Assembly: GCA_040223615.1 (NCBI GenBank)
Contig: JAVKFY010000011.1
Coordinates: 125,169-189,168 of the forward strand
Direction of reading: 5' to 3'
Length of the DNA stretch: 64,000 nt
Source: Alphaproteobacteria bacterium
GTDB taxonomy: Bacteria > Pseudomonadota > Alphaproteobacteria > GCA-2731375
Shown here: positions 1 through 64,000 of the stretch, piece by piece
Layout of the letters: each line of letters begins with the position of its first letter
Position numbering within the stretch: position 1 is the stretch's first letter
Notes under the pieces: model-generated
What the model saw: only the letters and a program-made list of their open reading frames with translations
The model's database searches: none
What the model was told of the DNA's origin: nothing
Position numbers and translations under genes: made by a program

Positions 1-232
1 TTCGCTTGGTCGGATGCGCCCGGTCAGCTTCTCGGTCGACAAAATCGTTCAGCACGTAGATCGCGCTGGCCATGGCGGAAAAGCAGGCAACGGCGGCCAA
101 CGCCGCACCCACAGTGGCCAGGTTCACCGCTGAGGGCGTGAACGCCAGCGGCGCCAGCACGAAGCCGTTCTTCACCCACTGGTGCGGGCGAAGCAACCAC
201 AGCAGGGCGGCGAGGCTGGACGGCTGGGACAT
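1..232 (-). CDS. UbiA-family prenyltransferase, N-terminal fragment truncated by window edge (decaprenyl-phosphate phosphoribosyltransferase-like)
   Basis: Own minus-strand translation from ATG near 232: MSQPSSLAALLWLLRPHQWVKNGFVLAPLAF...YVLNDFVDREADRAHPTKR; RPHQWVKN and NDxxDxxxD motifs of the UbiA superfamily; absent from ORF track because it runs off the window. Confidence 0.5.
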   Translation of the reverse strand, partial: MSQPSSLAALLWLLRPHQWVKNGFVLAPLAFTPSAVNLATVGAALAAVACFSAMASAIYVLNDFVDREADRAHPTKR

Positions 233-311
233 CGGGCACGGTGTTATGAATCGTCCCGCGGTTCATAGACCACGCACCGTTAATCTTCCAACACTGCGGA
301 TCCGGTTCGGG

Positions 312-3300
312 CTACTCCGCCGGCTGCGCCTGTGGCGACTCGCGGCCGCGATCGGCGATGCGCTTGCGGCTGGCGACATAGGTGTAGACCGCCGGGATCA
401 CGTAGAGCGTGAATAGCGTGCCGACCAGGATGCCGCCGACGATCACCAGGCCGATATCCTGGCGGCTCATGGCGCCGGCGCCCGACGCGACCGCCAGCGG
501 CACGGCGCCGAAGACCATGGCGCCGGTGGTCATCAGGATCGGGCGCAACCGCAGCCCGGCCGCCTCAATCACCGCGTCGGTCAGACTGGCGCCGGCCTCG
601 TGGCGCTGATTGGCGAACTCGACAATCAGGATGCCGTGCTTGGTGATCAGGCCGATCAGGGTGACGATGCCGACCTTGGAATAGATGTTCAGCGTCGAGC
701 CGTCTAGCCACAGCGCGCCCAGCCCGCCGGCGATCGACAGCGGCACCGTCAGCATGATGATGAACGGCGAGCGAAAGCTCTCGAACTGCGCCGCCAGCAC
801 CAGGTAGATGAAGGCCAGCGACAGCACCAGGGTGAAGTAGATCGACTCGCTGGAGACCCGGAACTCGCGGCTCTCGCCGGTATAGTCGCGGGTGGTGCCG
901 GGCGGCAGCACCTCGTCGGCGGTCTTGGCCATGAACTCGAGCACCTCGCCCAGCGCGTAGCCTGGTGCCAGGTTGGCGGTGATGGTGGCGGCGCGAAGCT
1001 GGTTGAAGTGGTTCAGCTCGCGCGGCGCCACGGTCTCCGACACGGTCACCAGGTTGGCGAGCTGGATCAGCCGGCCGTCGCCGCCGCGCACGTAGAGCTT
1101 CGGCAGGTCGGACGGGCTGGTGCGGTACGGGTCGGCGACCTTGACCACCACGTCATATTGCTGGCCGTCGCGCTTGAACCGGGTGACCTGACGGCCGCCC
1201 AGCAGGGTTTCCAGGGTGCGGCCCAGCACTTCGGCCGGCACGCCCATGTCGGCGGCCCGCGCGCGGTCGACGTCGATCTTGAGCTGCGGCTTGTTCAGCA
1301 CCAGGTCGCTTTCCAGGTTCACCAGCGCAGGATTCTCCCGCAGCTTGTCCATGAAGGCGTTCGACATCTCCTGCAGCTTCTCGTACGGCTGCGTGGTCTG
1401 GATGACGAAGCCAACCGGCTTGTTGCGCACCGATTGCCCCAGCGGCGGCGGGTTGATCGGAAACGCCATGATGCCGGGGATGCCGAAGAAGCGCGGCGCG
1501 ATGGAAGCGCCGATTTCCTGCTGGGTTCGCTCGCGCTCGCCCCACGGCTTCAGGCCGGCGAAGGCGATGCCCTTGTTCACGACCGGGAAGCCGGAAACCA
1601 CGAAGTAACGCTCGATCTCCGGCACCGTCGCCAGGATCTCCTCGATCTGGCGCGCGTATATGTCGGTGAAGTCGATGGTCGAGCCTTCCGGGCCGAAGTA
1701 GAAGCCGACAATGGTGCCCTGGTCCTCGTAGGGCGCCAGCTCCTCCTTGAGCTGGGTGAAGAAGAAATAACCGCCGGCCGCGACACCGATGCCGACCAGC
1801 AGCACCAGCGGACGAACCTTCAGCGACCAGCGCAGGCTGCGGCGATAGCCGGCGGTGATGCCGTTCAGGAACCGCTCGGTGGCCCGGAAGATCAGGCCGT
1901 GCTTCTCGTTGCGCTTCAGGAACAGCGAACACATCATCGGCGACGCCGTCAGCGCCACGAAGCCGGAAACCAGCACCGCGCCGGCCAGGGTCAGCGCGAA
2001 TTCGGTAAACAGCTTGCCGGTGGTGCCGCCCTGGAACGCGACCGGCAGATACACCGCCGCCAGGGTCAGGGTCATGGCGACGACGGCGAAGGTGATCTCG
2101 CGGGCGCCGTCGATGGCGGCGCGGAACGGCGATTTGCCCTCCTCCACGTGCCGGTAGATGTTTTCCAGCATGACGATGGCGTCGTCGACCACCAGGCCGA
2201 TGGCCAGCACCATGGCCAGCAGGGTCAACGTGTTGATCGAAAAGCCGAACAGCTCCATCAGCGCGAAGGCGCCGATCAGCGAGATCGGGATGGTGACCAG
2301 CGGGATCAGGGTGGCGCGGATCGAGCGCAGGAAGGCGAAGATGATCAGCACCACCAGCCCGACCGCCTCCAGGATCGTCTGGTAGACGTTCTTGATCGAC
2401 TCGGCGATGAACTTGGAGCGGTCGTAGGCGACCTTGGCGACCATGCCCTGCGGCAGACCGTCGACGATCGCCGGGATCTTCTTGTAGACCGCGTCGGCCA
2501 CGTCGAGCGGGTTCGCCGTGGCTTGCTTGATCACGCCCAGCGCCACCGCGCTCTCGCCGTTGAAGCGCACGATGCGGCGCTCGTCGAGCGGGCCGAGCTC
2601 GGCATGGCCGACGTCGATCAGCCGCACCAGATAGCCTTGCGCGGTCTTCTTGATGACCATGTCGTTGAACTGCTGCGGCAGCTTCAGGTCGGTCTCCGAC
2701 AGCACCGTGAACTCGCGGTAGCGGCTCTCCACGAGACCGGCCGGGACCTCGACATTCTCGCGCCGCAGCGCCGCCTCGATGTCCTGCGGCGTCAGCCGGT
2801 AGGCGGCGAGACGGTCGGGATCGAGCCAGATCCGCATCGAATAGCGGCGCTCGCCGAAGATGCGGACCTGGGCGGCACCGGGGATGGTCTGCAGCTGGTC
2901 CTTCACGTAGCGGTCGGCGTAGTCAGTGATCTCCATCGACGAGTGCCGGTCGGACCAGAAGGCGATGTAGATGGTCGGCTGGGCGTCGGCCTCGACCTTC
3001 TCGATGATCGGCTCGTCGACCTCGTCGGGCAGGTTGCGCCGCGCCCGGCTGACCCGGTCACGCACGTCGGCGGCGGCCGAGGACGGGTCGCGATCGAGCG
3101 TGAAGGTGGCGGTGATCTGTGACTGGTCCTGGCGGCTGACCGAGGTGATGAAGTCGATGCCCTCGATGCCGGCCAGCACCTCTTCCAGCGCCTGGGTCAC
3201 CTGGCTCTCGATGATCTCCGCGCTGGCGCCGCGATAGACGGTGGTGACGGTGACCACCGGCGGGTCGATCTTCGGATACTCGCGCACCGTCAAGCGGGTA

Positions 3301-3386
3301 TATGAGACCAGCCCGACCAGGATCACGATCAGGCTCAGCACCGTGGCGAAGACCGGGCGGCGGATGCAGAGCTCGGAAATATTCAT
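312..3386 (-). CDS. RND multidrug/solvent efflux transporter permease (HAE1/AcrB family)
   Basis: 1024-aa ORF, 12-TM AcrB-like sequence (MNISELCIRRPVFATVLSLIVIL...); start overlaps stop of upstream MFP gene (ATGA). Confidence 0.93.
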   Translation of the reverse strand: MNISELCIRRPVFATVLSLIVILVGLVSYTRLTVREYPKIDPPVVTVTTVYRGASAEIIESQVTQALEEVLAGIEGIDFITSVSRQDQSQITATFTLDRDPSSAAADVRDRVSRARRNLPDEVDEPIIEKVEADAQPTIYIAFWSDRHSSMEITDYADRYVKDQLQTIPGAAQVRIFGERRYSMRIWLDPDRLAAYRLTPQDIEAALRRENVEVPAGLVESRYREFTVLSETDLKLPQQFNDMVIKKTAQGYLVRLIDVGHAELGPLDERRIVRFNGESAVALGVIKQATANPLDVADAVYKKIPAIVDGLPQGMVAKVAYDRSKFIAESIKNVYQTILEAVGLVVLIIFAFLRSIRATLIPLVTIPISLIGAFALMELFGFSINTLTLLAMVLAIGLVVDDAIVMLENIYRHVEEGKSPFRAAIDGAREITFAVVAMTLTLAAVYLPVAFQGGTTGKLFTEFALTLAGAVLVSGFVALTASPMMCSLFLKRNEKHGLIFRATERFLNGITAGYRRSLRWSLKVRPLVLLVGIGVAAGGYFFFTQLKEELAPYEDQGTIVGFYFGPEGSTIDFTDIYARQIEEILATVPEIERYFVVSGFPVVNKGIAFAGLKPWGERERTQQEIGASIAPRFFGIPGIMAFPINPPPLGQSVRNKPVGFVIQTTQPYEKLQEMSNAFMDKLRENPALVNLESDLVLNKPQLKIDVDRARAADMGVPAEVLGRTLETLLGGRQVTRFKRDGQQYDVVVKVADPYRTSPSDLPKLYVRGGDGRLIQLANLVTVSETVAPRELNHFNQLRAATITANLAPGYALGEVLEFMAKTADEVLPPGTTRDYTGESREFRVSSESIYFTLVLSLAFIYLVLAAQFESFRSPFIIMLTVPLSIAGGLGALWLDGSTLNIYSKVGIVTLIGLITKHGILIVEFANQRHEAGASLTDAVIEAAGLRLRPILMTTGAMVFGAVPLAVASGAGAMSRQDIGLVIVGGILVGTLFTLYVIPAVYTYVASRKRIADRGRESPQAQPAE

Positions 3387-4414
3387 CGCGCAGGCTCCAG
3401 CACCTTCACCGGCGAGCCTTCGCGGATCTTGAGCTGGCCGGCGGTGACCACCACGTCACCGGCCACCAGCCCGTCGACGATCTCGGCGCGGCCGTAGGCG
3501 CGCAGGCCGATGCGGATCTCGGTCTGCTTGGCGACGCCGTCGACGACCTTGAACACGAACAGCTTGTCGCCGCGCGGCACGATCGCCTGCTCGGGAATCA
3601 GCACCGCAGATTGCTGGCGTTCGACGATGATGTTGGTCCGCGCGAACAGGCCAGGCTTCAGCACGCCGTCCGGGTTCGGCACCGTCGCGCGCAGCGCCAG
3701 CGAGCGGCCCAGCGGGTCGACCCGCGGGCTGATCGCGGTCAGCGTGCCCTCGAACGCCTGCCCGGGCAGCGCGTCGACCTCCAGCTTCACCACCTGGCCG
3801 ACCGACAGGAACCGCAGGTAGCGTTCCGGCACCTCCAGGTCGATCTTCACCGGATCGATGTCGTCCAGCGTGACCAGGTCGGTGCCGGATTCGACATAGG
3901 CGCCGCGGTCGATGCGGACGATGCCGGCGGTACCGTCGAACGGCGCGGTGATGCGGGTCTTCTGCAGCCGCACCCTGGCGACCGTCGCCGTCGCCTGGTT
4001 GGTCTCAAGCTGCGAGAGCGCCTCGTCGCGGGTACGCGCGGTGCCGGCGCGACGCTGCAGCAGCTCATTGGCCCGGTCGAGGTTCGACTTGGCCAGCTTC
4101 AGGCCGACCTCGGCACGCTGCAGCTCGGCGTTGAACAGCGCGTCGTCGAGCGTGAACAGCAACTGGCCCTGCTTCACCGCCGCGCCGTCCTCGACGCCGA
4201 TCCGGATGACCACGCCGGCGATCTCCGGGCGCACGATGATCGATTTGTCGGCCAGCAGCGAACCGACCGCGTGCACGGTCTCCAGCAAGCTCTCAACCGC
4301 CACCGGCACGGCCTCGACCGGCGTCGGCGGACGACCTTGCGCCATGGCTGCCGACGGCGACGCGAACAAGAGCGCGACCGCCGCCGGGCGAATCCAGCGG
4401 TTCATCGACCTCAT
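3383..4414 (-). CDS. RND efflux periplasmic adaptor (membrane fusion protein, AcrA/MexA family)
   Basis: ORF 3383..4891 with true start at internal Met 160 (MRSMNRWIRPAAVALLFASPSAAMA signal peptide, then coiled-coil/beta-barrel MFP sequence); N-terminal 159 aa of track ORF is R/G-rich artefact. Confidence 0.85.
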   Translation of the reverse strand: MRSMNRWIRPAAVALLFASPSAAMAQGRPPTPVEAVPVAVESLLETVHAVGSLLADKSIIVRPEIAGVVIRIGVEDGAAVKQGQLLFTLDDALFNAELQRAEVGLKLAKSNLDRANELLQRRAGTARTRDEALSQLETNQATATVARVRLQKTRITAPFDGTAGIVRIDRGAYVESGTDLVTLDDIDPVKIDLEVPERYLRFLSVGQVVKLEVDALPGQAFEGTLTAISPRVDPLGRSLALRATVPNPDGVLKPGLFARTNIIVERQQSAVLIPEQAIVPRGDKLFVFKVVDGVAKQTEIRIGLRAYGRAEIVDGLVAGDVVVTAGQLKIREGSPVKVLEPAR

Positions 4415-4497
4415 AAACCTTTTACGTTCCTCGAAGAGACGTTCCGTCCCTGTTCGCGCCTCACGGTATGGGCCGACCCGGCGGTTGGCAAGCGCCC

Positions 4498-5850
4498 CTA
4501 ACCGGCCGCCGGCAACACCTTGGCATAGTGTGCCAGCGCCCGGTCGATGAAGGCGGCACCAGCGCCCTGGTAGGCCAGCGGATCGAAACAGGCCGCGAGC
4601 GCCTCGGGCGACAGCGCGGCGGCGACCTCGGGCACCTCGGCGAGGACGTCTTTCAGGTGCCGGTCCTCGGCTTGCGCGGCCCGGCACCCGGCTTCGACGA
4701 CCTTCTTGGCCTCGGGCCGCCCGAGGTGCGGCGCCAGCGCCATCATCGCCGCCTCGGCCAGCACCAGGCCCTGGGTCAGGTCGAGATTGCGGGCCATGCG
4801 GGCGGTGTCGACCTCCAGCGTCGCCAGCGCGGTGGCGACTCGCGCCACGGCGCCGGAAGTATGGATGAACAAAGCCGGCAGCGCGATCCACTCGGCATGC
4901 CAGGCGCCGGCGGCACGTTCGTGCTCCTGCTCCGCCGCGCCCTGCACCGCCGGGACCAGTGCGACGGCCTGGCGCGCGGCGGCCAGCGCGAAAAGGGCGT
5001 CCACCGGGTTGCGCTTGTGCGGCAGCGTCGAGGAGCCGCCCTTACCGGCCGCCGGCGCCTCGAACGCCTCCGCCACCTCGGTCTGCATCATCAGGGTCAG
5101 GTCGCGGGCGATCTTGGCCATCGAGCCGGCGAGGCTGCCGAGCTGGCCGGCGACGGCGCCGATCCGGTCGCGTTCGGCATGCCACGGCAGTACCGGCTCC
5201 GGCAGGTCCAGTTCGGCGGCCAGCGCCGCCATGATCTTCAGCCCGTCCTCGGCGCCAAGCGAAGCCAGCGTTCCCGCCGCGCCGCCGAACTGCAGCGCGA
5301 TGGCCTCGGCCCGCAGCGCCCGCAGCCGCTCGACCTGACGTACCGCGAGGTCGAGCCAGCGCGCCGCCTTCAGCCCGAAGGTGATCGGCAGCGCCTGCTG
5401 CAACAGCGTGCGGCCGACCATCGGCGTGTCGCGGTGGTCGCGGGCCAGGCGCGCCGCGGCGTCGGCCAGTGCGGCAAGCTGCGTTTCCAGCAGGTCGAAG
5501 GCGCCGCGCATCTGTAGCGCCAGGCCGGTGTCCATCACGTCCTGGCTGGTGCCGCCCCAATGCACGACCCGGGCCGCCTCGCCCTCCAGCTTGGACGTGA
5601 GGTGCTTCACGAGGGGGATGGCGGGATTGCCGGCGATGCTCATCTCGGCGTACAGCGCCGGCAGGTCGTAGAGTTCGGCCCGGCACTGCGCCTCGATGGC
5701 GTCCGCCGCGGCGGCCGGGATCACGCCAAGCCGGCCCTCGACGCGAGCCAACGCCGCCTCGAAATCCAGCATCGCCTGCACCCGCGCGACATCGTCGAAC
5801 AGCGCCGCCATCGCCGGCGCCCCGAACGCGGCATCGTGCAGCGCACTCAT
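4498..5850 (-). CDS. pcaB: 3-carboxy-cis,cis-muconate cycloisomerase
   Basis: Fumarase/adenylosuccinate-lyase class II fold with GSSTLPHKRNPV signature; follows pcaH-pcaG; start taken at MSALHD (Met10 of track ORF). Confidence 0.85.
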   Translation of the reverse strand: MSALHDAAFGAPAMAALFDDVARVQAMLDFEAALARVEGRLGVIPAAAADAIEAQCRAELYDLPALYAEMSIAGNPAIPLVKHLTSKLEGEAARVVHWGGTSQDVMDTGLALQMRGAFDLLETQLAALADAAARLARDHRDTPMVGRTLLQQALPITFGLKAARWLDLAVRQVERLRALRAEAIALQFGGAAGTLASLGAEDGLKIMAALAAELDLPEPVLPWHAERDRIGAVAGQLGSLAGSMAKIARDLTLMMQTEVAEAFEAPAAGKGGSSTLPHKRNPVDALFALAAARQAVALVPAVQGAAEQEHERAAGAWHAEWIALPALFIHTSGAVARVATALATLEVDTARMARNLDLTQGLVLAEAAMMALAPHLGRPEAKKVVEAGCRAAQAEDRHLKDVLAEVPEVAAALSPEALAACFDPLAYQGAGAAFIDRALAHYAKVLPAAG

Positions 5851-5909
5851 GGCCGTGCCCGACAGGACGCGGCCCACTTAAAGCTATGAGCGTGCTGTTG
5901 CGCGCTCAT
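5847..5909 (-). CDS. 20-codon upstream ORF (MSAQQHAHSFKWAASCRARP) inside repeated double-hairpin element; start overlaps pcaG stop (TGATG), stop overlaps pcaB start (ATGA)
   Basis: Read directly from minus strand; near-identical uORF present at 61103..61165. Confidence 0.3.
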   Translation of the reverse strand: MSAQQHAHSFKWAASCRARP

Positions 5910-6478
5910 CAGGCGTCGAAGAACACGGTCTCGTCGTCGCCCTGCAGCACGATGCGCAGGCGGTAGACCGGCGGCGTGCCGTCATCGCGCTGTGCGATCA
6001 GGGTGCCGCGACGCGCCTCGGGCACCGAGCCCAGAACCGGGTCGACCTTGTTGGCGCCGTTCTCGTCGGCGAAGTAGAGGCGGGTGTAGGCATGGTTCGG
6101 CATGCCGCGGGCGAAGACCGTCAGGTTCAGGTGCGGCGCCTGCAACACGTTGCCGCGCCCCGGCACCTGGCCCGGCTTGATGGTCTCGAACCAGAAGCAG
6201 CCCTCGGCGTCGGTCGGTGAGCGGCCCCAGCCCTTGAAACTGGCATCGACCGGCTTGTCCTGGGTGTCGTCGGGATGGTCGTAGCGGCCGGCGGCGTTGG
6301 CCTGCCACACCTCGATCAGCGCGTCCGGGACCACCGCGCCGGCGCCGTCGATCACCTGTCCCTCGACGCGGATGCGGGTGCCCTGCGCGCCAGCTTCGGC
6401 GATATGGTGCCGGTTCATCTGGTCGAAGCCGAGCCGCAGGTAGGGGCCGACGGTCTGCGACGGGGTCTGCATCGGCAT
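5909..6478 (-). CDS. pcaG: protocatechuate 3,4-dioxygenase alpha subunit
   Basis: 189 aa, intradiol dioxygenase alpha-chain sequence (GRYDHPDD, HLNLTVFARG); start 4 nt after pcaH stop. Confidence 0.9.
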   Translation of the reverse strand: MPMQTPSQTVGPYLRLGFDQMNRHHIAEAGAQGTRIRVEGQVIDGAGAVVPDALIEVWQANAAGRYDHPDDTQDKPVDASFKGWGRSPTDAEGCFWFETIKPGQVPGRGNVLQAPHLNLTVFARGMPNHAYTRLYFADENGANKVDPVLGSVPEARRGTLIAQRDDGTPPVYRLRIVLQGDDETVFFDA

Positions 6479-6481
6479 CGT

Positions 6482-7189
6482 CTAGTTCTCCATGGGTGTG
6501 GCGTCGCGGCCACGCAGCACGATGTCGAAGCGCCAGCCGAGCGCGAAATCGGGCCGCGTCAGCTCGTGGTCGTACCGCGCCACCAGCAGGTCGCGGCTGG
6601 CCGCCGGCACGCCGTTGAAGATCGGGTCGAGCGGCAGCAGCGGGTCGCCCTGGAAATACATCTGCGTCACCAGCCGGGTCAGGAAGCTCGGTCCGAACAG
6701 CGACAGGTGGATATGCGGCGGCCGCCAGGCGTTCTGGTGGTTCGGCCACGGATAGGCGCCAGGCCGGATCGAGACGTAGCTGTAGTTGCCCTGCTCATCG
6801 GTGACGCAGCGACCGGTGCCCTGGAAATTCGGATCGAGCGGCGCATCGTGCTGATCCCGCTCGTGGTTGTAGCGGCCGGCGGCATTGCACTGCCAGACCT
6901 CGACCAGGGTGTTCGGCACCGGCCGGCCGGCCTCGTCCAGGACCCGGCCGGAGACCACGATACGCTCGCCGACGGCTTCCGCCGTGGCGCCGGCCACATG
7001 GGTCAGATCGTCGTCGCCCGGCTGCATGTCGTCGTGCCCGAACAGCGGCCCGGTCAGCTCCGACAAGGTCTGCGGCAGCGGCAACAGCCGTTGCTTCGGC
7101 GCGCGCAGCCGCGTCGATTTGTACTCCGGCGTCAGGTAGGGCGGGTGCGCGGCCCAGTCGCGGGGGGTGTAGTCGGCGGGCTCGCTCAT
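6482..7189 (-). CDS. pcaH: protocatechuate 3,4-dioxygenase beta subunit
   Basis: Intradiol dioxygenase beta chain (GRYNHERD, PPHIHLSLFGPSF); start at MSEPADYTPRDW (Met59 of track ORF). Confidence 0.9.
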   Translation of the reverse strand: MSEPADYTPRDWAAHPPYLTPEYKSTRLRAPKQRLLPLPQTLSELTGPLFGHDDMQPGDDDLTHVAGATAEAVGERIVVSGRVLDEAGRPVPNTLVEVWQCNAAGRYNHERDQHDAPLDPNFQGTGRCVTDEQGNYSYVSIRPGAYPWPNHQNAWRPPHIHLSLFGPSFLTRLVTQMYFQGDPLLPLDPIFNGVPAASRDLLVARYDHELTRPDFALGWRFDIVLRGRDATPMEN

Positions 7190-7356
7190 GATCGGCGTCC
7201 TCGTGGCTATCTCTGGTGCCATTATCGACGGCATAGGCCGCAGATACAGGCCCCAACGCCAATATGTCGCACGAAACCCCGGAAAACAGGTGGAACCGGC
7301 CGACGGCCGCGCGCGTTTCTCCCGCTGACGCGAACCATCCCCAAGGAGGGAGCAAG

Positions 7357-7803
7357 ATGGCACAGCCAGCAGAAGAACTCCGGACCGACCCGTTCAGCGT
7401 TTACCCGACGCCCGCGGCGGTGCTTGCGGACGACACGTTGCCGACGTCCGGCAAACTCCAGGTATTGCGCGCGATGGAAGAGGATCTGGTCGCGCTGGAG
7501 CGGGCGGAGGGCGAGGCGATGGCGAGCCCCGATCCCGACGGCGGCGACGATCTCGGGGACCAGCTCGCCGCGGTGCGCGGCGCGATCATGGACCTCAGCC
7601 CGCGCAGCGAAGCGCACGGCGACAGCGAGCGCGAACGCAAGATCAGCGATGCGAAATCCGGCGCTCACCTGACGGTGGAGGAAGCGCGGCAGGGCGAGCC
7701 GCTATTCAAGACCACCGGGCGTCGCAACTCGTTCCTGATCTATATCGCCGCCGCGATCGCCGTCTTCGCCCTTATCGCGTTCTTCGCACGCCCCTGGGCG
7801 TGA
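7357..7803 (+). CDS. hypothetical acidic protein with C-terminal transmembrane anchor
   Basis: Start MAQPAEEL preceded by AAGGAGGGAG RBS; D/E-rich body, C-terminal SFLIYIAAAIAVFALIAFFA helix; divergent from pcaH. Confidence 0.4.
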   Translation: MAQPAEELRTDPFSVYPTPAAVLADDTLPTSGKLQVLRAMEEDLVALERAEGEAMASPDPDGGDDLGDQLAAVRGAIMDLSPRSEAHGDSERERKISDAKSGAHLTVEEARQGEPLFKTTGRRNSFLIYIAAAIAVFALIAFFARPWA

Positions 7804-7855
7804 TCGCGGAGCGGGGCGCCGGTGCCGATGCCCCGCTCCAGGTCCACTTAGACAG

Positions 7856-8959
7856 CTAGGCAGCGGCCGTCGCCGGCTCCGGCGTCAGATGCTTCACCTT
7901 GGCCAGGACCTCGGTCTGGATCAGGCCGAGCGAGGTCTTCCAGGCATCGGCCTTCTCGGTATAGTCGAAGCCGAAGACCAGAAGCTGGCCGAATCCGCCG
8001 ACCTCGTCGTAGACCTTCTCGATCTTCTCCGCCACGGTCGACGGCGAGCCGACGAGCCAGTTGTGCTTGGCGCAATAGGCCGCCGTCACGTCGCTGTCCG
8101 GCACGTCGGGATCGTGCTTCAGGAACTCCAGGAACCCGAAGGCGCTGAGCAGCGGCAGGAAGTATTCCGTCATCATCCGGCCCATCGGGCCGTCGACGGC
8201 GAGCTTCCAGGCCTCCTCGTCGGTGTCGGCGACGAACATCTCGCGCACCATGCGCCACTCCTTGCGGCTCGGGTTGCGGCCTGACTTGCGCGCACCCTCC
8301 TCGACCGACTCCCAGTGGCTGCCGACGTAGGCCGGATTCAGGTTCAGGCTCATCGGAATGTAGCCCTTCTCACCGGCCAGCTTCAGCGTGTCGGAGCCCT
8401 TCGACAGCCCGGCGACGCCGATCGGCGGGTGCGGCTGCTGGAACGGCTTGATGTGCGGATGCAGGAAGCCGAGCATCGGTTCCGGCTTGGTCACATTCCA
8501 GAACTGGCCCTTGTGATCGAAGGTTTCCTCCTCCGACCACATGCGCAGGATGATGTCGAGCGCCTCGCGGGTCATGTCTCGATTGACGCCGGACATGCCG
8601 TCGACGTTGAACATCGCCCAGTCCGACGGCAGGCCGCTGGCGGCGATGCCGAAATTCAGCCGGCCCTTGGAGATGTGGTCGAGCATGGCGACGCGATTGG
8701 CCAGTTCCGCCGGGTGGTGATAGGGCAGCAGGAAGCCGCCGGGGCCGAGGCGGATATTCTTGGTCTGGCGAAAGCCTTCGATGACCAGGAAGTCGGGAGA
8801 GGGATTCGGCTCCCACTTCGCGGTGTGATGCTCGCCGACCCAGCCTTCCGTGTAGCCGAACTCGTCAAGCCAGCGCAGGACCTGCAAGTCCCATTCGTAG
8901 CCGTCGCCGAGGCTGCGCTCCGGCGGGTGCGACGGCATCGTGAAAAAGCCGAATTCCAT
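7856..8959 (-). CDS. LLM-class (luciferase-like) flavin-dependent oxidoreductase
   Basis: 367-aa TIM-barrel monooxygenase-like sequence (MEFGFFTMPSHPPERSLGDGYEWDLQ...). Confidence 0.85.
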   Translation of the reverse strand: MEFGFFTMPSHPPERSLGDGYEWDLQVLRWLDEFGYTEGWVGEHHTAKWEPNPSPDFLVIEGFRQTKNIRLGPGGFLLPYHHPAELANRVAMLDHISKGRLNFGIAASGLPSDWAMFNVDGMSGVNRDMTREALDIILRMWSEEETFDHKGQFWNVTKPEPMLGFLHPHIKPFQQPHPPIGVAGLSKGSDTLKLAGEKGYIPMSLNLNPAYVGSHWESVEEGARKSGRNPSRKEWRMVREMFVADTDEEAWKLAVDGPMGRMMTEYFLPLLSAFGFLEFLKHDPDVPDSDVTAAYCAKHNWLVGSPSTVAEKIEKVYDEVGGFGQLLVFGFDYTEKADAWKTSLGLIQTEVLAKVKHLTPEPATAAA

Positions 8960-9097
8960 TGCTCTGTCTCCTCCCAGATCCGTTTCATCGCTGACCGTTG
9001 ATAATGAGGGTCGCGAGTCCGGTCGGCCGGGTCAATGCCCATGCCGTGACAAGCTGAGGTAGACTGCCGGCGTGGACCGGCGGCAGGAGAGTCGAAG

Positions 9098-9475
9098 ATG
9101 TCCGATGAGGAGTTCGCCGCCGGCATGGCGGTGCGCCGCGCGGTATTGGGCGACGCTCACGTCGACCGTGCCGAGGCCGGCAAGACCGAGCTGGACGCCG
9201 AATTCCAGCGCTTCATTACCGAGAGCGCCTGGGGCGGCGTGTGGACGCGGCCGGGCCTGGAACGCCGCGAACGCTCTATGATCACGCTGGCGATCCTGGC
9301 GACGCTGGGCCATTGGGAAGAGTTCGCCATGCACCTGCGGGCGACACGCAACACCGGCGCCAGCGCCGACGACATCAAGGAAATGCTGTTCCATGTCGCG
9401 GTCTATGCCGGGGTACCGGCTGCCAATCGTGGCTTCGCCCTCGCCAAGGAGCTTCTGGCGGCGGACGCCGGCTAG
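9098..9475 (+). CDS. pcaC: 4-carboxymuconolactone decarboxylase
   Basis: 125 aa; RRAVLGDAHVDRA...AWGGVWTRPGLERRERSMITLAILATLGHWEE matches the PcaC/CMD family core. Confidence 0.85.
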   Translation: MSDEEFAAGMAVRRAVLGDAHVDRAEAGKTELDAEFQRFITESAWGGVWTRPGLERRERSMITLAILATLGHWEEFAMHLRATRNTGASADDIKEMLFHVAVYAGVPAANRGFALAKELLAADAG

Positions 9476-9510
9476 GAAGTTTTTCACCCTGCCCATGTAT
9501 TTGAACGGCC

Positions 9511-12500
9511 ATGACGAAGAACCTGGCGGTTAGCGCGCTGCCCCACGGCGCAATCGACATCGGCGAGGCCCTGCGCCTGCTGGCCGACCGGCTGCGCGAC
9601 CTGGTTTGCTATGTCGACAGCGACGAGATCGTTCGCTACGTCAACCGCACCGGCGCCGACTGGTGGGGCTACGCACCGGACGACGCGATCGGGCGCGACC
9701 TGGACGACCTGCTTGGCGGTTACTACGACGAGCTGCGGCCGCTCTACCGGCGGGCGTTGAACGGTGAAACGATCGAAACCGAGCGCAGCGTCGACCATCC
9801 CGACGGCAGGCACCGCGAGGTGTTCCTGACGATGACGCCGCATCGTGACCACGCGGACGCCGTCATCGGCGTGCTGGTGGTCAGCGAGGACCGCTCCAGC
9901 CTGGCCGGCGCCCGCGCGGAAATGCGCCAACACCAGGCGCTGACGGACGAGGCGCTGGCGCACCTGGCGCAGGGCATGCTGGTCTTCGACGGCGCGCACA
10001 AGCTGCGGCTGTGGAACGAGCAGGCCCACACCTTGCGCGATTATCCTCGTGATTTCCTCCGCGACGGACTTAGCTATCGCGAGGTGCTGCAACACAATCT
10101 CGACGCCGGCCTGTTCGGTGACGTCGATCACCGGCAGTTCCTGGCTCGCGTGACGAGTCCGGAAGCAATGGCGCTGCCCGCGCGGCTCGAATTCTCGCTG
10201 GCCAATGGCAACATCGTCGACATGCAGCGCGCGCCGCTGCCCGGCGGCGGCTTCGTGCTGACCTATACCGACATCACCGAGGCGAAGCGCGTCGAGGCGA
10301 AGCTGCGAGATAGCGAACAGCGGTTCCGGCTGATCGTGCAGCGTCTGCCGGTGCCGGCAACCATCGTGCGGATTGCCGACGGCCAGGTTCTGTTCCGCAA
10401 TCCGGAAGCCGAGCAGCAGCTCGTCGATTTTCGCCGCCAGGGGCTGTTCGCGGCGAACAGCGACATCCAGGACATGTGGACCAGCAATCTGGCGAAATGG
10501 CTGGAACTGCCCGACGACGGCGGCTTTCGGCAGCAGGAGTTCCCGGTTCGGGTCAACGGCCAGCAACTGTGGTTCCTGGCCGCCGGACAGCGGCTTGAGT
10601 ATGACGGCGAGCCCTGCCTGTTCGTCACCTGGATCAACATCACCGAAGCCAAGATCTCGCGCGCGGCATTGGAGCGCTCGGAAGCGAACCTGGCCGAGGC
10701 GCAGCGTATCGCCAGCTTCGGAAGCTGGCAGCACGACCTGACCACCGACCGAGCGGTCTGGTCGGCGCACTATTTCACGCTGCTCGGCCTGCCGGCCGAC
10801 GCGCCGCCCAGCTATCAGACGATTCTGGAACTGGTGCACCCGGCCGACCGCGACGACTACAACGCGTTCTTCACCACGGCGATGCGCGAAGGCGCCGGCG
10901 GCGCGCGCGAGTACCGCATCGTGCATCCCGACGGACGGGTACGCACCCTGCGCACGATCTTCCATATCGATCGCGACGAAAACGGCGCCGCGACCCGCGT
11001 CGCCGGCACGACCCAGGACATCACCGACCTGCGCGAGGCGCAATCGGCCCTTGAGGAAAGCGAGGCGCGGCTGCGGCAGGCCTCGACGCTGGCGTCGCTC
11101 GGCCGATGGGTGTGGGACGCCGTGGCCGATCGCTGCACCTACTGCTCTGAGGAGAATGCAGAGATCCACGGCATGTCGGTCGAGGCTTACATGCGCGACG
11201 CCGCGCAACTGGACCAGGAGTTCATGTTTGTCCACGCCGACGACCGTGAGCGGGTCGAAGGGCACTACGCCAAGCTGCGGCAGGGCGAGCCGTTCGACAT
11301 CCAGTACCGGATCGTCACGCCGGCGGGCGAGGTGCGGCACCTGCATGAACTGGCGATGCCGGTGTTCGACGACGACGGCCGCGTGGTTGAGGAGTATGGC
11401 GTCGCGCAGGACGTCACCCGGCTGCTGGAGACCGAACGTGCCCTGGCGGCCAGCGAGGCGCGCTTCCGCGCCGTGGTGAACCAGTCGCCGATCGCCTTCG
11501 TGCTGACCGACGCCGACGGGCGGGTGCAGCTCGTGAACCGGACCTTCGAAGACTGGTTCTCCGTCGCCGCCAGTGACGCCGTCGGCGCGCCGTGTCGCGA
11601 CCTGGTGCCGCCGGAACTGGCACCCGGCATCGATCAGGTCACGGCCGCCGTGGTTGCCGACGGCAAGCCGCGCGAGATGGAGCTCGAACTGCCAGCCGAG
11701 GGCGCGGCGGCACGCGTTCTGCTGTGCTCGGCCTTCCCGATCCGCGATGGCGACGGGACGATTACCGGCATTGGCCACCTCGCGGTCGACGTGACCGCGC
11801 AACGCCACGCCGAGGAGCGGCTGCGCCACAGCCAGAAGATGGAAGCGGTCGGCCAGATAACCGGCGGCGTCGCGCACGATTTCAACAACCTGCTGACCGC
11901 GGTGATCGGCAACCTGGACTTGCTGGCGCTGAATGTCGCCGCGGACGACGATTCCCGGCGGCTGATCGACACGGCGATCCGCGCGGCGCAGCGCGGCGGC
12001 CGCCTGACACAGCAACTGCTGGCCTTCTCGCGCAAGCAGGTCCTGGACCCGGTGCCGACCGACCTGAACGAAGCGGTCAACGAGGTGCTGCCGCTGGCAC
12101 GCACCAGCACGCGCGGACCGATTCACATCGCGACGCAGCTGACGACGGCGGTGAAGCCGGTCGCGGTCGACCGCGGCCAGCTGGAGAACGCGCTGCTGAA
12201 CCTGGTGATCAACGCCCGCGACGCGCTGCCCGACGGCGGCGAGATCACGATCAGCACCGCGAACCAGGCACCCGGCGCCGACCTGGTCGGCCCCCGCGAG
12301 GAAATAGCGCCGGGCGAATACGTGATGATCGCCGTGGCCGACAACGGTGCCGGCATGTCCGCGCGCACCCGCGCCCAGGCAGTCGAGCCGTTCTTCACCA
12401 CCAAGCCGGTCGGCCAGGGCAGCGGCCTCGGCCTGTCGATGGTGTTCGGCTTCGTGAAGCAGTCCGGCGGCCACCTGGCGATCACCAGCACACCCGGCAA

Positions 12501-12954
12501 GGGCACCACCGTGCGGCTGTTTCTGCCGATCAGCGAGGCAACGTCGGCGGTGCGCGTCCGCGATGAAGCCGGCGACAGTTTCGGGCAGGCGCGCGGCGAA
12601 GAGCGCATTCTGGTGGTCGAGGACGATGCCGACGTGCGCCGCTTCGCCGCCTCGGTGCTGCAGCGGCTCGGCTACGACGTGCTGCAGGCGGAAGATGGCG
12701 AAGCCGCGATGGCGCTGATTGCGGCCCGCGACAGCATCGATCTGCTGCTCACCGACGTGGTGCTGCCCGGTACGGCCGGCGGCACCGACGTCGCCGATGC
12801 TTTCCAGGCGCGCTTCCCGCACGGCCGTGTCCTGTTCACCTCGGGCCACGTCGGCGACGGCAAGGCACCGGACGGGCCGATCCTGGAAAAGCCCTACCGC
12901 ATCGACACCTTGGCGCAGCGCATCCGCGAGGCGCTGGACGCGGCGCGCTCCTAG
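9511..12954 (+). CDS. cytoplasmic multi-PAS hybrid sensor histidine kinase / response regulator
   Basis: No TM segments, several PAS/PAC blocks, HisKA H-box ([12 protein letters not shown]), HATPase G-boxes, C-terminal receiver ([12 protein letters not shown]...[11 protein letters not shown]). Confidence 0.9.
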
Positions 12955-14651
12955 CCGGCGACGGCGACCCTGACGTCGAGCAGGGCCTGGCGCTTCTCCT
13001 CGCGGATCACCCGCTTGGCCTCGGCCAGCGCGCCCGGCAGGTCGGCGGCGTGCTCGACCTGGCGCGCCCAGCCGCGGCTGGCCTCGCAGATCGCGGTGTA
13101 GTTCGGCGCCGGCATCAGGCCGGTGATCGGCATGACGTTGGCCTTGGCGGCATCGCCGTCGGGATACATCGCCAGCGTGGCCCGGCGCACCGCGTTCCAG
13201 ATACCGTTGTTGAACACGATGGTCAGCACCGGCAGGCCCATCTGTTCCGCGACCTGATGACAGGCGACGGGATTGGCGAACATGTAGGAGCCATCGCCGA
13301 TTCCGGCGATCACCAGCCGGTTGCGGTCGGCGAGCTGCGCGCCCAACGCCGCCGGCAGGCCCCAGCCGAGCCCGGCCGACAGCGGCGGGCTGAAGAACCG
13401 GTTCGCTCCCTTCGGGCGCACCGAGCCGGCGTCGAGGCCGAGCTCGCCGAAGGCAATCGAGTCGTCGTCCATGATCTCCGCGACGCAGTGGCCGACATAG
13501 GCCGGCGCCATCGGGCTGCCGGCACCGCCCTGGGCGGCGGCTTCGGCCGCCGCCTTGCGACGCTCGCGATTGGCCTCTGCCAGACGGGCGCGGCGCTGCT
13601 CCGCCTTGGCGTCCGGCGCCGGCATGGCCTCGGCCAGCGCCGCCACGGTCGCGGTCGGATCGCCGGTCACGGCCAGGTCGGCGGGGAAGCCGCGCACCGG
13701 CACGCGCGCGAACAGCGGATCGGCGCCAAGCTGGATCACGCGGGCCTGGTCGCGCGGCCACTGCTTCTCGCCGAACCAGGGCACCATCGAGTCGACGACA
13801 ACGATGACGTCGGCGTCCCCGGTCCACGGGCCGGGGTCGTAGCCGGACTGCATCGGATGATCGGCGGCCAGCACGTTGCGCAGCGGCCAGCTTTCCACCA
13901 CCGGGATGCCGTGGCGCTCGGCGAACTCGCCCAGCACCGGGCTTAGCGTGCCTTCCGGGTCGCCGCGCTGGCAGAAGACCACCGGGTGCTCGGCCGCCGC
14001 CAGCCACTCGGCGGCCTGGCGCAAGGTCGCGGGGTCGGGCGCGGAAGCGGCGTTGGCCTGCTGCGCGCGGTCGCTCAGCGGCCGGTCATCCGGCCACGGC
14101 TCCGACAGCGGCTCGCGCGGCAGGCCGAGATAGACCGGACCGCGCGGCGCGCTCATGGCAATGGCCAGCGCCCGATCGGCCAGCGCCTCGACCTGGTCGC
14201 CATATCGCAGTTCGTAGTCCCACTTCACGGTCTCGCGCAGCATGCCGCCCTGGTCGCGCATCTCCTGGCCCCAGTGGATCGGTCGCGAGCGGGCGCCGAA
14301 GCGACCGCGCTCGCCGATCGGGGTGCGACCGGCCATCATCATGATCGGCACGTTGTCGGAGGCGGCGTTGATCAGCGGCATCAGCGCGTTGGCCAGGCCG
14401 ACATTGACGTGCACCATCGCCGCCTGCGGCCGACCGGTGGCGAGGTAGTAGCCATGCGCCATGCCGATGGCCGCGGTCTCGTGCACAACTGTCACCGCCT
14501 GCGGCAGGTCGAGGCCTTCCTTGGCGCCGCGCGCCAGCGCCTCGACGATGGCCGGGAAGTCGGTGCCGGCATTGGCGAAGAAATAGTCGACGCCGCGCGA
14601 CTTCAGGGTCAGCAGCAGCGCCTCGGCGGCGGTCTTCGGTGTCGTGGTCAC
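12951..14651 (-). CDS. thiamine-pyrophosphate-dependent enzyme (acetolactate synthase / benzoylformate decarboxylase family)
   Basis: GTG start after AAAGGGAGA RBS (MTTTPKTAAEALLLTLKSRGVDYFFANAGTDF...); TPP-binding GDGSYMF...NNGIWN motif; upstream 134 aa of track ORF is artefact. Confidence 0.85.
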   Translation of the reverse strand: MTTTPKTAAEALLLTLKSRGVDYFFANAGTDFPAIVEALARGAKEGLDLPQAVTVVHETAAIGMAHGYYLATGRPQAAMVHVNVGLANALMPLINAASDNVPIMMMAGRTPIGERGRFGARSRPIHWGQEMRDQGGMLRETVKWDYELRYGDQVEALADRALAIAMSAPRGPVYLGLPREPLSEPWPDDRPLSDRAQQANAASAPDPATLRQAAEWLAAAEHPVVFCQRGDPEGTLSPVLGEFAERHGIPVVESWPLRNVLAADHPMQSGYDPGPWTGDADVIVVVDSMVPWFGEKQWPRDQARVIQLGADPLFARVPVRGFPADLAVTGDPTATVAALAEAMPAPDAKAEQRRARLAEANRERRKAAAEAAAQGGAGSPMAPAYVGHCVAEIMDDDSIAFGELGLDAGSVRPKGANRFFSPPLSAGLGWGLPAALGAQLADRNRLVIAGIGDGSYMFANPVACHQVAEQMGLPVLTIVFNNGIWNAVRRATLAMYPDGDAAKANVMPITGLMPAPNYTAICEASRGWARQVEHAADLPGALAEAKRVIREEKRQALLDVRVAVAG

Positions 14652-14727
14652 GGTTCGCGGTCTCCCTTTGGTCAGATCGTAACGCGAATCCTGGCCGGCG
14701 CGCTGCGAATCAGGCAGGGTCGGCCGG

Positions 14728-16545
14728 ATGCTCGACCTCGTTCCCGACCTTTCCGCCGAGAAGCGCCGCGTGCTGCGCCAGGTGTTCGGCTTCGACGACT
14801 TCCGGCCCGGCCAGGAACCGGTGATCGACGCGCTGCTGGACGGCCGGGACACGCTGGCAGTGATGCCGACCGGCGCCGGCAAATCGCTGTGCTTCCAGGT
14901 GCCGGCGCTGACGCTGGGCGGGCTGACCATCGTGGTCTCGCCGCTGGTGGCGTTGATGCAGGACCAGGTCGCGGCCCTGCGGCTTGCTGGCGTGGCGGCG
15001 GAGACGATCAATTCCGGGCGCGACCGTGGCGATAACGTCGCGAGCTGGCGCAAGGTCGCCGCCGGAGAGACCCGCCTGCTCTACCTGTCGCCGGAACGGC
15101 TGATGACCGAGCAGATGCTGCGGGCGCTCGCGAAACTGCCGGTGAAACTGATCGCGGTCGACGAGGCGCACTGTATCTCGCAATGGGGACCGGCCTTCCG
15201 TCCGGAATATGAGATGCTGTCGAGCCTGCGGCAGCACTTCGCGGGCGTGCCGATCTCGGCCTTCACCGCGACCGCCGACGCGGTCACCCGCGATGACATC
15301 GTCGCCAAGCTGTTCGGCGCGAACCCGGCGGTGTTCGTCACCGGCTTCGACCGCCCGAACATCCGCCTCGCCGTGCAACCACGCCAGAAGAGCGACCGCC
15401 AGGTGCTCGCCTTCCTGGACCAGCATCGTGGCGCCAGCGGGATCGTTTATTGCCTGTCGCGCAAGAAGACCGACGAAACCGCACAACTGCTGGTGCGCGA
15501 GGGGTTCCGCGCCCTGCCCTACCACGCCGGCATGGACGCGGCCGCGCGCAACGCCAACCAGGACCTGTTCCTGACCGAGGCGGGCGTGATCATGGTGGCG
15601 ACGATCGCGTTCGGCATGGGCATCGACAAGCCGGACGTACGTTTCGTGCTGCACACCGACATCCCGGCGACGCTGGACGCCTACTACCAGGAGATCGGCC
15701 GCGCCGGGCGCGACGGCGAGGCGGCTGAGGCGGTGATGCTTTACGGCGCCGGCGACATCGCCATGCGGCGGCGCTTCATCGAGCAGGAGGAGACCGACGA
15801 GGCGCACAAGCGGCGCCAGCACAAGCGCCTCGACGCGCTGATCGGCTATGCCGAGGTCGCGGGCTGCCGCCGGCGCGTGCTGCTGAGCTATTTCGGCGAG
15901 GACCAGGCCGAGGACTGCGGCAACTGCGACAACTGCATCACCCCGGCGGTGCTGGAGGACGGCACCGAGATCGCCCGGCTGGTCGCCGAGACCGCGCGGC
16001 TGACCGGACAGCGCTTCGGCGCCGTGCACCTGATCGACATCCTGCGCGGCGGCCAGACCGAGAAGGTGATCGAACGCAACCACGACGAGCTGGCGACCTA
16101 TGGCGCCGCGGCCGACTGGCGCAAGCCGGCGCTGCGCAGCGTGATCCGCCAGATGGTCGCCGGCGAATTGCTGCGGCTCGACATCCAGGGCCACGGCGGC
16201 CTGTCGCTCACGCGCGCCGGCGAGGCGCTGTTGAACGGCGAGCGCGAATTCCGGTATCGCCCCGACGCCAGCGTGCCGAAGCGCGAGAAGACCGCCGCCG
16301 CGCCGCTGGCGGAGCTGGACGAAGCCGACCAGGGCCTGCTGGACCGCCTGAAGCGCCTGCGGCTGAAGCTGGCGCGCGAGCGCGGTGTGCCGGCCTATGT
16401 GGTGTTCCCGGACAAGACGCTGCACGACATGGCGGCGAAACGCCCGCGCGACCTCGTCGCGTTCGCCGAGGTCAACGGCGTCGGCGCCCGCAAGCAGGCC
16501 GAGTTCGGCGAGCTGTTCCTGGCCGAGATCGCGGCGGCGGGGTAG
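14728..16545 (+). CDS. recQ: ATP-dependent DNA helicase RecQ
   Basis: 605 aa; FRPGQEPVIDALLDGRD, MPTGAGKSLCFQ, DEAH box, zinc-binding and C-terminal HRDC region. Confidence 0.93.
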   Translation: MLDLVPDLSAEKRRVLRQVFGFDDFRPGQEPVIDALLDGRDTLAVMPTGAGKSLCFQVPALTLGGLTIVVSPLVALMQDQVAALRLAGVAAETINSGRDRGDNVASWRKVAAGETRLLYLSPERLMTEQMLRALAKLPVKLIAVDEAHCISQWGPAFRPEYEMLSSLRQHFAGVPISAFTATADAVTRDDIVAKLFGANPAVFVTGFDRPNIRLAVQPRQKSDRQVLAFLDQHRGASGIVYCLSRKKTDETAQLLVREGFRALPYHAGMDAAARNANQDLFLTEAGVIMVATIAFGMGIDKPDVRFVLHTDIPATLDAYYQEIGRAGRDGEAAEAVMLYGAGDIAMRRRFIEQEETDEAHKRRQHKRLDALIGYAEVAGCRRRVLLSYFGEDQAEDCGNCDNCITPAVLEDGTEIARLVAETARLTGQRFGAVHLIDILRGGQTEKVIERNHDELATYGAAADWRKPALRSVIRQMVAGELLRLDIQGHGGLSLTRAGEALLNGEREFRYRPDASVPKREKTAAAPLAELDEADQGLLDRLKRLRLKLARERGVPAYVVFPDKTLHDMAAKRPRDLVAFAEVNGVGARKQAEFGELFLAEIAAAG

Positions 16546-16549
16546 CGCC

Positions 16550-17524
16550 CTACCCCAACACTTCCGTGTTGATCACATTGGCCGGGTCGAGCTTGCCGTC
16601 GAAGCAGTCGAGGCAGTTCTGCGCCGCCGTGGCGCCCATGCGGTACATCGACTCCTGGGTCACGCCGGCCGAGTGCGGGCTGACCAGGATGTTGTCGTAC
16701 TTGAACAGCGGCTCGTCCGGCGTCGCGGGCTCGACCACAAAGGGATCGATGCCGGCGCCGGCGATGGTCTTCTTCTCCAGCGCGTCGCACAGCGCTGCCT
16801 CGTCGACGATGCCGCCGCGCGCGGTGTTGACCACGAAGGCAGTGGCCTTCATCGCCGCCAGCTCCTTGGCGCCGACCATGCCGTCGGTCTCCTCGTTCTT
16901 CGGGCAGTTCACCGACAGGAAGTCGATGTCGCCCAGCACCGCGCGCCAGTCTTCCACCGGCGTCGCCCCGGCGGTGACGATGGCGTCCTGCACCACGTAG
17001 GGGTCGTGCACCAGCACGTTCATCTCCATCGCCACGCAGCGCGGCACCAGGCGGCGGCCGATGCGCCCGAAGCCCAGGATCAGCACGGTACGGCCGGCCA
17101 GGTCGTAGGCCGGCGGATCGAAGCGCACCAGCCAGTTGCCCTTGCGCGTCTCGCGGTCGTACAGCACCGCGCGCTTGGCCAGCGCCAGCATGAAGAACAG
17201 CGCGTGCTCGGCCACCGTCACCGAGTTGGCGATGCCGACCACCGCCAGCGGGATGTTGTGATCGGTGAGCGCCGGCACGTCGACGGCGTCGTAGCCGACA
17301 CCGTGGCGCGCGACGATCTTCAGCTTCGTGCCGGCCTCGATGATGCGCCGCGTGAACGGCGCCACGCCGAGGATGGCGCCGTCATAATCGGCGATGCGCT
17401 GCAGCACGTTGTTCTCCGACGGGTCGGTGATGTGGTCCCACTCGACGTCGTCGCGGCCGTCCAGCACGCCCTTCAGGCCGGCGCCCACGCCCGGCATCAA
17501 CACCATGATCCGCTTCTTGCTCAC
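16550..17524 (-). CDS. D-isomer-specific 2-hydroxyacid dehydrogenase (NAD-binding)
   Basis: 324 aa; GxGxIGxxxA Rossmann (ILGFGRIGRRL) and catalytic R/E/H arrangement. Confidence 0.85.
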   Translation of the reverse strand: MSKKRIMVLMPGVGAGLKGVLDGRDDVEWDHITDPSENNVLQRIADYDGAILGVAPFTRRIIEAGTKLKIVARHGVGYDAVDVPALTDHNIPLAVVGIANSVTVAEHALFFMLALAKRAVLYDRETRKGNWLVRFDPPAYDLAGRTVLILGFGRIGRRLVPRCVAMEMNVLVHDPYVVQDAIVTAGATPVEDWRAVLGDIDFLSVNCPKNEETDGMVGAKELAAMKATAFVVNTARGGIVDEAALCDALEKKTIAGAGIDPFVVEPATPDEPLFKYDNILVSPHSAGVTQESMYRMGATAAQNCLDCFDGKLDPANVINTEVLG

Positions 17525-18366
17525 TTGCTTCCTCCCAGGCCGGCCAGCAGCCCCTTAATGTACCCGGCGCTGACCGCCGCCGTCGTCGGCCCGTCGGGCC
17601 GGTAGATGAATGGCTCCAGCGCCATCCAGCCGTCGTATCTATAGCGCTTCAGCGCCCTCAGGATCGACGCGAAATCGTCGGCGCCCTGGCCCGGACCGCG
17701 CCGGTTGCCGTCGTTGAGTTGGATGTGCGCCATGTGGCCGGAGCGCCAGTAGCGCGCGATCAGGTCGGCGACCGGCGGTTCGGTCGGCGTATTGGCCACG
17801 GCAGCGCAGTCGATCATGGTGCGCAGGCCGGGGCTGTCGACCTGGTCGACGATCGCGGCCGCCTCGGCCAGCGAGGTGACGAAGTTGGCCATCGGCGGCG
17901 CCAGCGGTTCGATGCAGTAGGTCACGCCGCAGCGCGCCGCGGTCTCGGCGACGCCGGCCAGCGCCTCGATGCCGCGCCGGCGCGCGGCCGCCTCGCCCTT
18001 GCCCCTGGGCAGTCGGCGCTGCGCCGGCGAACCATGCACCAACACGTCGCCGCCGAGTTCGGCGCAGAGCTCGGCCAGGCCGTGCATCACCTCCAGCGTC
18101 CGCGCGCGCTGCGTCTTGTCGGCGGCGGTGATCGACAGGCCCTTGGGCGCCAGCAGCAGCCAGTGCAGCCCGGACACCGCGACACCGGCATCGGCGGCGG
18201 TCTTGCGCAACGTCTTGATGCGGCGCGACGACAGCCGGTGCGGTGCCTCCGGCTCGACCGTGTAAGGCGCCAGTTCCAGGCCCTCGTAGCCGAGTTCGGC
18301 GGCGACGTCGCATTGCCGGCGCCACGACCACGGCGCCAGCACCTCGTTGCACAAGGACAGCCTCAT
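17521..18366 (-). CDS. sugar phosphate isomerase/epimerase (xylose-isomerase-like TIM barrel)
   Basis: 281 aa; start overlaps downstream dehydrogenase (ATGA); TIM-barrel isomerase-like sequence (ELGYEGLELAP...). Confidence 0.7.
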   Translation of the reverse strand: MRLSLCNEVLAPWSWRRQCDVAAELGYEGLELAPYTVEPEAPHRLSSRRIKTLRKTAADAGVAVSGLHWLLLAPKGLSITAADKTQRARTLEVMHGLAELCAELGGDVLVHGSPAQRRLPRGKGEAAARRRGIEALAGVAETAARCGVTYCIEPLAPPMANFVTSLAEAAAIVDQVDSPGLRTMIDCAAVANTPTEPPVADLIARYWRSGHMAHIQLNDGNRRGPGQGADDFASILRALKRYRYDGWMALEPFIYRPDGPTTAAVSAGYIKGLLAGLGGSK

Positions 18367-18446
18367 CGGCCGGCACATTCATGTTCAGGCATAGAAAGGT
18401 CCACGCTTGCGGGCGTGCGCCGAAGCCCTCTAACATCAGCAGAAGT

Positions 18447-18468
18447 AACCAACTGGTTATTTCTGGTT
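18447..18468. promoter_or_regulatory. near-palindromic candidate operator AACCAACTGGTT(N5)TGGTT in divergent promoter region
   Basis: Seen in sequence between divergent isomerase and PHP-like genes. Confidence 0.25.
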
Positions 18469-18484
18469 CCGCGGCGGAGGGCCG

Positions 18485-19972
18485 ATGGCGCGCGATCACC
18501 GCATTCTGTTCGGCGACATCCACAATCACAACGCCTACGGCTATGGCGTCGGCTCGATGGAGCGATCCATCGACATCGCGCGCACGCATCTCGACTTCTT
18601 CGCCTTCACCGGCCACGCCAGCTGGCACGACATGGTGCCGATGGAGGGCGGGCGCGAGAACCACTGGATCAAGGGCTTTGCCAAGCTGGCCGAGGGCTGG
18701 CCGATGGTGCAGTCGCTGATTGCCGACGCCAACCGGGCCGACGAGTTTTCCGCCTTCCTGGGCTACGAGTGGCATTCCAGCCAGTTCGGCGACCAGTGCG
18801 TGGTGTTTCCGGAGGACAACCGGCCGCTGGTGCTGCCCGACCACGTCGACGAGCTGCGCCGGTTCTGCGTCGGCGAAGGCGCGCTGATGATCCCGCATCA
18901 CCTGGCCTATCCGACCGGCCGGCGCGGCGTGAACTGGGAAGTGTTCGACCCGGCCTGCACGCCGGTGGTCGAGATCATGTCGGAACATGGCAATTCCGAG
19001 CACGACCGCGGCCCGAACGACTACATCACCCATTCGATGGGCGGCCGGGTCACCGCGAACACCGCCCGGCACGCGCTGGACCGCGGCCTGCGCTTCGGCT
19101 TCGTCGGCTCGACCGACAGCCACTCCGGTTTTCCCGGCGCCTATGGCGAGGGGCTGATGGCCGCGGTGGCGCCGGACAACTCGCGCCGCGCCATCATCGA
19201 GGCGATCAACGCCCGGCGCACCTACGCGTTGACCGGCGACCGGATCGAGGTCGACTTCACCGTCGACGGCGAGATGCTGGGCGGCATCCTGCCCGCGCGC
19301 GACGCCGTCGAGGCGGCCTGGGACGTGCGCGGCCGCGACGAGCTCGACGTGGTCGAGGTGATCTGCAACGGCCACGTCGTGCACCGCGACTTCCCCGGCT
19401 TCCCGGCCGCCGACGCCCTGTTCGGCGAGGGCGTGCAGCTGCGCCTGGAATGGGGCTGGGGACCGTGGGGCGATCTGGCGCTGGAACGCACCTGCGACTG
19501 GCGCTTCGACATCGCGGTCAAGGGCGGCCGGCTGCACCGCGCCTTCCCGTGCCTGCAATCCGGGCCGTTCGACGAGGCGCGCCGGCACCGGGTGACGCCG
19601 ACCGGCGCGAACGCGCTGGCCGTCACCTCCTACACCTCGCGGCGCGGCGCCTACCGGCAGAACCCGAACCAGTCGCTGGTGCTGGAGCTGGACGGGGACG
19701 CCGCGACCGAGGTCGAGGTGAAGCTGAGCCAGCCGGTCGGGCAGACCTGCACGACAACTCTCGGCGAACTGGCGCGGGGCTCGAAGATCGAGTTCACTGG
19801 GCCGTTCCCGAAGGAGGCCTACCAGTTCCACCGCCTGGTGCCGCGTCGCGCCAGCGCGGTTGCCGGCCGCGCCGCCATCGATGTGCCGGGCGGGCGCGGC
19901 TACGTCTACCTGCGCGTCAAACAACAGAACGGACACCTGGCATGGATCAGCCCGGTGTTCATCGGAACCTAG
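18485..19972 (+). CDS. PHP-like metal-dependent hydrolase of unknown function (DUF3604-like)
   Basis: 495 aa; N-terminal ILFGDIHNHNAYGYGVG (DxHxH metal site) and further His/Asp clusters; first gene of operon with tctCBA. Confidence 0.5.
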   Translation: MARDHRILFGDIHNHNAYGYGVGSMERSIDIARTHLDFFAFTGHASWHDMVPMEGGRENHWIKGFAKLAEGWPMVQSLIADANRADEFSAFLGYEWHSSQFGDQCVVFPEDNRPLVLPDHVDELRRFCVGEGALMIPHHLAYPTGRRGVNWEVFDPACTPVVEIMSEHGNSEHDRGPNDYITHSMGGRVTANTARHALDRGLRFGFVGSTDSHSGFPGAYGEGLMAAVAPDNSRRAIIEAINARRTYALTGDRIEVDFTVDGEMLGGILPARDAVEAAWDVRGRDELDVVEVICNGHVVHRDFPGFPAADALFGEGVQLRLEWGWGPWGDLALERTCDWRFDIAVKGGRLHRAFPCLQSGPFDEARRHRVTPTGANALAVTSYTSRRGAYRQNPNQSLVLELDGDAATEVEVKLSQPVGQTCTTTLGELARGSKIEFTGPFPKEAYQFHRLVPRRASAVAGRAAIDVPGGRGYVYLRVKQQNGHLAWISPVFIGT

Positions 19973-19986
19973 AAAGGGAGGCAGAC

Positions 19987-20949
19987 ATGCTCACCACCAT
20001 CAATCGCCGTGCCGTCGTCGCCGTACTGGCCGGCGTCGGCGTCCTGGCCGTCGCCGGCGGCGCCATCGCCGAGAGCTATCCGGACAAGCCGATCACCTTC
20101 GTCGTGCCGTGGCCGGCCGGCGGGCGCACCGACATCGTCGGCCGCATCGTCGCCTCGTCGATCGGCTCGGTCCTGGGCCAGCCGGTCGCGGTGGTGAACC
20201 GCACCGGTGGGCGCGGCGCGGTCGGCACCAAGTTCGTGCTCGACGCCCCGAAGGACGGCTACACCGTGCTGGTGACCACGCCGGGCAACCAGATCCTCGG
20301 TCCGGTGCACAATCCGGATATCGGGTTCAAGCCGATGGACTTCCGCGGCATCGGCCGCGTCGCCTCGGGCGCGGTGGTGCTGGCAGCCGGCGCCGACCAG
20401 CCGTTCAAGACGGCCAAGGAGATGCTGGACTACGCCAAGGCACATCCGGGCGAACTCAGCTATTCCGGCGTGAAGAACGTGCTGCCGTGGCTGGCGGCGG
20501 AGTCGCTGGCCAAGAATGCCGGCGTGTCGTTCAAGCACGTGCCGTCGAAGGGCGACGCCGACGCGGTGCCGATGGCGCTGGGCGGCCACGTCAACATGGT
20601 CTCCTCGTCGTCGGTGAACGCCATCGCGCCGCACCTGGGCGGTGGCAAGATCACGCCGCTGGTGGTGTTCGCCGACGAACGTCTGGCCGAGCTGCCGGAC
20701 ACCCCAACCGCCAAGGAGCTGGGCTACGACATCACCGCCAGCCCTTGGACCGGCCTCGCGGTGGCCAAGGGCGTGCCGGAGGATCGCATCGAGATCCTGC
20801 GCAAGGCGCTGAAGCAGGTGATCGAGGACAAGACCTTCCTCAACTTCGCCAGCCAGTCGAAGACGCTGGTGTCCTATGCCGACGGCGCCGCCTTCGAGCA
20901 GCAGTGGGCCAGCGAATACGGCAACTTCTCGGCTGTCGTCGGCAAGTAG
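19987..20949 (+). CDS. tctC: tripartite tricarboxylate transporter substrate-binding protein
   Basis: MLTTINRRAVVAVLAGVGVLAVAGGAIA signal peptide then Bug/TctC family fold; AAAGGGAGG RBS. Confidence 0.9.
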   Translation: MLTTINRRAVVAVLAGVGVLAVAGGAIAESYPDKPITFVVPWPAGGRTDIVGRIVASSIGSVLGQPVAVVNRTGGRGAVGTKFVLDAPKDGYTVLVTTPGNQILGPVHNPDIGFKPMDFRGIGRVASGAVVLAAGADQPFKTAKEMLDYAKAHPGELSYSGVKNVLPWLAAESLAKNAGVSFKHVPSKGDADAVPMALGGHVNMVSSSSVNAIAPHLGGGKITPLVVFADERLAELPDTPTAKELGYDITASPWTGLAVAKGVPEDRIEILRKALKQVIEDKTFLNFASQSKTLVSYADGAAFEQQWASEYGNFSAVVGK

Positions 20950-20964
20950 CCGACGACCCGGCCG

Positions 20965-21432
20965 GTGACCCAGGCGACGCGCGACCTGAGCGCGGGGTTG
21001 CTGCTGGCGGCGCTCGGATGCGCGTTGCTGGCGGCGATCCCGAGCCAGGTCGGCATGGGCGACGGCGGCTGGTTCTCGCCGGCCTTCATGCCGGCGGTGA
21101 TCGGCATTGTCATCGTCGCGCTGGCCCTGTTGCTGGCCGTACAAGGCTGGCTGCGGCGGCACCAAGAAGTCGTGGCGCGGGTCGAAGGCCGCGGGCGGGC
21201 GTGGCTGGCGATCTGCGCCGTCGTTGCGATCATCGCCGGTCAGGCCGCGTTGATGACATACGCCGGCTACATCGCCACCGGCGCGGTGGCGGTGGTGTTG
21301 CTGGCGCTGACCTATGGGCATCGGCGCTGGTGGCATCTAGTGTTGCTCGCAGTCGTGGTGCCGCCAGCGCTGCAACTCTTCTTCCGCTACACCATGCTGG
21401 TGCTGCTGCCGCAGGGCAGCTGGCTGGGCTAG
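20965..21432 (+). CDS. tctB: tripartite tricarboxylate transporter small permease
   Basis: 155 aa, 4 TM helices, GTG start. Confidence 0.75.
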   Translation: MTQATRDLSAGLLLAALGCALLAAIPSQVGMGDGGWFSPAFMPAVIGIVIVALALLLAVQGWLRRHQEVVARVEGRGRAWLAICAVVAIIAGQAALMTYAGYIATGAVAVVLLALTYGHRRWWHLVLLAVVVPPALQLFFRYTMLVLLPQGSWLG

Positions 21433-21492
21433 ATCATCTCCCGCTTGCGCGGGAGCGGGCCGGCGCAGACTAGACAGGAAACACACTGGGCC

Positions 21493-22989
21493 ATGGAACA
21501 CCTGGCGGCGGGCCTGGACCTGATCCTGGCATGGCAGAACGTGGCGCTGATGGCGCTGGGGCTGGTGGTCGGCATCGTCATCGGCGCCATTCCCGGGCTC
21601 AATGTGCCGCTGGCGGTCGCGCTGGCCCTGCCGTTCACCTTCCACCTGCCGCCGCTGGCCGGCCTGTCGATGCTGCTCGGCATCTACAAGGGCGGCACCT
21701 ATGGCGGCTCGATCGCGGCCGTGCTGATCAACGTGCCGGGCACGCCGGCGGCGGCCGCCACGGCGATGGACGGCTACAAGCTGGCGCGCGCCGGCAAGGC
21801 CGGCAAGGCACTGAAGACCTCGCTTTACGCCTCGGTGTTCGGCGAGCTTGTCTCCGATATCGTGCTGATCGTGCTGGCCGCTCAGGTCGCCCGGATCGCG
21901 CTCGCCTTCGGGCCGCACGAGTTCTTCGCTCTCGGCCTGTTCTCGCTCACCATCATCGCCCTGGTCTCCGGCAAGAGCCTGACCCGTGGGCTGCTCTCTG
22001 GCGCCGTCGGGGTACTGCTGGCCACCGTCGGGCTGGACCCGCTGGACGGCGAGGTGCGGCTCGCCTTCGGGGTCTACGAGCTGACCGGCGGGCTCAACTT
22101 CATCGCCCTGATCATCGGCGCCTTCGCCATCGCAGAATGTCTGGTGCAGGCGGAGAACCGGGCGCTCGGCAAGCTCGCCGCGCAGGTCCTGTCGATGTCG
22201 GCCGAACGCGCCGACAACCGGGTCAGCGCGGCCGAATTGCGCGCCCTGCTCCCAACCGTGCTGCGCGGCACCGGCATCGGCGTGTTCATCGGAGCGATTC
22301 CCGGCATCGGCGCCGCCATCGCCGCGTTCATGAGCTACGGCTTGGCCAAGCGTCTGTCGAAACAGCCGGAGACGTTCGGCGAGGGTGCGCTGGAGGGCGT
22401 GGCTGCGGCGGAAAGCGCCAACAACGCGGTTACCGGGTCCACGCTGATCCCGCTGCTGACGCTCGGCATCCCCGGCGACGTGATTACCGCGATCATGCTG
22501 GGCGCGCTCACCGTGCACGGCCTGATCCCCGGCCCGACCCTGTTCCAGCAGCAGGGCGACTTCGTCACCGCACTGCTGATCGGCATGCTGATGGTCACCG
22601 GCCTGCACCTGGTGATCGGCCGGCTCGGCCTGCCGCTGTTCATCCACGCGGTGCGGCTGCCGCCCGGCATCCTGTTCCCGCTGGTGGTGATGCTGTGCGT
22701 CACCGGCACCTACGTCGCCACGTCGAACACCTTCGACGTCTTCGTGATGCTGGCCTTCGGGGTGCTGGGCTATGGCATGGTGAAGTTCGACTTTCCGATC
22801 CCGCCGCTGCTGATCGGCTTTATCCTGGGGCCGCTGGTCGAGGTGTCGCTGCGCCAGGCGGTGATCCTGTCGAACAACGGCGCCTGGGATTTCGTCACCC
22901 GCCCGGTCAGCGCCGGGTTCCTGGCGCTGACCGTGATCGTCATCGGCTCGGTGATCCGGCAGCGGTTGAAGCAAGCGAGGCAGACATGA
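21493..22989 (+). CDS. tctA: tripartite tricarboxylate transporter large permease
   Basis: About 498 aa polytopic permease starting MEHLAAGLDLILAWQNV... Confidence 0.88.
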   Translation: MEHLAAGLDLILAWQNVALMALGLVVGIVIGAIPGLNVPLAVALALPFTFHLPPLAGLSMLLGIYKGGTYGGSIAAVLINVPGTPAAAATAMDGYKLARAGKAGKALKTSLYASVFGELVSDIVLIVLAAQVARIALAFGPHEFFALGLFSLTIIALVSGKSLTRGLLSGAVGVLLATVGLDPLDGEVRLAFGVYELTGGLNFIALIIGAFAIAECLVQAENRALGKLAAQVLSMSAERADNRVSAAELRALLPTVLRGTGIGVFIGAIPGIGAAIAAFMSYGLAKRLSKQPETFGEGALEGVAAAESANNAVTGSTLIPLLTLGIPGDVITAIMLGALTVHGLIPGPTLFQQQGDFVTALLIGMLMVTGLHLVIGRLGLPLFIHAVRLPPGILFPLVVMLCVTGTYVATSNTFDVFVMLAFGVLGYGMVKFDFPIPPLLIGFILGPLVEVSLRQAVILSNNGAWDFVTRPVSAGFLALTVIVIGSVIRQRLKQARQT

Positions 22990-24116
22990 AGATCGAACGC
23001 ATCGAGCTGTTTCCGGTGGTGCTGCCGCTGCGCGCGGTGCTGACCCTGCCGCGTGGCGCCAGCCGGACGCTGGCCGAGGGCAAGCAGGTGATCCTGGTGA
23101 AGATGACCGGCGACGACGGCACCGTCGGCTGGGGCGAGGCCGGGCCGAGCCGGCGCTGGTCGGCGGAGACCACGCATTCGACCTACACCAGCATCAAGCA
23201 TTACCTGGCACCGGTGCTGATCGGGCGCGACCCGTTCGACATCGCCGGCCTGCACGAGGCGATGAATACCGAGCTGGCGCCGGGGCTCGATCCCGGCCAA
23301 CCCGTTGCGAAAGCGGCGCTCGACATGGCGGCGCACGACCTAATCTGCAAGAAGCTCGGCATCAACCTGCAGACCTGGCTCGGCGCCAAGGCACGCGACC
23401 GGATCGCGCTCTCCTACCTCGTCTCCGCGCCGACACCGGACAAGATCTCGGAAGTCGTCGCCAAGGGCCTGGCGGAAGGCTTCCGCGCCTTCAAGGTCAA
23501 GGTCGGCCACGACCTCAGCCTCGACATCGACAACGTCAAGGCGGCGCTGGCCGCCGCGCCAGGCTGTGTGGTGTGGCCGGATGCCAACCAGGGCTACACG
23601 CTGGACCAGGGATTGCGCGCGGCGCGCGCCTTCGAGGCGCTCGGCATCGAGCTGTTCGAGCAGCCGATCCCGATGACCGACGTTTACGGCATGCGCAAGC
23701 TGCTCGCCGCGACGACGATGAACATTGCGCTCGACGAGGCCGCGATGGGCCTGCCCTACGTCATCGAGCTGATCCGGCGCGAGGCAGTCGAGGGCCTGGT
23801 GGTGAAGGTCAACAAGGTCGGCGGCATCCACTATGCGCGCCAGCTCTGCGACCTGGCGCGCAATGCCGGCTTCAGCCTGATCGGCTCCGGCCTGATGGAC
23901 GCACCACTAGGCTTCGCCGCCTCGGTGCACCTGTTCGCCGCCTACGGCATCGACTTCCCGGTCGACCTCAACGGGCCGCAGCACCTGTCCGGCGACTATC
24001 TCGCCGAGCCGCTGCCGATGGACGGGCAGGACGCGCTGGTACCGACAGTGCCGGGCCTGGGATGCGTCGTGGACGAGGAACGGATCGCCGGGGAGTTGCG
24101 TTTGGACCTGGCATGA
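22986..24116 (+). CDS. enolase-superfamily enzyme (mandelate racemase / muconate lactonizing enzyme family)
   Basis: 376 aa; MKIERIELFPVVLPL...KVKVG...WPDANQGY...ALDEA; start overlaps tctA stop (ATGA). Confidence 0.85.
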   Translation: MKIERIELFPVVLPLRAVLTLPRGASRTLAEGKQVILVKMTGDDGTVGWGEAGPSRRWSAETTHSTYTSIKHYLAPVLIGRDPFDIAGLHEAMNTELAPGLDPGQPVAKAALDMAAHDLICKKLGINLQTWLGAKARDRIALSYLVSAPTPDKISEVVAKGLAEGFRAFKVKVGHDLSLDIDNVKAALAAAPGCVVWPDANQGYTLDQGLRAARAFEALGIELFEQPIPMTDVYGMRKLLAATTMNIALDEAAMGLPYVIELIRREAVEGLVVKVNKVGGIHYARQLCDLARNAGFSLIGSGLMDAPLGFAASVHLFAAYGIDFPVDLNGPQHLSGDYLAEPLPMDGQDALVPTVPGLGCVVDEERIAGELRLDLA

Positions 24117-25480
24117 ACCGGGCACCGATTTCGACGAGATCCGCGGCCTCGCGACTGGCCGGCTGGCTCGTCGCGATCGCCCTGGTGTTCAGCGCCGGAT
24201 TCGCGGCCGCGCAGGACGCCGGTGACGCCAAGCCCGCCAGCACCATCGACGTCAAATCCGACGCCGACACCGACGCCAGCATCGCCCTGCGGCTCGGCGG
24301 CATCTATGACGCGCTCAGCGCCTTTCGCGGCGTCGAGATCGAGGTCGATGCCGGCGTGGTCAGCCTGAGCGGCACCGTGGCCGACTCCGCCTCGGTCGAA
24401 GAAGCCGCGGAGCTGGCACAGCGGGTCCAGGGCGTGGTGGCGGTGCGCAACGACATCGCGGTGGATGCCTCGCTTGGCGACCAGCTGACCCCTGCCTACG
24501 AACGTCTGACGGAGCGACTGCAGCTGATGGTCGGCCTGCTGCCGCTGATCGCGGTGGCACTCATCGTGTTCGTTGTCTTCCTGATCGTCGGCCTGTGGGC
24601 GGCGCGAAGCTGGGCCTTGTGGGACCGGATCGCGCCAAACGCTTTCGTCGGCGACCTGATCCGGCAGATCGTACGCATCGCCTTCATCGTCGGCGGCGCG
24701 GTGGTGGCGCTCGACATCCTGAGCGCCACCGCCTTGCTCGGCACGTTGCTGGGTACCGCCGGACTGGTCGGGCTGGCCGTCGGCTTCGCGGTCCGCGACA
24801 CCATCGAGAACTACATCGCCTCGATCCTGCTCTCGATCCGGCAGCCGTTCCGGCCCAACGACCACGTCCGGATCGAAGGCTTCGAAGGCCACGTGATCCG
24901 GCTGACGTCGCGCGCCACGATCATCATGACACTGGACGGCAACCACGTACGCATCCCCAACGCGACAGTGTTCAAGGGCGTGGTGGAGAATTTCAGCGCC
25001 AATCCGGAACGGCGCTTCGAGTTCGTGCTCGGTATCGATGCCGACGCCAGCCTGCGCGACGCGCTCGACCTCGGACTGGCGACGCTGGACCAAATCGACT
25101 TCGTGCTGAAGGAGCCCGAGCCGGTCGGCCTCGTACAGGATGTCGGCGACTCCAATGTGCTGCTGTGGTTCTCCGGCTGGATCGACCAGCGCGCCACCGA
25201 TTTCGGCAAGGCACGCGGCGAGTCGATCCGGCTGACCAAGCGGGCGCTGGAGAATGCCGGCTTCGGCCTGCCGGAACCGATCTACCGGCTGCGCATGGAA
25301 GGCACGCCGGCGACCCTGTCGACCACGCCACCAGCCAGACCGACAGCGCCGGAACCGCCGGCCGACAGCGCCGAAGCGGGCGACGCCTCGATCGAGAACG
25401 CGGTCGCCGAAAAGGTTGCCGAGGAACGCGCGCGCGGCGGCGAGGACGACCTGCTCGACCCGACGCGGCCGACCGAGTGA
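24113..25480 (+). CDS. mechanosensitive channel, MscS family, with N-terminal signal peptide and BON domain
   Basis: Signal peptide, BON-like block (GVVSLSGTVADSASVEEAAELAQRVQGVVAVRNDIAV), TM helices and MscS beta domain; start overlaps upstream stop (ATGA). Confidence 0.8.
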   Translation: MNRAPISTRSAASRLAGWLVAIALVFSAGFAAAQDAGDAKPASTIDVKSDADTDASIALRLGGIYDALSAFRGVEIEVDAGVVSLSGTVADSASVEEAAELAQRVQGVVAVRNDIAVDASLGDQLTPAYERLTERLQLMVGLLPLIAVALIVFVVFLIVGLWAARSWALWDRIAPNAFVGDLIRQIVRIAFIVGGAVVALDILSATALLGTLLGTAGLVGLAVGFAVRDTIENYIASILLSIRQPFRPNDHVRIEGFEGHVIRLTSRATIIMTLDGNHVRIPNATVFKGVVENFSANPERRFEFVLGIDADASLRDALDLGLATLDQIDFVLKEPEPVGLVQDVGDSNVLLWFSGWIDQRATDFGKARGESIRLTKRALENAGFGLPEPIYRLRMEGTPATLSTTPPARPTAPEPPADSAEAGDASIENAVAEKVAEERARGGEDDLLDPTRPTE

Positions 25481-25557
25481 GTTAGAACGGCTTCACGCTG
25501 ACCGGCTACGGCGCACGTCAACCCGGGATAGTCGTTGTCGTCTAGATCGTCGCCGCT

Positions 25558-27855
25558 CTAGCCGCGCAGTGCGCGCCAGACCCGTTCCGGGGTCGCCGGC
25601 ATCTGGATCTCGGCGCCGTTCAGCGCGTCGCGGATCGCGTTCATGATCGCGGCCGGCGCGCCGGACGTCGCGTTCTCGCCGGCGCCCTTCACGCCAACGG
25701 GGTTGTCGGTCTCGATCACCTCGTTGGTGGCGATGGCGAAGTCCGGCAGGTCGTCGGCGCGCGGCATGGTGTAGTCCATGAAGCTGCCCGACAGGGTCTG
25801 GCCGCTGCCAGGGTCGTAGACCACGTCCTCAAGCAGCGCCTGGCCGATGCCCTGGGCGGCGCCGCCGTGCATCTGGCCATCGACGATCATCGGGTTCACC
25901 ACCCGGCCGACGTCGGCGACGATCGAATAGCGATCCAGGCGGACCTGGCCGGTGGCGGGATCGATCTCGACCTCGGCGACGTGGCAGCCGTTGGAGTGCG
26001 CCTCGCGCTCGGTCAGGAAGTCGTGCTGCGCCGCCAGCCTCTTGCCCTGTCCGGCGGCGAAGCTCGCGACCTCGGCCAGGGTAGCGGCGCGGTCGGTGCC
26101 CTGGATGGTGAAGCTGCCCCCGGTATAGGCGATGTCGGCGGCCGCCGCCTCCAGCAGTTCGGCGGCCAGCTCGGTGCCGAGCTTGACCATGTCGCGGGCG
26201 CCGAACACCACCGCGGCACCGCCGATGCGCGCGGAGCGCGAGCCGTGCGAGCCGGAGCCGCGCGCGACCCGGTCGGTGTCGCCATAGGCAACCTTGATCG
26301 CCTCGAACGGCACACCGAGCTCGTCGGACAGGATCTGCGCGTACATCGTCGCGTGGCCCATGCCGAAATCCTGGGTCCCGGCGAGCAGGGTGATGGTGCC
26401 GTCGTCCTCGGCGACGACCTCGGCGAACTCGCCCGGCGCGCCGCCGTCATTCTCGATGAACAGCGACACGCCGATGCCGCGCTTCAAGCCCTTCTCCTCC
26501 GAGGCTTCGCGACGCGCCGCGAAGTGATCCCATTCGCCAAGGTCCAGGGCCCGGGCCAGGTTGGCGGTGAACTGGCCGGAGTGATAGACGGCGCCGCCCG
26601 GCGCGGTCCACGGCATCTCGGCAGGCGTCACCAGGTTGCGCCGGCGCAGCTCGATACGGTCGTGGCCGGTCTCGCGCGCGGCCTGGTCGATCAGGCTCTC
26701 GATCAGGTAGTTGGTCTCGACCCGGCCAATGCCGCGATAGGCGGCCTGCGGCGTGGTGTTGGTGAACAGCGAGCGAATAGAGATGTCGGCGGCGGGAATG
26801 CGGTAGACGCCGCCGATGGTCGGCGGCAGGAAGTTGATGATGACCCAGATGTTGCGGCTGGGGATGTAGGCGCCGTGGCGCCAGTCGATGTTGGCGCGCA
26901 CCGCCAGGAAGTTGCCGTCGGCGTCGAGTGCCAGTTCGGCGCGCATCACGTGGTCGCGCGACTGGTTGTCGGCCAGGAAACTCTCGGCCCGGTCGGCGGT
27001 CCACTTCACCGGCCGGCCCAGCAGCCTGGCCGCCGCCAGCGTGAGCGCGAATTCCGGATACACCCCGCCGCGCGCACCGAAGCCGCCGCCGGTGTCCGGC
27101 ACCACCACGCGCAGGTTCTCCATCGGCATGTCGAACATCGCCGCCAGGCCGGCACGCATGCCGTGCGCGCCCTGACAGCCGACGTGCATGGTGACGTGGT
27201 CGTCGCCGTCGGGCTCGGCCAGGCAGGCGCGTGGCTCCATGAAGGCGATGACGACGCGATTGTTGACCAGGGTCATGGACGTGACGTGCGCTGCCTGCTC
27301 GAACGCCTGCTTCGCCGCCGCTGCGTCGCCGCCGGCCCAGTCCAGCGACACGTTGTCGGGCGCGGCGTCCCACAGCGGCGCCTCGGCGGCCAGCGCCTGC
27401 TCGATGGTGACCGCCGCCGATAGTTCGTCGTAGTCGACCTCGACGGCCTGTGCCGCGTCGCGCGCCTGTTCCAGCGTGTCGGCGACGACGAAGGCGACCG
27501 GCTCGCCGAGATAGCGCACCCGGTCGGTCGCCAGCGGATACTGCGAGGCGTCGGTCGCCGGCTCGCCGTCGCGGCCGCGCACGTCGAACGGCGGTTCCGT
27601 GGTCAGCGACGGGATCGGATGCTTGATCACGTCGCGCAGGTCGGCTGCGGCGTAAACCGCGCGCACGCCCGCCATCGCCCGCGCCGCGCCGGTGTCGATG
27701 GCGCGGATCGTGGCGTGCGGATGCGGCGAACGCACCACGATCGCAGTCAGTTGGCCGTCGCGGGTCAGATCGTCGCTGAACTGGCTGGCGCCAGTCAGAA
27801 AGCGGCGATCCTCGACCCGCGGGACCGACGCGCCAATACCCTTGTGCTCTGTCAT
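25558..27855 (-). CDS. xanthine dehydrogenase / aldehyde oxidase / CoxL-family molybdopterin-binding subunit
   Basis: 765 aa from MTEHKGIGASVPRVEDRRFLTG (a/b-hammerhead then MoCo domains); GAGGG RBS; upstream 154 aa of track ORF is artefact. Confidence 0.88.
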   Translation of the reverse strand: MTEHKGIGASVPRVEDRRFLTGASQFSDDLTRDGQLTAIVVRSPHPHATIRAIDTGAARAMAGVRAVYAAADLRDVIKHPIPSLTTEPPFDVRGRDGEPATDASQYPLATDRVRYLGEPVAFVVADTLEQARDAAQAVEVDYDELSAAVTIEQALAAEAPLWDAAPDNVSLDWAGGDAAAAKQAFEQAAHVTSMTLVNNRVVIAFMEPRACLAEPDGDDHVTMHVGCQGAHGMRAGLAAMFDMPMENLRVVVPDTGGGFGARGGVYPEFALTLAAARLLGRPVKWTADRAESFLADNQSRDHVMRAELALDADGNFLAVRANIDWRHGAYIPSRNIWVIINFLPPTIGGVYRIPAADISIRSLFTNTTPQAAYRGIGRVETNYLIESLIDQAARETGHDRIELRRRNLVTPAEMPWTAPGGAVYHSGQFTANLARALDLGEWDHFAARREASEEKGLKRGIGVSLFIENDGGAPGEFAEVVAEDDGTITLLAGTQDFGMGHATMYAQILSDELGVPFEAIKVAYGDTDRVARGSGSHGSRSARIGGAAVVFGARDMVKLGTELAAELLEAAAADIAYTGGSFTIQGTDRAATLAEVASFAAGQGKRLAAQHDFLTEREAHSNGCHVAEVEIDPATGQVRLDRYSIVADVGRVVNPMIVDGQMHGGAAQGIGQALLEDVVYDPGSGQTLSGSFMDYTMPRADDLPDFAIATNEVIETDNPVGVKGAGENATSGAPAAIMNAIRDALNGAEIQMPATPERVWRALRG

Positions 27856-28122
27856 CTGATTGCCCTCTTCCGCGCGCATGATGCCGTTCGCAGGGGGCAA
27901 CGCCAAGCACCGGCTTGCTTGACACGTACCGGCGCCCGTGCGATGCGACCACAGGTTTTGTCCGCGAATGCGCGACGGACGGCGACATGCCGATTCCCTC
28001 CCGGGCCAGGCCGTTTGAAATCGTTCGCGCCGCAATCGCGCGTGGCGGCGAACACAAGGGCACCACGACACGACGACCGCCGAGAAGGGCTGACGCGTGG
28101 GTGCGATAGGCAGAATTACAGT

Positions 28123-29337
28123 TTGACCGACACGACGTTTACCGGCCTCGGCCTCGCCGAGCCGTTGATACGTGCACTGAACCAGGCACGCTTCACCCAA
28201 CCGACTCCCATTCAAGCCAAGGCGATCGGACCGATCCTGCAGGGTCGCGACCTGCTCGGCCTGGCACAGACCGGCACCGGCAAGACCGCGGCCTTCGCGC
28301 TGCCGTTGCTGCATCACCTCGCCGCCGATACCGCGCCCCTGGCCAAGCGGTCGGTGCGGGCGCTGATCCTGGCGCCGACGCGCGAACTGGCGCTACAGAT
28401 CCAGGCCGAGATCAAGATGCTGTCGGCGCACCTGAAGCTGCGCAGCGTCACCGTCATGGGCGGCGTCGGCCGCCAGCCGCAGGTGCGCGCGGTGGCGCGC
28501 GGGGCCGACATCATGGTCGGCACGCCTGGCCGGGTGCTCGACCTGTTGCAGGCCGGCGACATGCGCCTCGACACGTTGACCCACTTCGTGCTCGACGAGG
28601 CCGACCGGATGCTCGACTTCGGCTTCATCCGCGACATCCGCAAGATCGTCGAGCGGCTGCCGGAGAAGCGCCAGTCGCTGCTGTTCTCGGCCACCATGCC
28701 GGACGACGTCGCCAAGCTGGCGGCGACGATCCTGGACCGGCCGGAGCGGGTCGAGGCTGGCCGCGACAAGATGATTGCGCCCGAGCGTATCGACCAGCAG
28801 GTGCATTTCGTCGCCCAGGGCGACAAGCGCGCGCTGCTCAACCAGTTGCTGGCCGATGGCCAGGTGGCGCGGGCGATCGTGTTCACCCGCACCAAGCACG
28901 GCGCCAACCGCGTCGCCAAGCACCTGATGACCGACGGCACCGAGGCGGACGCGATCCACGGCAACAAGAGCCAGTCGGCGCGGCAGACCGCGCTGGCCCG
29001 GTTCCGCGACGGCCGCGCCCGGGTGCTGGTCGCCACCGACATCGCCGCGCGCGGCATCGACGTGGCCGGCATCAGCCACGTGTTCAACTTCGACCTGCCG
29101 AATGTCCCGGAAAGCTACGTGCACCGCATTGGGCGGACCGCGCGCGCCGGGGCCAGCGGCACGGCGGTGTCGTTCTGCGACGCCAGCGAGGTCGAGTATC
29201 TGCGCGACATCGAAAAACTGACCGGCCATCGGTTGCAGGTCATCGGCGGCGGCGCCCCGGACACCGTCGCGACCAAGGCGCCGAAGAAGCCTCGACGGAA
29301 CAGAAACCGCGGCCGGCGGTTCCAGAAAGCGGCCTGA
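28123..29337 (+). CDS. DEAD-box ATP-dependent RNA helicase (RhlE-like)
   Basis: Q-motif, AQTGTGKTAAF, DEAD, SAT, HRIGRTARAG; start assigned to in-frame TTG (no ATG upstream), so start is uncertain. Confidence 0.85.
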   Translation: MTDTTFTGLGLAEPLIRALNQARFTQPTPIQAKAIGPILQGRDLLGLAQTGTGKTAAFALPLLHHLAADTAPLAKRSVRALILAPTRELALQIQAEIKMLSAHLKLRSVTVMGGVGRQPQVRAVARGADIMVGTPGRVLDLLQAGDMRLDTLTHFVLDEADRMLDFGFIRDIRKIVERLPEKRQSLLFSATMPDDVAKLAATILDRPERVEAGRDKMIAPERIDQQVHFVAQGDKRALLNQLLADGQVARAIVFTRTKHGANRVAKHLMTDGTEADAIHGNKSQSARQTALARFRDGRARVLVATDIAARGIDVAGISHVFNFDLPNVPESYVHRIGRTARAGASGTAVSFCDASEVEYLRDIEKLTGHRLQVIGGGAPDTVATKAPKKPRRNRNRGRRFQKAA

Positions 29338-29403
29338 GCATTGGCCGCCGAAGCGTAATATGCGTAATCGGCATCAACCACTTCGCCAAAGGAGACTTTC
29401 GAC

Positions 29404-29613
29404 ATGGCGACCGGTACCGTGAAATGGTTCAACGCAACCAAGGGTTTCGGCTTCATCGAACCGGATGAAGGCGGCAAGGACGTGTTCGTGCACATCAGCG
29501 CCGTCGAACGCGCGGGGATGAGCAACCCGAACGAGGGTGACAAGATTGCTTTCGATCTGCACCGCGACCCGAAAAAAGGCCGCGTTTCGGCCGAGAATCT
29601 GCGCAAACTGTAG
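29404..29613 (+). CDS. cspA: cold-shock protein (CspA family)
   Basis: 69 aa; [34 protein letters not shown]. Confidence 0.93.
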
Positions 29614-29620
29614 CGCACAC

Positions 29621-29655
29621 GCGCTGGAATCCGACGGCGGCGCGCCGTCGTCGGT
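29621..29655 (+). terminator. intrinsic terminator after cspA
   Basis: GACGGCG-GCG-CGCCGTC hairpin followed by TCGGTTTCC. Confidence 0.5.
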
Positions 29656-29681
29656 TTCCGTCCACCTGATGGAGAATGCCG

Positions 29682-29834
29682 ATGGCCCGTAGGCCGAACT
29701 ACAATTTCGAGCGCATGGAGCGCGAACGTCAAAAGGCCGCGAAAAAGGCCCAAAAACTGGAAGCCAAGCGGGCCAAGGCCGCCGCCAAGCGAGGCGAAGG
29801 CGAGGACCAGCCCGAGGAACCGCCGGCCGACTAG
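29682..29834 (+). CDS. small 50-aa lysine/alanine-rich protein (MARRPNYNFERMERERQKAAKKAQKLEAKRAKAAAKRGEGEDQPEEPPAD)
   Basis: GGAGAA RBS 6 nt upstream of ATG; below the 60-aa cut-off of the ORF track. Confidence 0.35.
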   Translation: MARRPNYNFERMERERQKAAKKAQKLEAKRAKAAAKRGEGEDQPEEPPAD

Positions 29835-29912
29835 GCCCGCCGCCAAGCCTGGCGCCTCGACCCGGGGCGCCGGATATGCTGGCATCGCCCTCGCCATCTG
29901 GGGAGCGCGCCG

Positions 29913-30926
29913 ATGCCCGATCACGAAACTTTCATCCTCCGCGACTTCCGGTTGCAGACCGGTATCGTGTTGCCGACCGCCGAGCTGGCCTACAAGACCT
30001 ATGGCACGCTGTCGCCGGCGCGCGACAACGCGATCCTCTACCCGACCTCCTACGGTGCGCAGCACGGCGATATCGACTGGCTGGTCGGACCCGGGCGCGT
30101 GCTCGATCCGGAACGCTGGTTCATCGTCATCCCCAACCAGTTCGGCAACGGCGCCTCGTCGTCGCCCTCCACGCTGCCGGAGCCGTTCGGGCCCGGCCGG
30201 TTTCCGCGCTTCCGGCACTGGGACAATATCGAGGCGCAGCGCCGGCTGCTGACCGAGGTGTTCGGCATCGAGCAGCTCGCCCTGGTCTACGGCTGGTCGA
30301 TGGGCGCGCAGCAGGCACTGCACTGGGGCGCGATCCATCCCGACCGGGTGCGCGCGCTCTGCGCCGTCTGCGGCTCGGCACGGACGTCGATCCACAACAA
30401 GGTGTTCCTGGAGGGCGTGCGCTCGACGCTGTGCGGCGACACGACCTGGCGCGGCGACCGTTTCGTCGGCCGCCCGACGCAGGGCCTGCGCGCCATGGGC
30501 CGGGTCTATGCCGGCTGGGCGATGAGCCAGGCGTTCTATCGCGAGCGACTGTACGAGACCATCGGCTACGACAGCCTGGAGGACTGGCTGGTGCGCAACT
30601 GGGAGGCCAACTTCCTGCGCCGCGACGGTCACGACCTGCTGTCGATGCTGGACACGTGGTACCACTCCGACATCGCCGACAACGAGATCTTCGGCGGCGA
30701 CCTGGGCGCGGCGCTGGGCGCGATCACGGCGAAGGCCATCGTGATGCCGTCTCGCACCGACCTCTACTTCACGCCCGAGGACAGCGAGATCGAGACCGCC
30801 AAGATGCCGAACGCGGCGTATCGCCCGATCGAGTCGATCTGGGGCCACCGCGCCGGCAACCCGGCGCAGAACCCCGACGACGAGGCGGTGCTGCGAGCGG
30901 CGGTGGCGGAGTTGCTCGGCGGCTGA
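29913..30926 (+). CDS. MetX-like alpha/beta hydrolase (homoserine O-acetyltransferase family)
   Basis: 337 aa; GWSMGAQQAL nucleophile elbow, MetX-like N-terminus. Confidence 0.75.
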   Translation: MPDHETFILRDFRLQTGIVLPTAELAYKTYGTLSPARDNAILYPTSYGAQHGDIDWLVGPGRVLDPERWFIVIPNQFGNGASSSPSTLPEPFGPGRFPRFRHWDNIEAQRRLLTEVFGIEQLALVYGWSMGAQQALHWGAIHPDRVRALCAVCGSARTSIHNKVFLEGVRSTLCGDTTWRGDRFVGRPTQGLRAMGRVYAGWAMSQAFYRERLYETIGYDSLEDWLVRNWEANFLRRDGHDLLSMLDTWYHSDIADNEIFGGDLGAALGAITAKAIVMPSRTDLYFTPEDSEIETAKMPNAAYRPIESIWGHRAGNPAQNPDDEAVLRAAVAELLGG

Positions 30927-31022
30927 GCAAGTGCCCGGGCGGGACCCGGGCGGTTTTCTTCCGGGCCATGTCACATCGTGCGGCGCTACCTCGTCCTATC
31001 ACCAAGACGAGGAGATTTGCCC

Positions 31023-31403
31023 ATGCGCGTCGCGGTGGCTCTGCTGGTTGGCGTGTTCTTGTTCGGTAACGGCGGCTTCATGCTGCTGGCGCCGGGCGTC
31101 TGGTACGAGACGGTACCCGGCGTGATCGGTACCGGACCGCTGAACGTGCACTTCGTGCGCGATATCGGTGCCGCTTACCTGGCCAGCGCCGGCGCGGCGC
31201 TGTGGCTGGCGGCGGACCGGCGTGCCTGGCCGGCGGCATTGGTCGCCAGCATCTTCCTGGGCCTGCACGGGTTGATCCATCTCGTCGAGTGGCTTGGCGG
31301 GCACGGTCACGGGCATCTCGCAACCGACCTGCCGGGCATCTGGTTGCCGCCGCTGGCCCTGCTCTGGCTGGGCTGGCCGCGACGCGCGACGAAGGAGACC
31401 TGA
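31023..31403 (+). CDS. hypothetical integral membrane protein
   Basis: 126 aa, 4 predicted TM helices, GAGGAG RBS; first gene of membrane protein/CMD/ECF-sigma operon. Confidence 0.55.
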   Translation: MRVAVALLVGVFLFGNGGFMLLAPGVWYETVPGVIGTGPLNVHFVRDIGAAYLASAGAALWLAADRRAWPAALVASIFLGLHGLIHLVEWLGGHGHGHLATDLPGIWLPPLALLWLGWPRRATKET

Positions 31404-31404
31404 C

Positions 31405-31947
31405 ATGCTGAAATGGCTGATCCGCAACCGGCTCGATGCGTTCGAGAAGAAGTATCGCTATGACCTTGGCTACATGCGCGAGCTGATGGACCTGGACTAT
31501 GCCGGCTTCCGGCACTTCGCGCGCGCCATCGGCGGCGGCAAGTATCGCGGCGCGCTACCGCGCGATGCCTGGTACGCGGCCAAGCTGGCGACCATGCAAC
31601 ACGACGATTGCGGCCCCTGCGCGCAACTTTGCGTCGACATGGCGCTGGAAGAAGGCGTCCCAGCCGACGCGCTCAAGGCCGGCGCGGACCGCGCGCCGGC
31701 GGCGATGCCGGCTGACATGGCGCTGGCCTGGCGCTTCGCCACCGCGACGCTGACCCGCGATCCGGCCGCCGACCATCTGCGTGATCAGGCCGTGGCGCGC
31801 TGGGGGGCGGCCGGCGCGGCGTCCCTGGCGCTCACCATCACGCTGGCGCGGCTCTACCCGACGCTGAAATACGCCATGGGCCACGGCAAGACATGTCAGA
31901 CGCTGAGCGTAGCGGGCACGGAGAACCCGTTGCGGCCGGTGGCATGA
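31405..31947 (+). CDS. carboxymuconolactone-decarboxylase (AhpD-like) family protein
   Basis: 180 aa; starts 2 nt after previous stop with GGAGA RBS; DDCGPCAQLC motif; stop overlaps sigma-factor start. Confidence 0.5.
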   Translation: MLKWLIRNRLDAFEKKYRYDLGYMRELMDLDYAGFRHFARAIGGGKYRGALPRDAWYAAKLATMQHDDCGPCAQLCVDMALEEGVPADALKAGADRAPAAMPADMALAWRFATATLTRDPAADHLRDQAVARWGAAGAASLALTITLARLYPTLKYAMGHGKTCQTLSVAGTENPLRPVA

Positions 31948-32819
31948 ACGACGACGCGGCAGCCGGCTTCGAGCCGCACCGGCGGCACCTGATCGCGCTC
32001 GCCTACCGGATGCTGGGCTCGCGCAGCGAAGCGGAGGACATCGTGCAGGACGCCTATTTGCGCTGGCACCGGACCGAGCGGGCAGAGGTGGCGGAAGCGC
32101 GCGGCTTCCTGACCACAGTGGTCACGCGGCTCTGCCTCGACCACCTGAAGTCGGCTCGCGTGCGACGCGAGAGCTATGTCGGCCCCTGGCTGCCCGAGCC
32201 GGTGCTGGACGCGCAAGCGCTGTCGCCGGAGCGGTCGAGCGAGATCGCCGAGGACCTGACCATTGCCCTGCTGATGACCATGGAACGCCTGTCGCCGCTG
32301 GAGCGCGCCGCCTTCCTGCTGCATGACGTGTTCGAGCTCGATTTCGCCGAGGTGGCCTCGACCCTGGACCGATCGCCGGCCGCCTGCCGCCAGTTGGCCG
32401 CCCGCGCCCGGACCCAGGTGCAACGCGACCGGCCGCGCTATGGCACCAACCGGAAAGACGCCGATCGCCTGGTCCGCGCCTTCAAGACCGCGGCGGAACA
32501 GGGCGACGTGGCCGCGCTCGTCGAAGTGCTGGCCGGAGACGTCGTGCTCTACAACGATGCCGGCGGCCGACGTCACGCCGCACTGAACCCGATCTTCGGT
32601 CGCGATCGGTTCCTGCGCTTCGTCGCCGGCATTCGCAAGAAGGATCCCGACGTCGGAGCGATCCGCTACGAGGTCGCCGAGGTCAACGGCCGGCCCGGCT
32701 TGCTGGGGCACGAGGTCGACGGCGGCCACTTCGCCATCGCTTTCGACTGCGTCGACGGCAGGATCGTGGCGGTCTACACCATGTTGAACCCGGACAAGCT
32801 GACGCATCTGCCGCATTGA
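31944..32819 (+). CDS. ECF sigma factor, ECF41/SigJ-like, with C-terminal SnoaL-like extension
   Basis: sigma-2 region (IVQDAYLRWHR), sigma-4 (DVFELDFAEVASTLDRSPAACRQLAARAR), then about 100-aa C-terminal extension; no anti-sigma gene. Confidence 0.85.
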   Translation: MNDDAAAGFEPHRRHLIALAYRMLGSRSEAEDIVQDAYLRWHRTERAEVAEARGFLTTVVTRLCLDHLKSARVRRESYVGPWLPEPVLDAQALSPERSSEIAEDLTIALLMTMERLSPLERAAFLLHDVFELDFAEVASTLDRSPAACRQLAARARTQVQRDRPRYGTNRKDADRLVRAFKTAAEQGDVAALVEVLAGDVVLYNDAGGRRHAALNPIFGRDRFLRFVAGIRKKDPDVGAIRYEVAEVNGRPGLLGHEVDGGHFAIAFDCVDGRIVAVYTMLNPDKLTHLPH

Positions 32820-32849
32820 CCTGGCGCACGGGCGGACGATATCGCATGG

Positions 32850-34208
32850 GTGAGCGATCGTCCCGTCATCGTCTGGTTCCGCCAGGATCTGCGTCTGTCC
32901 GACCACCCCGCCCTGCGCGCGGCGGCGGAGACCGGCCGGCCGATCGTGCCGCTCTACGTGCTGGACGAGACTGAAGCCGGTGAGCGCACGCCGGGCGGCG
33001 CCTCGAAGTGGTACCTGCACGGCAGCCTGGCCAAGCTGGCGGCCAGCCTGCGTCGGCGGCACGGCGGCCTGGTGCTGCGGCGCGGGCCGGTGGCAGAGAC
33101 CGTGGCGCGGCTGGTGCAGGAGATCGGCGCCGAAGCGATCTTCCTGACCCGCGCCTACACGCCCGGCGGCATCGCCGACGAAACGGCGTTGGCAAAGCAG
33201 CTCGACGTGAAACGCTATGGCGGCGCGCTGCTATGGGAGCCGGAGGCGGTGGAGACCAAGGACGGCGGACCGTACAAGGTGTTCACGCCGTTCCATCGCG
33301 CCTGCCAGGCGCAGCGCGAGCCGGCCGCACCGAAGCCGGCGCCGGAAAACCTGACGCTGATATCGGCGCCCGGCGACGATCTGGATGACTGGGGTCTGCT
33401 GCCCACCAGACCCGATTGGGCTGGCGGCCTGCGCGAGAGCTGGACGCCCGGCGAGGCCGGCGCGCAAGCGCGCCTGGCGGCGTTCGCCGATTGTGCCGTG
33501 GCCGATTATGCAGACGGACACGACCGGCCCGATGTCGACGGCACGTCGCGGCTGTCGCCGGCTCTGCATTTCGGCGAGATCAGCCCGCGCCAGGCCTGGC
33601 ACGCGGTCGGCGACCATCGTGGCGGCGCGGCGTTTCGGCGCGAGCTGGTGTGGCGCGAATTCTGCGCCCACCTGCTGTTCCACTTCCCCGACCTGCCGAC
33701 ACAGCCGTTCAAGGCGGACTTCGCCGACTTCCCGTGGCGCGTCGACGAGGCGGCGCTGCTGGCATGGCAGCGCGGCCAGACCGGCTACCCGCTGGTCGAC
33801 GCCGGCATGCGCCAGCTCTGGGAAACCGGCTGGATGCACAACCGGGTGCGCATGGTGGTCGCGTCCTTCCTGGTCAAGCACCTGCTGATCGGCTGGTGGC
33901 ACGGCGAGGCGTGGTTCTGGGACACGCTGGTCGACGCGGATCTCGCCAACAATGTCGGCGGCTGGCAATGGGTCGCCGGCTGCGGCGCCGACGCCGCGCC
34001 CTACTTCCGCATCTTCAACCCGATCCTGCAGGGACAGAAGTTCGATCCCGATGGGGCGTATGTGCGCAGATGGGTTCCGGCGCTTCGTGACATCCCGGAC
34101 GCGCACGTGCATGAGCCGTGGAAGGCAGGCGGGGCGGCGCCGATCGTAGACCACGCGGCGGCGCGGCAACGTGCCCTGGCGGCACTGAAGGCGACAAATC
34201 GAGGCTGA
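32850..34208 (+). CDS. phrB: deoxyribodipyrimidine photolyase
   Basis: 452 aa; WFRQDLRLSDHPAL, FAD-binding WREF...GWMHNRVRM..DADLANNVGGWQW. Confidence 0.9.
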   Translation: MSDRPVIVWFRQDLRLSDHPALRAAAETGRPIVPLYVLDETEAGERTPGGASKWYLHGSLAKLAASLRRRHGGLVLRRGPVAETVARLVQEIGAEAIFLTRAYTPGGIADETALAKQLDVKRYGGALLWEPEAVETKDGGPYKVFTPFHRACQAQREPAAPKPAPENLTLISAPGDDLDDWGLLPTRPDWAGGLRESWTPGEAGAQARLAAFADCAVADYADGHDRPDVDGTSRLSPALHFGEISPRQAWHAVGDHRGGAAFRRELVWREFCAHLLFHFPDLPTQPFKADFADFPWRVDEAALLAWQRGQTGYPLVDAGMRQLWETGWMHNRVRMVVASFLVKHLLIGWWHGEAWFWDTLVDADLANNVGGWQWVAGCGADAAPYFRIFNPILQGQKFDPDGAYVRRWVPALRDIPDAHVHEPWKAGGAAPIVDHAAARQRALAALKATNRG

Positions 34209-34246
34209 GCGAGCCGGCGACGCGGCTGGGGTCGCAGGGCAGCCGG

Positions 34247-36628
34247 CTAAGCACCGTCGCCGGGCGGCACGATATGGACGACACGCTGGGGAAACGGAAT
34301 CTCGATGTCCGCCTCGCGGAAGCGGCGGTCGATCTCGAACCGGATGTCGGAAGCGATGATGATCTTGTACAGGACGTCGTCGGTATAGCAACGCAGCTCG
34401 AAATCCAGGCTGCTGTCGCCGAAATTCATGAACAGCACGAACGGCGCCGGGTAGTCCAGCACGCGCTCGTGCGCGTTGGCCGCCTCCAGCATGATCTCTT
34501 TCACCCGCGCCGTGTCGCTGCCGTAGGCGACCCCGACCCCGACCTCGATGCGGCCGTAGCGGTCCTGGTGCGTCCAGTTCATCACGCTGGAGGAGATCAG
34601 GTCCGCGTTGGGAATGATCACCGAGGCGCGCTGGAAGGTCTGCAACTCGGTGGCACGCACGTTGATCTTCTTCACGAAGCCTTCGTTGCCGCCGACGACC
34701 ACCCAGTCGCCGACCTTGACCGGCCGCTCGATCAGCAGGATCAGGCCGGAGACGAAGTTGTTGACCACGTTCTGCAGGCCAAAGCCGATGCCGACCGACA
34801 GCGCGCCGGCGATCAGCGCGATGTTCGACAGGTCGATGCCGAGCGCCGCCACCGCCAGCGTGCCGGCCAGCAGCACGCCAAGGTAGCCGAAGCCCGACGC
34901 GATGGAGTTCTGCACCCCGAGGTCGAGGTTGGTCTCCGGCAAAAGTTGTTCGGCCAACCCCCGGCGCAGCAGCCGGGTGATGATCAGTCCAACCACGAGC
35001 ACCAGGATCGCGGTGCCGATATCGGTGATTGACAAGGTGACGTTGCCGACGCGTAAGCCGGTCAGGATCAGCGTTGCCCATTCGCTGAGCGCGGCCCAGG
35101 CGACGCCCCAGAAGGGCAGCACAAGCAGCAGCCCGCCAAAGACCAGCACTAGGTCGAGCAGGACGCGAAGCCAGAACTTCAGCAGCCGGCGGGTACGGTG
35201 GCTGATCCCGGCCTGCTCGCGTATCAGCCGGGCGCGCAGGCCGATGCCAACCAGTTCGCGCAGCACGCCGCGCAGCAGGAACAGCGTGCCGACGACAAGG
35301 CCGCTGATCACCAGGTTCTTGATCAGGTAGTCGCCGAGGCCGGCATGGCCGATCAAGATGGCGCCCATGCCGACAACCACCACGATCGCGACCAGCAGGC
35401 GCAGCAGCGGCCAGAACGGTGCCGCCGCCGCCGCTTCGACCTTCTCCACGTCGCTGCCCGGTGTCCGTTTCTGCAGACGCCACAGCGACGGGCGCAGCAA
35501 CAGCAGGATGCCGGCGCCCTCCAGCAGGTCGGTGACCGTGGCGTAGATCGAGCGCAGCGCCGGCACGATGTCGGCATCGTGAAAGGCGACGATCAACGCC
35601 ACGTCGAGCGCGAAGATGAATCCGACCAGGCCAATCCAGCGGCACATCGCGCGCGCCGAGCGCGCCTCGATCGGCATCAGGCTCCAAACCGGCTGCGAGG
35701 GCGCCAACACCGCGCGCGGCAGCGATACCGCCAGCACCAGTACGATCAGCCCGAGACAGGCGGCGGCGACATAGTCGGCGACCGGACCGAAGAACAGGTC
35801 GCTTCGGGCGGTGGCGCGCTGCAGGATGGTCAGCAGCAACGCCGCCGGGATAAGGCCACGGGCCGCCCCTTCCGCGATCGCGGCGGCGAAGCGCCGGGTA
35901 TAGGTCGGGTCCGGATCCGCATTGCGCCCGAAGCGGCGCAGCAGCACGCGTCGCAGCAACCAGCCCAAGGCCAGCACGCAGATCGTGATCAGCACCATGC
36001 GGGCGAAGATCACATTGCCGCGCTTGCGCGCGGCCAGCTCGGCCCGCCAGTCGAGCGCCGACCGTGCCGTTTCGCTCGCCAGCGCGTAGGCGGCGGCGAG
36101 ACCATCGCGCCAGGTATCGGCCTCGAAGGGCGGCGGGTAGGCACGGCCGAGGTCGTCGAAGAAGCCGGACAGCGTCAGCTCGCCAAGCTGCCCCCGGAGC
36201 TGTTCGGCGCGGGCGATGGTGAGTTCGGTCTGGGTGACGCGGGCCCGGAGCTGGGCGACTCTCTCGTTCAACGTGTCGCGTTCCTTGCGCACGTCGTCGG
36301 TTTCCGCCGGCTCGCCCTCCTTCGGTTCGGGTCCGAGGGCGGTCAGCAGTTCCTGCGCCTTCTCCAGGTCGGCGCGCGCGATGTTGGCGACCTCGTGCGC
36401 CTCCAGCAGGAGCTGACCGATCTTCGCGATCCAGTCGTCGGTCTCCGCTTCGACCTGCTGCGTCCGGTCGAGATAGACCTGCGCCTGGTCGAGGATACGG
36501 TTCCACTCGGTAAGCTGAGTGCCGAAGGGTCGCGAGATCTTTTGCGCGGATTGCGCCGCCGCCGTGCCGGCCAGGACCACCAGCACCAGGATCAATGGCA
36601 GGCAGCGAGCGACGGCACGCGCGGTCAT
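34247..36628 (-). CDS. mechanosensitive channel, MscK/KefA (large MscS) family
   Basis: 793 aa; signal peptide, long coiled-coil periplasmic domain, about 11 TM, C-terminal MscS domain. Confidence 0.85.
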   Translation of the reverse strand: MTARAVARCLPLILVLVVLAGTAAAQSAQKISRPFGTQLTEWNRILDQAQVYLDRTQQVEAETDDWIAKIGQLLLEAHEVANIARADLEKAQELLTALGPEPKEGEPAETDDVRKERDTLNERVAQLRARVTQTELTIARAEQLRGQLGELTLSGFFDDLGRAYPPPFEADTWRDGLAAAYALASETARSALDWRAELAARKRGNVIFARMVLITICVLALGWLLRRVLLRRFGRNADPDPTYTRRFAAAIAEGAARGLIPAALLLTILQRATARSDLFFGPVADYVAAACLGLIVLVLAVSLPRAVLAPSQPVWSLMPIEARSARAMCRWIGLVGFIFALDVALIVAFHDADIVPALRSIYATVTDLLEGAGILLLLRPSLWRLQKRTPGSDVEKVEAAAAAPFWPLLRLLVAIVVVVGMGAILIGHAGLGDYLIKNLVISGLVVGTLFLLRGVLRELVGIGLRARLIREQAGISHRTRRLLKFWLRVLLDLVLVFGGLLLVLPFWGVAWAALSEWATLILTGLRVGNVTLSITDIGTAILVLVVGLIITRLLRRGLAEQLLPETNLDLGVQNSIASGFGYLGVLLAGTLAVAALGIDLSNIALIAGALSVGIGFGLQNVVNNFVSGLILLIERPVKVGDWVVVGGNEGFVKKINVRATELQTFQRASVIIPNADLISSSVMNWTHQDRYGRIEVGVGVAYGSDTARVKEIMLEAANAHERVLDYPAPFVLFMNFGDSSLDFELRCYTDDVLYKIIIASDIRFEIDRRFREADIEIPFPQRVVHIVPPGDGA

Positions 36629-37356
36629 GATCCGAACAGCCGTCCCCAGGGGCGCAGGCGCGCCATGTCGACACCCAGCCGGTCCAGGCTATGCCAGACC
36701 GTGAGCGCGACGGAGTCCACGACCGGCTTGCCGATCTCGGCCTCGATCTCGGCGGCAACGGCGGCGCCGTTCAGATTGGTGCAGTAGATCATCACCGCGT
36801 CGACGTCCGGCGCGACGTCGCGGCACATCGCGGCCAGCCGGTCCGGCGGCACCTCGGAGAACGCGAAGTTCTCGGAAATGCCGAGGTGGCGCTCGACACG
36901 GCAGTCGAGCCCTTCCTCGCCGTAGTGACCGACGATCGCGGCCTGCACGTCGTCGGTGTAGGGCGTGACCAGACCGATGCGGCTCATGCCCCAGCGTCGG
37001 AACAGCTCGGCGCTGGCCAGCGTCGTGGTGGTCGCCAGCGCGCCGGTCGCGGCCTCGATCCGGCGGCACAGGTCGCGGTCGTGCTCGAAGCCGAGCCAGC
37101 CGGCCGAGGTGCCGTTCCAGGCGATCACCTGACAGCGCGCATCGCCCAGCAGCTCGGCCGCGCGCAGCAATTCGCTATGGTCGAACTGCGCCAGCGCGTC
37201 GTCGGCGAGTGCAATGCGGGTGACGCGGAAGCGACTGAAATGCGCGCTCACATCCGGCAAGTCGGCCAGGATCCCGGCGCAGACCGGCTCCAGCGTGGTG
37301 TTGGAGGACGGCGTCAGCATGCCCACGAGACGGCGGCCCACCTTGTCCGTCGTCAT
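36625..37356 (-). CDS. Asp/Glu/hydantoin racemase superfamily protein (maleate isomerase / arylmalonate decarboxylase-like)
   Basis: 243 aa; overlaps start of downstream MscK gene and stop of upstream ligase. Confidence 0.7.
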   Translation of the reverse strand: MTTDKVGRRLVGMLTPSSNTTLEPVCAGILADLPDVSAHFSRFRVTRIALADDALAQFDHSELLRAAELLGDARCQVIAWNGTSAGWLGFEHDRDLCRRIEAATGALATTTTLASAELFRRWGMSRIGLVTPYTDDVQAAIVGHYGEEGLDCRVERHLGISENFAFSEVPPDRLAAMCRDVAPDVDAVMIYCTNLNGAAVAAEIEAEIGKPVVDSVALTVWHSLDRLGVDMARLRPWGRLFGS

Positions 37357-38927
37357 GCGCTGCTCCGCTGCCGCATGGCCTCGTCCGCCATCTCGCGCAG
37401 CCGGCCGCGCTGGATCTTGGTGCCGTTGGCCGACTTGGCGGTCGGGAACTCGTCCAGCACGGCGACACCGACCGGCGCCTTGAACTTGGCCAGGCCGGCC
37501 TGGCAGTGGGCGATGATCTCGGCTTCCGACACCTGTGCGCCCGTTGCCGGCACCACGAAGGCGAAGGCGCGGCGGCCGGCCGTCGCGTCGACGGCGACCA
37601 CCTGGGCGTGGCCGACCTCCGGACGCTGTTCGATATGCGCCTCGATCTCGACGGGGCTGACCAGGAAGCCGCCCAGCCGCAGCACGTCGCCCATGCGTTG
37701 CAGGTAGACGAAGCGGCCGTCGGCGCAGGTGTGGCCGAGGTCGCCGGTACGGACGAAGCCGTCGGCGGTGATGGCCTCGGCGGTGGCTTCCGGGTTGCCG
37801 TCATAGCCGGCCATCTGGCTCGGCCCTTTCAGTTCCAGCTCGCCGGGCTGGTCGTGCGGCAGCAGCGCGCCGGTATCGGGGTCGCGCACCCGCACCCCGG
37901 CCAGCGACGAAACCGGGAAGCCGCCGCCCTGCACCCGGTCCGCCAGTGGCAGGCTATCCGGCTGCCGGCTGTACAGCGCCTGCACCTCGCTCATGCCGTA
38001 GAGGCCGATGACGTTGATGCCCTTGGCGTCGCAGTCGGCGACCAGCTTGTTGAAGCCGGCGTTGAAGGCGGCGGAACCGACGGCGCGGATATTGCCCAGC
38101 GATCCGGCGTCGATCAGGGCACGCAGCATGTCGTCGGTAGCGTTCAAGTGGCGCACGTCGTGCTCGGCGATGAGCTTGATCGCGGCGCCAGGATCAAAGG
38201 CGCTTTGCAGCAGCATCGGCCGGCCGCCGGCCAGCGCCGCGGCCGCCTGGGTGAAGCCGAACACACCGCAGAAGGGCAGCGCCTGCAGCATCGCGCCCTC
38301 GTGGTAGCCGAAGCCGTCGACCACCTCGATGGCGTGGTCGGCGATCGAGTGCTGTTCGTGCAGGACGAATTTCGGCGCCTTGGTCGTGCCCGACGTGGTG
38401 AAGATGTTGCATGGGCTGTCGCGGTCGCCGTCGACCGCGTCGCGCGGCGCGGCGCCGGCCAGCTCGCCGAAACTCAGGCGCTGTATCTTGTCGAGCGCGG
38501 CGGGCAACGCCGGCTGGTCCTCGCCCTCGTCGTAGGTGACGACGGCGCGCAGGCGGGCCAGCGCGGCCGGGTCGACCTCGGCCAGCAGGCCCGGGAAGTC
38601 GATGTTGCGGAAGCCCGGCCACATCGCCAGCACCGTGGCACCGGAGCGGCCGACGATGTCGGCGACCTCGAGCGAGCGGAAGCGCGTGTTCACCGCCACA
38701 GCGATGGCGCCGAGCCGGCAGCAGGCCAGGTACAATGCCAGGTAGGCCGGCGTGTTCGGCAGCCACATCGCCACCCTGCCGCCAGGGCCGATGCCGAGCT
38801 CCGACAGGCCGCCGGCGACGCGCGCGCTCATTCGCTCCAGTTCGCCATAGGTCATCGCCCGGCCGGCGTAGTACAGCGCCGGCGCGGCCGGGTCCTGCCG
38901 CCGCAGCAGATCGGTGACGGCGAGCAT
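37353..38927 (-). CDS. AMP-dependent acyl-CoA synthetase/ligase
   Basis: 524 aa; TSGTTKAPK P-loop-like motif, GYGMSE, TGDLG. Confidence 0.88.
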   Translation of the reverse strand: MLAVTDLLRRQDPAAPALYYAGRAMTYGELERMSARVAGGLSELGIGPGGRVAMWLPNTPAYLALYLACCRLGAIAVAVNTRFRSLEVADIVGRSGATVLAMWPGFRNIDFPGLLAEVDPAALARLRAVVTYDEGEDQPALPAALDKIQRLSFGELAGAAPRDAVDGDRDSPCNIFTTSGTTKAPKFVLHEQHSIADHAIEVVDGFGYHEGAMLQALPFCGVFGFTQAAAALAGGRPMLLQSAFDPGAAIKLIAEHDVRHLNATDDMLRALIDAGSLGNIRAVGSAAFNAGFNKLVADCDAKGINVIGLYGMSEVQALYSRQPDSLPLADRVQGGGFPVSSLAGVRVRDPDTGALLPHDQPGELELKGPSQMAGYDGNPEATAEAITADGFVRTGDLGHTCADGRFVYLQRMGDVLRLGGFLVSPVEIEAHIEQRPEVGHAQVVAVDATAGRRAFAFVVPATGAQVSEAEIIAHCQAGLAKFKAPVGVAVLDEFPTAKSANGTKIQRGRLREMADEAMRQRSSA

Positions 38928-38932
38928 CGCGC

Positions 38933-39277
38933 TCAGATCTCCCCGCGAACTTTCTTGAGAAGCGTTTCCAGGTCCATCGGCACCACGACCACCTCGTTCA
39001 ACCGGCGCTCGAAATCGCTCTCGTCACGCGTCCAGCCGTCCGGTGGCAGTTCGGAAACCACCACTTCCATGAACACGCGGTAGAGCTTCAGCGCCTCCTC
39101 CGGGCCGCGCAGGTCGGCCAGCAGGGCGAGCGCGAGCTGCGCCGGGCCGGTGCCTTCATAGCCCCATTCGAACCCCTCGGCGCCCAGGTCGCGGACCTGA
39201 CGGGCCGGATCCAGCGGCTGGCCATCCACCGTGACCAGCACGCCACCGTCGATACGCTCGGCGCGGTAAACCTTCAT
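38933..39277 (-). CDS. hypothetical protein (114 aa)
   Basis: MKVYRAERIDGGVLVTVDGQPLDP...; no recognisable motif; 6 nt upstream of ligase gene. Confidence 0.45.
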   Translation of the reverse strand: MKVYRAERIDGGVLVTVDGQPLDPARQVRDLGAEGFEWGYEGTGPAQLALALLADLRGPEEALKLYRVFMEVVVSELPPDGWTRDESDFERRLNEVVVVPMDLETLLKKVRGEI

Positions 39278-39384
39278 GACTCGGGCAGTTTACTCCGAGC
39301 CGACCCGTTTGTGACGCCAGACCCACCATTATTCGTCACCCCCGGCCTTGATCCGGGCTGACGCACCGTGGAAGTAGAACGACG

Positions 39385-39408
39385 AAGGGCGCCGTCGCCG
39401 GCGCCCTT
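39385..39408 (-). terminator. GC-rich hairpin (AAGGGCGCCG-GCGA-CGGCGCCCTT) downstream of thiolase gene
   Basis: Seen in sequence; weak U-tract. Confidence 0.35.
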
Positions 39409-39433
39409 CGCGATCCGTCAGCCCGATTCAAGC

Positions 39434-40618
39434 TCAGGCGATCTCGAACAGGCCGGCGGCGCCCTGGCCGCCGCCGATGCACATGGTGGCGACGGCGTAC
39501 TTGGCGCCGCGACGCTTACCCTCGATCAGCATGTGGCCGACCATCCGCGCCCCGCTCATGCCATAGGGGTGACCGATGGAGATCGCGCCGCCGTTGACGT
39601 TGAGCTTGTCGGCCGGGATGCCGAGCTGGTCGCGGCTGTACAGGACCTGCACCGCGAAGGCCTCGTTCAGCTCCCACAGGTCGATGTCGTCGACCTTCAG
39701 GCCGGCCCGCTCCAGCAGGCGCGGCACGGCGAAGACCGGGCCGATGCCCATCTCGTCGGGCTCGCAACCAGCCACCGCGAAGCCACGGAAGATGCCGAGC
39801 GGCTGGAGGCCGCGCTGCTCGGCGAGCTTGGCGTCCATCACCACACAGGCCGACGCGCCGTCGGAAAGCTGGCTGGCGTTGCCGGCGGTGATGTGGCCGT
39901 CCGGGCCGGTCACCGGCTCCAGCGCGGCCAGGCCCTCCGCGTTGGTCGACGGGCGGTTGCCCTCGTCCTTGGTCAGCGTGACTTCTTCCTCGGAGACCTC
40001 GCCCGTCTCCTTGTTCTGCACCAGCTTGGTGGTCGGCAGCGGCACGATCTCGTCGTCGAACTTGCCGGCCTGCTGCGCCGCGGCGGTGCGCATCTGGCTC
40101 TGCAGCGCGTACTCGTCCTGGTATTCCCGCGACACGTTGTAGCGGTCGGCGACGCACTGCGCGGTCTGCAGCATGGAGTGGTAGATCGCCGGCTTGTGCT
40201 CCTCGATCCAGGGATCGCGGGCACGGTACTTGTTGGCGTGCTCGTTCTGCACCAGCGACAGGTTGTCGAGCCCGCCGCCGACCATCACCGGCACGCCGTC
40301 GACGATGACGCGCTGCGCCGCCATGGCGATGGTCTGCAGGCCGGACGAGCAGAACCGGTTCACCGTGACGCCCGAGGTGGTCACTGGCATGCCGGCGCGG
40401 ATCGCCGCCTGGCGCGCGATGTTGCCGCCGGTGGCGCCTTCCGGCGCGCCGCAGCCCATGATCACGTCCTCGACTTCGGCCGGGTCGACGCCGGCGCGCT
40501 CGACGGCGTGCTTGATCACATGGCCGCCCATGGTGGCGCCATGGGTGTTGTTGAAGGCGCCGCGATAGGCCTTGCCGATCGGCGTGCGCGCGGTAGAGAC
40601 GATGACGGCTTCACGCAT
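39434..40618 (-). CDS. acetyl-CoA C-acyltransferase (thiolase; possibly beta-ketoadipyl-CoA thiolase)
   Basis: 394 aa from [20 protein letters not shown]; active-site [10 protein letters not shown]-terminal CIGGGQG; GAGGAA RBS. Confidence 0.92.
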
Positions 40619-40695
40619 CGTTGCGTTCCTCGACTGCTGTAGTTGCACGCACTATACCGATGCCCACGTGGACTCGCCAGCAGCGCAAAGGGGCC

Positions 40696-42471
40696 ATGGA
40701 CAAACTCGACAAAACCCGTTCGAAAGCCCGAAAATCCGGGACTGTCGAGGCTTGGCGCGCGGTGCTGGCGCTGGCGCCGGAGGATCCGGAGGCGCACTTC
40801 CAGGTAGGCAATGCGGCGCTGGCGGACGGCGACGCGGCGACGGCGGTTGCCCGCTACCGCCGGGCGCGGGCGGTGGCGCCGGATGTCGAGGCGGTGGCGG
40901 CCAACCTGGCGACGGCGCTGGCGGCGCTGGGTCTGGCGGAACAGGACGCGGGCCGGCACCAGGTTGCGGCCGAGACCTTCCGCGAGGCGCTGCCGCTGTC
41001 GGACAGCCCGATCCTGCGCAACAACCTGGCGCTGTCGCTGATCGCGCTTCGCCAGTTCGACGCGGCCATCGACCTGCTGCGCCCGCTGAACGACCTGGCG
41101 GCGCAGCGCAATCTGGCGCAGGCGCTGGAACTGGCCGGCCGCCATGAGCAGGCGCGGCGCACCTGGGAGGCGCTCCAGGCCGCCATGCCGGGCGACGCCG
41201 ACGCGCTGGCGCACCTGTTCCATGCCAGCCTGCAGACCTGCGCCTGGGATGAATTGGATAGCCTCAAGGCGCGGCTCGCGGCGACGATCGACGGCGACCC
41301 CTGCCCGGCGCTGCCGCTGTTCGCGTTGCAGGGCATGGAGCTGACGACGACGCAGGCACGTCGCGCCGCCAAGTCGGCCGCGCCAGCAGCCGAACCACTG
41401 CCGGCGCGTCCTCTGAGCAGTGGTCTGCTCACGGTCGGCTATCTCTCGCCGGACCTGCGTGGCCATAGCGTCGGGCGCAGCCTGGCAGCGGTCTTCGCCG
41501 CGCACGATCGCGCAAAGCTGCATGTCGTCGGCTACGCGGTCGGCGATGCGGCACCCGACGATGTCGGCCTTGACCGGGTGGCCGATCTGCGCCATCGGCC
41601 GGCCGAGGCCATCGCCGAGACCATCGCGGAAGACGGCGTCGACATCCTGGTCGACCTGGCCGGCCCGACACGCGGCGGCGCGCTGGAGGTGCTGGCGCGC
41701 CACCCGGCGCCGCTTTCGGCGCACTATTTCGGCTATGGCGGCAGCCTGGGCGGGCTGGTCGACTACCTGGTCTCCGACGCCACTCATCTGCCCGATCCCG
41801 CCGATGTGGCGGAGGCCGTAGTGCACCTGCCGGGCAGCTTCTTCGTCGCCGCTCAGCCGGCGATCGGCTCGACGACGCGGTCCGAACACGACTTGCCGGA
41901 CGACGCCAAGGTGCTGATGAACCTGAATGCGCCGTACAAGACCCAGCCGGCGATGTTCCGGGCCTGGCTCGATATCCTGGCACGGCGCGACGACGCGGTG
42001 CTGTGGTTGCTGGACGGCGGCAGCCAGGCCAACAACCGGCTGCGCGGCGCGGCTGGCGCGCAGAAGAATCGGCTGGTGTTCGCGCCGGCCGTCGACCACG
42101 CGACACACGCGGCGCGGCAGACCCTGGCGGACGTGGCCCTGGACACCTATCCGCACGGCGGCGGCGTGACCACGTTGGATGCGCTGGCCGCCGGGGTGCC
42201 GGTGGTGACGCTGACCGGCGCGACACCTGCCTCGCGAACGGGTGCGTCGATTCTCCATGCGGCGGGCATGCCTGGGCTGCTGTGCGACAATGTTGGCGAC
42301 TACGTCGCGACCGTGCTGGCCATGCTCGACAGGCGGACACCGCCGGGCGCGCTGTCATTGTTCAATCCGGCGGCAAGGGCTAAGCAACTCAAAACGGCCT
42401 TTGAGAAGATGGCCGATCGGCACCGCGCCGGCCTGCCGCCGGCCAGCTTCACCGTGGAGGACACATCATGA
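40696..42471 (+). CDS. TPR-repeat protein with C-terminal GT41 (O-GlcNAc-transferase/SPINDLY-like) glycosyltransferase domain
   Basis: N-terminal TPR repeats, C-terminal two-lobed GT41-like region (HVVGYAVGD...NLNAPYK...TYPHGGGVTTLDALAAGVPVVTL). Confidence 0.7.
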   Translation: MDKLDKTRSKARKSGTVEAWRAVLALAPEDPEAHFQVGNAALADGDAATAVARYRRARAVAPDVEAVAANLATALAALGLAEQDAGRHQVAAETFREALPLSDSPILRNNLALSLIALRQFDAAIDLLRPLNDLAAQRNLAQALELAGRHEQARRTWEALQAAMPGDADALAHLFHASLQTCAWDELDSLKARLAATIDGDPCPALPLFALQGMELTTTQARRAAKSAAPAAEPLPARPLSSGLLTVGYLSPDLRGHSVGRSLAAVFAAHDRAKLHVVGYAVGDAAPDDVGLDRVADLRHRPAEAIAETIAEDGVDILVDLAGPTRGGALEVLARHPAPLSAHYFGYGGSLGGLVDYLVSDATHLPDPADVAEAVVHLPGSFFVAAQPAIGSTTRSEHDLPDDAKVLMNLNAPYKTQPAMFRAWLDILARRDDAVLWLLDGGSQANNRLRGAAGAQKNRLVFAPAVDHATHAARQTLADVALDTYPHGGGVTTLDALAAGVPVVTLTGATPASRTGASILHAAGMPGLLCDNVGDYVATVLAMLDRRTPPGALSLFNPAARAKQLKTAFEKMADRHRAGLPPASFTVEDTS

Positions 42472-43112
42472 CGCTGACCGACCGCCTCGCCAGGCTCTAC
42501 ACCAGCGCCGTGCACGACGTGATGCATGGGCGGGGCCATTCCAACTGCGTGCTGCCGCCGGGCCTGAACGCGGTGAACCCGGCGCATACCGTCGCCGGCG
42601 AGGTGTTCACCATCGACGGCCACTTCCAGGAGGGTCAGCCGACCAACGAGACCTTGCGCGGCTGGGCCGAGGTGCTGTCGAAGGCGCCGGCCGGCAAGGT
42701 GATCGTGTGCCAGCCGAACACCATGGAAGTGGCGCTGATGGGCGAACTGTCGGCCTCGACCCTGGCGAAGAAGGGCGTGCTCGGCTACATCGCCGACGGC
42801 GGGACGCGCGACGTGCCGCTGCTGGCGGAGATGGACTTCCCGGTATTCTCGCGCTTCGCCACGCCGAAGGACATTGCCGGACGCTGGAAAGCGAAATCGA
42901 TGGGCGAGCCGATCACCATCGGCACGGTCACGATCCACACTGGCGACTACGTGCTGGCCGACCGCGACGGCGTGGTGATCCTGCCGCACGACATCGCGGC
43001 CGAGATCGTCGCCGAGACCGAGGCCAAGGCGGAGACCGAGAACCAGATGCGCGAGGCCCTGCTGGCCGGCATGGATCCGCTCGACGCCTTCGACAAGTTC
43101 GGGACGTTCTAG
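42468..43112 (+). CDS. RraA-family protein (RNase E inhibitor / HMG-CHA aldolase-like)
   Basis: 214 aa; start overlaps previous stop (ATGA). Confidence 0.85.
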   Translation: MTLTDRLARLYTSAVHDVMHGRGHSNCVLPPGLNAVNPAHTVAGEVFTIDGHFQEGQPTNETLRGWAEVLSKAPAGKVIVCQPNTMEVALMGELSASTLAKKGVLGYIADGGTRDVPLLAEMDFPVFSRFATPKDIAGRWKAKSMGEPITIGTVTIHTGDYVLADRDGVVILPHDIAAEIVAETEAKAETENQMREALLAGMDPLDAFDKFGTF

Positions 43113-43117
43113 CGCCC

Positions 43118-43933
43118 GTGCCCCGCGACGCCGACATCCCCGTCCCGCCCTACCGCGAGCCCGGCCTGATCAACTGGGTCGGGTTCTGGACGCTGTACGC
43201 CAAGGAGGTGCATCGCTTCTTCAAGGTCGGGTGGCAGTCGATCGTGGCGCCGGTGGTCACCACGCTGCTGTTCCTGACCATCTTCACCGTCGCGTTCGGC
43301 GACCGGGAACCGCACCTGCCGGCCGACATCTCGTTCGCCGCGTTCCTGGCGCCGGGGTTGATCATGATGGCGATCATCCAGAACAGCTTCGCCAACACGT
43401 CGTCCTCGCTGCTGATTTCCAAGGTGCAGGGCAACATCGTCGATGTGCTGCTGCCGCCGCTGCATCCGATGGAGATCATGGCCGGCTATGTGCTGGCGGC
43501 GGTGACGCGGGGCCTGCTGGTGGCCTGCGCCGTCGGGCTCGGCATGGCGACCTTTTCCGAAGTCGCGATACTGCACTGGTGGCCGATCCTGTTCTTCGCC
43601 CCTGCCTCGGCCCTGCTGATGGCGCAACTCGGCCTGCTGGCGGGGATGTGGGCGACCAAGTTCGACCACATGTCGGCGGTCACCAATTTCATCATCACGC
43701 CGCTTGCGTTTCTGTCCGGGACGTTCTATTCCGTCGACCGCCTGCCGCAGTGGTTGCGGGGGGTCAGCCAGGGCAACCCGTTTTTCTACATGATCGACGG
43801 ATTCAGATACGGGATGATCGACCACGCCGACGGATCGGTGGTGGCCGGCGCGTGCCTGATCGCTGCCTTGAACGTCGCGCTCGGGGCGGCGTGCTATGGC
43901 TTGCTGCGACGTGGGTGGAACCTGAAGTTCTAA
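43118..43933 (+). CDS. ABC-2 type transporter permease (no ATPase gene adjacent)
   Basis: 6-TM ABC-2 permease sequence (WTLYAKEVHRFFKVGWQSIVAPVV...); GTG start 6 nt after RraA stop. Confidence 0.75.
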   Translation: MPRDADIPVPPYREPGLINWVGFWTLYAKEVHRFFKVGWQSIVAPVVTTLLFLTIFTVAFGDREPHLPADISFAAFLAPGLIMMAIIQNSFANTSSSLLISKVQGNIVDVLLPPLHPMEIMAGYVLAAVTRGLLVACAVGLGMATFSEVAILHWWPILFFAPASALLMAQLGLLAGMWATKFDHMSAVTNFIITPLAFLSGTFYSVDRLPQWLRGVSQGNPFFYMIDGFRYGMIDHADGSVVAGACLIAALNVALGAACYGLLRRGWNLKF

Positions 43934-43978
43934 CTGGCGCCGCCCGCCTTCTCTCCTGAGCAAACTGGACTTAAACTC

Positions 43979-44010
43979 AACCGGGCGTCGCGCTAGCGAC
44001 GCCTTTTGCA
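43979..44010 (+). terminator. intrinsic terminator
   Basis: GGCGTCGC-GCTA-GCGACGCC hairpin followed by TTTTGCATTT. Confidence 0.5.
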
Positions 44011-44026
44011 TTTATGGGATGGACCC

Positions 44027-45202
44027 ATGTCGATAACTGCCGTGATGCCGACCTATGCCAGAACCGATGTCGCCTTCGAGAAGGGTGAGGGTAGCTACCT
44101 GACGGACAGCACCGGTCGACGCTACCTCGACTTCGGCACCGGTATCGCCACGGCGGGCATCGGCCATTGCCACCCGCACCTGGCCGAAGCCATCGCCAAG
44201 CAGGCGGCGACGCTGATGCACTGCTCGAACCTGTACAACATCCCGGGCCAGCAGAAGATGGCCGACCGGCTGGTCGCCGCGACCTTCGCCGACTCGGTGT
44301 TCTTCGGCAACTCCGGCGCCGAGGCCAACGAGTGCGCGATCAAGATGGCGCGCCGCTACCAGCACGTCAGCGGCCATCCGGAGCGCTACCGCGTCATCAC
44401 CTTCGAGAACTGCTTCCACGGCCGCACGCTGGCGACCATCGCGGCGACCGGCGCGGAAAAGGTGCTGCAGGGCTTCGGGCCCAAAGTCGACGGCTTCGAT
44501 CATGTCCCCTTCGGCGACCTGAAGGCGACCGAGGGTGCGATCTCCAACGAGACCGCGGCGATCATGGTCGAGGCGGTGCAGGGCGAAGGCGGCTTCTTCG
44601 TCGCGCCGGACGGCTTCCTGGAGGGGCTGCGCAAGCTTTGCGACAAGCACGGCCTGCTGCTGATCGCCGACGAGATCCAGACCGGCATGGGCCGCACCGG
44701 GACGTTCCTGGCGTTCGAGCAGTTCGGCGTGAAGCCGGACATCGCCACGCTCGGCAAGTCGATCGGCGGCGGCTTCCCGACCGCCGCGTGCATCGCCACC
44801 GCGGAAGCGGCCAAGGGCATGACCGCCGGCACCCATGGCTCGACCTATGGCGGCAACCCGCTGGCCATGGCGGCGGCGAACGCGACCATGGACGTGGTGC
44901 TGGAGGCCGGCTTCATGGACCACGTGCAGGCGATGTCCAAGCGGCTGCGCGCCGGCGTGGAGGCGATCCGCGACCGCAACGACTCGCTGATCGAACTGGT
45001 GCGCGGCAAGGGGCTGATGATCGGGCTGAAAACCCGCGTGCCGAACGGTGAGATCGTCAACAAGCTGCGCGACGCCGGCATGCTGACGGTGCCGGCCGGC
45101 GACAACGTGGTCCGGCTGCTGCCGCCGATGACGGTGTCCGAGGCGGAGATCGACGAGGCGCTGGCGATCATCGAGAAGATCTGCGTCGAGGATGGATCGT
45201 GA
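44027..45202 (+). CDS. argD: acetylornithine aminotransferase
   Basis: Class III aminotransferase; PLP-lysine region [17 protein letters not shown]...[10 protein letters not shown]. Confidence 0.9.
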
Positions 45203-46125
45203 CCGGGCCACGGCATTTCGTCGATATCGACACGATGTCGCGCGAGGAATTGCGCGGCATCCTCGATATCGCCGGCAAGCTGAAGGCTGACCGTCCGACC
45301 CGGGGCATGGCGACGGCGCACAACGACGCGCCGCTCGCCGGCAAGATGCTGGCGATGATCTTCGAGAAGCCGTCGACCCGCACGCGCGTCTCGTTCGACG
45401 TGGCGATGCGCCAGCTCGGCGGCCAGACCATCGTGCTGGAGGGCGTCTCGATGCAGCTCGGCCGCGGCGAGAGCCCGGCCGACACCGCGCGCGTGCTGTC
45501 GCGCTATGTCGACGCGATCATGGTGCGCACGCGCGGCCACGACCTGATCGAAGAGATGATGCAATTCGCCACGGTGCCGGTGATCAACGGGCTGACCGAC
45601 AACAACCACCCGTGCCAGCTGATGGCCGACGTGATGACCTTCGAGGAACATCGCGGCGCCATCGACGGCCATACCGTGGGCTGGGTCGGCGACGGCAACA
45701 ACATGGCGCGCAGCTGGATCGACGGCGCCGCGCGCTTCGGCTACCGCCTGCGCCTGGCCTGCCCGGAACCGCTGGCGCCGCCGCCGGACGCGGTCGAGCA
45801 GGCCCGCGCCGAGGGCGCCGACGTGATCGTCACCACCGATCCCGAGGCCGGCGTCGCCGACAGCGACCTGGTGGTCACCGACACCTGGGTGTCGATGCAT
45901 GACGACGCCGGCTCCGACCGCCATAACCTGCTGGCCGGTTATCAGGTCAACGAGCGCCTGATGTCGCACGCGGCGAAGGACGCGATCTTCATGCACTGCC
46001 TGCCGGCGCATCGCGGCGAGGAGGTCTCGGCTGAGGTGATCGACGGGCCGCAATCGGTGGTCTGGGACCAGGCCGAAAACCGCCTGCACGCGCAGAAGGG
46101 CATCCTGACCTGGTGTCTGACCTGA
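45199..46125 (+). CDS. argF: ornithine carbamoyltransferase
   Basis: STRTR carbamoyl-phosphate motif, HPCQ, HCLP. Confidence 0.93.
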
Positions 46126-47060
46126 GCTCCGCGACCGCTTCTCAAGACGACCTGGTCCGCCCGTTCCAGCTCGAGTCGGGACCGATCCGCGGCCGGCTGG
46201 TGCGGCTCGGCACCACCGCCGACGAGGTGCTGACCCGGCACGGCTATCCGGTCGCGGTGGCAACGCTGCTGGGCGAGGCGCTGGCGCTTACCGCCGCGCT
46301 GTCCTCGGCGTTGAAGTTCGACGGCATCTTCACCCTGCAGGCCAAGGGCGACGGGCCTTGCCGGATGCTGGTCGCCGACCTGGCCACGCCCGGCCGGATG
46401 CGCGGCTACGCCCAGTTCGACCGCGATGCCGCGGCGCCCGACGACGCCATCGAGGACGGTCGCGCCTCGGTGCCCCGCCTGCTCGGCGCCGGCCACCTGG
46501 CGTTCACCGTCGACCAGGGTATCAACGACCGCTACCAGGGCATCGTGTCGCTGGAGGGCCACAGCCTGGCCGATTGCGCGCACCACTATTTCCAGGAATC
46601 GGAGCAGATCCCGGCGGCGCTGCACGTCGTCGCCGGCCAGGCCGGACCCAGCGGCGCCTGGCGCGCCGGTGCGCTGCTGCTGCAACGGCTGCCGGAGGGT
46701 GATCCCGCCCTGCTGGCCCGCGGCGCCGAGTTCGACCGCGAGGACACCGAGGAGGCCTGGCACCGCGCCGTCACCTTCCTGGCCACGGCGAAGCGCGAGG
46801 AGTTGCTCGACCCCGGCCTGGACGGCGACGACCTGCTGTTCCGGCTGTTCCACGAGGAGGGCGTTCGGGTGTTCGATCCGACGCCGGTGGGCTTCGGCTG
46901 TCGTTGCACGCCGGAGCGCGCGGTCGCCGTGCTGCGCCAGCTCGACGACGAGGAACTGGCCGGCCTGGCCGACGACGGCAGAATCGAGGTGCGTTGCGAG
47001 TTCTGCAACACCCCTTATCTCTATGACCTGGAAGAGTTGCGGCCGACGGGGAGGCCATGA
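46113..47060 (+). CDS. hslO: Hsp33 redox-regulated chaperone
   Basis: C-terminal CRC...CEFC zinc centre; conserved argD-argF-hslO order of alphaproteobacteria. Confidence 0.9.
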
Positions 47061-47638
47061 TGCGCGCCGTTTGGATCTCGCTGCTGCTGGTCGTGGGGTT
47101 GGCGGCTTGCCAGTCCTCGCCGCCGCCGGCGACCTATCCGCAGATCACCTACCTGAACAAGCAGCCGATCGCGCTCGACGTCGCGCGCATCGACGTGGTC
47201 GTCGCCTACCAGCCGCCACTGAAAGCGCCGAACGTGGAGCACCGCCTGCCGGTGTCGCTTTCCGATACCATCGCGCGCTGGGCCACCGACCGGCTCCGCG
47301 CCGTCGGCAGCAGCGGCACCGCGACCTTCACCGTCCTCGACGCCTCGGTGATCGAACAGGAACTGGAAACCCGCAAGGGCCTGACCGGCCTCATCAACAC
47401 CGACCAGGCCGCGCGCCTGAAGGGCCGGGTCGCGGCGCGGCTGGAGATCGACCAGGGCGGCGGCCTGGCCACCGGCTTCGCCGAAGCCAACGCCAGCCGC
47501 ATCCAAACCATCGCGGAAGGCATCACCCTGGCCGAGCGCGACGATGTGTTCTACCGGTTCGAGGAGGCCATGGCGAAAGACCTCGACCGCGAACTGGAAG
47601 CGGTGGTGCGCGAAAAGCTCGGCGCGTTCGTGCGCTAG
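47057..47638 (+). CDS. hypothetical lipoprotein
   Basis: Signal peptide with lipobox LAAC; start overlaps hslO stop. Confidence 0.55.
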   Translation: MMRAVWISLLLVVGLAACQSSPPPATYPQITYLNKQPIALDVARIDVVVAYQPPLKAPNVEHRLPVSLSDTIARWATDRLRAVGSSGTATFTVLDASVIEQELETRKGLTGLINTDQAARLKGRVAARLEIDQGGGLATGFAEANASRIQTIAEGITLAERDDVFYRFEEAMAKDLDRELEAVVREKLGAFVR

Positions 47639-47688
47639 CCCCCTACACGCGTCGTGCCGGGCTGGACCCGGATGACGATACCAGCGGC

Positions 47689-48852
47689 CTACTTCCCCTC
47701 CAGGTGATCCAGCACGCGGCCGATGAGCTGGCTGCACTCGGCGATCTGGCTTTCCTCGACGAATTCGTCGGGCTTGTGCGCCTGCTCGATGTTGCCGGGG
47801 CCGCAGACCACGGCGGGCACGCCGACGCCCTGGAACAGACCGGCCTCGGTGCCGTAGCTCACCGCATAGGTCTGGTTCGAATTGGCCAGCGCCAGCATCA
47901 AGGACTCCCACGAGCCGCCCTCGTCAGGCAGCAGGCCAGGCACCTCGGCACGGATCTCGTGCGTGATGTCGGCTTGCGGGTGGACCTTGCGCATGCGCGG
48001 CACCACCTCGTCGGCGCAGTAGGTCTTGAACCGCTCGAACACGTCGCGCGGGTTCATCTGCGGCACGGCGCGGCATTCCCAGGTGAAGCGCGATTGCTTG
48101 GGGATGATGTTGGGCGCGGTGCCGCCCTTGATCAGGCCGACGTTGATGGTCGAATAGGGCGGATCGAAACGTTCGTTCTGGAACGCCGGCGCCTTGTATT
48201 CCTCGGCCATGCGGGCGAGCTCGGCGATCAGCTCCGCGGCATACATGATCGCGTTAACGCCCTGGTGGGTCTTGGAGGAGTGCCCTTCCAGGCCATGCAC
48301 CGTGGTGTGCACGCCGATCGAGCCCTTGTGCGCGTTGACCACCGAGAGGTCAGTCGGCTCGCCGACGATCACCGCGCGCGGCCGCACCGGCAAACCCTCG
48401 ACATGTTCGACCAGCCCGCGCGCGCCGAGGCAGCCGACCTCCTCGTCGTAGGACAGCGCAAAGTGGATCGGCCGGTTGAGCTGGCGCTTGTTCATCTCCG
48501 GCACGGCGGCGAGCGCGCAGGCGATGAAGCCCTTCATGTCGGCGGTGCCGCGGCCGAACAGCTTGCCGTTGGCCTTGCGCACCTCGAACGGATTGGACGA
48601 CCAGTCCTGACCGTCGACCGGCACCACGTCGGTATGGCCGGAGAGCACGATGCCGCCATCCGCCACCGGGCCGACCGTGGCCCACAGGTTGGCCTTGTTG
48701 CCGGTCTCGTCGTGGATCAGGTCGCTGGCGACGCCATGGTCGGCCAGGTAGTCGCGCACGAAGTGGATCAGTTCGAGGTTGCTCTCGCGGCTGGTGGTGT
48801 CAAACGCCACCAGACGGTCGAGCATCTCGACGGGGGAATAGACCGCAGCCAT
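47689..48852 (-). CDS. argE: acetylornithine deacetylase (M20 peptidase family)
   Basis: 387 aa from MAAVYSPVEM; GGAGCA RBS; M20 metal-binding H/D/E pattern; rest of 814-aa track ORF is artefact. Confidence 0.85.
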   Translation of the reverse strand: MAAVYSPVEMLDRLVAFDTTSRESNLELIHFVRDYLADHGVASDLIHDETGNKANLWATVGPVADGGIVLSGHTDVVPVDGQDWSSNPFEVRKANGKLFGRGTADMKGFIACALAAVPEMNKRQLNRPIHFALSYDEEVGCLGARGLVEHVEGLPVRPRAVIVGEPTDLSVVNAHKGSIGVHTTVHGLEGHSSKTHQGVNAIMYAAELIAELARMAEEYKAPAFQNERFDPPYSTINVGLIKGGTAPNIIPKQSRFTWECRAVPQMNPRDVFERFKTYCADEVVPRMRKVHPQADITHEIRAEVPGLLPDEGGSWESLMLALANSNQTYAVSYGTEAGLFQGVGVPAVVCGPGNIEQAHKPDEFVEESQIAECSQLIGRVLDHLEGK

Positions 48853-48917
48853 GCAGGTTGCTCCGAAGAATTGCCAGACGCCGAGCCTATCGGCGGGCCG
48901 CCGTCCGGTCCAGCCGC

Positions 48918-50360
48918 TCAGGCGCGCCAGAAGCCCGGCGTGAACATCACCAGCACGGTGAACAGTTCCAGCCGGCCGAGCAGCATGCCGGCCGACAGCA
49001 GCCACTTGGCCGGATCCGGCAGGGCGGCGAAGTTGCCGGCGGGACCGATGATCTCGCCCAAGCCCGGTCCGACATTGGCCAGCGCCGAGGCGGCGCCGGA
49101 CAGCGCCGTGATCAGGTCCAGCCCGACGAAGGTCAGCGCCAGGGCGAGCAGCGCGTAGGACAGCACGAACAGGAAGAAGAAACTCATCACCGAGTCGGCG
49201 ACCGATTCCGGCACCGGATGGCGGTTGAACATCGGCACGAACACGCCGTGCGGTTGCAGCAGGCGGCGCATCTGGGTCATGCCGGTGGCATAGAGGATCT
49301 GGAAGCGGAATACCTTGATGCCGCAACTGGTCGAGCCGGCGCAGCCGCCGATCAGCATGACGAAGAAGAACAACGTCACCGGGAAGGCACCCCACAGGCC
49401 GTAGTCGATGGTGGCGTAGCCGGTGCCGGTGACGATCGAGACGACGTTGAAGCTGGCGTAGCGCAGCGCCGCGCCCGGCGCCATCGCGTCGGTGACCACC
49501 AGCCACACCGACATGGTGGCGATCACCGTGGCCAGGATGCCGAAGAACCAGCGCACCTGGGTGTCGGCGAACAGCGACAGCGGCTCGCCGCGCACGGCCC
49601 GGAAGTAGAGCAGGAAGGGCAGGCTGCCGACGATCATGAACACCGTGGCGATGGCGTCGATCAGCGGCGAGTCGAAGAATCCGATCGAGGCGTCGTAGGT
49701 GGAAAAGCCGCCGGTGGCGATGGTGGTCATGGCATGTGCCACTGCCTCGAACAGCGGCATCCCGGCCAGCCGGTAGGCAAGCGCGCACAAGGTCGACAGC
49801 GCCAGATAGATCACCGCGATGACGAGCGAGATCTGCGCCGCGCGCGGCAGCGCCTTCTCCCGCTCCGAGCTCTCCATGCGGAACAACTGCATGCCGCCGA
49901 TCCGCAGCATCGGCAGCACCGCGACCGCGGTGACGATGATACCGATGCCGCCCAGCCACTGCAGCAGCGCGCGCCACATCAGGATGCCGGGCGGCGCCAC
50001 GTCGAGGCCGCTGATCACCGTCGAGCCGGTGGTGGTCAGCCCCGACATCGCCTCGAAGAAACTGTCGGTGTAGCTCATCTCTAGTTCGCAGAAGGCGAAA
50101 GGCAACGCCGCGAAGGCCGGCAGCACGACCCATAGCGCAGTGGTCAGCACGAAGGCCTGCTGCAGGCTAAGTTCGCGGCCGCCGCGGTTGGCCAGCGCCA
50201 GGGCGGCGCCGACGAAGCTGGTCAGGAACCCAGCCACGAGGAAGACCTGCCAGTCCGGGTTGGCGACCGCCAGGTCGATGGCGGCGGGGATCGCCATCAA
50301 CAGGCCGACCAGGGTCAGCATGACGCCGACCACGAGCAGGATCGGTCGGTTGTCGCGCAT
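48918..50360 (-). CDS. trkH: TrkH-family potassium uptake protein
   Basis: 480 aa polytopic; repeated selectivity-filter-like GTTGS/GTGYA motifs. Confidence 0.9.
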   Translation of the reverse strand: MRDNRPILLVVGVMLTLVGLLMAIPAAIDLAVANPDWQVFLVAGFLTSFVGAALALANRGGRELSLQQAFVLTTALWVVLPAFAALPFAFCELEMSYTDSFFEAMSGLTTTGSTVISGLDVAPPGILMWRALLQWLGGIGIIVTAVAVLPMLRIGGMQLFRMESSEREKALPRAAQISLVIAVIYLALSTLCALAYRLAGMPLFEAVAHAMTTIATGGFSTYDASIGFFDSPLIDAIATVFMIVGSLPFLLYFRAVRGEPLSLFADTQVRWFFGILATVIATMSVWLVVTDAMAPGAALRYASFNVVSIVTGTGYATIDYGLWGAFPVTLFFFVMLIGGCAGSTSCGIKVFRFQILYATGMTQMRRLLQPHGVFVPMFNRHPVPESVADSVMSFFFLFVLSYALLALALTFVGLDLITALSGAASALANVGPGLGEIIGPAGNFAALPDPAKWLLSAGMLLGRLELFTVLVMFTPGFWRA

Positions 50361-50386
50361 GGTTCAGGCCAGGCGGGCGAGCCGGC

Positions 50387-50779
50387 TCAGTTCAACCGCC
50401 GCGGCTGGTCCGGGATATCCAGCGAGAAGGCCGGGATGTCGACTTCGAAGCGCTCGCCGCCCGGCCCTTCCATCTCGTAGGTACCGACCATGATGCCAGA
50501 AGGCGTGTTGAGCGGGCTGCCGCTGGTGTACTCGAAGTGCTCGCCGGGTTGCAGCACCGGCTGCTTGCCGACGACGCCGGGACCGCGCACCTCCTGCACC
50601 TGGCCGCGCCCGTCGGTGATGTGCCAGTAGCGGTTCAACAGTTGCACCGTCTCGCCGCCCTGGTTCTCGATGCGCACGTGATAGGCCCACACGAAATAGT
50701 TCTCGTCCGGGTCGGACTGCTCGTCCAGATAGGACGGTTCGACCTGGACGCGGATCGCGCGGGTGGTCTTGGCGTACAT
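50387..50779 (-). CDS. apaG: ApaG protein (DUF525)
   Basis: 130 aa; [29 protein letters not shown]. Confidence 0.88.
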
Positions 50780-50794
50780 CGCTGGTCTCCGTCC

Positions 50795-51283
50795 CTAGGC
50801 CGCGGATTCGGCCGGCCGCTTGCGCAACAGGTACTTCTGCTCGCCGTCCAGCACCAGCACGCCGTCCTGATTGTGCACCGTGGCGCGGACCACGACGACA
50901 CCGGTGGTGCGTTGCGGCGTCAGCTCGGTGATCTCCAGCATCGGATACAGCGTGTCGCCGGCGAAGACCGGCGCCAGAAAGCGCGACGACTGCTCGATGA
51001 AGCCAACCAGCGCGTCGCCAACCAGGGCCGGGAACTGGCCGGCGCCGGCCGCCGCCTGGATCAGCACCTGGTACCCGTGCGCCAGCATGTCGCGATAGCC
51101 GCGCGCCTGGCAGTAGGGCCGGTCGTAGTGGATCGGGTGGTTGTCGCCCGACGCGAGCTGGAACGCCGCGAACAGCGCGTCGGTCATGGTCCGCGACGGG
51201 ATCGGGAACTTCTGCCCGAGGCTCAGGTCCTCGAAGAAATGCGGTTCGGCGAGCTGGTGCTCGGCCGGGTTGAAATCGCTCAT
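50795..51283 (-). CDS. MaoC-like (R)-hydratase / dehydratase (hot-dog fold)
   Basis: 162 aa from MSDFNPAEHQLAEPHFFEDLSLGQKF; start overlaps CoA-transferase stop. Confidence 0.85.
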   Translation of the reverse strand: MSDFNPAEHQLAEPHFFEDLSLGQKFPIPSRTMTDALFAAFQLASGDNHPIHYDRPYCQARGYRDMLAHGYQVLIQAAAGAGQFPALVGDALVGFIEQSSRFLAPVFAGDTLYPMLEITELTPQRTTGVVVVRATVHNQDGVLVLDGEQKYLLRKRPAESAA

Positions 51284-52464
51284 GCCGTCCTCTCGTGCAG
51301 GATCTTGTCGTTGGCCAGTTGCGCGATCTCGGCCGCCGTGAAACCCCATTCGGCGAGCACGGCGCGGCCGTCCGCGCCGGTGTCCGGCACCTGCTGGCGC
51401 GGGTCGTCGGCGTCGACGGCGGGCGTGCCCGGCATCTGGATCGCACGCACCGCGCCGACGCCGGCCTGCTCGATTTCCGGCGCGGCGCGCACCGCGCGGA
51501 CGTGCGGGTCGGCCAGGTAGTCGGTATAGCTGGCGATGCGCTCGCACAGGATGTTCTCCGCCGCCAGGGCGGCCTGCCAGTCGGCGGTGTCGCGGGTCGC
51601 CATCGCGGCGGCGACCATCGGGATCAGCTCATCGGCGTGTCCGGCGCGCTTGCCGGTGGAATCGTAGGCCGGGTCGTCGGCCAGATCCGGTCGGCCGATC
51701 AGCCGGGCCAGCGCCTGCCACTGCGTTTCCTTGACCAGCGCCACGGTGATCCAGCCGTCGCGGGTGCGATAGCTGCCGGTCGGCACGTTCAGCGGTTCCG
51801 GCGTGCCGCCCTCCAACGCCGCCTCGACCAGCCTGATTGACTGGATCGCGGCCGCCGACTGCATCAAGGAGATGTCCAGGTGGCGGCCCCCTGCCCCGTC
51901 GCGGCGGCCGAAAAGCGCCGCCTGCACCGCCTGGAAGGCGTAGAGGCCGGTGACCTGATCGACGATCAGGAATGGCACGCGGTGCGGCTGACCGTCATTG
52001 CCGCGATTCACGTCGGCCAGCCCGGTGAAGCTTTGCGCCACGCCGTCGGTGCAGGGCCGCGCGGCATTCGGGCCGGTCTGGCCGAAACCGCTGACCGAGA
52101 CGTAGAGCAGGTCCGGGCTGGCGGTGCGCAATGCCGCGTAGCCCAGGCCCATCGCCTCGGTGATGCCGGGCCGGAAACTTTCCACGAAGATATCGGCCAC
52201 GCCCGCCAGCCGGCGCACCGTCGCCTGCCCGGCGGCGCTCTTCAGGTCCAGCGCCAGGCTACGCTTGCCGCGGTTGTTGGCCAGGCCGGCGGCGGAGTGG
52301 TCGCCGTAGCGTCGCCCGAGCTTGCGGATCCAGTCGCCATAGGGCGGCTCGACCTTGATCACGTCGGCGCCGTACTGCGCCAGCATCATCGCGCAGTACG
52401 GCCCGGCCACGCCCTGGCTCAGGTCGACCACCTTCAGGCCGGTATAGGGGAGTGTCTCGTTCAT
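51280..52464 (-). CDS. CoA-transferase family III (CaiB/BaiF) protein
   Basis: LKVVDLSQGVAGPYCAMMLAQYGADVIKVE N-terminus, catalytic Asp region. Confidence 0.88.
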   Translation of the reverse strand: MNETLPYTGLKVVDLSQGVAGPYCAMMLAQYGADVIKVEPPYGDWIRKLGRRYGDHSAAGLANNRGKRSLALDLKSAAGQATVRRLAGVADIFVESFRPGITEAMGLGYAALRTASPDLLYVSVSGFGQTGPNAARPCTDGVAQSFTGLADVNRGNDGQPHRVPFLIVDQVTGLYAFQAVQAALFGRRDGAGGRHLDISLMQSAAAIQSIRLVEAALEGGTPEPLNVPTGSYRTRDGWITVALVKETQWQALARLIGRPDLADDPAYDSTGKRAGHADELIPMVAAAMATRDTADWQAALAAENILCERIASYTDYLADPHVRAVRAAPEIEQAGVGAVRAIQMPGTPAVDADDPRQQVPDTGADGRAVLAEWGFTAAEIAQLANDKILHERTA

Positions 52465-52542
52465 GGCCGGGATCATAGCCCTACAGCGTCGTCCGTGCCA
52501 TTTGCCGCGGGCCTGGCAGGCGCGGTATATTCCACCCCGGCC

Positions 52543-52617
52543 GCGGGCGTAGTTCAGTGGTAGAACGTCAGCTTCCCAAGCTGAATGTCGTCGGTTCGAT
52601 CCCGATCGCCCGCTCCA
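52543..52617 (+). tRNA. tRNA-Gly (anticodon CCC)
   Basis: Cloverleaf folded by hand: acceptor GCGGGCG/CGCCCGC, anticodon loop TTCCCAA, T-arm GGTTCGATCC, CCA encoded. Confidence 0.85.
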
Positions 52618-52624
52618 ACCTTGC

Positions 52625-53911
52625 TCAGCCCAGCAACCTCGGCAGCCAGAGCGTCCAGCTCGGGAACACGATCAGGCAGGCGAGCAGCGCCAGCAACGCG
52701 CCCAGGAACGGGGTGAGTTCGCGCACCACGGCGACCGCACGCGCCTCGGCCTGCGCGGCGGTCAGGTAGATCAGGAAGCCGACCGGCGGGGTGATCAGGC
52801 CGATCAGGGTCGACAGCACCGCGACCACGCCGAGCTGTACCAGATCGACGCCGACGGATCGCGCGGTCGGCACCAGGATCGGCACCACCACGATCAGCAA
52901 GGTGACCGGCTCCAGCACCATGCCGAGCAGCAGCAGCAGCACCGCGATCGCCGCCAGGATGATGGTCGGATCGTCGGACAGGCCGGCGACGCCGGCGGCC
53001 AGGTGCCGCGCCAGGCCCATGTTGGCGACGATCCAGACGAAGGCACCGGCGATGGAGATCACGATCAGCACGGTCACGGCGGCCAGCGCCGCACGCTGCA
53101 ACGTCGCCCACAGGCCCTTCGGGTCGAGGTCGCGGTAGACCAGCAGGCTGATGGCGATGGCGTAGACCGCGGCGACGGCGCCGACCTCGGTGACCGTGGC
53201 GACGCCGCCGGCCAGCCCGACCACCACGATCACCGGCATCAGCAGCGCCAGGATGGCGTCACGGGCGGCGCGGCCGAGCTCGCCCATGCCCTGCCAATCG
53301 GTCGCCGGATAGTTGCGCCGCCAGCTCACCACGAACGACGCGGCGAGCAGGAACAGGCCCATCAGCACGCCGGGCACCACGCCGGCGAGGAACAGCTGGC
53401 CGATGGAGACGCCGGCGAACAGGCCGTAGACCACCAGCGGGATCGATGGCGGGATCACCGGCCCGATGGTGGCCGAGGCGGCGGTGACGGCGGCCGCGTA
53501 GCCCGGTGCGTAACCGGCGCGCTTCATCGCCGGCACCAGCACCGAGCCGATCGCCGAGGCGTCGGCCACGGCGGAGCCGCTGACCCCAGCGAAGACCATC
53601 GAGGCCAACACGTTGACGTGGCTGAGGCCGCCGCGGATGTGACCGACCAGGGCCGAGGCGAGGCGCAGCAGGCGGCGGCTGATGCCGCCGGCGTTCATCA
53701 CCTCGCCGGCCAGGAAGAAGAAGGCGATGGCGGCGTAGTTGTAGCTGTCGATGCCCTGCATGAAGGACTGGCCGACCACCATCGCCGGCAACTTGGGTTG
53801 GAACGCCAGGCCATAGGCGGCGACGGCGGCGGCCATGGCGAAGAAGATCGGCGCGCCCAGCACCATGCCGGCCAGCATGGTGCCGAACAGGACGGCGAGC
53901 TCAAGCAGCAT
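52625..53911 (-). CDS. dctM: TRAP transporter large permease
   Basis: Start at MLLELAVLFGTMLAG (Met39 of track ORF); 12-TM DctM family. Confidence 0.85.
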   Translation of the reverse strand: MLLELAVLFGTMLAGMVLGAPIFFAMAAAVAAYGLAFQPKLPAMVVGQSFMQGIDSYNYAAIAFFFLAGEVMNAGGISRRLLRLASALVGHIRGGLSHVNVLASMVFAGVSGSAVADASAIGSVLVPAMKRAGYAPGYAAAVTAASATIGPVIPPSIPLVVYGLFAGVSIGQLFLAGVVPGVLMGLFLLAASFVVSWRRNYPATDWQGMGELGRAARDAILALLMPVIVVVGLAGGVATVTEVGAVAAVYAIAISLLVYRDLDPKGLWATLQRAALAAVTVLIVISIAGAFVWIVANMGLARHLAAGVAGLSDDPTIILAAIAVLLLLLGMVLEPVTLLIVVVPILVPTARSVGVDLVQLGVVAVLSTLIGLITPPVGFLIYLTAAQAEARAVAVVRELTPFLGALLALLACLIVFPSWTLWLPRLLG

Positions 53912-54380
53912 CGGGATCGGCGGACAGCAGGCGCGCCAGTTCCAGCGCGGCGGCGATGGCCAGCCCGCAGGCGCCGGCCAGCACCGGGTAGTATTTGATC
54001 CGGGCGTCGATCTCCAGGGCGCCAAGCTCGATGCCGGCGAACGCGTTCAGCGTCTGCCAGGTCACCGCCACCAGCGCGACGGCGCCGGCGCACGCCAGCG
54101 CGTTGATGGCGACATCGAGGCGGCGGCGCCAGCGGCCCCAGGTGGCGAGCGGCACGATGTCAGCGGTCAGGTGCGCGCGATTGAGCCAGAGATGCACGGC
54201 GCCGAGCCAGGTCATCCAGGCCAGCGCCATCACCGACACCTCCTCGACCCACAGGATCGAAGCCGCGAACAGATAGCGCAGCACCACCTGGGAGAACGCC
54301 AAGGCCAGGATCAGCAACAGACAAAGCCCGACTGCCGGCGCCAGCAACCGGCTCAAGCCATGGCGCAGTCGGGCGACCAC
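53901..54380 (-). CDS. dctQ: TRAP transporter small permease
   Basis: 159 aa, 4 TM. Confidence 0.8.
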   Translation of the reverse strand: MVARLRHGLSRLLAPAVGLCLLLILALAFSQVVLRYLFAASILWVEEVSVMALAWMTWLGAVHLWLNRAHLTADIVPLATWGRWRRRLDVAINALACAGAVALVAVTWQTLNAFAGIELGALEIDARIKYYPVLAGACGLAIAAALELARLLSADPDAA

Positions 54381-54387
54381 CCGGGCG

Positions 54388-55389
54388 CTACTTCATCATG
54401 TTGATCTTGTCATACAGACCTTCCGGCCAGGCCTTGCCATCCAGGCCGTCGACCACCGGCCGCGAGGCGGCGCGGAAGGCCTCCCTGTCGGCCTCGACGA
54501 TCTCCACGCCCTTGGCCTTGGCGGCGGCGAAGGCGTCGGCCAGTTCCTGATCGTAGGCGGCCAGCGCCTCCGCGTCGGCGGCCTTGCCGGCGGCGGTCAC
54601 CCAGCCCTGCTGCTCCGCGGTCAGGCTGGCCCACTTGGCGCCGCTGATCCACAGGCCCATGCCGGAATGCAGGTAGTCGATGGTGGAGAAATAGTCCTGC
54701 ACCTCGGTGTAGCCGGCGGCGACGACGTCGATGATGCCGTTGTCCTGGCCGTCGACCAGGCCGGTCTGCAGCGCGGTGTAGAGCTCCGACGCCTTGATCG
54801 GGGTCGGGTTGGCGCCCCAAGCCTCGAAAGTCTTGGTGATCGCCGGCACCAGCGGGGTGCGGATCTTCATGCCCTTCAGGTCGGCCGGGGTGCGTACCGC
54901 CTTGCCCTTGGTGGAGAGCGCGCGCGGGCTGCGGTCGCCGACATAGCCGACGAACTTGAAGCCGATCTTCTCCTCGGCCTGGCCCATCATGCCGGCGAAG
55001 GTGTCGGAGTCGACGAAGGCGCGCCAATGCGCCTGATCGCGAAACAGGTACGGCGCGAAGATGATGAAGAAGTGCCGCGCCTCCTTGATCGCCAGCACCG
55101 CGCCGATATCGATCAGGTGCATGTCCAAGGTGCCGGCGCGGACCTGAGCCCACAGTTCCGGCAGGCTGCCGAGCGCGCCGCCGGGCACGATGTCGACCGC
55201 CATCTTGCCGCCGGACAGTTCGCCCAGGTGCTTGTTGAAGCGTTCCGCCGCGGTCTGGAACGAACTGGTCGGCGGCGCCACGTGGGCCAGCTTCAAGGTC
55301 ACGTCGGCGGCGCGGGCCGCCATCGTGGTCATCGCCATGGCCGCGCCGAAACACGCGACCTTGGCCAGCGTCAAACCGAATTTCCGCAC
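54388..55389 (-). CDS. dctP: TRAP transporter substrate-binding protein
   Basis: GTG start after GGAGGG RBS (MRKFGLTLAKVACFGAAMAMTTMAARA signal peptide), DctP family fold; upstream 278 aa of track ORF is artefact. Confidence 0.85.
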   Translation of the reverse strand: MRKFGLTLAKVACFGAAMAMTTMAARAADVTLKLAHVAPPTSSFQTAAERFNKHLGELSGGKMAVDIVPGGALGSLPELWAQVRAGTLDMHLIDIGAVLAIKEARHFFIIFAPYLFRDQAHWRAFVDSDTFAGMMGQAEEKIGFKFVGYVGDRSPRALSTKGKAVRTPADLKGMKIRTPLVPAITKTFEAWGANPTPIKASELYTALQTGLVDGQDNGIIDVVAAGYTEVQDYFSTIDYLHSGMGLWISGAKWASLTAEQQGWVTAAGKAADAEALAAYDQELADAFAAAKAKGVEIVEADREAFRAASRPVVDGLDGKAWPEGLYDKINMMK

Positions 55390-55491
55390 CAGTTGCCCTC
55401 CGAGCTTGACAGGATGTGCCTCCTGTTCGTAACGGACGTTACTAAGAAATACAAAACTGCGAAACCTAAAACCTGTCAACGGAGAACGCCG

Positions 55492-56292
55492 ATGCCGACC
55501 CCCGCCGCGAGACAGACCGCGCGACGCAACCGGCCGGCGTCGCCGCGCCTGTTCGATGCCATGGCGACGGACTGGCAGGACGCCGGACAGCCCGGATTCT
55601 ACCACAAGATGGTCTATGGCGACCGCGAGGCCGGACGGTTCCTGGGTCTGATCCGAATCGACCCGATGATGCGCTCGGGCCTGCACCAGCATCAGGGCGT
55701 GGCCACCAGCTATTTCCTGGCCGGGACGATCTCGGACTATGGCGGCACGGTCCAGCGCGGGCAGGCCGGCATCAATCTGGCCGGCGACACCCATGACGCG
55801 ACCACCTATGACGGCTGCACCCTGGCGGCGCGCCTGGAGGGGCCGGTGATCTACGTCGAGGCCGACCAGACGCATGAACTGCACCTGGGCGCAACGCAAG
55901 CCGCGCTGCCGGACCTGAATCCGGAACGGCGTCCGGACATCAACATCACGGTCGACGGACTTCCCGAAGTGCCGACCAGCCTGGCCGGGATCAGCCGCGC
56001 GACGATTTTCGACTATGCCGGCACGCCGGACGACCGGCGCTGGGTCTCTCTGCGGCTGCAGCCGGGCGCCAGCCTGCCGGCGCATGTCGCGAACGCGCCG
56101 CTGGACTGGTTCGTGGTCGCCGGCGACCTGAAGGTGAGCAAGGCTGGCATCGCGCGCGCCGGTAGTTTCGTGGTGGCGGATGCCGGCTGTACGCTGGCGG
56201 CGACCAGCCGCGGCGGTTGCCACCTGCTGGCCTGGTCGGAAGCTCCGGTGAGCTGGGCACGCGGCAATCGCCCGGACCCGTACGGATTCTGA
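55492..56292 (+). CDS. cupin-domain protein (ChrR-like)
   Basis: GGAGAA RBS; two cupin-like beta-barrel halves with His-rich motif (GLHQHQG). Confidence 0.65.
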   Translation: MPTPAARQTARRNRPASPRLFDAMATDWQDAGQPGFYHKMVYGDREAGRFLGLIRIDPMMRSGLHQHQGVATSYFLAGTISDYGGTVQRGQAGINLAGDTHDATTYDGCTLAARLEGPVIYVEADQTHELHLGATQAALPDLNPERRPDINITVDGLPEVPTSLAGISRATIFDYAGTPDDRRWVSLRLQPGASLPAHVANAPLDWFVVAGDLKVSKAGIARAGSFVVADAGCTLAATSRGGCHLLAWSEAPVSWARGNRPDPYGF

Positions 56293-56304
56293 GACTCAAA
56301 TGGG

Positions 56305-56805
56305 CTAGTTGCCGTCGTCGTCTTCGGTCTCCCAGCCACGCACGGTGTCTTCCAGTTTGCGTAGCAGACGGCGCAGTTGCCGCTCTTCGGTGTCCGACAG
56401 CGCCGAAAACAGTGTGCGCTCGCGCGTCTTGGCGGCCGGCGCAATGGCCAGAAAGACCTCGCGGCCATCCGGGGTCAGGCGCAACAGGGTCCGGCGGCGA
56501 TCGCCCGGATCGGGATCGCGGCTGATCCGGCCCATCGACGTCATCCGGCGCACGGCGCGGGAAATGCTCATCTTGTCGATGCCGATGAGCTGCGCCAGTT
56601 CGTGCGCTGCCAGGCCAGGGTAGCTCGCCAGCGCCATCATCACCCGCCACTCATTCAGTGTAAGTGAATATTGTTTTGAGAAACGCAGATTGAACGGCTT
56701 CGCGGTCAGGTTCACCAGGCGCATGAACTGGAAGAAGGGCGAATCGTCGATCGAAATCGGGTTGGTGACGTGTTTGTCGTCGGTCGAGTTCTGCTCGGCG
56801 TCCAT
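56305..56805 (-). CDS. MarR-family transcriptional regulator
   Basis: Winged-helix segment LTLNEWRVMMALASYPGLAAHELAQLIGIDKMSISRAVRRM; start at Met11 preceded by AAAGGAGG. Confidence 0.85.
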   Translation of the reverse strand: MDAEQNSTDDKHVTNPISIDDSPFFQFMRLVNLTAKPFNLRFSKQYSLTLNEWRVMMALASYPGLAAHELAQLIGIDKMSISRAVRRMTSMGRISRDPDPGDRRRTLLRLTPDGREVFLAIAPAAKTRERTLFSALSDTEERQLRRLLRKLEDTVRGWETEDDDGN

Positions 56806-57294
56806 GCCTTGGCAGCCTCCTTTATCGTTAAGCATTACTAATCTAAAACTCGCAATCCCGTCGCATTCTAGGGGGTCGGTACCATCTAAGATACCAGTGC
56901 CATTCGGCCTCCCCTTCGTAACGTCAACGGCCCTGGCGCCGGTTGGTTCATTCGGGCTACCCGAACGCCACCCAATTCATGACGAATCCACGCAAAATCA
57001 CCATGTTGTTAACCAATTAGAGACAATCGCAGAATAGTTTGAACCTGCATCCCCGTGCATTCCCCGAGTTGCCGCGTACTGGCCGCCCCCATCCGGGAGC
57101 GGCCAGATGGTGACTCCTGGATTCAAACATCAATATCATCAAATATAACTTCGTTAACCATTTCGTCACAACTACAACGTATAATTGATATTGCGTTGAG
57201 TACGAAGCTGACGCTGCGTTTCCGCGCCAGCCGACAAGAACAAGGTCGTCTCGTTGCGTTCGAGTACCCGAGTATAGAATGAAAGACTTCATAA

Positions 57295-57329
57295 GCGACC
57301 GTCGTAATCGGCGGTCGCTTAATTCTCTT
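57295..57329 (+). terminator. intrinsic terminator inside island (GCGACCG-N9-CGGTCGC then TTAATTCTCTTT)
   Basis: Seen in sequence, plus-strand orientation. Confidence 0.4.
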
Positions 57330-57557
57330 TAGAATTTCTTCATCAATAAAAAACGAATACCGCTGTCGCTACAGGCGACGTGACAATCGACACGGCAGCC
57401 CGGTGTGCCGTGGCGCGATACGGCGCGCAGGGCGAGGCAGCGGATTATCGCTAGCGCTTGAAAGCATACACAAAGGGCACGAATGGTCCCGTTGTTAACT
57501 ATTCATCAACGGGGCACTGGTACGGTTCTGCTTGCCACCCAAGCACACCACACGACT

Positions 57558-57587
57558 CAGGCCGCCTTTCCGGGCGGCCTCTTTCTT
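57558..57587 (+). terminator. intrinsic terminator inside island (AGGCCGCC-TTTCC-GGGCGGCCT then CTTTCTT)
   Basis: Seen in sequence, plus-strand orientation; may also act bidirectionally for trpE(G). Confidence 0.4.
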
Positions 57588-57652
57588 GCCTGCAGGTCCT
57601 GCCAAGCCCGCCGCGTGGCGGACTTAAGTAGCATTACCTAGCGAATCGCCGC

Positions 57653-59812
57653 CTATTCGGCGGCCCGCGCCGGCACTTCGATCAGTTCGCGAAGTGCGTT
57701 TTCGACCAGGCGATGACCGGCCCGCTGGTCCAGCGACAGTATCGACTCCGGGTGAAACTGCACCGCGGCCAGCGGCGCGGAGCGGTGTCGCACCGCCATA
57801 ACCAGCTGGCGCTCATTGCGTGCGGTGACATGTAGCTCCGCCGGCACCTTGGCCTCGACGGCGTAGAGTGAATGGTAGGCGCCGACCTGAGCCGGGTTCG
57901 GCAGTCCCTCGAACAGGCCGGAGCCGTCATGTGCCAGAGTCCAGCGCTTGCCGTGGCGCGGCTCCGGCAGGATGCCAAGCTCGCCGCCGAACGCCTCGAC
58001 CATCGCCTGCAGGCCGAGGCAGACGCCGAATTGCGGCACGCCACGGTCCGTCAGCGCGCGGATCAGCTCCGGCGCGCCGAAGTCTGACGGTCGGCCCGGC
58101 CCCGGCGAATGCACCACCAGCGCCGGCCGGTCGCGCAGCAGGCGGTCGACCGCGGTGCCGGCGCGGAAAGTGGTCACCTCGGCGCCGGTCTGGCGGAAAT
58201 AGTCGGCCAGCGTGTGAACGAAGCTGTCCTCGTTGTCGACCATCACCACGCGCACGCCGGCGAAAGGGCGCTCCGGTTCCGGCTCGGCGGCGCGGACGCT
58301 GCCACCCTCCATGGCGCGGAAGAACGACGTCGCCTTGGTACGGGTCTCCTGCTCCTCCTCCTCCGGCACCGAGTCGAAGACCAGCGTGGCGCCGGCGCGG
58401 TAGTGGGCGCGGCCGTCGCGCAGGTGCACGGTGCGGATGGTGATGCCGGTGTTCACGTTGCCGTTCAGCGACAGGACGCCGACAGCGCCGCCGTACCACT
58501 GCCTGGCGGTCGCCTCCATGTCCTCGATCAGGCGCACGGCCATGCGCTTGGGCGCGCCGGTGAGCGTCACCGCCCACATGTGGCTGAGAAAGGCATCGAT
58601 GCCGGTGAAGCCCTCGCGCAACCGGCCCTCGACATGATCAACGGTATGGATCAGGCCGGCGTAGCGCTCGATGTTGCGCCGGGCCAGCAACTTGACCGTA
58701 CCGGGCCGGCAGATGCGCGCCTTGTCGTTGCGGTCGACGTCGGTGCACATGGTGAGCTCGACCTCGTCCTTCTCGGAGTTGAACAGGGCCTTCAGACGGT
58801 CGGCATCCTCCATCGGGTTGGCGCCGCGACGCACGGTGCCGCAGATCGGCGCGGATTCGACCCGGTCGCCGTCGACGCGTACGAACATCTCCGGCGAGGC
58901 GCCGACAAGCTGTTCGTCGCCGAGCTGGAACAGGAATTCGTAAGGCGACGGGTTGATCCGCCGCATCGAGCGGAACAGTGCCGACGGGGCGCCGCGAAAC
59001 GGTGTCGAGAAGGTCCGGCTCAGCACCACCTCGAAGATGTCGCCGACGCGCATGTGTTCCTTCGCCTTGGCCACGTTGGCCTGGTATTCGGCGTCGGTGA
59101 GGTCGGAAACGATGCCGCCCTCCTCGACCGGCCGCTCCTGGCCGAAGGGCGCTTCCGGCCGGGTCGCCATCACCCCCTCGGTGGTGACGGTGCCGAGCTG
59201 GAAAGTGAAGTGGTGGCAGGTCGCGGTCTCCTTGTGCCGATCGACCACGTAGACCCGGTCGGGCAGGAACAACTTCAGGATCGGCCGCTCGGGCTCGCGC
59301 GCCTGGCTCAACCGCATCGGCTCGAAGGTGAAGATCAGGTCGTAGCCGAAGGTGCCGAACAGCCCCAGGAAGGGATCGGGGTAGCCTTCGAACTCGGCCA
59401 GCAGGCGGCGGATCGGGCTCAGCACGGAGGGCTGGCGGCTGCGGTCCTCTTCCGCGAACACCACCTCGGCGCGGGCGATGCGCAGCTTCAGGACGGTGTC
59501 GTCCTGGTGTTCCACGGTGGTCTCCGGCCCGGCGACCAGGATCGGCGTGAGCAGCTTCAGCAGCGGCCGGCCGACCTCGTTCAGCGCCGTCACGGTCAGG
59601 GTCTCGGCGGTGCCCTCGAAGCCGAGCGGCGGCGAGGCGAAGCCCATGTCGAAGCGCGAATACTTGTCCGGATCCTCCACGCCGGAGGACAGGTAGGCGC
59701 CGGGCTCGCGGTCGAGCCGGTCGATCAGGTTGTCGATACCCTGCTCATAGGGCAGGTCGATGATCTCGCGGCCGACGCGCAGGCCGCTGGGGGCAATGAA
59801 TGTCTCGGTCAT
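57653..59812 (-). CDS. trpE: anthranilate synthase, fused component I / glutamine amidotransferase, TrpE(G)
   Basis: 719 aa; chorismate-binding domain plus C-terminal class I GATase with catalytic Cys (GVCLG) and His (VQFHPES). Confidence 0.93.
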   Translation of the reverse strand: MTETFIAPSGLRVGREIIDLPYEQGIDNLIDRLDREPGAYLSSGVEDPDKYSRFDMGFASPPLGFEGTAETLTVTALNEVGRPLLKLLTPILVAGPETTVEHQDDTVLKLRIARAEVVFAEEDRSRQPSVLSPIRRLLAEFEGYPDPFLGLFGTFGYDLIFTFEPMRLSQAREPERPILKLFLPDRVYVVDRHKETATCHHFTFQLGTVTTEGVMATRPEAPFGQERPVEEGGIVSDLTDAEYQANVAKAKEHMRVGDIFEVVLSRTFSTPFRGAPSALFRSMRRINPSPYEFLFQLGDEQLVGASPEMFVRVDGDRVESAPICGTVRRGANPMEDADRLKALFNSEKDEVELTMCTDVDRNDKARICRPGTVKLLARRNIERYAGLIHTVDHVEGRLREGFTGIDAFLSHMWAVTLTGAPKRMAVRLIEDMEATARQWYGGAVGVLSLNGNVNTGITIRTVHLRDGRAHYRAGATLVFDSVPEEEEQETRTKATSFFRAMEGGSVRAAEPEPERPFAGVRVVMVDNEDSFVHTLADYFRQTGAEVTTFRAGTAVDRLLRDRPALVVHSPGPGRPSDFGAPELIRALTDRGVPQFGVCLGLQAMVEAFGGELGILPEPRHGKRWTLAHDGSGLFEGLPNPAQVGAYHSLYAVEAKVPAELHVTARNERQLVMAVRHRSAPLAAVQFHPESILSLDQRAGHRLVENALRELIEVPARAAE

Positions 59813-59995
59813 GACGGTTCTCTGGACGGAAGCGATCCGGCGCGGGCCGGACGTCGATAGGGGCAGTTGGCTGATAGCGCGCCTTGGCGGGCGTCGCGCG
59901 GACCCTTCAGATGAGCGTCACCAAGGACAACGGACGGACCGCGGCTCGGCGAGGCCGGCGATAGCGGGGCGGATCCATCCTGGGGTACTCATGGG
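59813..59995 (-). promoter_or_regulatory. trpE(G) leader region with candidate 24-codon leader peptide (MSTPGWIRPAIAGLAEPRSVRCPW, ATG near 59992) and downstream GC hairpins
   Basis: Own translation of minus strand; two Trp codons, one immediately before the stop; coordinates approximate to within 2 nt. Confidence 0.3.
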
Positions 59996-60024
59996 CCGCG
60001 ACGCTACACAACTCGCCCGGCTCT

Positions 60025-60334
60025 GTCCATCACGCGCTGTCTGTCGGCCGGCACCGGCGCCTCGGTGCGCGGCACATCGGAAGCGCTGCACGCACGCAAC
60101 CCGAAGATCCACTGCGTCGCCGTGGAGCCGGCGGAATCGGCGGTGCTGTCAGTCAGCGACGGCGGCGAGCACCGGATCGAAGGCATCGGCGCCGATTTCG
60201 TGGTGCCGCTGTGGCGGGCCGACGCCGTCGACGGGACCGAAACCGTCGCCACCGAGGCGGCGATGGTCACGCTGATGGTCGACAGCGGGATGAAGTACCT
60301 GTCGACCGCGCTCTACGGCCGCGCCGGCGGCTAG
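60025..60334 (+). pseudogene. 3' remnant of a cysteine synthase (CysK/CysM family) gene lacking its N-terminal ~180 codons
   Basis: Frame reads ...SAGTGASVRGTSEALHARNPKIHCVAVEPAESAVLS...HRIEGIGADFVVP...MKYLSTALYG, matching the C-terminal third of CysK (GTGGT loop, VAVEPxxSPVLS, IQGIGAGF, ERYLSTALF); no room upstream for the PLP-lysine half. Confidence 0.55.
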
Positions 60335-60894
60335 CGGTTCGCGCCCGGCACCCAGAGCACGTCGGTGGCGCCATCGTCGTTCAGGTGGCGGCTCAGCACG
60401 AACAAATGGTCGGACAGGCGGTTGACATATTTCAGTGCCGCCTCGTTGACCGGCTCGGCGGCGGCCAGGGCCACCATCTCGCGCTCGGCGCGGCGGGCTA
60501 CGGTGCGGGCCTGATGCAGGTGCGCGGCGGCGGCCGAGCCGCCCGGCAGCACGAAGGAGTTGAGCGGCGCCAGCTTCTCGTTGAGCGCGTCGATCTCGGC
60601 CTCCAGCCGGTCGACCTGCGCCGGCGCGACGCGAAGGCCGCCGGCCTTGCGCCCCTCGCCCTGCGGCGTGCACAGGTCGGCACCGAGGTCGAACAGGTCG
60701 TTCTGGATCCGCGCCAGCATCGCGTCGGCGTCGCCCTCGGTGTGCAGGCGGGCCAGGCCGATGGCGGCGTTGGTCTCGTCGACGGTGCCGAACGCCGCGA
60801 CGCGCAATGCGGTCTTGGATACTCGGCTGCCGTCGCCCAGGCTGGTCTCGCCAGCGTCCCCGCCTCGGGTATAGATGCGCGTCAGGCGAACCAT
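60331..60894 (-). CDS. cob(I)yrinic acid a,c-diamide / cob(I)alamin adenosyltransferase, PduO type
   Basis: IYTRGGDAGETSL N-terminal motif of PduO-type ATR. Confidence 0.88.
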   Translation of the reverse strand: MVRLTRIYTRGGDAGETSLGDGSRVSKTALRVAAFGTVDETNAAIGLARLHTEGDADAMLARIQNDLFDLGADLCTPQGEGRKAGGLRVAPAQVDRLEAEIDALNEKLAPLNSFVLPGGSAAAAHLHQARTVARRAEREMVALAAAEPVNEAALKYVNRLSDHLFVLSRHLNDDGATDVLWVPGANR

Positions 60895-60908
60895 CTCAGC
60901 TCACCTGC

Positions 60909-61106
60909 CTACAGCACGAACAGGAACAGCAGGATCACGCCGACGGCGGCGAACTGCAGCAGCACGCGCAACTGCATGAGCTTGTTGGAGCGCCGGTGTT
61001 TCTCCACGCTATCGCCGTCGCGCGCCATGGTGACGACGCCGAACAGCAACACGCCGACAATCGCCACCAGCAGCACGACCATCACGATCGGCAGGGCGGC
61101 GCTCAT
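60909..61106 (-). CDS. twin-transmembrane-helix small protein (65 aa)
   Basis: Two hydrophobic helices separated by MARDGDSVEKHRRSNKLMQLR. Confidence 0.65.
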   Translation of the reverse strand: MSAALPIVMVVLLVAIVGVLLFGVVTMARDGDSVEKHRRSNKLMQLRVLLQFAAVGVILLFLFVL

Positions 61107-61167
61107 GGCCGTGCCCAGCAGAACACGGCCCGCTTATCATGATGAGCGTGCTGCTGCGCGCTCATGG
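61101..61167. repeat. about 65-nt double-hairpin repeat, copy 2 (copy 1 at 5847..5911)
   Basis: Hand alignment: CTCATGGCCGTGCCC(A/G)(G/A)CAG(A/G)AC(A/G)CGGCCC..(8-10)..ATGAGCGTGCTG(C/T)TGCGCGCTCAT, about 85% identical between copies. Confidence 0.6.
61103..61165 (-). CDS. 20-codon upstream ORF (MSAQQHAHHDKRAVFCWARP) inside second copy of double-hairpin element; stop overlaps start of twin-TM gene (ATGA)
   Basis: Read from minus strand; paralogous to uORF at 5847..5909. Confidence 0.3.
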   Translation of the reverse strand: MSAQQHAHHDKRAVFCWARP

Positions 61168-61291
61168 CCGCTTCACAACCTCAGTCATGATGCAGACATA
61201 TGGTGCCGGCGTCTCGCTGGCAATGGCACTGTCGTCGGCGCGAGGCAGCGGGCTAGCATGGCCGCGTCCCGCTAGCGCCAAGGAATTTCCA

Positions 61292-62065
61292 ATGATCCAG
61301 TTCTACGATGTCCCGTTCAGCCCGTTCGCGCAGAAGGTGAAGCTCGCACTGCTGGAGAAGGGCCTGGACTACGAAACGCCGCCGGCCGAGCTCGGCCCGG
61401 ACACGCCGATGAAGGCGGTCAATCCGCGCGGCGAGGTCCCGGCGCTGGTCGACGAGGGGCTGGCGATCTTCGACAGCTCGATCATCCTGGAATACCTGGA
61501 GGACCGGTATCCCGAGACACCGCTGCGGCCGGCCGATGCCGCCGGACGGGCCCGCGCGCGGATGATCGAGGAAGTCTGCGACAGCCAGTTCGAGGCGGTG
61601 AACTGGGGCCTGAACGAGATCATCGGCTTCAAGCGCGCCGACGGCGACCTGGCGGCGCGCATCCTGGCCCGGGCGAGCGCGGAGGCGGCGCAGTTGCAGG
61701 GCTGGCTCGAAGGTCAACTCGGCGGCGCCGACTGGTTCAATGGCGCCACCTTCGGCTATGGCGACATCGCGGTCTGGCCCTACGTGCAGACCGCGTCGAT
61801 CTTCAAGCGCGGGCCCGCCGAGGGCTCAGCGCTGGCCGCCTGGCATGGCCGCATGGCCGAGCGCGCCAGCGTGCAGCGGACCATCGCGGAAGTGAAGCAG
61901 GCGCTGCCGCTGATCCGCGAACTGGGCGCGAAGTTCACCAGCGGCCAGGCGGCGCGACAGTTCCGCGACCACCGGCTGGAGTTCATGTTGCGTGCCGGCG
62001 GCGCGGAAGTCGTTACCCGGGGACTGGAGAACGGCACGATCCGGTTCTCCACCCTCCCGGGATAA
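61292..62065 (+). CDS. glutathione S-transferase family protein
   Basis: 257 aa from MIQFYDVPFSPFAQKVKLAL; thioredoxin-like N-domain plus helical C-domain. Confidence 0.85.
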   Translation: MIQFYDVPFSPFAQKVKLALLEKGLDYETPPAELGPDTPMKAVNPRGEVPALVDEGLAIFDSSIILEYLEDRYPETPLRPADAAGRARARMIEEVCDSQFEAVNWGLNEIIGFKRADGDLAARILARASAEAAQLQGWLEGQLGGADWFNGATFGYGDIAVWPYVQTASIFKRGPAEGSALAAWHGRMAERASVQRTIAEVKQALPLIRELGAKFTSGQAARQFRDHRLEFMLRAGGAEVVTRGLENGTIRFSTLPG

Positions 62066-62074
62066 CGAACCCGG

Positions 62075-62500
62075 CTACTCGTCGAGCGTGTCGCCAGAGC
62101 CGCCGAAGTCGGACGGCATGTCCTTGAACTTGGGCAGGCCGTCCTTCACCGAGACCGACTTCATGCCATAGAAGACATGCAGCGCCGGCTTGTGTTCCAT
62201 GCCCGCCACGACGTCGTGATAGACGTCGACCATCTTGAAATTGGGATGGTCGGAATAGAGATGGCCGCCACAGGTCTTGCAGAACTTGCGGAAGCTGTTC
62301 TCGGTCTTGTTGAAGGTGGCGATATTGTCCTCGCCCTTGGTCACGGCGACGCTGCCGAGCGGAAACAGCGAGAAGGCATTGATCGGCGCCGCGGCCCACT
62401 GCGCGCAGTCGTCGCAATGGCAGTAGCCCTGCACCGCGGGCTCGCCGCTGACCTCGAACTCGACGGCGCCGCAGAAACATTTTCCGGTCAAACCAGCCAT
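62075..62500 (-). CDS. GFA-family (glutathione-dependent formaldehyde-activating / CENP-V-like) zinc protein
   Basis: CFCGAV...CHCDDC...CKTCG cysteine pattern. Confidence 0.85.
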   Translation of the reverse strand: MAGLTGKCFCGAVEFEVSGEPAVQGYCHCDDCAQWAAAPINAFSLFPLGSVAVTKGEDNIATFNKTENSFRKFCKTCGGHLYSDHPNFKMVDVYHDVVAGMEHKPALHVFYGMKSVSVKDGLPKFKDMPSDFGGSGDTLDE

Positions 62501-62614
62501 GTCGTTTCTCCCTGATCGATTGGTGGCATAGCTTAACCACGATCCGTGGCGCTTTGAAACGGACCCGCGCGCTGACTAGGATGCCTGCCGCATGCTGACA
62601 TATCGAAAACGGCG

Positions 62615-63166
62615 ATGAGCGCGGCAGCCGAGGACGCCGATGACGCGATCCGCATCTTCACCTCCAGGTGGAAGATGGCGGCGCTGGTGCTGCCGTGTTT
62701 CTTCGTCGCCACGGTTGGCCTGCGCGGGCTGTGGCTGGAAGGCATCGAGCACAACCTGCTCGTCAACGTCATGCTGATCGCGATCGGGATCGGCGGCGGA
62801 CTGATCCTGGCCAACATGGCGTTCGAGCGCGAGCCGGTTCTGACCATCGATGCCGAGGGCGTGACCTGTCGTCGGCCGCCGACCGGCCTGATCCCGTGGG
62901 AGGCGATCGCGGGGCTGGGCATGGGCAAGGTGTCGCTGCTGCGCAAGGTGCTGCTGATCGCGGTCGACACGCCGGCGACCGAGCCGGCACTGGCGGCCAA
63001 GGTCGACCGGTTTCGCGCCTCGACGCTGCTGAACCCGGCCGTGTCGCGCTTCCAGGGCCAGTTCAAGGGCGGCGCGGTGATCCAGGTGCCGATCTCGCTG
63101 CTGGACGTGAAAGCGCCCGAGCTGCAACGACTTTTGGAGGAACGGGTGCACTACGCCGGCGACTGA
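62615..63166 (+). CDS. hypothetical membrane protein
   Basis: 183 aa, two N-terminal TM helices, no recognised motif. Confidence 0.45.
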   Translation: MSAAAEDADDAIRIFTSRWKMAALVLPCFFVATVGLRGLWLEGIEHNLLVNVMLIAIGIGGGLILANMAFEREPVLTIDAEGVTCRRPPTGLIPWEAIAGLGMGKVSLLRKVLLIAVDTPATEPALAAKVDRFRASTLLNPAVSRFQGQFKGGAVIQVPISLLDVKAPELQRLLEERVHYAGD

Positions 63167-63200
63167 GACCGGCGGCCCGCAACAGAGGAGATGAGGGAAC

Positions 63201-63872
63201 ATGGGTAAGGATCTGACGCTGACCAGCGACGACGGCCACAGCTTCGTGGCCTACCGGGCCGACCCGTCCGGCACGCCGAAAGGCGCCATCATGGTGATCC
63301 AGGAAATCTTCGGCGTGAACAAGCACATCCGCGAGGTCTGCGACGGTTTCGCCAAGGACGGCTTCGTCGCGGTGGCGCCGTCGCTCTACGACCGCAGCTC
63401 GGCCAAGGCGGTACAGCTCGGCTACACGCCCGAAGACGTCGCCAAGGGCCGCGACCTGCGCACAGAGTTTCCGGAGAGCGAAGCGGTCAAGGACATGGCC
63501 ACCACGGTGAAGATGTTGAACGACGAAGGCCTGCAGGTCTGCTCGGTCGGCTATTGCTGGGGCGGGACGATGTCGTATCTCGCGGGCGTGCACGTGCCGG
63601 TGAAGGGCGCGGTGGTCTATTACGGCGGCCAGATCATGCCGCACGTCGACGAAAAGGGCGGCTGCCCGATGCTGATGCACTTCGGCACCAAGGACCAGGG
63701 CATCCCGCTGGACGACGTGAAGGAGATCGACGCCAAGCATCCCGAGGCCGAGGTCCACACCTACGAGGCCGACCACGGCTTCAATTGCGACCATCGCGGC
63801 CAGTATGACGAAGCGGCGGCCAAGCAGGCGCGCGAACGCACCGTCGCCTTCTTCAACAAGCAGTTGGGGTAG
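63201..63872 (+). CDS. dienelactone hydrolase family protein (carboxymethylenebutenolidase-like)
   Basis: 223 aa; VGYCWGG nucleophile motif, catalytic D and H downstream; GAGGAG RBS. Confidence 0.85.
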   Translation: MGKDLTLTSDDGHSFVAYRADPSGTPKGAIMVIQEIFGVNKHIREVCDGFAKDGFVAVAPSLYDRSSAKAVQLGYTPEDVAKGRDLRTEFPESEAVKDMATTVKMLNDEGLQVCSVGYCWGGTMSYLAGVHVPVKGAVVYYGGQIMPHVDEKGGCPMLMHFGTKDQGIPLDDVKEIDAKHPEAEVHTYEADHGFNCDHRGQYDEAAAKQARERTVAFFNKQLG

Positions 63873-64000
63873 GCGGTAACGAATCCGGGGCCGCCGTCAC
63901 GTTGCGGTGAGCGGTGACCCTGGCGTTGCCAACGCCGCCTACACTCCCGACGACATTCGCGGGAGGTATGTGATGTTGAAGTGGTTGCGCGGCGCGGTGC

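Follow-up and report, generated by a model that had tools for sequence, protein, structure and literature searches.

Results

A candidate small-RNA locus between marR and trpE(G)

The non-coding gap of approximately 0.85 kb that separates marR from trpE(G) within a 64-kb stretch of DNA (referred to below as the window) most likely harbours a conserved cluster of two or three genes for small non-coding RNAs that have so far escaped annotation, rather than acquired junk. From the sequence comparisons we consider it rather probable that the interval forms a conserved, clade-specific small-RNA locus on the plus strand, with three box-driven promoters, two terminators, and a probable activator, for which a protein of the CtrA type is the best candidate. 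A structured sRNA locus divergent from marR and furnished with repeated regulator sites was one of the explanations offered in a preliminary description of this DNA. It fits the plus-strand terminators, the conserved boxes, and the lack of a conserved open reading frame (ORF).

The flanking genes, marR (positions 56305-56805) and trpE(G) (57653-59812), are both encoded on the minus strand. We confirmed that the gap is real and that it lies, as previously described, upstream of marR and 3' of trpE(G). Nowhere else inside the window is there a stretch of 150 nt or more that is free of stop-to-stop ORFs of at least 120 codons. The earlier statement that no frame has coding character was upheld, and a small conserved ORF was ruled out by indels of 1-2 nt between the aligned lineages and by translated similarity that was spread over all frames and both strands. 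The GC content of the gap is 52.9% overall, compared to 68% in the flanks. The value of about 45% originally given for the whole interval was thus too low, and 45-46% is reached only by 200-nt segments inside 57000-57300, whereas the reported drop to less than 35% at 57120-57200 was reproduced (31%).

Two further features were overstated in the preliminary description. The direct repeats thought to border the interval reduce to a single common 8-mer, AGCATTAC. This is at the level of chance, as 8.5% of arbitrary pairs of 50-nt segments inside the gap align at least as well, and neither border sequence is kept in the relatives according to the three-lineage alignment. An interpretation of the repeats as a target-site duplication was dismissed for the same reason. 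The palindromic ATG pair ATGAAAGACTTCAT (57279-57292) is present in the window but not conserved in the relatives. The alignment did reveal conservation immediately past the trpE(G) stop codon, in a block (57641-57655; TAGGCGGYGATTCG when read on the minus strand) that includes a GANTC site. An alphaproteobacterial replication origin was also considered and rejected, as the gap contains no DnaA box at up to one mismatch and no GC-skew switch.

Conservation in related lineages

The preliminary description had raised the question of whether the interval is absent or shorter in close relatives. Instead, the location, length, and architecture of the interval proved to be shared by three lineages. 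The order trpE(G)-gap-marR recurs in two further uncultured Rhodospirillales-like lineages (B and C), with gaps of 819-847 nt and MarR proteins that are 86-87% identical. The lineages are represented in the metagenomes SRR34438647, SRR26283956, SRR35907253, ERZ23498758, and JGI 3300044450. The genes beyond marR differ: the window and lineage B have cupin and dctPQM genes there, lineage C has SIR2 and Piwi genes. Pairwise identity of the gap among the lineages is only 43-50%, and 29% of the alignment columns are identical in all three. Conservation is therefore confined to islands, comprising the three boxes, the terminators T1 and T2, an invariant 16-mer, and the blocks GCATCCCC, GTTGCCGCGTAC, and GCTGCGTATC. 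The spacer between T1 and box 3 (57332-57492), by comparison, is poorly conserved and varies between 157 and 177 nt. Conservation confined to islands at the same site speaks against a remnant that was acquired recently or is decaying. With no more than three independent lineages to compare, the statistics of covariation remain weak.

The marR-plus-gap module is missing beside trpE(G) in all more distant relatives; at locus L100, 64 nt separate trpE(G) from the gene that comes after it, which encodes a CoA-transferase. A genome scan with TrpE(G) recovered one close genome only, which belongs to the same lineage as locus L002. The next-closest TrpE(G) proteins found were at most 65% identical, and the remaining loci had neither the element nor a nearby MarR gene. 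The contig of P0050 ends inside trpE(G). A metagenome scan with the MarR alignment returned only relatives of 45-51% identity, which reside in different gene contexts.

Conserved boxes with fixed spacing to -10-like elements

GTTAAC occurs at 57008, 57153, and 57494, each time as YGTTAACY on the plus strand, and all three boxes are conserved in the three lineages. The three motif copies of the preliminary description were borne out by shuffling: dinucleotide shuffles of the gap itself contained a mean of 0.23 GTTAAC copies (p = 0.002), and GTTAACCATT at up to one mismatch was observed four times, compared to 0.05 expected (0 of 5000 shuffles). In the relatives' loci, GTTAAC is confined to the gap, save for one other copy in L010. 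The boxes stand at a distance from a downstream TA, mostly within TAnnnT, that is constant in the window and lineage B. In this pattern, which was found post hoc, TA follows exactly 21 nt after the box in three of three cases in the window (p = 1.5e-4; p = 3.7e-6 for TAnnnT, likewise three of three) and in three of three cases in lineage B (p = 8.5e-5). Lineage C shows the 21-nt distance for one of its three boxes and 22 nt for another.

Each box thus takes part in a promoter-like module on the plus strand. Module P1 (57007-57040) consists of the box TGTTAACC with GTTAAC at 57008-57013, a 21-nt spacer (22 nt in lineage C), and the -10-like hexamer TAGTTT (57035-57040), with a putative start site at approximately 57047. 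In P2 (57152-57185), the box CGTTAACCATT and a 21-nt spacer precede TATAAT (57180-57185), which reads TAAGAA and TATAAG in the other two lineages; the predicted start is at approximately 57192-57193. The box of P3 (57493-57526), TGTTAACT, is part of TTAA-N7-TCAAC (57495-57510), and 21 nt separate its GTTAAC from TACGGT (57521-57526). Lineage C fits less well here, as its P3 carries CAAGCT instead of TAnnnT. In all three lineages, the invariant 16-mer begins 7 nt past the P3 hexamer, which marks 57534 as the presumed transcription start, and the block GCATCCCC (GTATCCCC in lineage C) likewise begins 7 nt past the P1 hexamer. We infer from this arrangement that P1-P3 are three plus-strand promoters that lack a recognizable -35 hexamer. 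Readings of the box as an ECF-sigma element, an FNR/FixK box, or a sigma-70 -35 element were inspected by eye and discarded because of misfits in spacing or sequence.

Terminators and predicted transcripts

A consensus scan recovered the two plus-strand intrinsic terminators proposed earlier as terminator-like hairpins with T-rich tails, which are present in all three lineages. T1 (57292-57331; -23.1 kcal/mol, z = -7.1) has a 13-bp stem (57292-57321) and the tail AATTCTCTTT; the stem of T2 spans 57559-57580 and is followed by CTTTCTT. In both cases, a GC-rich stem-loop lies directly before a U-rich tract. Both fold stably in all lineages despite differing stem sequences, compensatory changes are present, and the U-rich tail is always on the plus strand. 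In lineage C, for instance, the T1 stem has 14 bp and another sequence, with the tail UUUUUGG, and the T2 tail of lineage B is UUUUCUCUU.

Transcription from P3 would yield a small RNA of approximately 55 nt (57534-57588), consisting of the 16-nt 5' end GCCACCCAAGCACACC (57534-57549) and T2. No position of the 16-mer varies among the three lineages, and the predicted fold leaves most of it unpaired. Among targets within the window, none was significant for this putative seed; the best duplex, at the start of a 65-aa HIG1-like ORF (60909-61106, minus strand), had -33 kcal/mol, a value equalled by 10 of 27 shuffled seeds.

P2 and T1 would delimit an RNA body of approximately 140 nt (57192-57331), which corresponds to the 3' half of a predicted read-through RNA of approximately 285 nt starting at P1. 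No terminator separates P1 from P2, which makes it uncertain where an RNA from P1 would end. For the RNA running from P1 to T1, folding gave z = -5.1. Its 5' domain (57047-57121) combines a C-rich single-stranded leader (GCAUCCCC..GCAUUCCCC) with a long hairpin (57066-57116), which encloses an inner hairpin (57079-57106); this inner hairpin folds stably in the window and in lineage B but only weakly in lineage C. Judged by eye, the outer stem of the long hairpin covaries, with GAGUUGCCG/UGGUGACUC in the window and GGCCGUUGCCG/UGGCAACGGCC in L010. A long-range pairing of 57068-57076 with 57222-57229 suggested by RNAalifold lacks covariation, and the local stem 57066-57116 is better supported. 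Of the nested stem-loop in the preliminary description, the inner hairpin was retained. The outer stem GTTTGAACC/GGATTCAAAC, whose 5' arm overlaps the presumed -10 element of P1, exists in the window but is not conserved.

The P2-T1 body carries the conserved block GCTGCGT(A/T)TC and copies of YGCGTW at 57192, 57215, and 57255; a further copy lies at 57073. In a pattern noticed post hoc, each lineage has four to five plus-strand copies of this motif and none on the minus strand, compared to 0.5-0.9 copies expected.

Database searches

An Rfam search had been named in the preliminary description as a check. With Rfam 15 at the gathering threshold, the whole window gave only tRNA-Gly at 52543, and no family reached the threshold in the gap. 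Permissive scans of the gap from the window, L001, and L010 produced sub-threshold, terminator-driven matches, and no family recurred in all three lineages. The best of these, SorY, scored 19.4 bits compared to a gathering score of 111, and the match was confined to the terminator. The weak sRNA-like matches at T2 in L001 were all on the plus strand, like the U-tail. BLASTN of the gap against plasmid and phage collections gave no match, and no second copy of the gap was found in the window or in 138 loci. A metagenome scan with the pattern GGTGTGCTTGGGTGGC-N28-40-GTTAAC had 0 matches. A viral scan with the 16-mer returned 38 matches, which is about the number estimated for chance, none of them with flanking similarity.

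Relation of the boxes to marR and to the minus strand

Another possible role for the boxes involves marR. They might be operators of the adjacent MarR repressor, which would sit over the -35 region of the three plus-strand promoters and free them upon binding a ligand. The ligand might then relate to the neighbouring cupin and TRAP-transporter genes, and the sRNAs would be the divergent partners of marR. Both the operator function and this extension of it appear unlikely to us. In their favour, marR and the gap have stayed linked in every lineage despite the change of genes beyond marR, and the boxes were found only beside marR across the sequence available. The GTTAAC core is also a palindrome; MarR dimers usually bind sites with such symmetry or an approximation to it, in most cases overlapping the promoter of marR or of the divergent gene. 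The motif as a whole (TYGTTAACY) is, however, asymmetric and always in the same orientation, and the invariable 21 nt that separate it from the -10 element in the window and in lineage B are unexpected for a repressor operator. Fixed spacing and constant orientation instead suggest that the box is an integral part of the promoter or is bound by an activator. Moreover, marR seems to have a promoter of its own. The putative promoter and 5' untranslated region (56806-56905, minus strand) include the ribosome-binding site AAGGAGG (56817-56823) and the -10-like TAGAAT (plus-strand ATTCTA, 56865-56870), which reads TAAATC and TATACT in the other lineages. This region is without a conserved GTTAAC and has a different palindrome, ATCTAAGAT (56884-56892), which overlies the -35 position; lineage B has kept this palindrome and lineage C part of it. 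The MarR protein itself matches no named equivalog; the best hit, BilQ, reached 50.5 bits compared to a cut-off of 125. More distant MarR homologues (45-58% identity) are differently flanked, and the one upstream region among them that we read, L095, has no GTTAAC-type box. Binding of MarR to the boxes is therefore a possible reading, but not the best one.

Since both flanking genes lie on the minus strand, the elements could also act there, as parts of a trpE(G)-marR co-transcript or of a long marR leader, with the hairpins serving as attenuators or processing sites. T2 is situated approximately 70 nt past the trpE(G) stop codon, where a terminator would be expected, and its hairpin could work bidirectionally. 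We nevertheless regard such a function as very unlikely, and the same holds for the idea that the G/U-rich 16-mer GGUGUGCUUGGGUGGC is a 3'-UTR element of trpE(G). On the minus strand, an A-run precedes both hairpins in three lineages and no U-tract follows, which assigns the U-tail to the plus strand. The succession of box, -10 element, and conserved block works on the plus strand only, YGCGTW is specific for that strand, and marR has its separate -10-like element. Least credible is the horizontally acquired or recombined remnant considered in the preliminary description, taken here as a decaying acquired or mobile element whose motifs and hairpins would now be functionless; we judge it extremely improbable. 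Its low GC content relative to the flanks (53% vs. 68%) and the restriction of the marR-plus-gap module to close relatives would suit it. Yet the length, order, and orientation of the elements are kept at a syntenic site in three lineages, while unconstrained positions have diverged to near randomness, and low GC is normal for promoters and U-rich terminator tails. The marks of a mobile element or MITE remnant, namely terminal repeats or a target-site duplication and copies elsewhere, have no counterpart here: the border repeats are due to chance, terminal inverted repeats are absent, and neither the window and the 138 loci nor the plasmid and phage collections contain another copy.

A CtrA-type regulator as candidate activator

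Among regulators that might bind the box of the proposed small-RNA promoters, a CtrA-type response regulator is the best candidate. This assignment is based on the TTAAC in the box, on TTAACCAT at P2 and TTAA-N7-TCAAC at P3, and on the predicted position of the first T at about -39/-38. We defined the CtrA motif as TTAA-N7-TTAA(C) or the ungapped TTAACCAT (PMC6180460; PMC4287350). The latter is the described ungapped motif, and activating sites lie near -35 (PMC6180460). At the Caulobacter ctrA promoter P2, the full motif has its 5' nucleotide at -39, half-motif activator sites of Caulobacter overlie the -35 region, and six non-coding RNAs of this organism carry CtrA motifs (PMC4287350). The P2 box of the locus includes TTAACCAT exactly. 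The P3 site agrees at eight of nine specified bases and is the only match to TTAA-N7-TTAA at up to one mismatch both in the window and in each relative's locus; P1 carries TTAACCAA. No further CtrA-type sites of this kind were found elsewhere in the 64 kb. The -39/-38 geometry fits only if the predicted starts coincide with the onset of the conserved blocks, 7 nt past the -10-like hexamers. The second half-sites of P1 and P2 are poor, the GTTAAC core is self-palindromic, and the conserved flanking G and Y lie outside the published consensus.

Discussion

According to our model, the locus would be transcribed from the plus strand, divergently from marR and convergently with trpE(G). The tandem promoters P1, P2, and P3, each with a YGTTAACY box and, after 21 nt, a -10-like TAnnnT, would initiate transcripts that are closed by T1 and T2, and an activator of transcription would probably bind the box and stand in for the -35 contact. 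The predicted products are the ~55-nt RNA (57534-57588), whose unpaired, invariant 5' end could serve as a base-pairing seed in trans, the ~140-nt RNA from P2 to T1, and the ~285-nt RNA from P1 to T1 (57047-57331) with its C-rich leader, long hairpin, and four to five YGCGUW repeats. In a more elaborate version, the tandem module would be a riboregulatory unit of an undescribed family, under the control of a CtrA-type regulator and linked to the cell cycle or motility; the YGCGUW repeats, which turn over between lineages, would titrate an RNA-binding protein, and the 55-nt RNA would act through its seed. We consider this combination decidedly unlikely as a whole.

If transcribed as predicted, the locus would add two or three sRNA families beyond those in current databases, from a sparsely sampled clade of uncultured Alphaproteobacteria. 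The arrangement of a box at about -39 without a -35 hexamer, repeated three times with 21-nt spacing, can be searched for genome-wide to define a regulon. The locus also illustrates that an intergenic island of low GC content is not necessarily of foreign origin when it occurs within a GC-rich genome. Its practical value is modest because it belongs to an uncultured organism and is an element of a familiar kind.

Loci in which a MarR-family gene diverges from its targets offer one comparison. As in these, marR lies opposite candidate targets, and sites with a palindromic core are repeated in the shared region. The targets here, however, would be non-coding RNAs and not an efflux or catabolic operon, and the boxes lie at distances of 200-690 nt from the start codon of marR, in strict phase with the plus-strand -10 elements. 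The resemblance to CtrA-activated promoters is in the TTAAC-containing site that takes the place of the -35 hexamer, in the first T of the motif approximately 39 nt upstream of the presumed starts, and in an A at about -11. In contrast to such promoters, the starts at this locus are deduced from sequence, the P1 and P2 sites have poor second halves, and the box has an extra conserved G (GTTAAC) and a preceding TY. A CtrA-controlled non-coding RNA, CcnA, exists in Caulobacter.

Alphaproteobacterial trans-encoded sRNAs such as SorY, AbcR, and the CcsR/cuckoo RNAs possess an unpaired seed and a Rho-independent terminator. The locus shares with them its intergenic, stand-alone position, a short body with a conserved single-stranded stretch, a GC-rich hairpin with U-tail, and the tandem arrangement of several predicted sRNA genes on one strand. 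It differs in that neither sequence nor structure matches an Rfam family at threshold and that its seed is CA-rich and not of the CCUCCUCCC type. Most likely, the locus represents a new RNA family that is ordinary in kind.

The marR–trpE(G) interval

The 847-nt gap (56806–57652) between marR (56305–56805, minus strand; ATG at 56805, ribosome-binding site AAGGAGG) and trpE(G) (57653–59812, minus strand) is free of genes; within the window, no other internal stretch of 150 nt or longer lacks a long stop-to-stop open reading frame (ORF). The GC content is 68% in the window, 53% in the gap, and 31% at 57120–57200, and 200-nt windows inside 57000–57300 fall to 45–46%. Thus, the value of about 45% given in the preliminary description holds for the core but not for the entire interval. 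Its assessment of the gap as non-coding was borne out. Candidate ORFs contain 1–2-nt indels between close lineages, and translated similarity among the lineages occurs in several frames and on both strands over identical DNA blocks, which is the signature of conservation at the nucleotide level. A replication origin was rejected, as neither a DnaA box nor a GC-skew switch was found at the gap. Directly past the trpE(G) stop codon (57641–57655), about 12 nt are kept in all three lineages (minus-strand TAGGCGGYGATTCG, including a GANTC site). On the other side of trpE(G), a 24-codon minus-strand ORF with two Trp codons (MSTPGWIRPAIAGLAEPRSVRCPW, 59918–59992) ends about 105 nt upstream of the gene; it is a possible leader peptide and had no Rfam match.

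An annotated protein from an alphaproteobacterial metagenome-assembled genome (MAG) matches MarR at 100% identity. Just five other protein clusters share 83–87% identity, and the next one shares 55%. The order trpE(G)–gap–marR is kept on contigs encoding two of these five clusters. Together with the window, they provide three lineages: the gap measures 819–820 nt in lineage B (loci L001–L004 and L015, among them an "uncultured Rhodospirillales" MAG) and 843 nt in lineage C (L010–L014). The genes past marR vary: the window and lineage B share cupin and dctPQM, and lineage C has SIR2 and Piwi. In the latter (L010:9120–12343), genes for a SIR2_2-domain protein (598 aa) and a Piwi-domain protein (476 aa) occupy the place of cupin and dctPQM and resemble a defence pair of the short prokaryotic Argonaute type.

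A genome-wide TrpE(G) scan revealed no further close genomes, the next-closest proteins found being at most 65% identical. The other TrpE(G) loci contained neither the element (nhmmer) nor a MarR homologue (tblastn); judged from these sequences, the marR-plus-gap module is therefore confined to one small clade. In a more distant relative with 65% TrpE(G) identity (L100:6184–7453), a CoA-transferase gene adjoins trpE(G) at a distance of 64 nt, whereas in lineage B (L001:7843–9039) such a gene is located past marR, cupin, and dctPQM. This arrangement suggests that a block of the gap and marR, perhaps along with cupin and the TRAP transporter, was inserted here in the ancestor of the clade.

Conserved islands and promoter-like modules

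Across the three lineages, the gap is only 43–50% identical, with 29% of the columns shared by all three, so that the remaining conserved islands are informative. They comprise all three GTTAAC boxes, the hairpins of the two terminators T1 and T2, the marR −10-like element, the ~12 nt past the trpE(G) stop codon, an invariant 16-mer (GCCACCCAAGCACACC, plus strand, 57534–57549), and the blocks GCATCCCC, GTTGCCGCGTAC, and GCTGCGT(A/T)TC. The direct repeats initially reported at the borders were not substantiated: local alignment of the two yields at best the 8-mer AGCATTAC, its quality was matched by 8.5% of arbitrary segment pairs within the gap, and neither border is conserved in the relatives. 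Two further features, the outer stem GTTTGAACC/GGATTCAAAC and the palindromic ATGAAAGACTTCAT, are present in the window but not shared by the other lineages. With repeats at chance level, no further copies in the window or in 138 other loci, and no matches in plasmid and phage searches, the proposed remnant of a mobile, horizontally acquired or recombined element was rejected.

Both plus-strand intrinsic terminators described previously were recovered by a consensus scan. Folding energies of T1 and T2 range from −16 to −30 kcal/mol across all lineages, even though the stem sequences differ (for example, lineage C, GCAGCGGCCATCC-ACCC-GGATGGCCGCTGC-TTTTTGG; lineage B, AGGCCGCCC-TTCG-GGCGGCCT-TTTCTCTT), and the T-rich run always lies on the window plus strand. 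On the minus strand, A-runs precede the hairpins and no U-runs follow them. A minus-strand leader or attenuator was rejected because the hairpin tails are on the wrong side.

The three GTTAAC copies (57008, 57153, and 57494) all read YGTTAACY on the plus strand, and their number was confirmed as exceptional (p = 0.002 versus dinucleotide shuffles of the gap itself). The 64 kb hold one further copy, at 48253 in GC-rich sequence outside the gap. With up to one mismatch, GTTAACCATT has four matches in the gap, a count reached in 0 of 5000 shuffles. Each box is followed by a −10-like hexamer, and we refer to these promoter-like modules as P1, P2, and P3. Nine boxes, three per lineage, were aligned. 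TA exactly 21 nt after GTTAAC, a spacing noticed post hoc, was present in 3/3 cases in the window (TAGTTT, TATAAT, and TACGGT; p = 1.5e-4, and 3.7e-6 for TAnnnT) and in lineage B (TAGCCT, TAAGAA, and TAAATT; p = 8.5e-5), and in 1/3 cases in lineage C (TATAAG, with TATCTT at 22 nt and CAAGCT failing; p = 0.11). No TTGACA-like hexamer occurs 16–18 nt upstream of the −10-like elements, and a sigma-70 promoter scan did not call P1–P3. The 16-mer begins exactly 7 nt past the hexamer in all three lineages, as does the block GCATCCCC (GTATCCCC in lineage C). The first nucleotides of these conserved RNA blocks coincide with the expected onset of transcription, and we therefore place putative start sites near 57047 (P1), 57192–57193 (P2), and 57534 (P3). 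In lineage B, the variable stretch that separates T1 from box 3 carries a fourth GTTAAC (GCCGGTTAACCC; L001:3007–3012, L002:7467–7472), which lacks a −10-like element 21 nt downstream.

Predicted RNA products

Transcription from P3 to T2 would yield an RNA of ~55 nt, for whose first 16 nt little pairing is predicted, and P2 and T1 would delimit an RNA of ~140 nt (fold z = −2.6). Since there is no terminator between P1 and P2, P1 may read through to T1, giving an RNA of ~285 nt (fold z = −5.1). Its predicted 5′ domain combines a C-rich leader with a long hairpin (57066–57116). The outer stem of this hairpin, read by eye, is altered on both sides between the window (GAGUUGCCG/UGGUGACUC) and lineage C (GGCCGUUGCCG/UGGCAACGGCC) and is weaker in lineage B. 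Between P1 and T1, YGCGTW occurs in 4–5 plus-strand copies per lineage, part of them at homologous positions and part not, versus 0.5–0.9 expected. Its absence from the minus strand in each lineage argues for a plus-strand, RNA-level motif, albeit as a pattern found post hoc; a protein-binding or multi-seed function is possible. The repeats span 57073–57260 and the equivalent parts of L001 and L010, and lineage C contains a tandem duplication (AGAGTAGTTGCGTA ×2).

A known RNA family was rejected, as Rfam scores were not at or near threshold and none recurred across the lineages. Within the window, the best target site of the 16-nt seed was no better than those of shuffled seeds: the duplex with the first codons of an unlisted 65-aa ORF (60909–61106, minus strand; −33 kcal/mol) was equalled by 10 of 27 of them. 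This ORF encodes two hydrophobic helices, is situated upstream of a gene resembling cobalamin adenosyltransferase, and is presumably HIG1-like.

The preliminary description was thus partly right, and of its explanations the small RNA (sRNA) locus survives. We consider it fairly probable that the gap is such a locus, namely a conserved, clade-specific cluster of candidate sRNA genes with an unusual yet recognisable promoter design. The cluster would represent a new family of a familiar kind of element.

Candidate regulators of the GTTAAC boxes

Three features of the box, namely a spacing that does not vary in the window and lineage B, a uniform orientation, and the missing −35 hexamer, favour a component of the promoter itself over a repressor operator, the simplest such component being a binding site for an activator. 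The same features speak against the evident alternative, the adjacent MarR, as the protein reading the boxes, although every lineage pairs the gap with marR and the boxes have a palindromic core. Moreover, the putative marR promoter has a different palindrome, which is the better candidate for autoregulation. This promoter comprises a minus-strand −10-like element (56865–56870 in plus-strand coordinates; TAGAAT, TAAATC, and TATACT in the three lineages) and, over the putative −35 position, the palindrome ATCTAAGAT (56884–56892; TATCTTAGATA in lineage B), a candidate MarR operator distinct from the GTTAAC boxes. MarR matched none of the named subfamilies. Given the sRNA locus, control of the boxes by MarR appears unlikely. 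A CtrA-type activator is the more plausible reader, at somewhat less than an even chance, and the remaining probability falls to another factor.

Published CtrA motifs are TTAA-N7-TTAA, the half site TTAA, and ungapped TTAACCAT, with activation from sites close to −35 (PMC6180460). TTAAC is part of the box, P2 matches TTAACCAT exactly, and P3 reads TTAA-N7-TCAAC. In the window, as at each relative's locus, this is the only site that fits TTAA-N7-TTAA with at most one mismatch. P1 and P2 have poor second half-sites, and the conserved G and TY flanks of the box depart from the published consensus; the likeness is one of resemblance rather than demonstration. At ctrA P2 of Caulobacter, the full CtrA motif has its 5′ nucleotide at −39; in this organism, half-motif CtrA activators lie over −35, and CtrA motifs occur at six non-coding RNAs (PMC4287350). 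With the putative start sites given above, TTAA in our boxes would have its first T at −39/−38.

Follow-up and report, generated by a model that had tools for sequence, protein, structure and literature searches.

The trpE(G) gene and its probable promoter-leader region

The 64,000-nucleotide stretch of DNA analyzed here, referred to as the window, carries on its minus strand a gene for a fused anthranilate synthase of 719 amino acids, trpE(G) (positions 57653 to 59812), whose product matches the Pfam domains Chorismate_bind (1e-72), GATase (2e-42), and Anth_synt_I_N (1.5e-8) and whose homologues bear the name anthranilate synthase. Upstream of this gene and in the same orientation lies a trpL-like ORF of 24 codons plus UGA (59918 to 59992, minus strand; ATG at 59992 to 59990 and TGA at 59920 to 59918), which encodes MSTPGWIRPAIAGLAEPRSVRCPW and whose end is 105 nt from the trpE(G) ATG. 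A previous reading of the sequence alone had described a 24-amino-acid minus-strand peptide with two Trp codons, one of them the last sense codon, and both codons are indeed present on that strand, as Trp6 (TGG, 59975 to 59977) and Trp24 (UGG, 59921 to 59923), the latter being followed directly by UGA. The two are not adjacent, as that reading had also noted.

Together with its closest relatives, the window forms a clade (the window, L001/L162/L163, and L161) that comprises only three distinct sequences. Within this clade, a conserved promoter adjoins the ORF, with a -35 box, TGGACA (60024 to 60029, minus strand), which is identical in L001 and L161, and, after a spacer of 17 nt, a -10 box, TAGCGT (60001 to 60006, minus strand), located 8 nt before the trpL ATG. 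The pattern TGGACA-N17-TA(G/C)CGT is common to the window, L001, and L161, with TAGCGT in L001 and TACCGT in L161, 7 to 8 nt before the ATG. Many relatives have (G)CTAGCGT 7 to 10 nt ahead of the leader ATG, and at equal spacing, TTGAC, TGGAC, or TTTAC is found in relatives as the -35 element. A consensus scan for sigma-70 promoters returned 0 sites in the leader region and did not call this conserved promoter. Because the promoter is located only 7 to 8 nt before the ATG, the trpL mRNA is probably leaderless or nearly so, as in Sinorhizobium. The window and L001 are similar only from the -35 box onward, and the genes farther upstream differ; a longer in-frame ORF with a GTG start (59918 to 60112, 64 amino acids) was rejected because the similarity to L001 stops at this box. 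While the feature lies within the span previously assigned to it (59813 to 59995), the functional unit reaches farther upstream, to the promoter at 60029.

Conservation of the leader ORF and its last codon

The TrpE(G) protein of the window is 92% identical to that of L001/L162/L163 and about 82 to 83% identical to that of L161. Since the protein database contained only two relatives, P0001 (92%) and P0002 (82%), covariation within the clade rests on three sequences; a scan of Metagenome_contigs for closer relatives gave a best match of 63% identity and added no clade members. The homologous leader ORFs, MSPSGRIRIAIAGAAAPRSVRFLW in L001/L162/L163 and MSASGQDRPAIAGFAVPRSVRYLW in L161, are equal in length to that of the window, and start, stop, 24-codon length, and terminal Trp-UGA are kept in both independent lineages. 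Synonymous changes are seen at conserved leader residues (AGT/AGC, GCT/GCC, and CGG/CGA), and the codons preceding Trp24 are UGU CCU (Cys-Pro) in the window and UUU CUC and UAU CUC in the closest relatives. At the nucleotide level, pairwise identity is 76 to 88% across a block that starts at the stop codon (59893 to 59920), compared with 67 to 75% at the 4-fold-degenerate sites of trpE(G), and values of 0.83 to 0.96, compared with 0.67 to 0.75 at these sites, are reached in the 3' portion of the ORF, in the post-stop block, and in the trpE(G) initiation region. The translation initiation region of trpE(G), CCGUCCAGAGAACCGUCAUG (59810 to 59829, minus strand), is invariant, with 20 of 20 nt being the same across the window, L001, and L161, and the spacer between it and the post-stop block cannot be aligned in the clade.

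An alignment with related trpE(G) leaders, which the sequence-only reading had proposed as a check, upheld the frame and the terminal Trp codon but not Trp6, the counterpart of which is CGG (Arg) in L001 and CAG (Gln) in L161; thus, both of the Trp codons first described are real, but conservation is limited to the last one. Trp6 would fit the E. coli geometry as a sensor, being located in the 5' arm of the helix P1 described below, and was rejected in this role because it is Arg or Gln in relatives. On the basis of this alignment, Trp6 is probably not regulatory, and in P1, the U of its codon turns a C-G pair into a U-G wobble.

The leader ORF exceeds chance. Among 2000 dinucleotide-shuffled versions of the 218 nt that precede trpE(G), an ATG ORF of 10 to 40 codons with at least two Trp codons arose in 1.25%, an ORF with Trp as its last codon in 0.7%, and an ORF with a Trp-UGA end 90 to 160 nt from the gene in 0.1%. 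One could nonetheless suppose a chance ORF in GC-rich intergenic DNA without leader function, as long open frames are usual in such DNA and this one is in frame with both the GTG ORF at 59918 to 60112 and trpE(G). However, the shuffle frequencies of 0.1 to 1.25%, the retention of the frame in independent lineages, and the family-wide pattern described below argue against this, and we regard it as effectively refuted by the comparative data.

Hairpins, folding, and the proposed mechanism

RNAalifold analysis of the three clade members predicts a helix inside the ORF (P1; 59932 to 59980, minus strand), in which leader nt 13 to 24 are paired with nt 51 to 61 around a small enclosed CGGC/GCCG hairpin, with energies of -24 to -27 kcal/mol in all three members. 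One of its 11 pairs is changed on both sides (C-G to U-A), and this is the only compensatory pair in the three clade sequences. The conserved block, UGACGCUCAnCUnnnGGGnCCGCGCGnC (59893 to 59920, minus strand), runs from the stop codon into the 5' arm of hairpin T1 (GCGCGAC...GGCGCGC; 59877 to 59899, minus strand; approximately -11.5 kcal/mol), a candidate attenuator terminator stem. A stem of the form GCGCGCC..GCGCGC with a varying loop is common to L001, L161, L164, and L167, and in L164, it is followed by CUUCCAUUCUUC. The window stem has a mismatch (A at leader nt 99) that is not present in the relatives, and its tail, UAUCAGCCAACU, has 3 U in 12 nt. Next to it lie a C-rich, G-poor spacer (59853 to 59876, minus strand; 10 C and 3 G in 24 nt) and a second hairpin, H2, (G)UCCGGC-CCGC-GCCGGA(U) (59835 to 59852, minus strand; approximately -12.2 kcal/mol), followed by AUCGCUUCCGUCC. 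The composition of the spacer, but not its sequence, is kept across the three clade members, and its C-minus-G excess ranks in the top 1% of windows over the 64 kb; it may represent a pyrimidine tail that has degenerated or, alternatively, a short rut-like patch. Each of the three clade members has a GUCCGG..CCGGAC hairpin, whose loop varies and whose tail contains only 1 to 4 U.

Both GC-rich hairpins claimed from the sequence alone are therefore present (T1, 59899 to 59877; H2, 59852 to 59835). The proposal that the CCGGC hairpin and the pyrimidine tract after it act as the terminator is not supported, as it is the GCGCG hairpin that relatives share at the terminator position and the CCGGC tail is U-poor. 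The sequence-only reading had itself called the terminator weak; a scan for hairpin-plus-T-run terminators found 0 sites in the leader region, and no U-stretch follows T1 or H2. The 211-nt region showed no excess folding stability over shuffles (z = +0.44), and T1 still formed in both states when the footprint of a ribosome, placed on either the Trp codon or the stop, was masked during folding. When the window clade, L164, and L167 were folded in this way, T1 was always formed, or long-range pairs replaced it regardless of state, and among 14 members of the HPPKF group (see below), terminator probabilities were inconsistent, partly because the stem register differs between members. Alternative pairings can be found by inspection, with nt 51 to 61 pairing with nt 13 to 24 or nt 85 to 95 and the latter also with the 3' arm of H2, and the geometry departs from the 1:2/2:3/3:4 scheme of E. 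coli, as the sensor codon comes after P1 and a stalled ribosome would stop short of T1. Rfam searches returned no relevant match between 59000 and 61000 at E values up to 10, Trp_leader included, and only tRNA in the whole window at the gathering threshold. The folding analysis that had been suggested thus reproduced the hairpins but no clear antiterminator. The architecture of the leader ORF is homologous to that of known attenuators, but neither scans nor folding demonstrated a terminator/antiterminator switch, and the label "attenuator" would derive from this homology of architecture.

We favor the reading, with a probability of roughly 0.7, that the region is the promoter-leader of trpE(G) and acts as a ribosome-dependent, Trp-sensing leader of the alphaproteobacterial trpL type. 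The leader-peptide call of the sequence-only reading is supported by the conservation in the clade, by the adjoining promoter, and by approximately 100 related loci, and our verdict is that the window leader is a genuine trpL-type leader, a single-Trp variant of the known mechanism. The ORF and its conservation, the promoter, the hairpins, and the place of the window in a large family of Trp-ending leaders are observed here, and onto these we place a proposed transcription start, a sensing step, and, above all, an output step. Transcription would start a few nucleotides past TAGCGT, and the 24-codon ORF would be read from a leaderless or nearly leaderless 5' end, with the final UGG, right before UGA, as the sole conserved regulatory codon and proposed sensor. 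With ample charged tRNA-Trp, the ribosome would complete the ORF and depart, upon which P1 and T1 (approximately 20 nt past the stop) would fold and most transcripts would either terminate ahead of trpE(G) or not be translated that far. With little charged tRNA-Trp, the ribosome would halt at the last codon and cover the block around the stop (approximately leader nt 55 to 85), thereby allowing RNA polymerase to proceed into trpE(G). The output may be intrinsic termination at T1 despite the U-poor tail or Rho-dependent termination via the C-rich spacer; we infer this step rather than observe it because neither a U-tract nor a clear antiterminator was found in the region and its folding showed no significant excess. 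Counted against the reading are the lack of consecutive Trp codons, of a terminator in the scan, and of a footprint-dependent switch, the T1 mismatch, and the z value of +0.44, and in addition the three-sequence clade, the Cys-Pro before Trp, and the lack of an Rfam match.

Pairing around the trpE(G) start also allows for attenuation at the level of translation, which we consider unlikely. Here, the 3' end of trpL would pair with the Shine-Dalgarno sequence and start of trpE(G), the Leu-Trp-stop codons and the next 15 nt of trpL being the occluding segment that hides the initiation region, and a stall at UGG would free trpE(G) translation; no U-tract is required. RNAalifold, applied to the clade, pairs GUGACG (leader nt 72 to 77) with CGUCAU at the trpE(G) start and CUGA(C/A)GG (nt 83 to 89) with CCGUCCAG (nt 166 to 173), although the paired positions are all invariant, so that there is no covariation. 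In L001, L161, and L164, a (U)CUCUGG sequence perfectly complements CCAGAG(A) of the Shine-Dalgarno region, whereas the anti-Shine-Dalgarno stretch of the window (CCUUGG) has a mismatch and a wobble, and the duplex is at the shuffled level in the window, L001, and L161 (z of -0.2 to -0.5, with 28 to 38% of shuffles being at least as good). Across the wider family, the leader segment that pairs best with the initiation region is no more than approximately 18 nt away from the Trp codon in 23 of 50 members, and 7 of 48 members exceed 95% of shuffles; however, the mean z is only -0.6.

A family of leaders ending in Trp and their relation to known systems

Among the sampled trpE(G) loci with enough upstream sequence, approximately 100 have a short ORF with Trp within its last six codons, ending approximately 93 to 160 nt upstream of the gene where measured. 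A single terminal Trp (...FLW-stop or ...FRW-stop) is found at 57 loci, with a UGA stop in 55 of the 57, a classical tandem arrangement of two to four Trp codons is found at 34 loci, and no Trp is found at 63 loci, mostly Acidobacteriota; leaders with a single terminal Trp are the commonest type among the sampled relatives with a Trp-ending ORF. In an alignment of 42 relatives, UGGUGA is invariant save for one UAA stop (L040), and the G at the second position after the stop is invariant. The family pattern of UGG-UGA plus N-G-C, 93 to 160 nt upstream, is present in the window (UGG UGA CGC, 105 nt), as is the TAGCGT-like -10 box (60006 to 60001). Absent from the window is Phe/Tyr followed by Leu/Arg before the terminal Trp (UUY CUN/CGA UGG), which occurs in approximately 90% of the family. 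A profile built solely from relatives outside the window's clade and scanned over both strands of the 64 kb had its best match at 59889 to 59924 (minus strand), on the Trp-stop block; this match is weak (8.9 bits, E = 0.13) and, when rescaled to the approximately 300 nt upstream of trpE(G), corresponds to a value of approximately 3e-4.

The single-terminal-Trp leaders of other Rhodospirillales-like alphaproteobacteria (...HPPKF[IV][AS]FLW-stop, ...SVIFLW-stop, and ...FRW-stop; an example DNA pattern for the PRSVR..W-stop/SVIFLW-stop clade is CGTCCGTTNTCNNTGGTGACGCTC) have the same position, strand, TAGCGT box, UGG-UGA plus N-G-C, and GC hairpin 15 to 20 nt after the stop as the window. The nearest of them, L164 and L167, share with it a GCGCGCCGCCC..GCGCGC hairpin and a CGCUCnGCUGAC block. 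The window differs from this family in having Cys-Pro in place of Phe/Tyr-Leu/Arg, in missing the HPPKF motif, in the length of its ORF (24 codons, compared with 13 to 15 in L164, L167, and L081), and in a U-poor tail that is unlike those of low-GC members, which have clear hairpin-plus-U-run terminators after the ORF (e.g., in L015, GCGGCGG..CGCCGC GUUUUCUCGUUU). Among members of >65% GC, U-poor tails are the rule. Variation in the ...HPPKF[IV][AS]FLW-stop subgroup lies mostly at third codon positions (8.6 bits, compared with 2.8 and 2.3), and because it is concentrated there, the codon pattern shows these ORFs to be translated and selected.

These comparisons bear on the notion of an evolutionary relic, that is, a former tandem-Trp attenuator that has lost Trp sensing, now serves as promoter and 5' untranslated region, and has kept its ORF by inertia or some other nucleotide constraint. 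The single Trp codon left, the unusual Cys-Pro before it in the window, the mismatch and U-poor tail of T1, and the lack of excess folding energy and of a switch in the folding models would suit a relic, as would the substitutions at codons 2 to 16 in the clade, which by manual count have no third-position bias. However, frame, length, start, and Trp-UGA have been kept in three lineages whose neutral sites have diverged by 25 to 33% and whose spacer is unalignable. In addition, a single terminal Trp characterizes the majority of the family (57 loci) rather than marking a local decay, clear terminators accompany it in low-GC members, and the HPPKF-subgroup ORFs show the third-position variation expected of translated and selected frames, so that we hold a relic to be quite unlikely.

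The constancy of UGA and of the G two positions later (only one of the 42 aligned relatives has another stop), together with UGA after Trp at 55 of the 57 single-terminal-Trp loci, might also point to a decision at the stop codon, in which RF2 release would be modulated by a nascent ...F-L-W peptide while UGA occupies the A site and the stalled or released ribosome would then gate access of Rho to the C-rich spacer, either in a TnaC-like manner or through competition between RF2 and tRNA-Trp. The sensor would then lie at the extreme end of the ORF, as in tnaC, the C-terminal decapeptide of one subgroup is under selection at the amino acid level, the spacer is among the top 1% in its C-rich, G-poor composition, and a U-tract is missing. 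We nevertheless view this as very unlikely. The continuum of WWW-stop, WW-stop, and W-stop among relatives favors codon hunger with a varying number of codons, the conservation of UGGUGA can also be explained by a hairpin (UCGCC/GGUGA or CGUCAUC/GGUGACG), the decapeptide is absent from the window clade, the C-rich patch measures only approximately 25 to 40 nt, and the polarity required, with high Trp leading to termination, is opposite to that of tna. TnaC senses free Trp via Trp12, Asp16, and Pro24, arranged as Trp12-x3-Asp16-x7-Pro24-stop, and induces a catabolic operon. The window leader resembles it in the proposed sensing at the end of a 24-codon ORF with a UGA stop and in a downstream C-rich region that could load Rho, but the residues and spacings are absent, with none of Trp12, Asp16, or Pro24 at those positions in MSTPGWIRPAIAGLAEPRSVRCPW. 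More broadly, the single-terminal-Trp leaders may form a mechanistically distinct class of trp control that is decided at the UGG-UGA junction, with the window as a divergent member. Here, the time that the ribosome dwells at the final codon or the stop may depend on the nascent peptide or on RF2, with Rho or an occluded trpE(G) start providing the readout, and this may not be classical tandem-codon, three-hairpin attenuation; we consider such a class improbable.

For the trpL-type leader that we favor, the closest model is that of Sinorhizobium meliloti, in which Bae and Crawford reportedly described a trpL attenuator upstream of trpE(G) in 1990. In this organism, trpE(G) is under the control of a leaderless trpL attenuator, rnTrpL (Melior et al. 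2019, PMC6614838). The window has in common with it a separately transcribed fused trpE(G) with a short same-strand ORF directly upstream, a promoter adjoining the ATG (from which a leaderless transcript would probably follow in the window as well), Trp codons at or near the C terminus, a hairpin after the ORF, and a similar leader size (110 nt in S. meliloti, compared with approximately 120 nt to the end of T1). While the S. meliloti ORF has three consecutive Trp codons and two more codons, the window has one conserved Trp, the last residue before UGA, and hence lacks the run of at least two consecutive Trp codons that is the hallmark of every characterized trpL, with all peTrpL peptides having WW or WWW (PMC7298713). 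The S. meliloti terminator contains a TTTT stretch (PMC6614838), whereas the window has none, and an intrinsic terminator made of a GC hairpin and a U-stretch is absent from the window and likewise from its high-GC relatives. No sequence similarity between the two leaders is detectable, and the SL1/SL2/SL3 switch cannot be mapped onto the window. The trpL mRNA of E. coli is leadered, contains a tandem pair of Trp codons, and has a U-rich terminator; its sensor codons are in segment 1, with the stop between segments 1 and 2. The window likewise has a short Trp-containing ORF whose translation would be coupled to the fate of the trp transcript, and P1 resembles 1:2 in that it could serve as a pause hairpin and could limit re-initiation; it differs in that the sensor comes after P1 and in having no Rfam family match.

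Leader-peptide attenuation of trp genes is textbook knowledge, and its accepted signature consists of consecutive Trp codons and, after them, a U-tailed terminator. The picture differs in a large group of alphaproteobacteria, most of them uncultured: their trpE(G) leaders usually have one Trp codon, located immediately before UGA, and lack a U-tract in high-GC members. If these leaders regulate, a single hungry codon at the end of the ORF can suffice for sensing, and annotation rules that require tandem codons or canonical terminators would miss most of these leaders. We found no description of a single-Trp trpE(G) leader in the literature searched, although older comparative work on proteobacterial attenuators lay outside this search and may contain an earlier description. 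The conserved C-terminal peptide of the HPPKF subgroup raises the question of a role of the peptide itself, as has been reported for peTrpL in Sinorhizobium. For the window alone, the gain is modest: the promoter, the leader ORF, and the 5' regulatory region of trpE(G) can be annotated with good support.

It is of note that the leader ORF is in frame with trpE(G), with no stop codon between the two, in the window, L001, L161, and L164. Stop readthrough fusing the leader to TrpE(G) was considered and rejected as a coincidence of frame, the two being out of frame in L167, L081, and many others.

Conservation of the leader ORF among close relatives

The 24-aa minus-strand peptide that the sequence-only reading placed upstream of trpE(G) is present as a 24-codon ORF (59992-59918; ATG at 59992, TGA at 59920-59918) encoding MSTPGWIRPAIAGLAEPRSVRCPW*. 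trpE(G) begins 105 nt downstream on the same strand, as a 719-aa ORF (59812-57653) with the Pfam domains of a fused anthranilate synthase (Chorismate_bind, 1e-72; GATase, 2e-42; Anth_synt_I_N, 1.5e-8). In dinucleotide shuffles of the 218-nt region upstream of trpE(G), an ATG ORF of 10 to 40 codons with at least two Trp codons arose in 1.25%, a Trp-ending ORF in 0.7%, and a Trp-UGA-ending ORF with matching spacing to the gene in 0.1%; a chance origin of the leader ORF is therefore unlikely.

Relatives were sought among genomes representing one species each, then in a metagenome scan, and then in a protein database. The first of these searches returned a sole close relative, the trpE(G) locus L001 from a Rhodospirillales MAG (92% TrpE(G) identity), all other matches being at or below 63%, and the metagenome scan gave no closer relative than those already known. 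A third lineage (P0002/L161, 82-83% TrpE(G) identity) came from the protein database; L162 and L163 are nearly identical to L001. In all three lineages of this clade, a 24-codon ORF occupies the same position, encoding MSPSGRIRIAIAGAAAPRSVRFLW in L001 and MSASGQDRPAIAGFAVPRSVRYLW in L161, with the start, stop, length, AIAG, PRSVR, and terminal Trp kept. Aligning related genomes, as the sequence-only reading had proposed, thus bore out the frame and one of its two Trp codons, the terminal one; the internal codon, Trp6, did not hold, its position being occupied by Arg (L001) or Gln (L161). In ungapped pairwise comparisons of the three leaders, which are of equal length, identity was 0.83-0.90 over the last 30 nt of the ORF, 0.76-0.88 over the 25 nt after it, and 0.87-0.96 over the 20-23 nt that end with the trpE(G) ATG, with values of 0.67-0.75 at 4-fold sites of trpE(G) and 0.25-0.33 in the spacer between the two downstream hairpins (leader nt 117-140). 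Neutral decay would not be expected to give so patchy a pattern.

The best-supported reading of the window leader is trpL-type, ribosome-dependent control of trpE(G), in which transcription from a conserved promoter would produce a leaderless mRNA and the single terminal UGG would act as the sensor. This reading is favored because the frame and Trp-UGA are conserved, because the architecture is homologous to that of relatives with clear terminators, and because a trpL attenuator is experimentally established for Sinorhizobium meliloti trpE(G), where it is leaderless and 110 nt long and comprises SL1, the antiterminator SL2, and the terminator SL3 (PMC6614838). The window leader would work like the alphaproteobacterial trpL attenuator; however, when tested it lacked two features that define that attenuator, consecutive Trp codons and a U-tailed terminator. 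All known peTrpL peptides contain WW or WWW (PMC7298713). The literature searched held no account of trpE(G) leaders with a single terminal Trp, although one may exist in older comparative-genomics papers outside it. For the window itself, the outcome is a well-founded annotation of the leader region. We also considered UGA readthrough yielding an N-terminally extended TrpE(G) (59992-59810), as in the window, L001, L161, and the more distant locus L164 the leader and trpE(G) share a reading frame that only this UGA interrupts. This was rejected since the frame is lost in L167, L081, and many other relatives, and the shared frame is probably a coincidence.

Hairpins and the output of the proposed ribosome stall

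Both hairpins of the sequence-only reading exist on the minus strand, T1 (GCGCGAC..GGCGCGC, 59899-59877, -11.5 kcal/mol) and, nearer trpE(G), H2 (UCCGGC-CCGC-GCCGGA, 59852-59835, -12.2 kcal/mol). The region upstream of trpE(G) showed no excess folding stability over shuffles (z = +0.44), Rfam gave no match to the leader region, and consensus scans called neither a promoter nor a terminator there. Leader positions are numbered from the A of the ATG (nt n lies at window coordinate 59993 - n). For the three clade members, RNAalifold predicted a helix inside the ORF, P1, which joins nt 13-24 to nt 51-61, together with T1 (nt 94-100 with nt 110-116) and H2 (nt 141-158). P1 shows one compensatory change, and its energy is -24 to -27 kcal/mol in every member. 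On inspection, nt 85-95 offer an alternative partner for the 3' arm of P1 and can also pair with that of H2, so that alternative pairings exist in the leader. The helix between the P1 3' arm and nt 85-95 overlaps T1 by 2 nt only. In the proposed folding check of terminator and antiterminator, T1 formation was unchanged with a ribosome footprint masked at either the Trp codon or the stop. The geometry of the Escherichia coli attenuator is inapplicable because the sensor codon lies 3' of P1 and approximately 20 nt ahead of T1.

Among candidates for the step converting a stall into readthrough in this high-GC clade, we rank first termination at T1, either intrinsic or Rho assisted. Low-GC members of the family have unmistakable terminators approximately 15-20 nt after the stop (GCGGCGG..CGCCGC GUUUUCUCGUUU in L015; ..CCGCCGC UUUUUUUCAAUU in L013). 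In most members with >65% GC, the 12 nt that follow the hairpin contain 1-4 U, so that the U-poor tail of the window is what its GC class usually shows and no private defect. The spacer after T1 contains 8-10 C and 2-4 G in 24 nt in all three clade members, and its C-minus-G value ranks among the highest 1% in the window. Such a composition would fit either a degenerate pyrimidine tail or a short patch on which Rho could load. Ranked second is translational occlusion, in which a stalled ribosome would free the trpE(G) initiation region (CCGUCCAGAGAACCGUCAUG). This region is invariant in the clade, and RNAalifold predicts long-range pairs between it and the stop-codon block (GUGACG, nt 72-77; CUGAnGG, nt 83-89); however, shuffle tests gave no support for the clade (z of -0.2 to -0.5) and were significant in only 7 of 48 members across the family. 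A stop-codon or nascent-peptide mechanism is ranked third, behind both termination and occlusion. Separately, AUGAG(U/C) at leader nt 1-6 (59992-59987) is complementary to GCUCA(U/G) at nt 77-82 (59916-59911) in all three clade members, a pairing that, were the mRNA leaderless, could restrict the leader to one round of translation.

A wider family of Trp-ending leaders

ORFs ending in TGG and a stop upstream of trpE(G) were examined in 168 loci, with four further loci treated separately. A census of all loci with enough upstream sequence found a single terminal Trp in 57 (for example, ...HPPKFIAFLW*, ...PSVIFLW*, ...FRW*, and ...ALRW*), with UGA next in 55 of these, a single Trp some codons ahead of the stop in 9 (...FLWRSR*), two to four Trp in 34 (RWWW*, RLWW*, SVRWFWW*, WWRA*), and none in 63, mostly Acidobacteriota. 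That the endings grade from WWW* through WW* to W* among relatives suggests an unchanged logic that uses fewer codons. Six loci have a single Trp followed by three codons and TAA, with the FLW motif retained (...TTFLWRSR* in 5 loci; ...FVNFLWRRG*).

The nearest members outside the clade, L164 (MQTCGQITHPVIFLW) and L167 (MLTGGHHTRSVIFLW), have approximately 65% TrpE(G) identity. Three features are common to them and the window: the block UGGUGACGCUCnGCUGAC, a -10 box of sequence TAGCGT, and a GCGCGCCGCCC..GCGCGC hairpin, followed in L164 by CUUCCAUUCUUC. In an alignment of 42 sequences from outside the clade, UGGUGA is invariant except for one UAA stop (L040), and a G two positions past the stop is invariant. 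The best match to a profile built on this alignment, over both strands of the entire window, is at 59889-59924 (minus strand), a weak hit (8.9 bits, E = 0.13).

One subgroup ends in a highly conserved decapeptide, ...HPPKF[IV][AS]FLW*, approximately 125-155 nt upstream of trpE(G) (L003, L005-L007, L010-L018, L029, L033, L044, L047, L083, L085, L087, L088, L168, L169, and L171). Over the last ten codons of its 21 distinct sequences, variation at third positions was 8.6 bits versus 2.8 and 2.3, which indicates that these ORFs are translated and that the peptide is selected; such amino-acid-level selection is unusual among attenuator leader peptides. The window clade has no HPPKF[IV][AS]FLW motif, and its codons 2-16 are without third-position periodicity. 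In L081, L002, L033, L088, L104, L170, and L171, the Phe-Leu-Trp codons (UUCCUCUGG) almost perfectly complement the trpE(G) Shine-Dalgarno region (CCAGAGGAA), with duplexes of up to -20 to -32 kcal/mol that beat at least 97% of shuffles. L166 carries two tandem leader-like ORFs before one trpE(G) (approximately 1168-1407), ...RSAIFLW* ending 255 nt and MSVRRLPAGSSRCIRRGGRW* ending 93 nt upstream, each followed by UGGUGACGC; these may represent a duplicated attenuator.

Promoter and upstream breakpoint

All three clade lineages have TGGACA-17 nt-TA(G/C)CGT followed by 7-8 nt to the leader ATG (boxes at 60029-60024 and 60006-60001 in the window, minus strand). Similarity between the window and L001 starts at the -35 box, with the synteny breakpoint at approximately 60030 and 2790, respectively. 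Beyond that box, L001 carries in the same orientation an unrelated ORF of 917 aa, which, judged by eye, we take to encode a GGDEF/EAL-type signaling protein. The window has there an adenosyltransferase gene (Cob_adeno_trans, 60894-60334, minus strand) and, on the opposite strand, a truncated gene remnant of the PLP-dependent, cysteine synthase-like kind (PALP, 60041-60331, plus strand). The remnant matches profile positions 163-249 of 295 with a score under the gathering threshold, ends convergently against the adenosyltransferase gene, and adjoins the -35 box with its broken 5' end; it apparently also has an internal deletion near its C terminus. The trpL-trpE(G) unit seems to move as a cassette, its own promoter included. 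Elsewhere, the only gathering-level Rfam match in the window is a tRNA gene (52543-52614, plus strand).

Follow-up and report, generated by a model that had tools for sequence, protein, structure and literature searches.

The segment at positions 61107 to 61165 of the window (the whole stretch of DNA that was analysed, 64,000 nucleotides in length) was probably a copy of a REP/REPIN-type mobile repeat that is short and non-autonomous, occupies (A/G)TGA gene starts and carries a 20-codon open reading frame (mini-ORF) that would act as a ribosome relay. To judge from the sequences compared, the element is a dispersed, REPIN-like mobile repeat and not a pathway leader. An earlier reading of the same DNA, made from the sequence only (the sequence-only reading), had already favoured a dispersed repeat over a pathway-specific leader, and this view was borne out by 10 further loci of a related metagenome-derived genome (MAG), at which the element lay between functionally unrelated gene pairs.

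Architecture of the two copies in the window

Copy 2 was located on the minus strand, directly upstream of a gene for a twin-transmembrane (twin-TM) protein. The features of this locus are as follows.

61107..61165, minus strand: copy 2 of the 59-nt element (hairpin 1, spacer and hairpin 2), recovered by repeat pairing, fuzzy search and the covariance model (87.5 bits)
61142..61165, minus strand: hairpin 1 of copy 2, ATGAGCG C GC AGCA GC A CGCTCAT, which holds the mini-ORF ATG (sense RNA, -12.7 kcal/mol; covariation)
61131..61141, minus strand: spacer of copy 2, 11 nt, variable and relatively AT-rich, CATGATAAGCG (different in each copy; no stop in the mini-ORF frame)
61107..61130, minus strand: hairpin 2 of copy 2, GGCCGTG T TC TGCT GG G CACGGCC (-17.7 kcal/mol; covariation)
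61103..61106, minus strand: ATGA, in which the mini-ORF stop overlaps the native start of the twin-TM gene; insertion target
61103..61165, minus strand: copy 2 mini-ORF, 20 codons plus TGA, MSAQQHAHHDKRAVFCWARP
60909..61106, minus strand: downstream host of copy 2, a 65-aa HIG_1_N twin-transmembrane protein (Pfam PF04588, E=4.7e-10)
61292..62065, plus strand: GST gene, transcribed divergently

Along the minus strand, the unit reads, in order, ATGAGCGCGCAGCAGCACGCTCAT CATGATAAGCG GGCCGTGTTCTGCTGGGCACGGCC ATGA. The TGA of the mini-ORF (61105-61103) overlapped the ATG (61106-61104) of the 65-aa gene, exactly as the sequence-only reading had described for its upstream ORF, and hairpin 2 adjoined this ATG, which is the usual position of a Shine-Dalgarno sequence. 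That reading had placed the element at 61101-61167; these bounds were about 2 nt off at each end, and the true unit was 61107-61165 plus the ATGA at 61103-61106. Because the GST gene is divergent, copy 2 was without a co-directional upstream gene. Upstream of its mini-ORF, a weak Shine-Dalgarno remnant (GAAGCGG) was observed. The sequence upstream of copy 2 was also considered as a degenerate second unit, which was ruled out because it aligned with the 5' UTR of element-free relatives.

The repeat search of the 64-kb window paired 61099-61165 with 5843-5909 at 82% identity over 67 nt. The layout was the same at both places, and the claim that the segment is a second copy with the architecture of copy 1 was therefore confirmed. 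Copy 1 was located between two genes of the pca locus, as listed below.

5851..5909, minus strand: copy 1 of the element, between pcaG and pcaB, recovered by the covariance model (82.1 bits), repeat pairing and fuzzy search
5886-5909, 5875-5885 and 5851-5874, minus strand: hairpin 1, spacer and hairpin 2 of copy 1, respectively
5847..5909, minus strand: copy 1 mini-ORF, MSAQQHAHSFKWAASCRARP, whose TGA overlaps the pcaB ATG (5850-5848)
4498..5850, minus strand: pcaB, 3-carboxy-cis,cis-muconate cycloisomerase, downstream of copy 1
5909..6478, minus strand: pcaG, protocatechuate 3,4-dioxygenase alpha subunit, upstream of copy 1

Copy 1 began on the final base of the pcaG stop, so that one A was common to this stop and to the mini-ORF ATG (TGATG). 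According to the Pfam results, the two host genes (HIG_1_N twin-TM and pcaB) were unrelated, in agreement with the sequence-only reading. The fuzzy search with either hairpin found no copies in the 64-kb window beyond these two. The covariance model, which was built in part from the two window copies, was run on the window with filters off and scored them at 87.5 and 82.1 bits, versus 18 bits for the best unrelated match. Its weak matches at 40029-40089 and 57289-57318 were not members of the element family.

Hairpin structure and variant lineages

The unit was composed of two 24-nt hairpins and a hypervariable spacer of about 11 nt, which was different in every copy. In each hairpin, a basal stem of 7 bp was followed by a single non-Watson-Crick position, two further base pairs and a loop of 4 nt; the basal stem of hairpin 1 in the ATG-type units was ATGAGCG/CGCTCAT. 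In the 13-sequence alignment, 97.6% of the cells were paired, whereas slid controls reached 28-52%. Seven pairs (23 cells), distributed over both hairpins, had changed on both sides, and the observed score was reached by 0 of 500 shuffles. Across this alignment, no variation was seen in the apical mismatch, in either apical pair or in the loop. When hairpin 1 was compared with the reverse complement of hairpin 2, 13 of 24 bases were identical, including 10 of 12 in the core, and the basal stems differed. The layout common to both (7 bp, C.A, 2 bp and AGCA loop) indicates that the unit is a doublet of one hairpin type, in which the second hairpin is inverted. RNA folding placed the mini-ORF AUG in paired positions inside hairpin 1, with an unpaired probability of 0.0-0.18, and the RNA of hairpin 2 (-17.7 to -20.5 kcal/mol) was flush with the downstream AUG.

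Variants with the same apical sequences and other basal stems were also recovered, and these were located away from start codons.

L073: variant basal stem GGGGGCG/CGCCCCC, 25 nt past a stop codon
L056: variant basal stem GGCGGTG/CACCGCC
Two metagenome contigs: variant basal stems GCCGGCG/CGCCGGC and GGCGGGG/CCCCGCC

The covariance model matched these variants on either strand, and its scores for the two strands were similar. Each strand contains one hairpin with the C.A mismatch and one with G.U/G.T, so that no strand preference is readable from the unit; for this reason, the derivation of a preferred strand from G.U versus C.A pairs was dropped.

Distribution in other genomes

The hairpin-1 scan covered one genome per species (185,579 species) and returned 9 loci from one Rhodospirillales MAG, GCA_964627965.1, with a full double-hairpin unit at each. 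This MAG is a close relative, in which the adenosyltransferase was 92% identical to that of the window and the locus was syntenic. Within the loci examined, it contained at least 13 further ATG-type units at 10 other loci and one variant; beyond these units, a decayed copy was present at the orthologous twin-TM site. Tandem units were found in L025, L044 and L056 when the MAG loci were searched more loosely. The ATG-type was observed in two related genomes only, and the element preceded at least 11 unrelated genes.

Of the 68 genomic matches to the degenerate pattern of hairpin 1, the majority had no relation to the element; they were long palindromic repeats (Anaerolineae, Chloroflexia) or terminators (Verrucomicrobiales). 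Exact hairpin 1 had 0 matches in the JGI metagenomes. The generalised core scan of metagenomes gave 11 loci, two of which (L080 and L084) were true variants, and the other nine were coincidences in coding sequence. A BLAST comparison of the consensus unit with 72,556 plasmids gave chance partial matches only. Rfam at gathering thresholds returned a tRNA as its sole match in the window, with no family for the element, and permissive Rfam scans of both copies gave chance-level matches only, all of them at or below 17 bits.

Site specificity of the insertions

Each ATG-type copy was located directly 5' of the (A/G)TGA start of a gene, usually ATGAG, and every copy was co-oriented with its genes, on a start codon and inside a transcription unit. 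At the left end, the (A/G)TGA was the stop codon of the upstream operon partner at 10 of the 12 sites. A long upstream ORF (182-673 aa from the first start codon) stopped at the left (A/G)TGA in all nine MAG sites analysed, and the upstream frame of L025 also closed at the left-end TGA. An ORF of at least 106 aa started at the right (A/G)TG in eight of these nine sites; at the ninth (L001), the contig ended 37 codons past the right start. The flanking genes were true, unrelated operon partners according to Pfam, among them livM/livG-like (a branched-chain permease followed by an ABC ATPase), FlgI/rod-binding, E1beta/E2, Fer2_2/MoCoBD (a [2Fe-2S] subunit followed by a molybdopterin subunit) and others. 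The Pfam matches reached the protein ends, which supports the assigned stops and starts. Moreover, the pattern used for hairpin 1 is a palindrome and ignores context, and the MAG sample was thus unbiased as to location. The exact placement on stop/start overlaps was, together with the frame conservation and the hairpin inversion, an addition to the sequence-only reading.

Among the occupied sites, 9 of 11 had G at base 5, compared with 1 of the 14 ATGA stop/start junctions of these sequences that were unoccupied (Fisher p=2.4e-4), and the insertion target appears to be longer than ATGA. The left end was ATGAGCG in all units but two, which had GTG for ATG, even where the right flank was ATGACCG or ATGAGCT. 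This constancy of the left end beside differing right flanks indicates a target duplication of at most 4 bp. For the ATG-type, the same combinations (left end ATGAGCG beside ATGACCG or ATGAGCT) ruled out that the basal stems are copied from the target at each insertion. With (A/G)TGA flanking the unit on both sides, a 4-bp duplication and an insertion beside a fixed CTCAT of the other strand look alike.

Occupied and empty junctions in relatives

The pcaG-pcaB junction of L069 and L070 (PcaB 81% identical) was GCCTGAGATGAGCGC, from which the element was absent; only TGAGATG was present between pcaG and pcaB, and 59 nt were missing. The alignment of the twin-TM/GST intergenic region across relatives, which the sequence-only reading had named as a check for presence or absence, was carried out for copy 2. 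In L072 and L073 (adenosyltransferase 87% and 82% identical, respectively), the region upstream of the twin-TM gene (..AAGGAGCCTGTG / ATGAGCGCG) was an ordinary leader with no element. The sister MAG (L071) had the element at the orthologous twin-TM site in a decayed form, with two substitutions per hairpin; base pairs were lost, and the open frame and the ATGA were kept. The stem-weakening substitutions of this sister copy, with its frame kept, are compatible with a lowered expression of the twin-TM gene. The third junction, E1beta/E2 of a 2-oxoacid dehydrogenase, held two tandem units in the sister MAG versus none in GCA_003561165.1 (GGCTGATGGGCGAG).

More distant relatives thus had empty sites at all three junctions compared, and because of these empty junctions the unit is considered an insertion. 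The orthologous copy in the sister MAG indicates that copy 2 was inserted before the split of the two sister genomes, whose shared copy-2 locus was 86% identical at the DNA level. The sequence-only reading had also suggested that the right end of the element supplies or duplicates the start region of the downstream gene. Duplication agreed with the comparison, whereas supply did not, since element-free relatives already start with ATGAGCGC. Hence, the right-hand ATGAG is the start that the gene has natively, and it is the target of the insertion. The left-end ATGAGCG belongs to the element, in which it forms the 5' arm of hairpin 1 and is constant in nearly all copies.

Reading frame of the mini-ORF

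In complete units with hairpin 1 intact, the mini-ORF connected the stop/start overlap of the upstream side with that of the downstream side. Frame 0, read from the left ATG or GTG, had 0 stops in 15 units, versus 12 stops in frame 2, all of which were in the spacer or at its edge. The probability of no frame-0 stop with shuffled spacers was 0.025 (14 spacers). Solo units were 59 nt in length and length variants were 62 nt (+3) and 74 nt (+15), so that the body was 3n+2; in one tandem, a 60-nt unit (+1) was fused in frame to the next unit. The +3, +15 and +1 variants all kept a continuous path between the upstream and downstream overlaps. The partial unit at L025 3859-3898 broke the relay frame, and the non-ATG variants, read by eye, had frame-0 stops in two of four. 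Conservation of the frame in the ATG-type units is supported by the sequences, with modest statistics; as the copies share ancestry, it is regarded as supported, short of proven.

Proposed mechanism

Most sites are former ATGA/TGATG overlaps of operon partners, at which the upstream gene retains a TGA and the downstream gene its ATG. According to the proposed model, a ribosome that ends translation of the upstream gene would re-initiate on the mini-ORF and melt both hairpins, the second of which otherwise masks the site of the downstream Shine-Dalgarno sequence. The same ribosome would then terminate on the right ATGA and re-initiate on the downstream gene, such that translational coupling would survive the insertion. 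The mini-ORF would thus be translated as a ribosome relay. Copy 2 would have entered at the start codon of the monocistronic twin-TM gene, whose native 5' UTR would lead into the mini-ORF. Relay initiation at copy 2, where no upstream ribosome arrives, the AUG is paired and the Shine-Dalgarno sequence is weak, is doubtful, and the insertion of this copy may lower the expression of the twin-TM gene.

By analogy with known repeats, the element would be mobilised by a hairpin-recognising HUH/Y1 enzyme (RAYT or IS200-like) acting on single-stranded DNA. This assignment follows from the invariant apices and stem interruption, the covarying basal stems, the lack of terminal inverted repeats and the hypervariable spacers. 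A tblastn search for a Y1 transposase with IS200 TnpA and YafM queries gave no match in about 0.69 Mb of genome fragments, which is a weak test and does not count as negative evidence. The 3' arm of hairpin 1 (CGCTCAT) could possibly help to choose an ATGAGCG-like target by base pairing. Going beyond the mobile repeat with a relay, the element may tentatively be viewed as a REPIN-like selfish lineage that is specialised on ATGA(G) stop/start junctions, the tightest places of compact operons, and "translationally transparent", i.e., a natural mobile bicistronic coupler with its relay frame under selection. In this view, its left end would restore the upstream stop and add a restart codon, its 3n+2 body would be a mini-cistron with no stop, and its right end would pass the ribosome on to the native start.

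Alternative explanations

The hairpins could instead form an RNA module adopted by the host, which protects the upstream mRNA from 3' exonucleases, gives a processing site or tunes the ratio of the two partners, with the mini-ORF being incidental. The hairpins were kept with compensatory changes, all copies were co-oriented with the flanking genes inside transcription units, and the orthologous copy was retained in two lineages after they had separated, with 86% DNA identity at the shared locus; moreover, REPs are reportedly found mostly in transcribed places (PMC3733652). All of this would be expected of such a module, and yet the explanation is unlikely, because it does not account for placement at ATGA(G) to the exact nucleotide, for the 3n+2 length or for the open frame. 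Relatives do without the element at all three junctions checked, the invariant apex with free basal stems resembles a protein recognition site on DNA, and the non-ATG variants lie outside this context. An insertion of the cut-and-paste kind, in which the unit is a MITE of a DDE transposon with a 4-bp target duplication (NTGA), would account for the (A/G)TGA on both sides of every unit and also for L056 4195-4257, which has GTGA on both sides and is one mutation cheaper under duplication. However, the ends without ATGA(G), CGCGCAGCAG... and ...GGGCACGGCC, were not complementary, and an element with no terminal inverted repeats is not a typical DDE MITE; its two hairpins are subterminal and have conserved apices. 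This origin is very improbable.

It is less probable still that the product of the 20-codon ORF is a small peptide with a function of its own, or a regulatory leader peptide dedicated to the downstream gene. The open frame of this ORF and both of its ends (MSAQQHAH and AVSCWARP) were conserved, but the conserved residues coincided exactly with the hairpin arms, and the window copies differed at 8 of 20 codons, with six of the differences being non-synonymous. Moreover, the host genes were unrelated and the element was absent at the orthologous loci of relatives. The explanation by chance similarity, or by a local duplication limited to two sites, has practically no probability left and is regarded as refuted. 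Although the 64-kb window by itself contained two copies only, these shared 82% identity over 67 nt and a common architecture, and variants were recovered from three other sources. At least 13 further units were found in the sister MAG. The mobile repeat at (A/G)TGA starts, with the mini-ORF as a putative relay, was retained as the preferred reading.

Comparison with known systems

The element resembled REP/REPIN sequences in that it is built of short imperfect palindromes (here 24 nt) present in many copies, and in that two related hairpins are inverted around a short spacer that is unlike in each copy; no two REPIN spacers are identical (PMC3337134). The conserved stem interruption is comparable with the stem "bulge" that is required by the E. 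coli TnpA_REP (PMC8266576). REP palindromes are 20-40 nt in length. A defining feature of the known REP super-families is an unpaired GTAG or CGTC tag at one end (PMC3733652). Beside either hairpin, no GTAG, CTAC, CGTC or GACG tag was conserved in the aligned units, and GTAG preceded hairpin 2 only in the variant at L056 231-293. Unlike a REPIN, the doublet has two different basal stems and forms no single long hairpin. The cognate RAYT gene of REPINs is typically flanked by the repeats, and no RAYT gene was seen in the genome fragments covered here. Furthermore, REPs are located downstream of ORFs, whereas the ATG-type was found at start codons and overlaps with a conserved frame. The left end always touched the upstream stop, which is a REP-like 3'-end position, and the ATG-type was equally fixed to the downstream start. 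The variant of L073, 25 nt after a stop codon, had an ordinary REP placement.

Miniature elements of the IS200/IS605 family are also similar, with no terminal inverted repeats, one hairpin per end and a fixed flank of 4-5 nt. The target rule of this family is TTAC for IS608 and TTGAT for ISDra2. Read on the plus strand, the unit was 3' of CTCAT and ended in CTCAT, and a (C)TCAT flank was present at all sites. In IS200/IS605 elements, however, the end hairpins are alike on the same strand, whereas those of the present element were inverted and flush with its ends, and no autonomous partner was found in the sequences covered. REP hairpins near stop codons are said, in the 2015 work of Liang, Rudd and Deutscher in Mol Cell, to stall ribosomes and to lower upstream expression through trans-translation. 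The stable hairpin of the present element similarly began 1-2 nt from the upstream stop, but here an in-frame restart codon was located on the stop.

Palindromic repeats can survive in translated regions by their length and frame, as do the Rickettsia palindromic elements and intragenic REPs; REPs can sit inside ORFs, and REP termini supply stop codons to flanking ORFs (PMC3733652). Both of these become extra residues of host proteins, whereas the present element stays a separate mini-cistron between intact genes. Stop/start overlaps were strictly coupled in 13 of 14 gene pairs tested (PMC6728339). In the bicistronic design (BCD), the stop of a short translated leader overlaps the target start, and the helicase activity of the ribosome opens the structure (bioRxiv 10.1101/2023.02.09.527918). 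The element has this ATGA/TGATG overlap layout at both ends. It differs from BCD in being natural, repeated, apparently mobile and without an internal Shine-Dalgarno sequence, and its role as a coupler is putative. A search of the published literature, with incomplete coverage and thus giving absence of evidence only, found no description of a REP- or MITE-like element that occupies ATGA junctions and carries a relay ORF.

Biological implications

Small palindromic repeats are usually placed in the slack between genes, and the ATG-type occupies junctions that have no slack. As judged from the sequences, it appears to occupy these tight junctions without breaking translational coupling. The unusual aspect would be a REPIN-like element that occupies stop/start junctions with the path of the ribosome kept open. 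A practical point for the annotation of these genomes is that a gap of 58-75 nt between two operon genes is an insertion, and that an ORF of 20-25 codons inside it is not an ordinary gene. If the relay is true, the element shows a route by which a mobile element can enter the interior of operons; it would also be a coupler of translation that occurs in nature and operates over two stable hairpins, and a simple system for the study of termination-reinitiation.

Variants of the Element

Within the ATG-type, the units whose hairpin-1 basal stem is ATGAGCG/CGCTCAT and which lie at start codons, a subfamily was identified that has a perfect 19-nt hairpin, CTCGACGCAGTGCGTCGAG, in place of the GTGT of hairpin 2. 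The replacement lengthened the unit by 15 nt and preserved the frame of the mini-ORF. The members of this subfamily and the tandem insertion are as follows:

L039, 2728-2805: subfamily member
L044 (sister MAG, GCA_964627965.1), 1399-1550: subfamily member
L088 (Logan SRR34438647), 4972-5049: subfamily member
L088 (Logan SRR34438647), 4972-5064: tandem insertion, shared with the sister MAG

The CTCGACGCAGTGCGTCGAG variant was found at two distinct loci and also as a tandem pair; hence, it seems to have spread even with hairpin 2 disrupted. L088 represents a strain with an E1beta 99% identical to that of the sister MAG, and the L088 contig terminated within the second unit of the tandem. This end is an assembly break of the kind typical at repeats, indicating that short-read assemblies will underestimate the copy counts of the element.

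A partial unit of 40 nt was observed in another sister-MAG locus:

L025, 3859-3898: GTGAGCG, spacer and hairpin 2

This unit lacked the loop and the 3' arm of hairpin 1. It preceded a full unit and shifted the mini-ORF out of the frame of the proposed ribosome relay, and the contig stopped within the unit after the partial one.

Four family members had other basal stems:

L073 (more distant relative), 186-249, minus strand
L056 (sister MAG), 231-293, minus strand
L080 (metagenome contig), 1217-1280
L084 (metagenome contig), 67-128

Their apical cores were those of the ATG-type, the differing basal stems covaried perfectly, and all four were located away from start codons. In two of them, stop codons interrupted the frame that the ATG-type keeps open.

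A far longer palindromic repeat (..GCATTTTGGGGT ATGAGCGYGCGTACGCRCGCTCAT ACCCCAAAATGC..) was present in many copies per MAG in Anaerolineae and Chloroflexia (L002, L006, L007, L009, L014, L016, L018, L022, L024 and others). It is unrelated to the element, and the common 7-bp ATGAGCG/CGCTCAT stem is a coincidence.

Orthologous Copies and Unoccupied Target

The copy upstream of the twin-TM gene (copy 2) and its sister-MAG ortholog at L071 differed at 4 of 48 hairpin positions and at 5 of 11 spacer positions. Directly 5' of the L071 copy, positions 1167-1177 read GATAAGCGGCC, followed by ATGAGCG. This GATAAGCGGCC was closely similar to the copy-2 spacer and hairpin-2 start, GATAAGCGGGCC (window 61128-61139, minus strand), a resemblance that may stem from gene conversion between copies.

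At positions 57050-57350 of the window, about 240 nt of GC-rich surroundings gave way to an AT-rich island, 3' of an anthranilate-synthase-like gene (57653-59812, minus strand). It contained two GC-rich hairpins:

near 57297-57320: GCGACCGCCGATTACGACGGTCGC
near 57081-57104: GGCCGCTCCCGGATGGGGGCGGCC

The island could comprise terminators and a small RNA; alternatively, it could be residual foreign DNA.

One stop/start overlap between two long ORFs was empty:

window 51279-51283, minus strand: ATGAG overlap, ..gagaggacggcATGAGCGATTTC

Therefore, the potential targets of the element in the source genome are not saturated.
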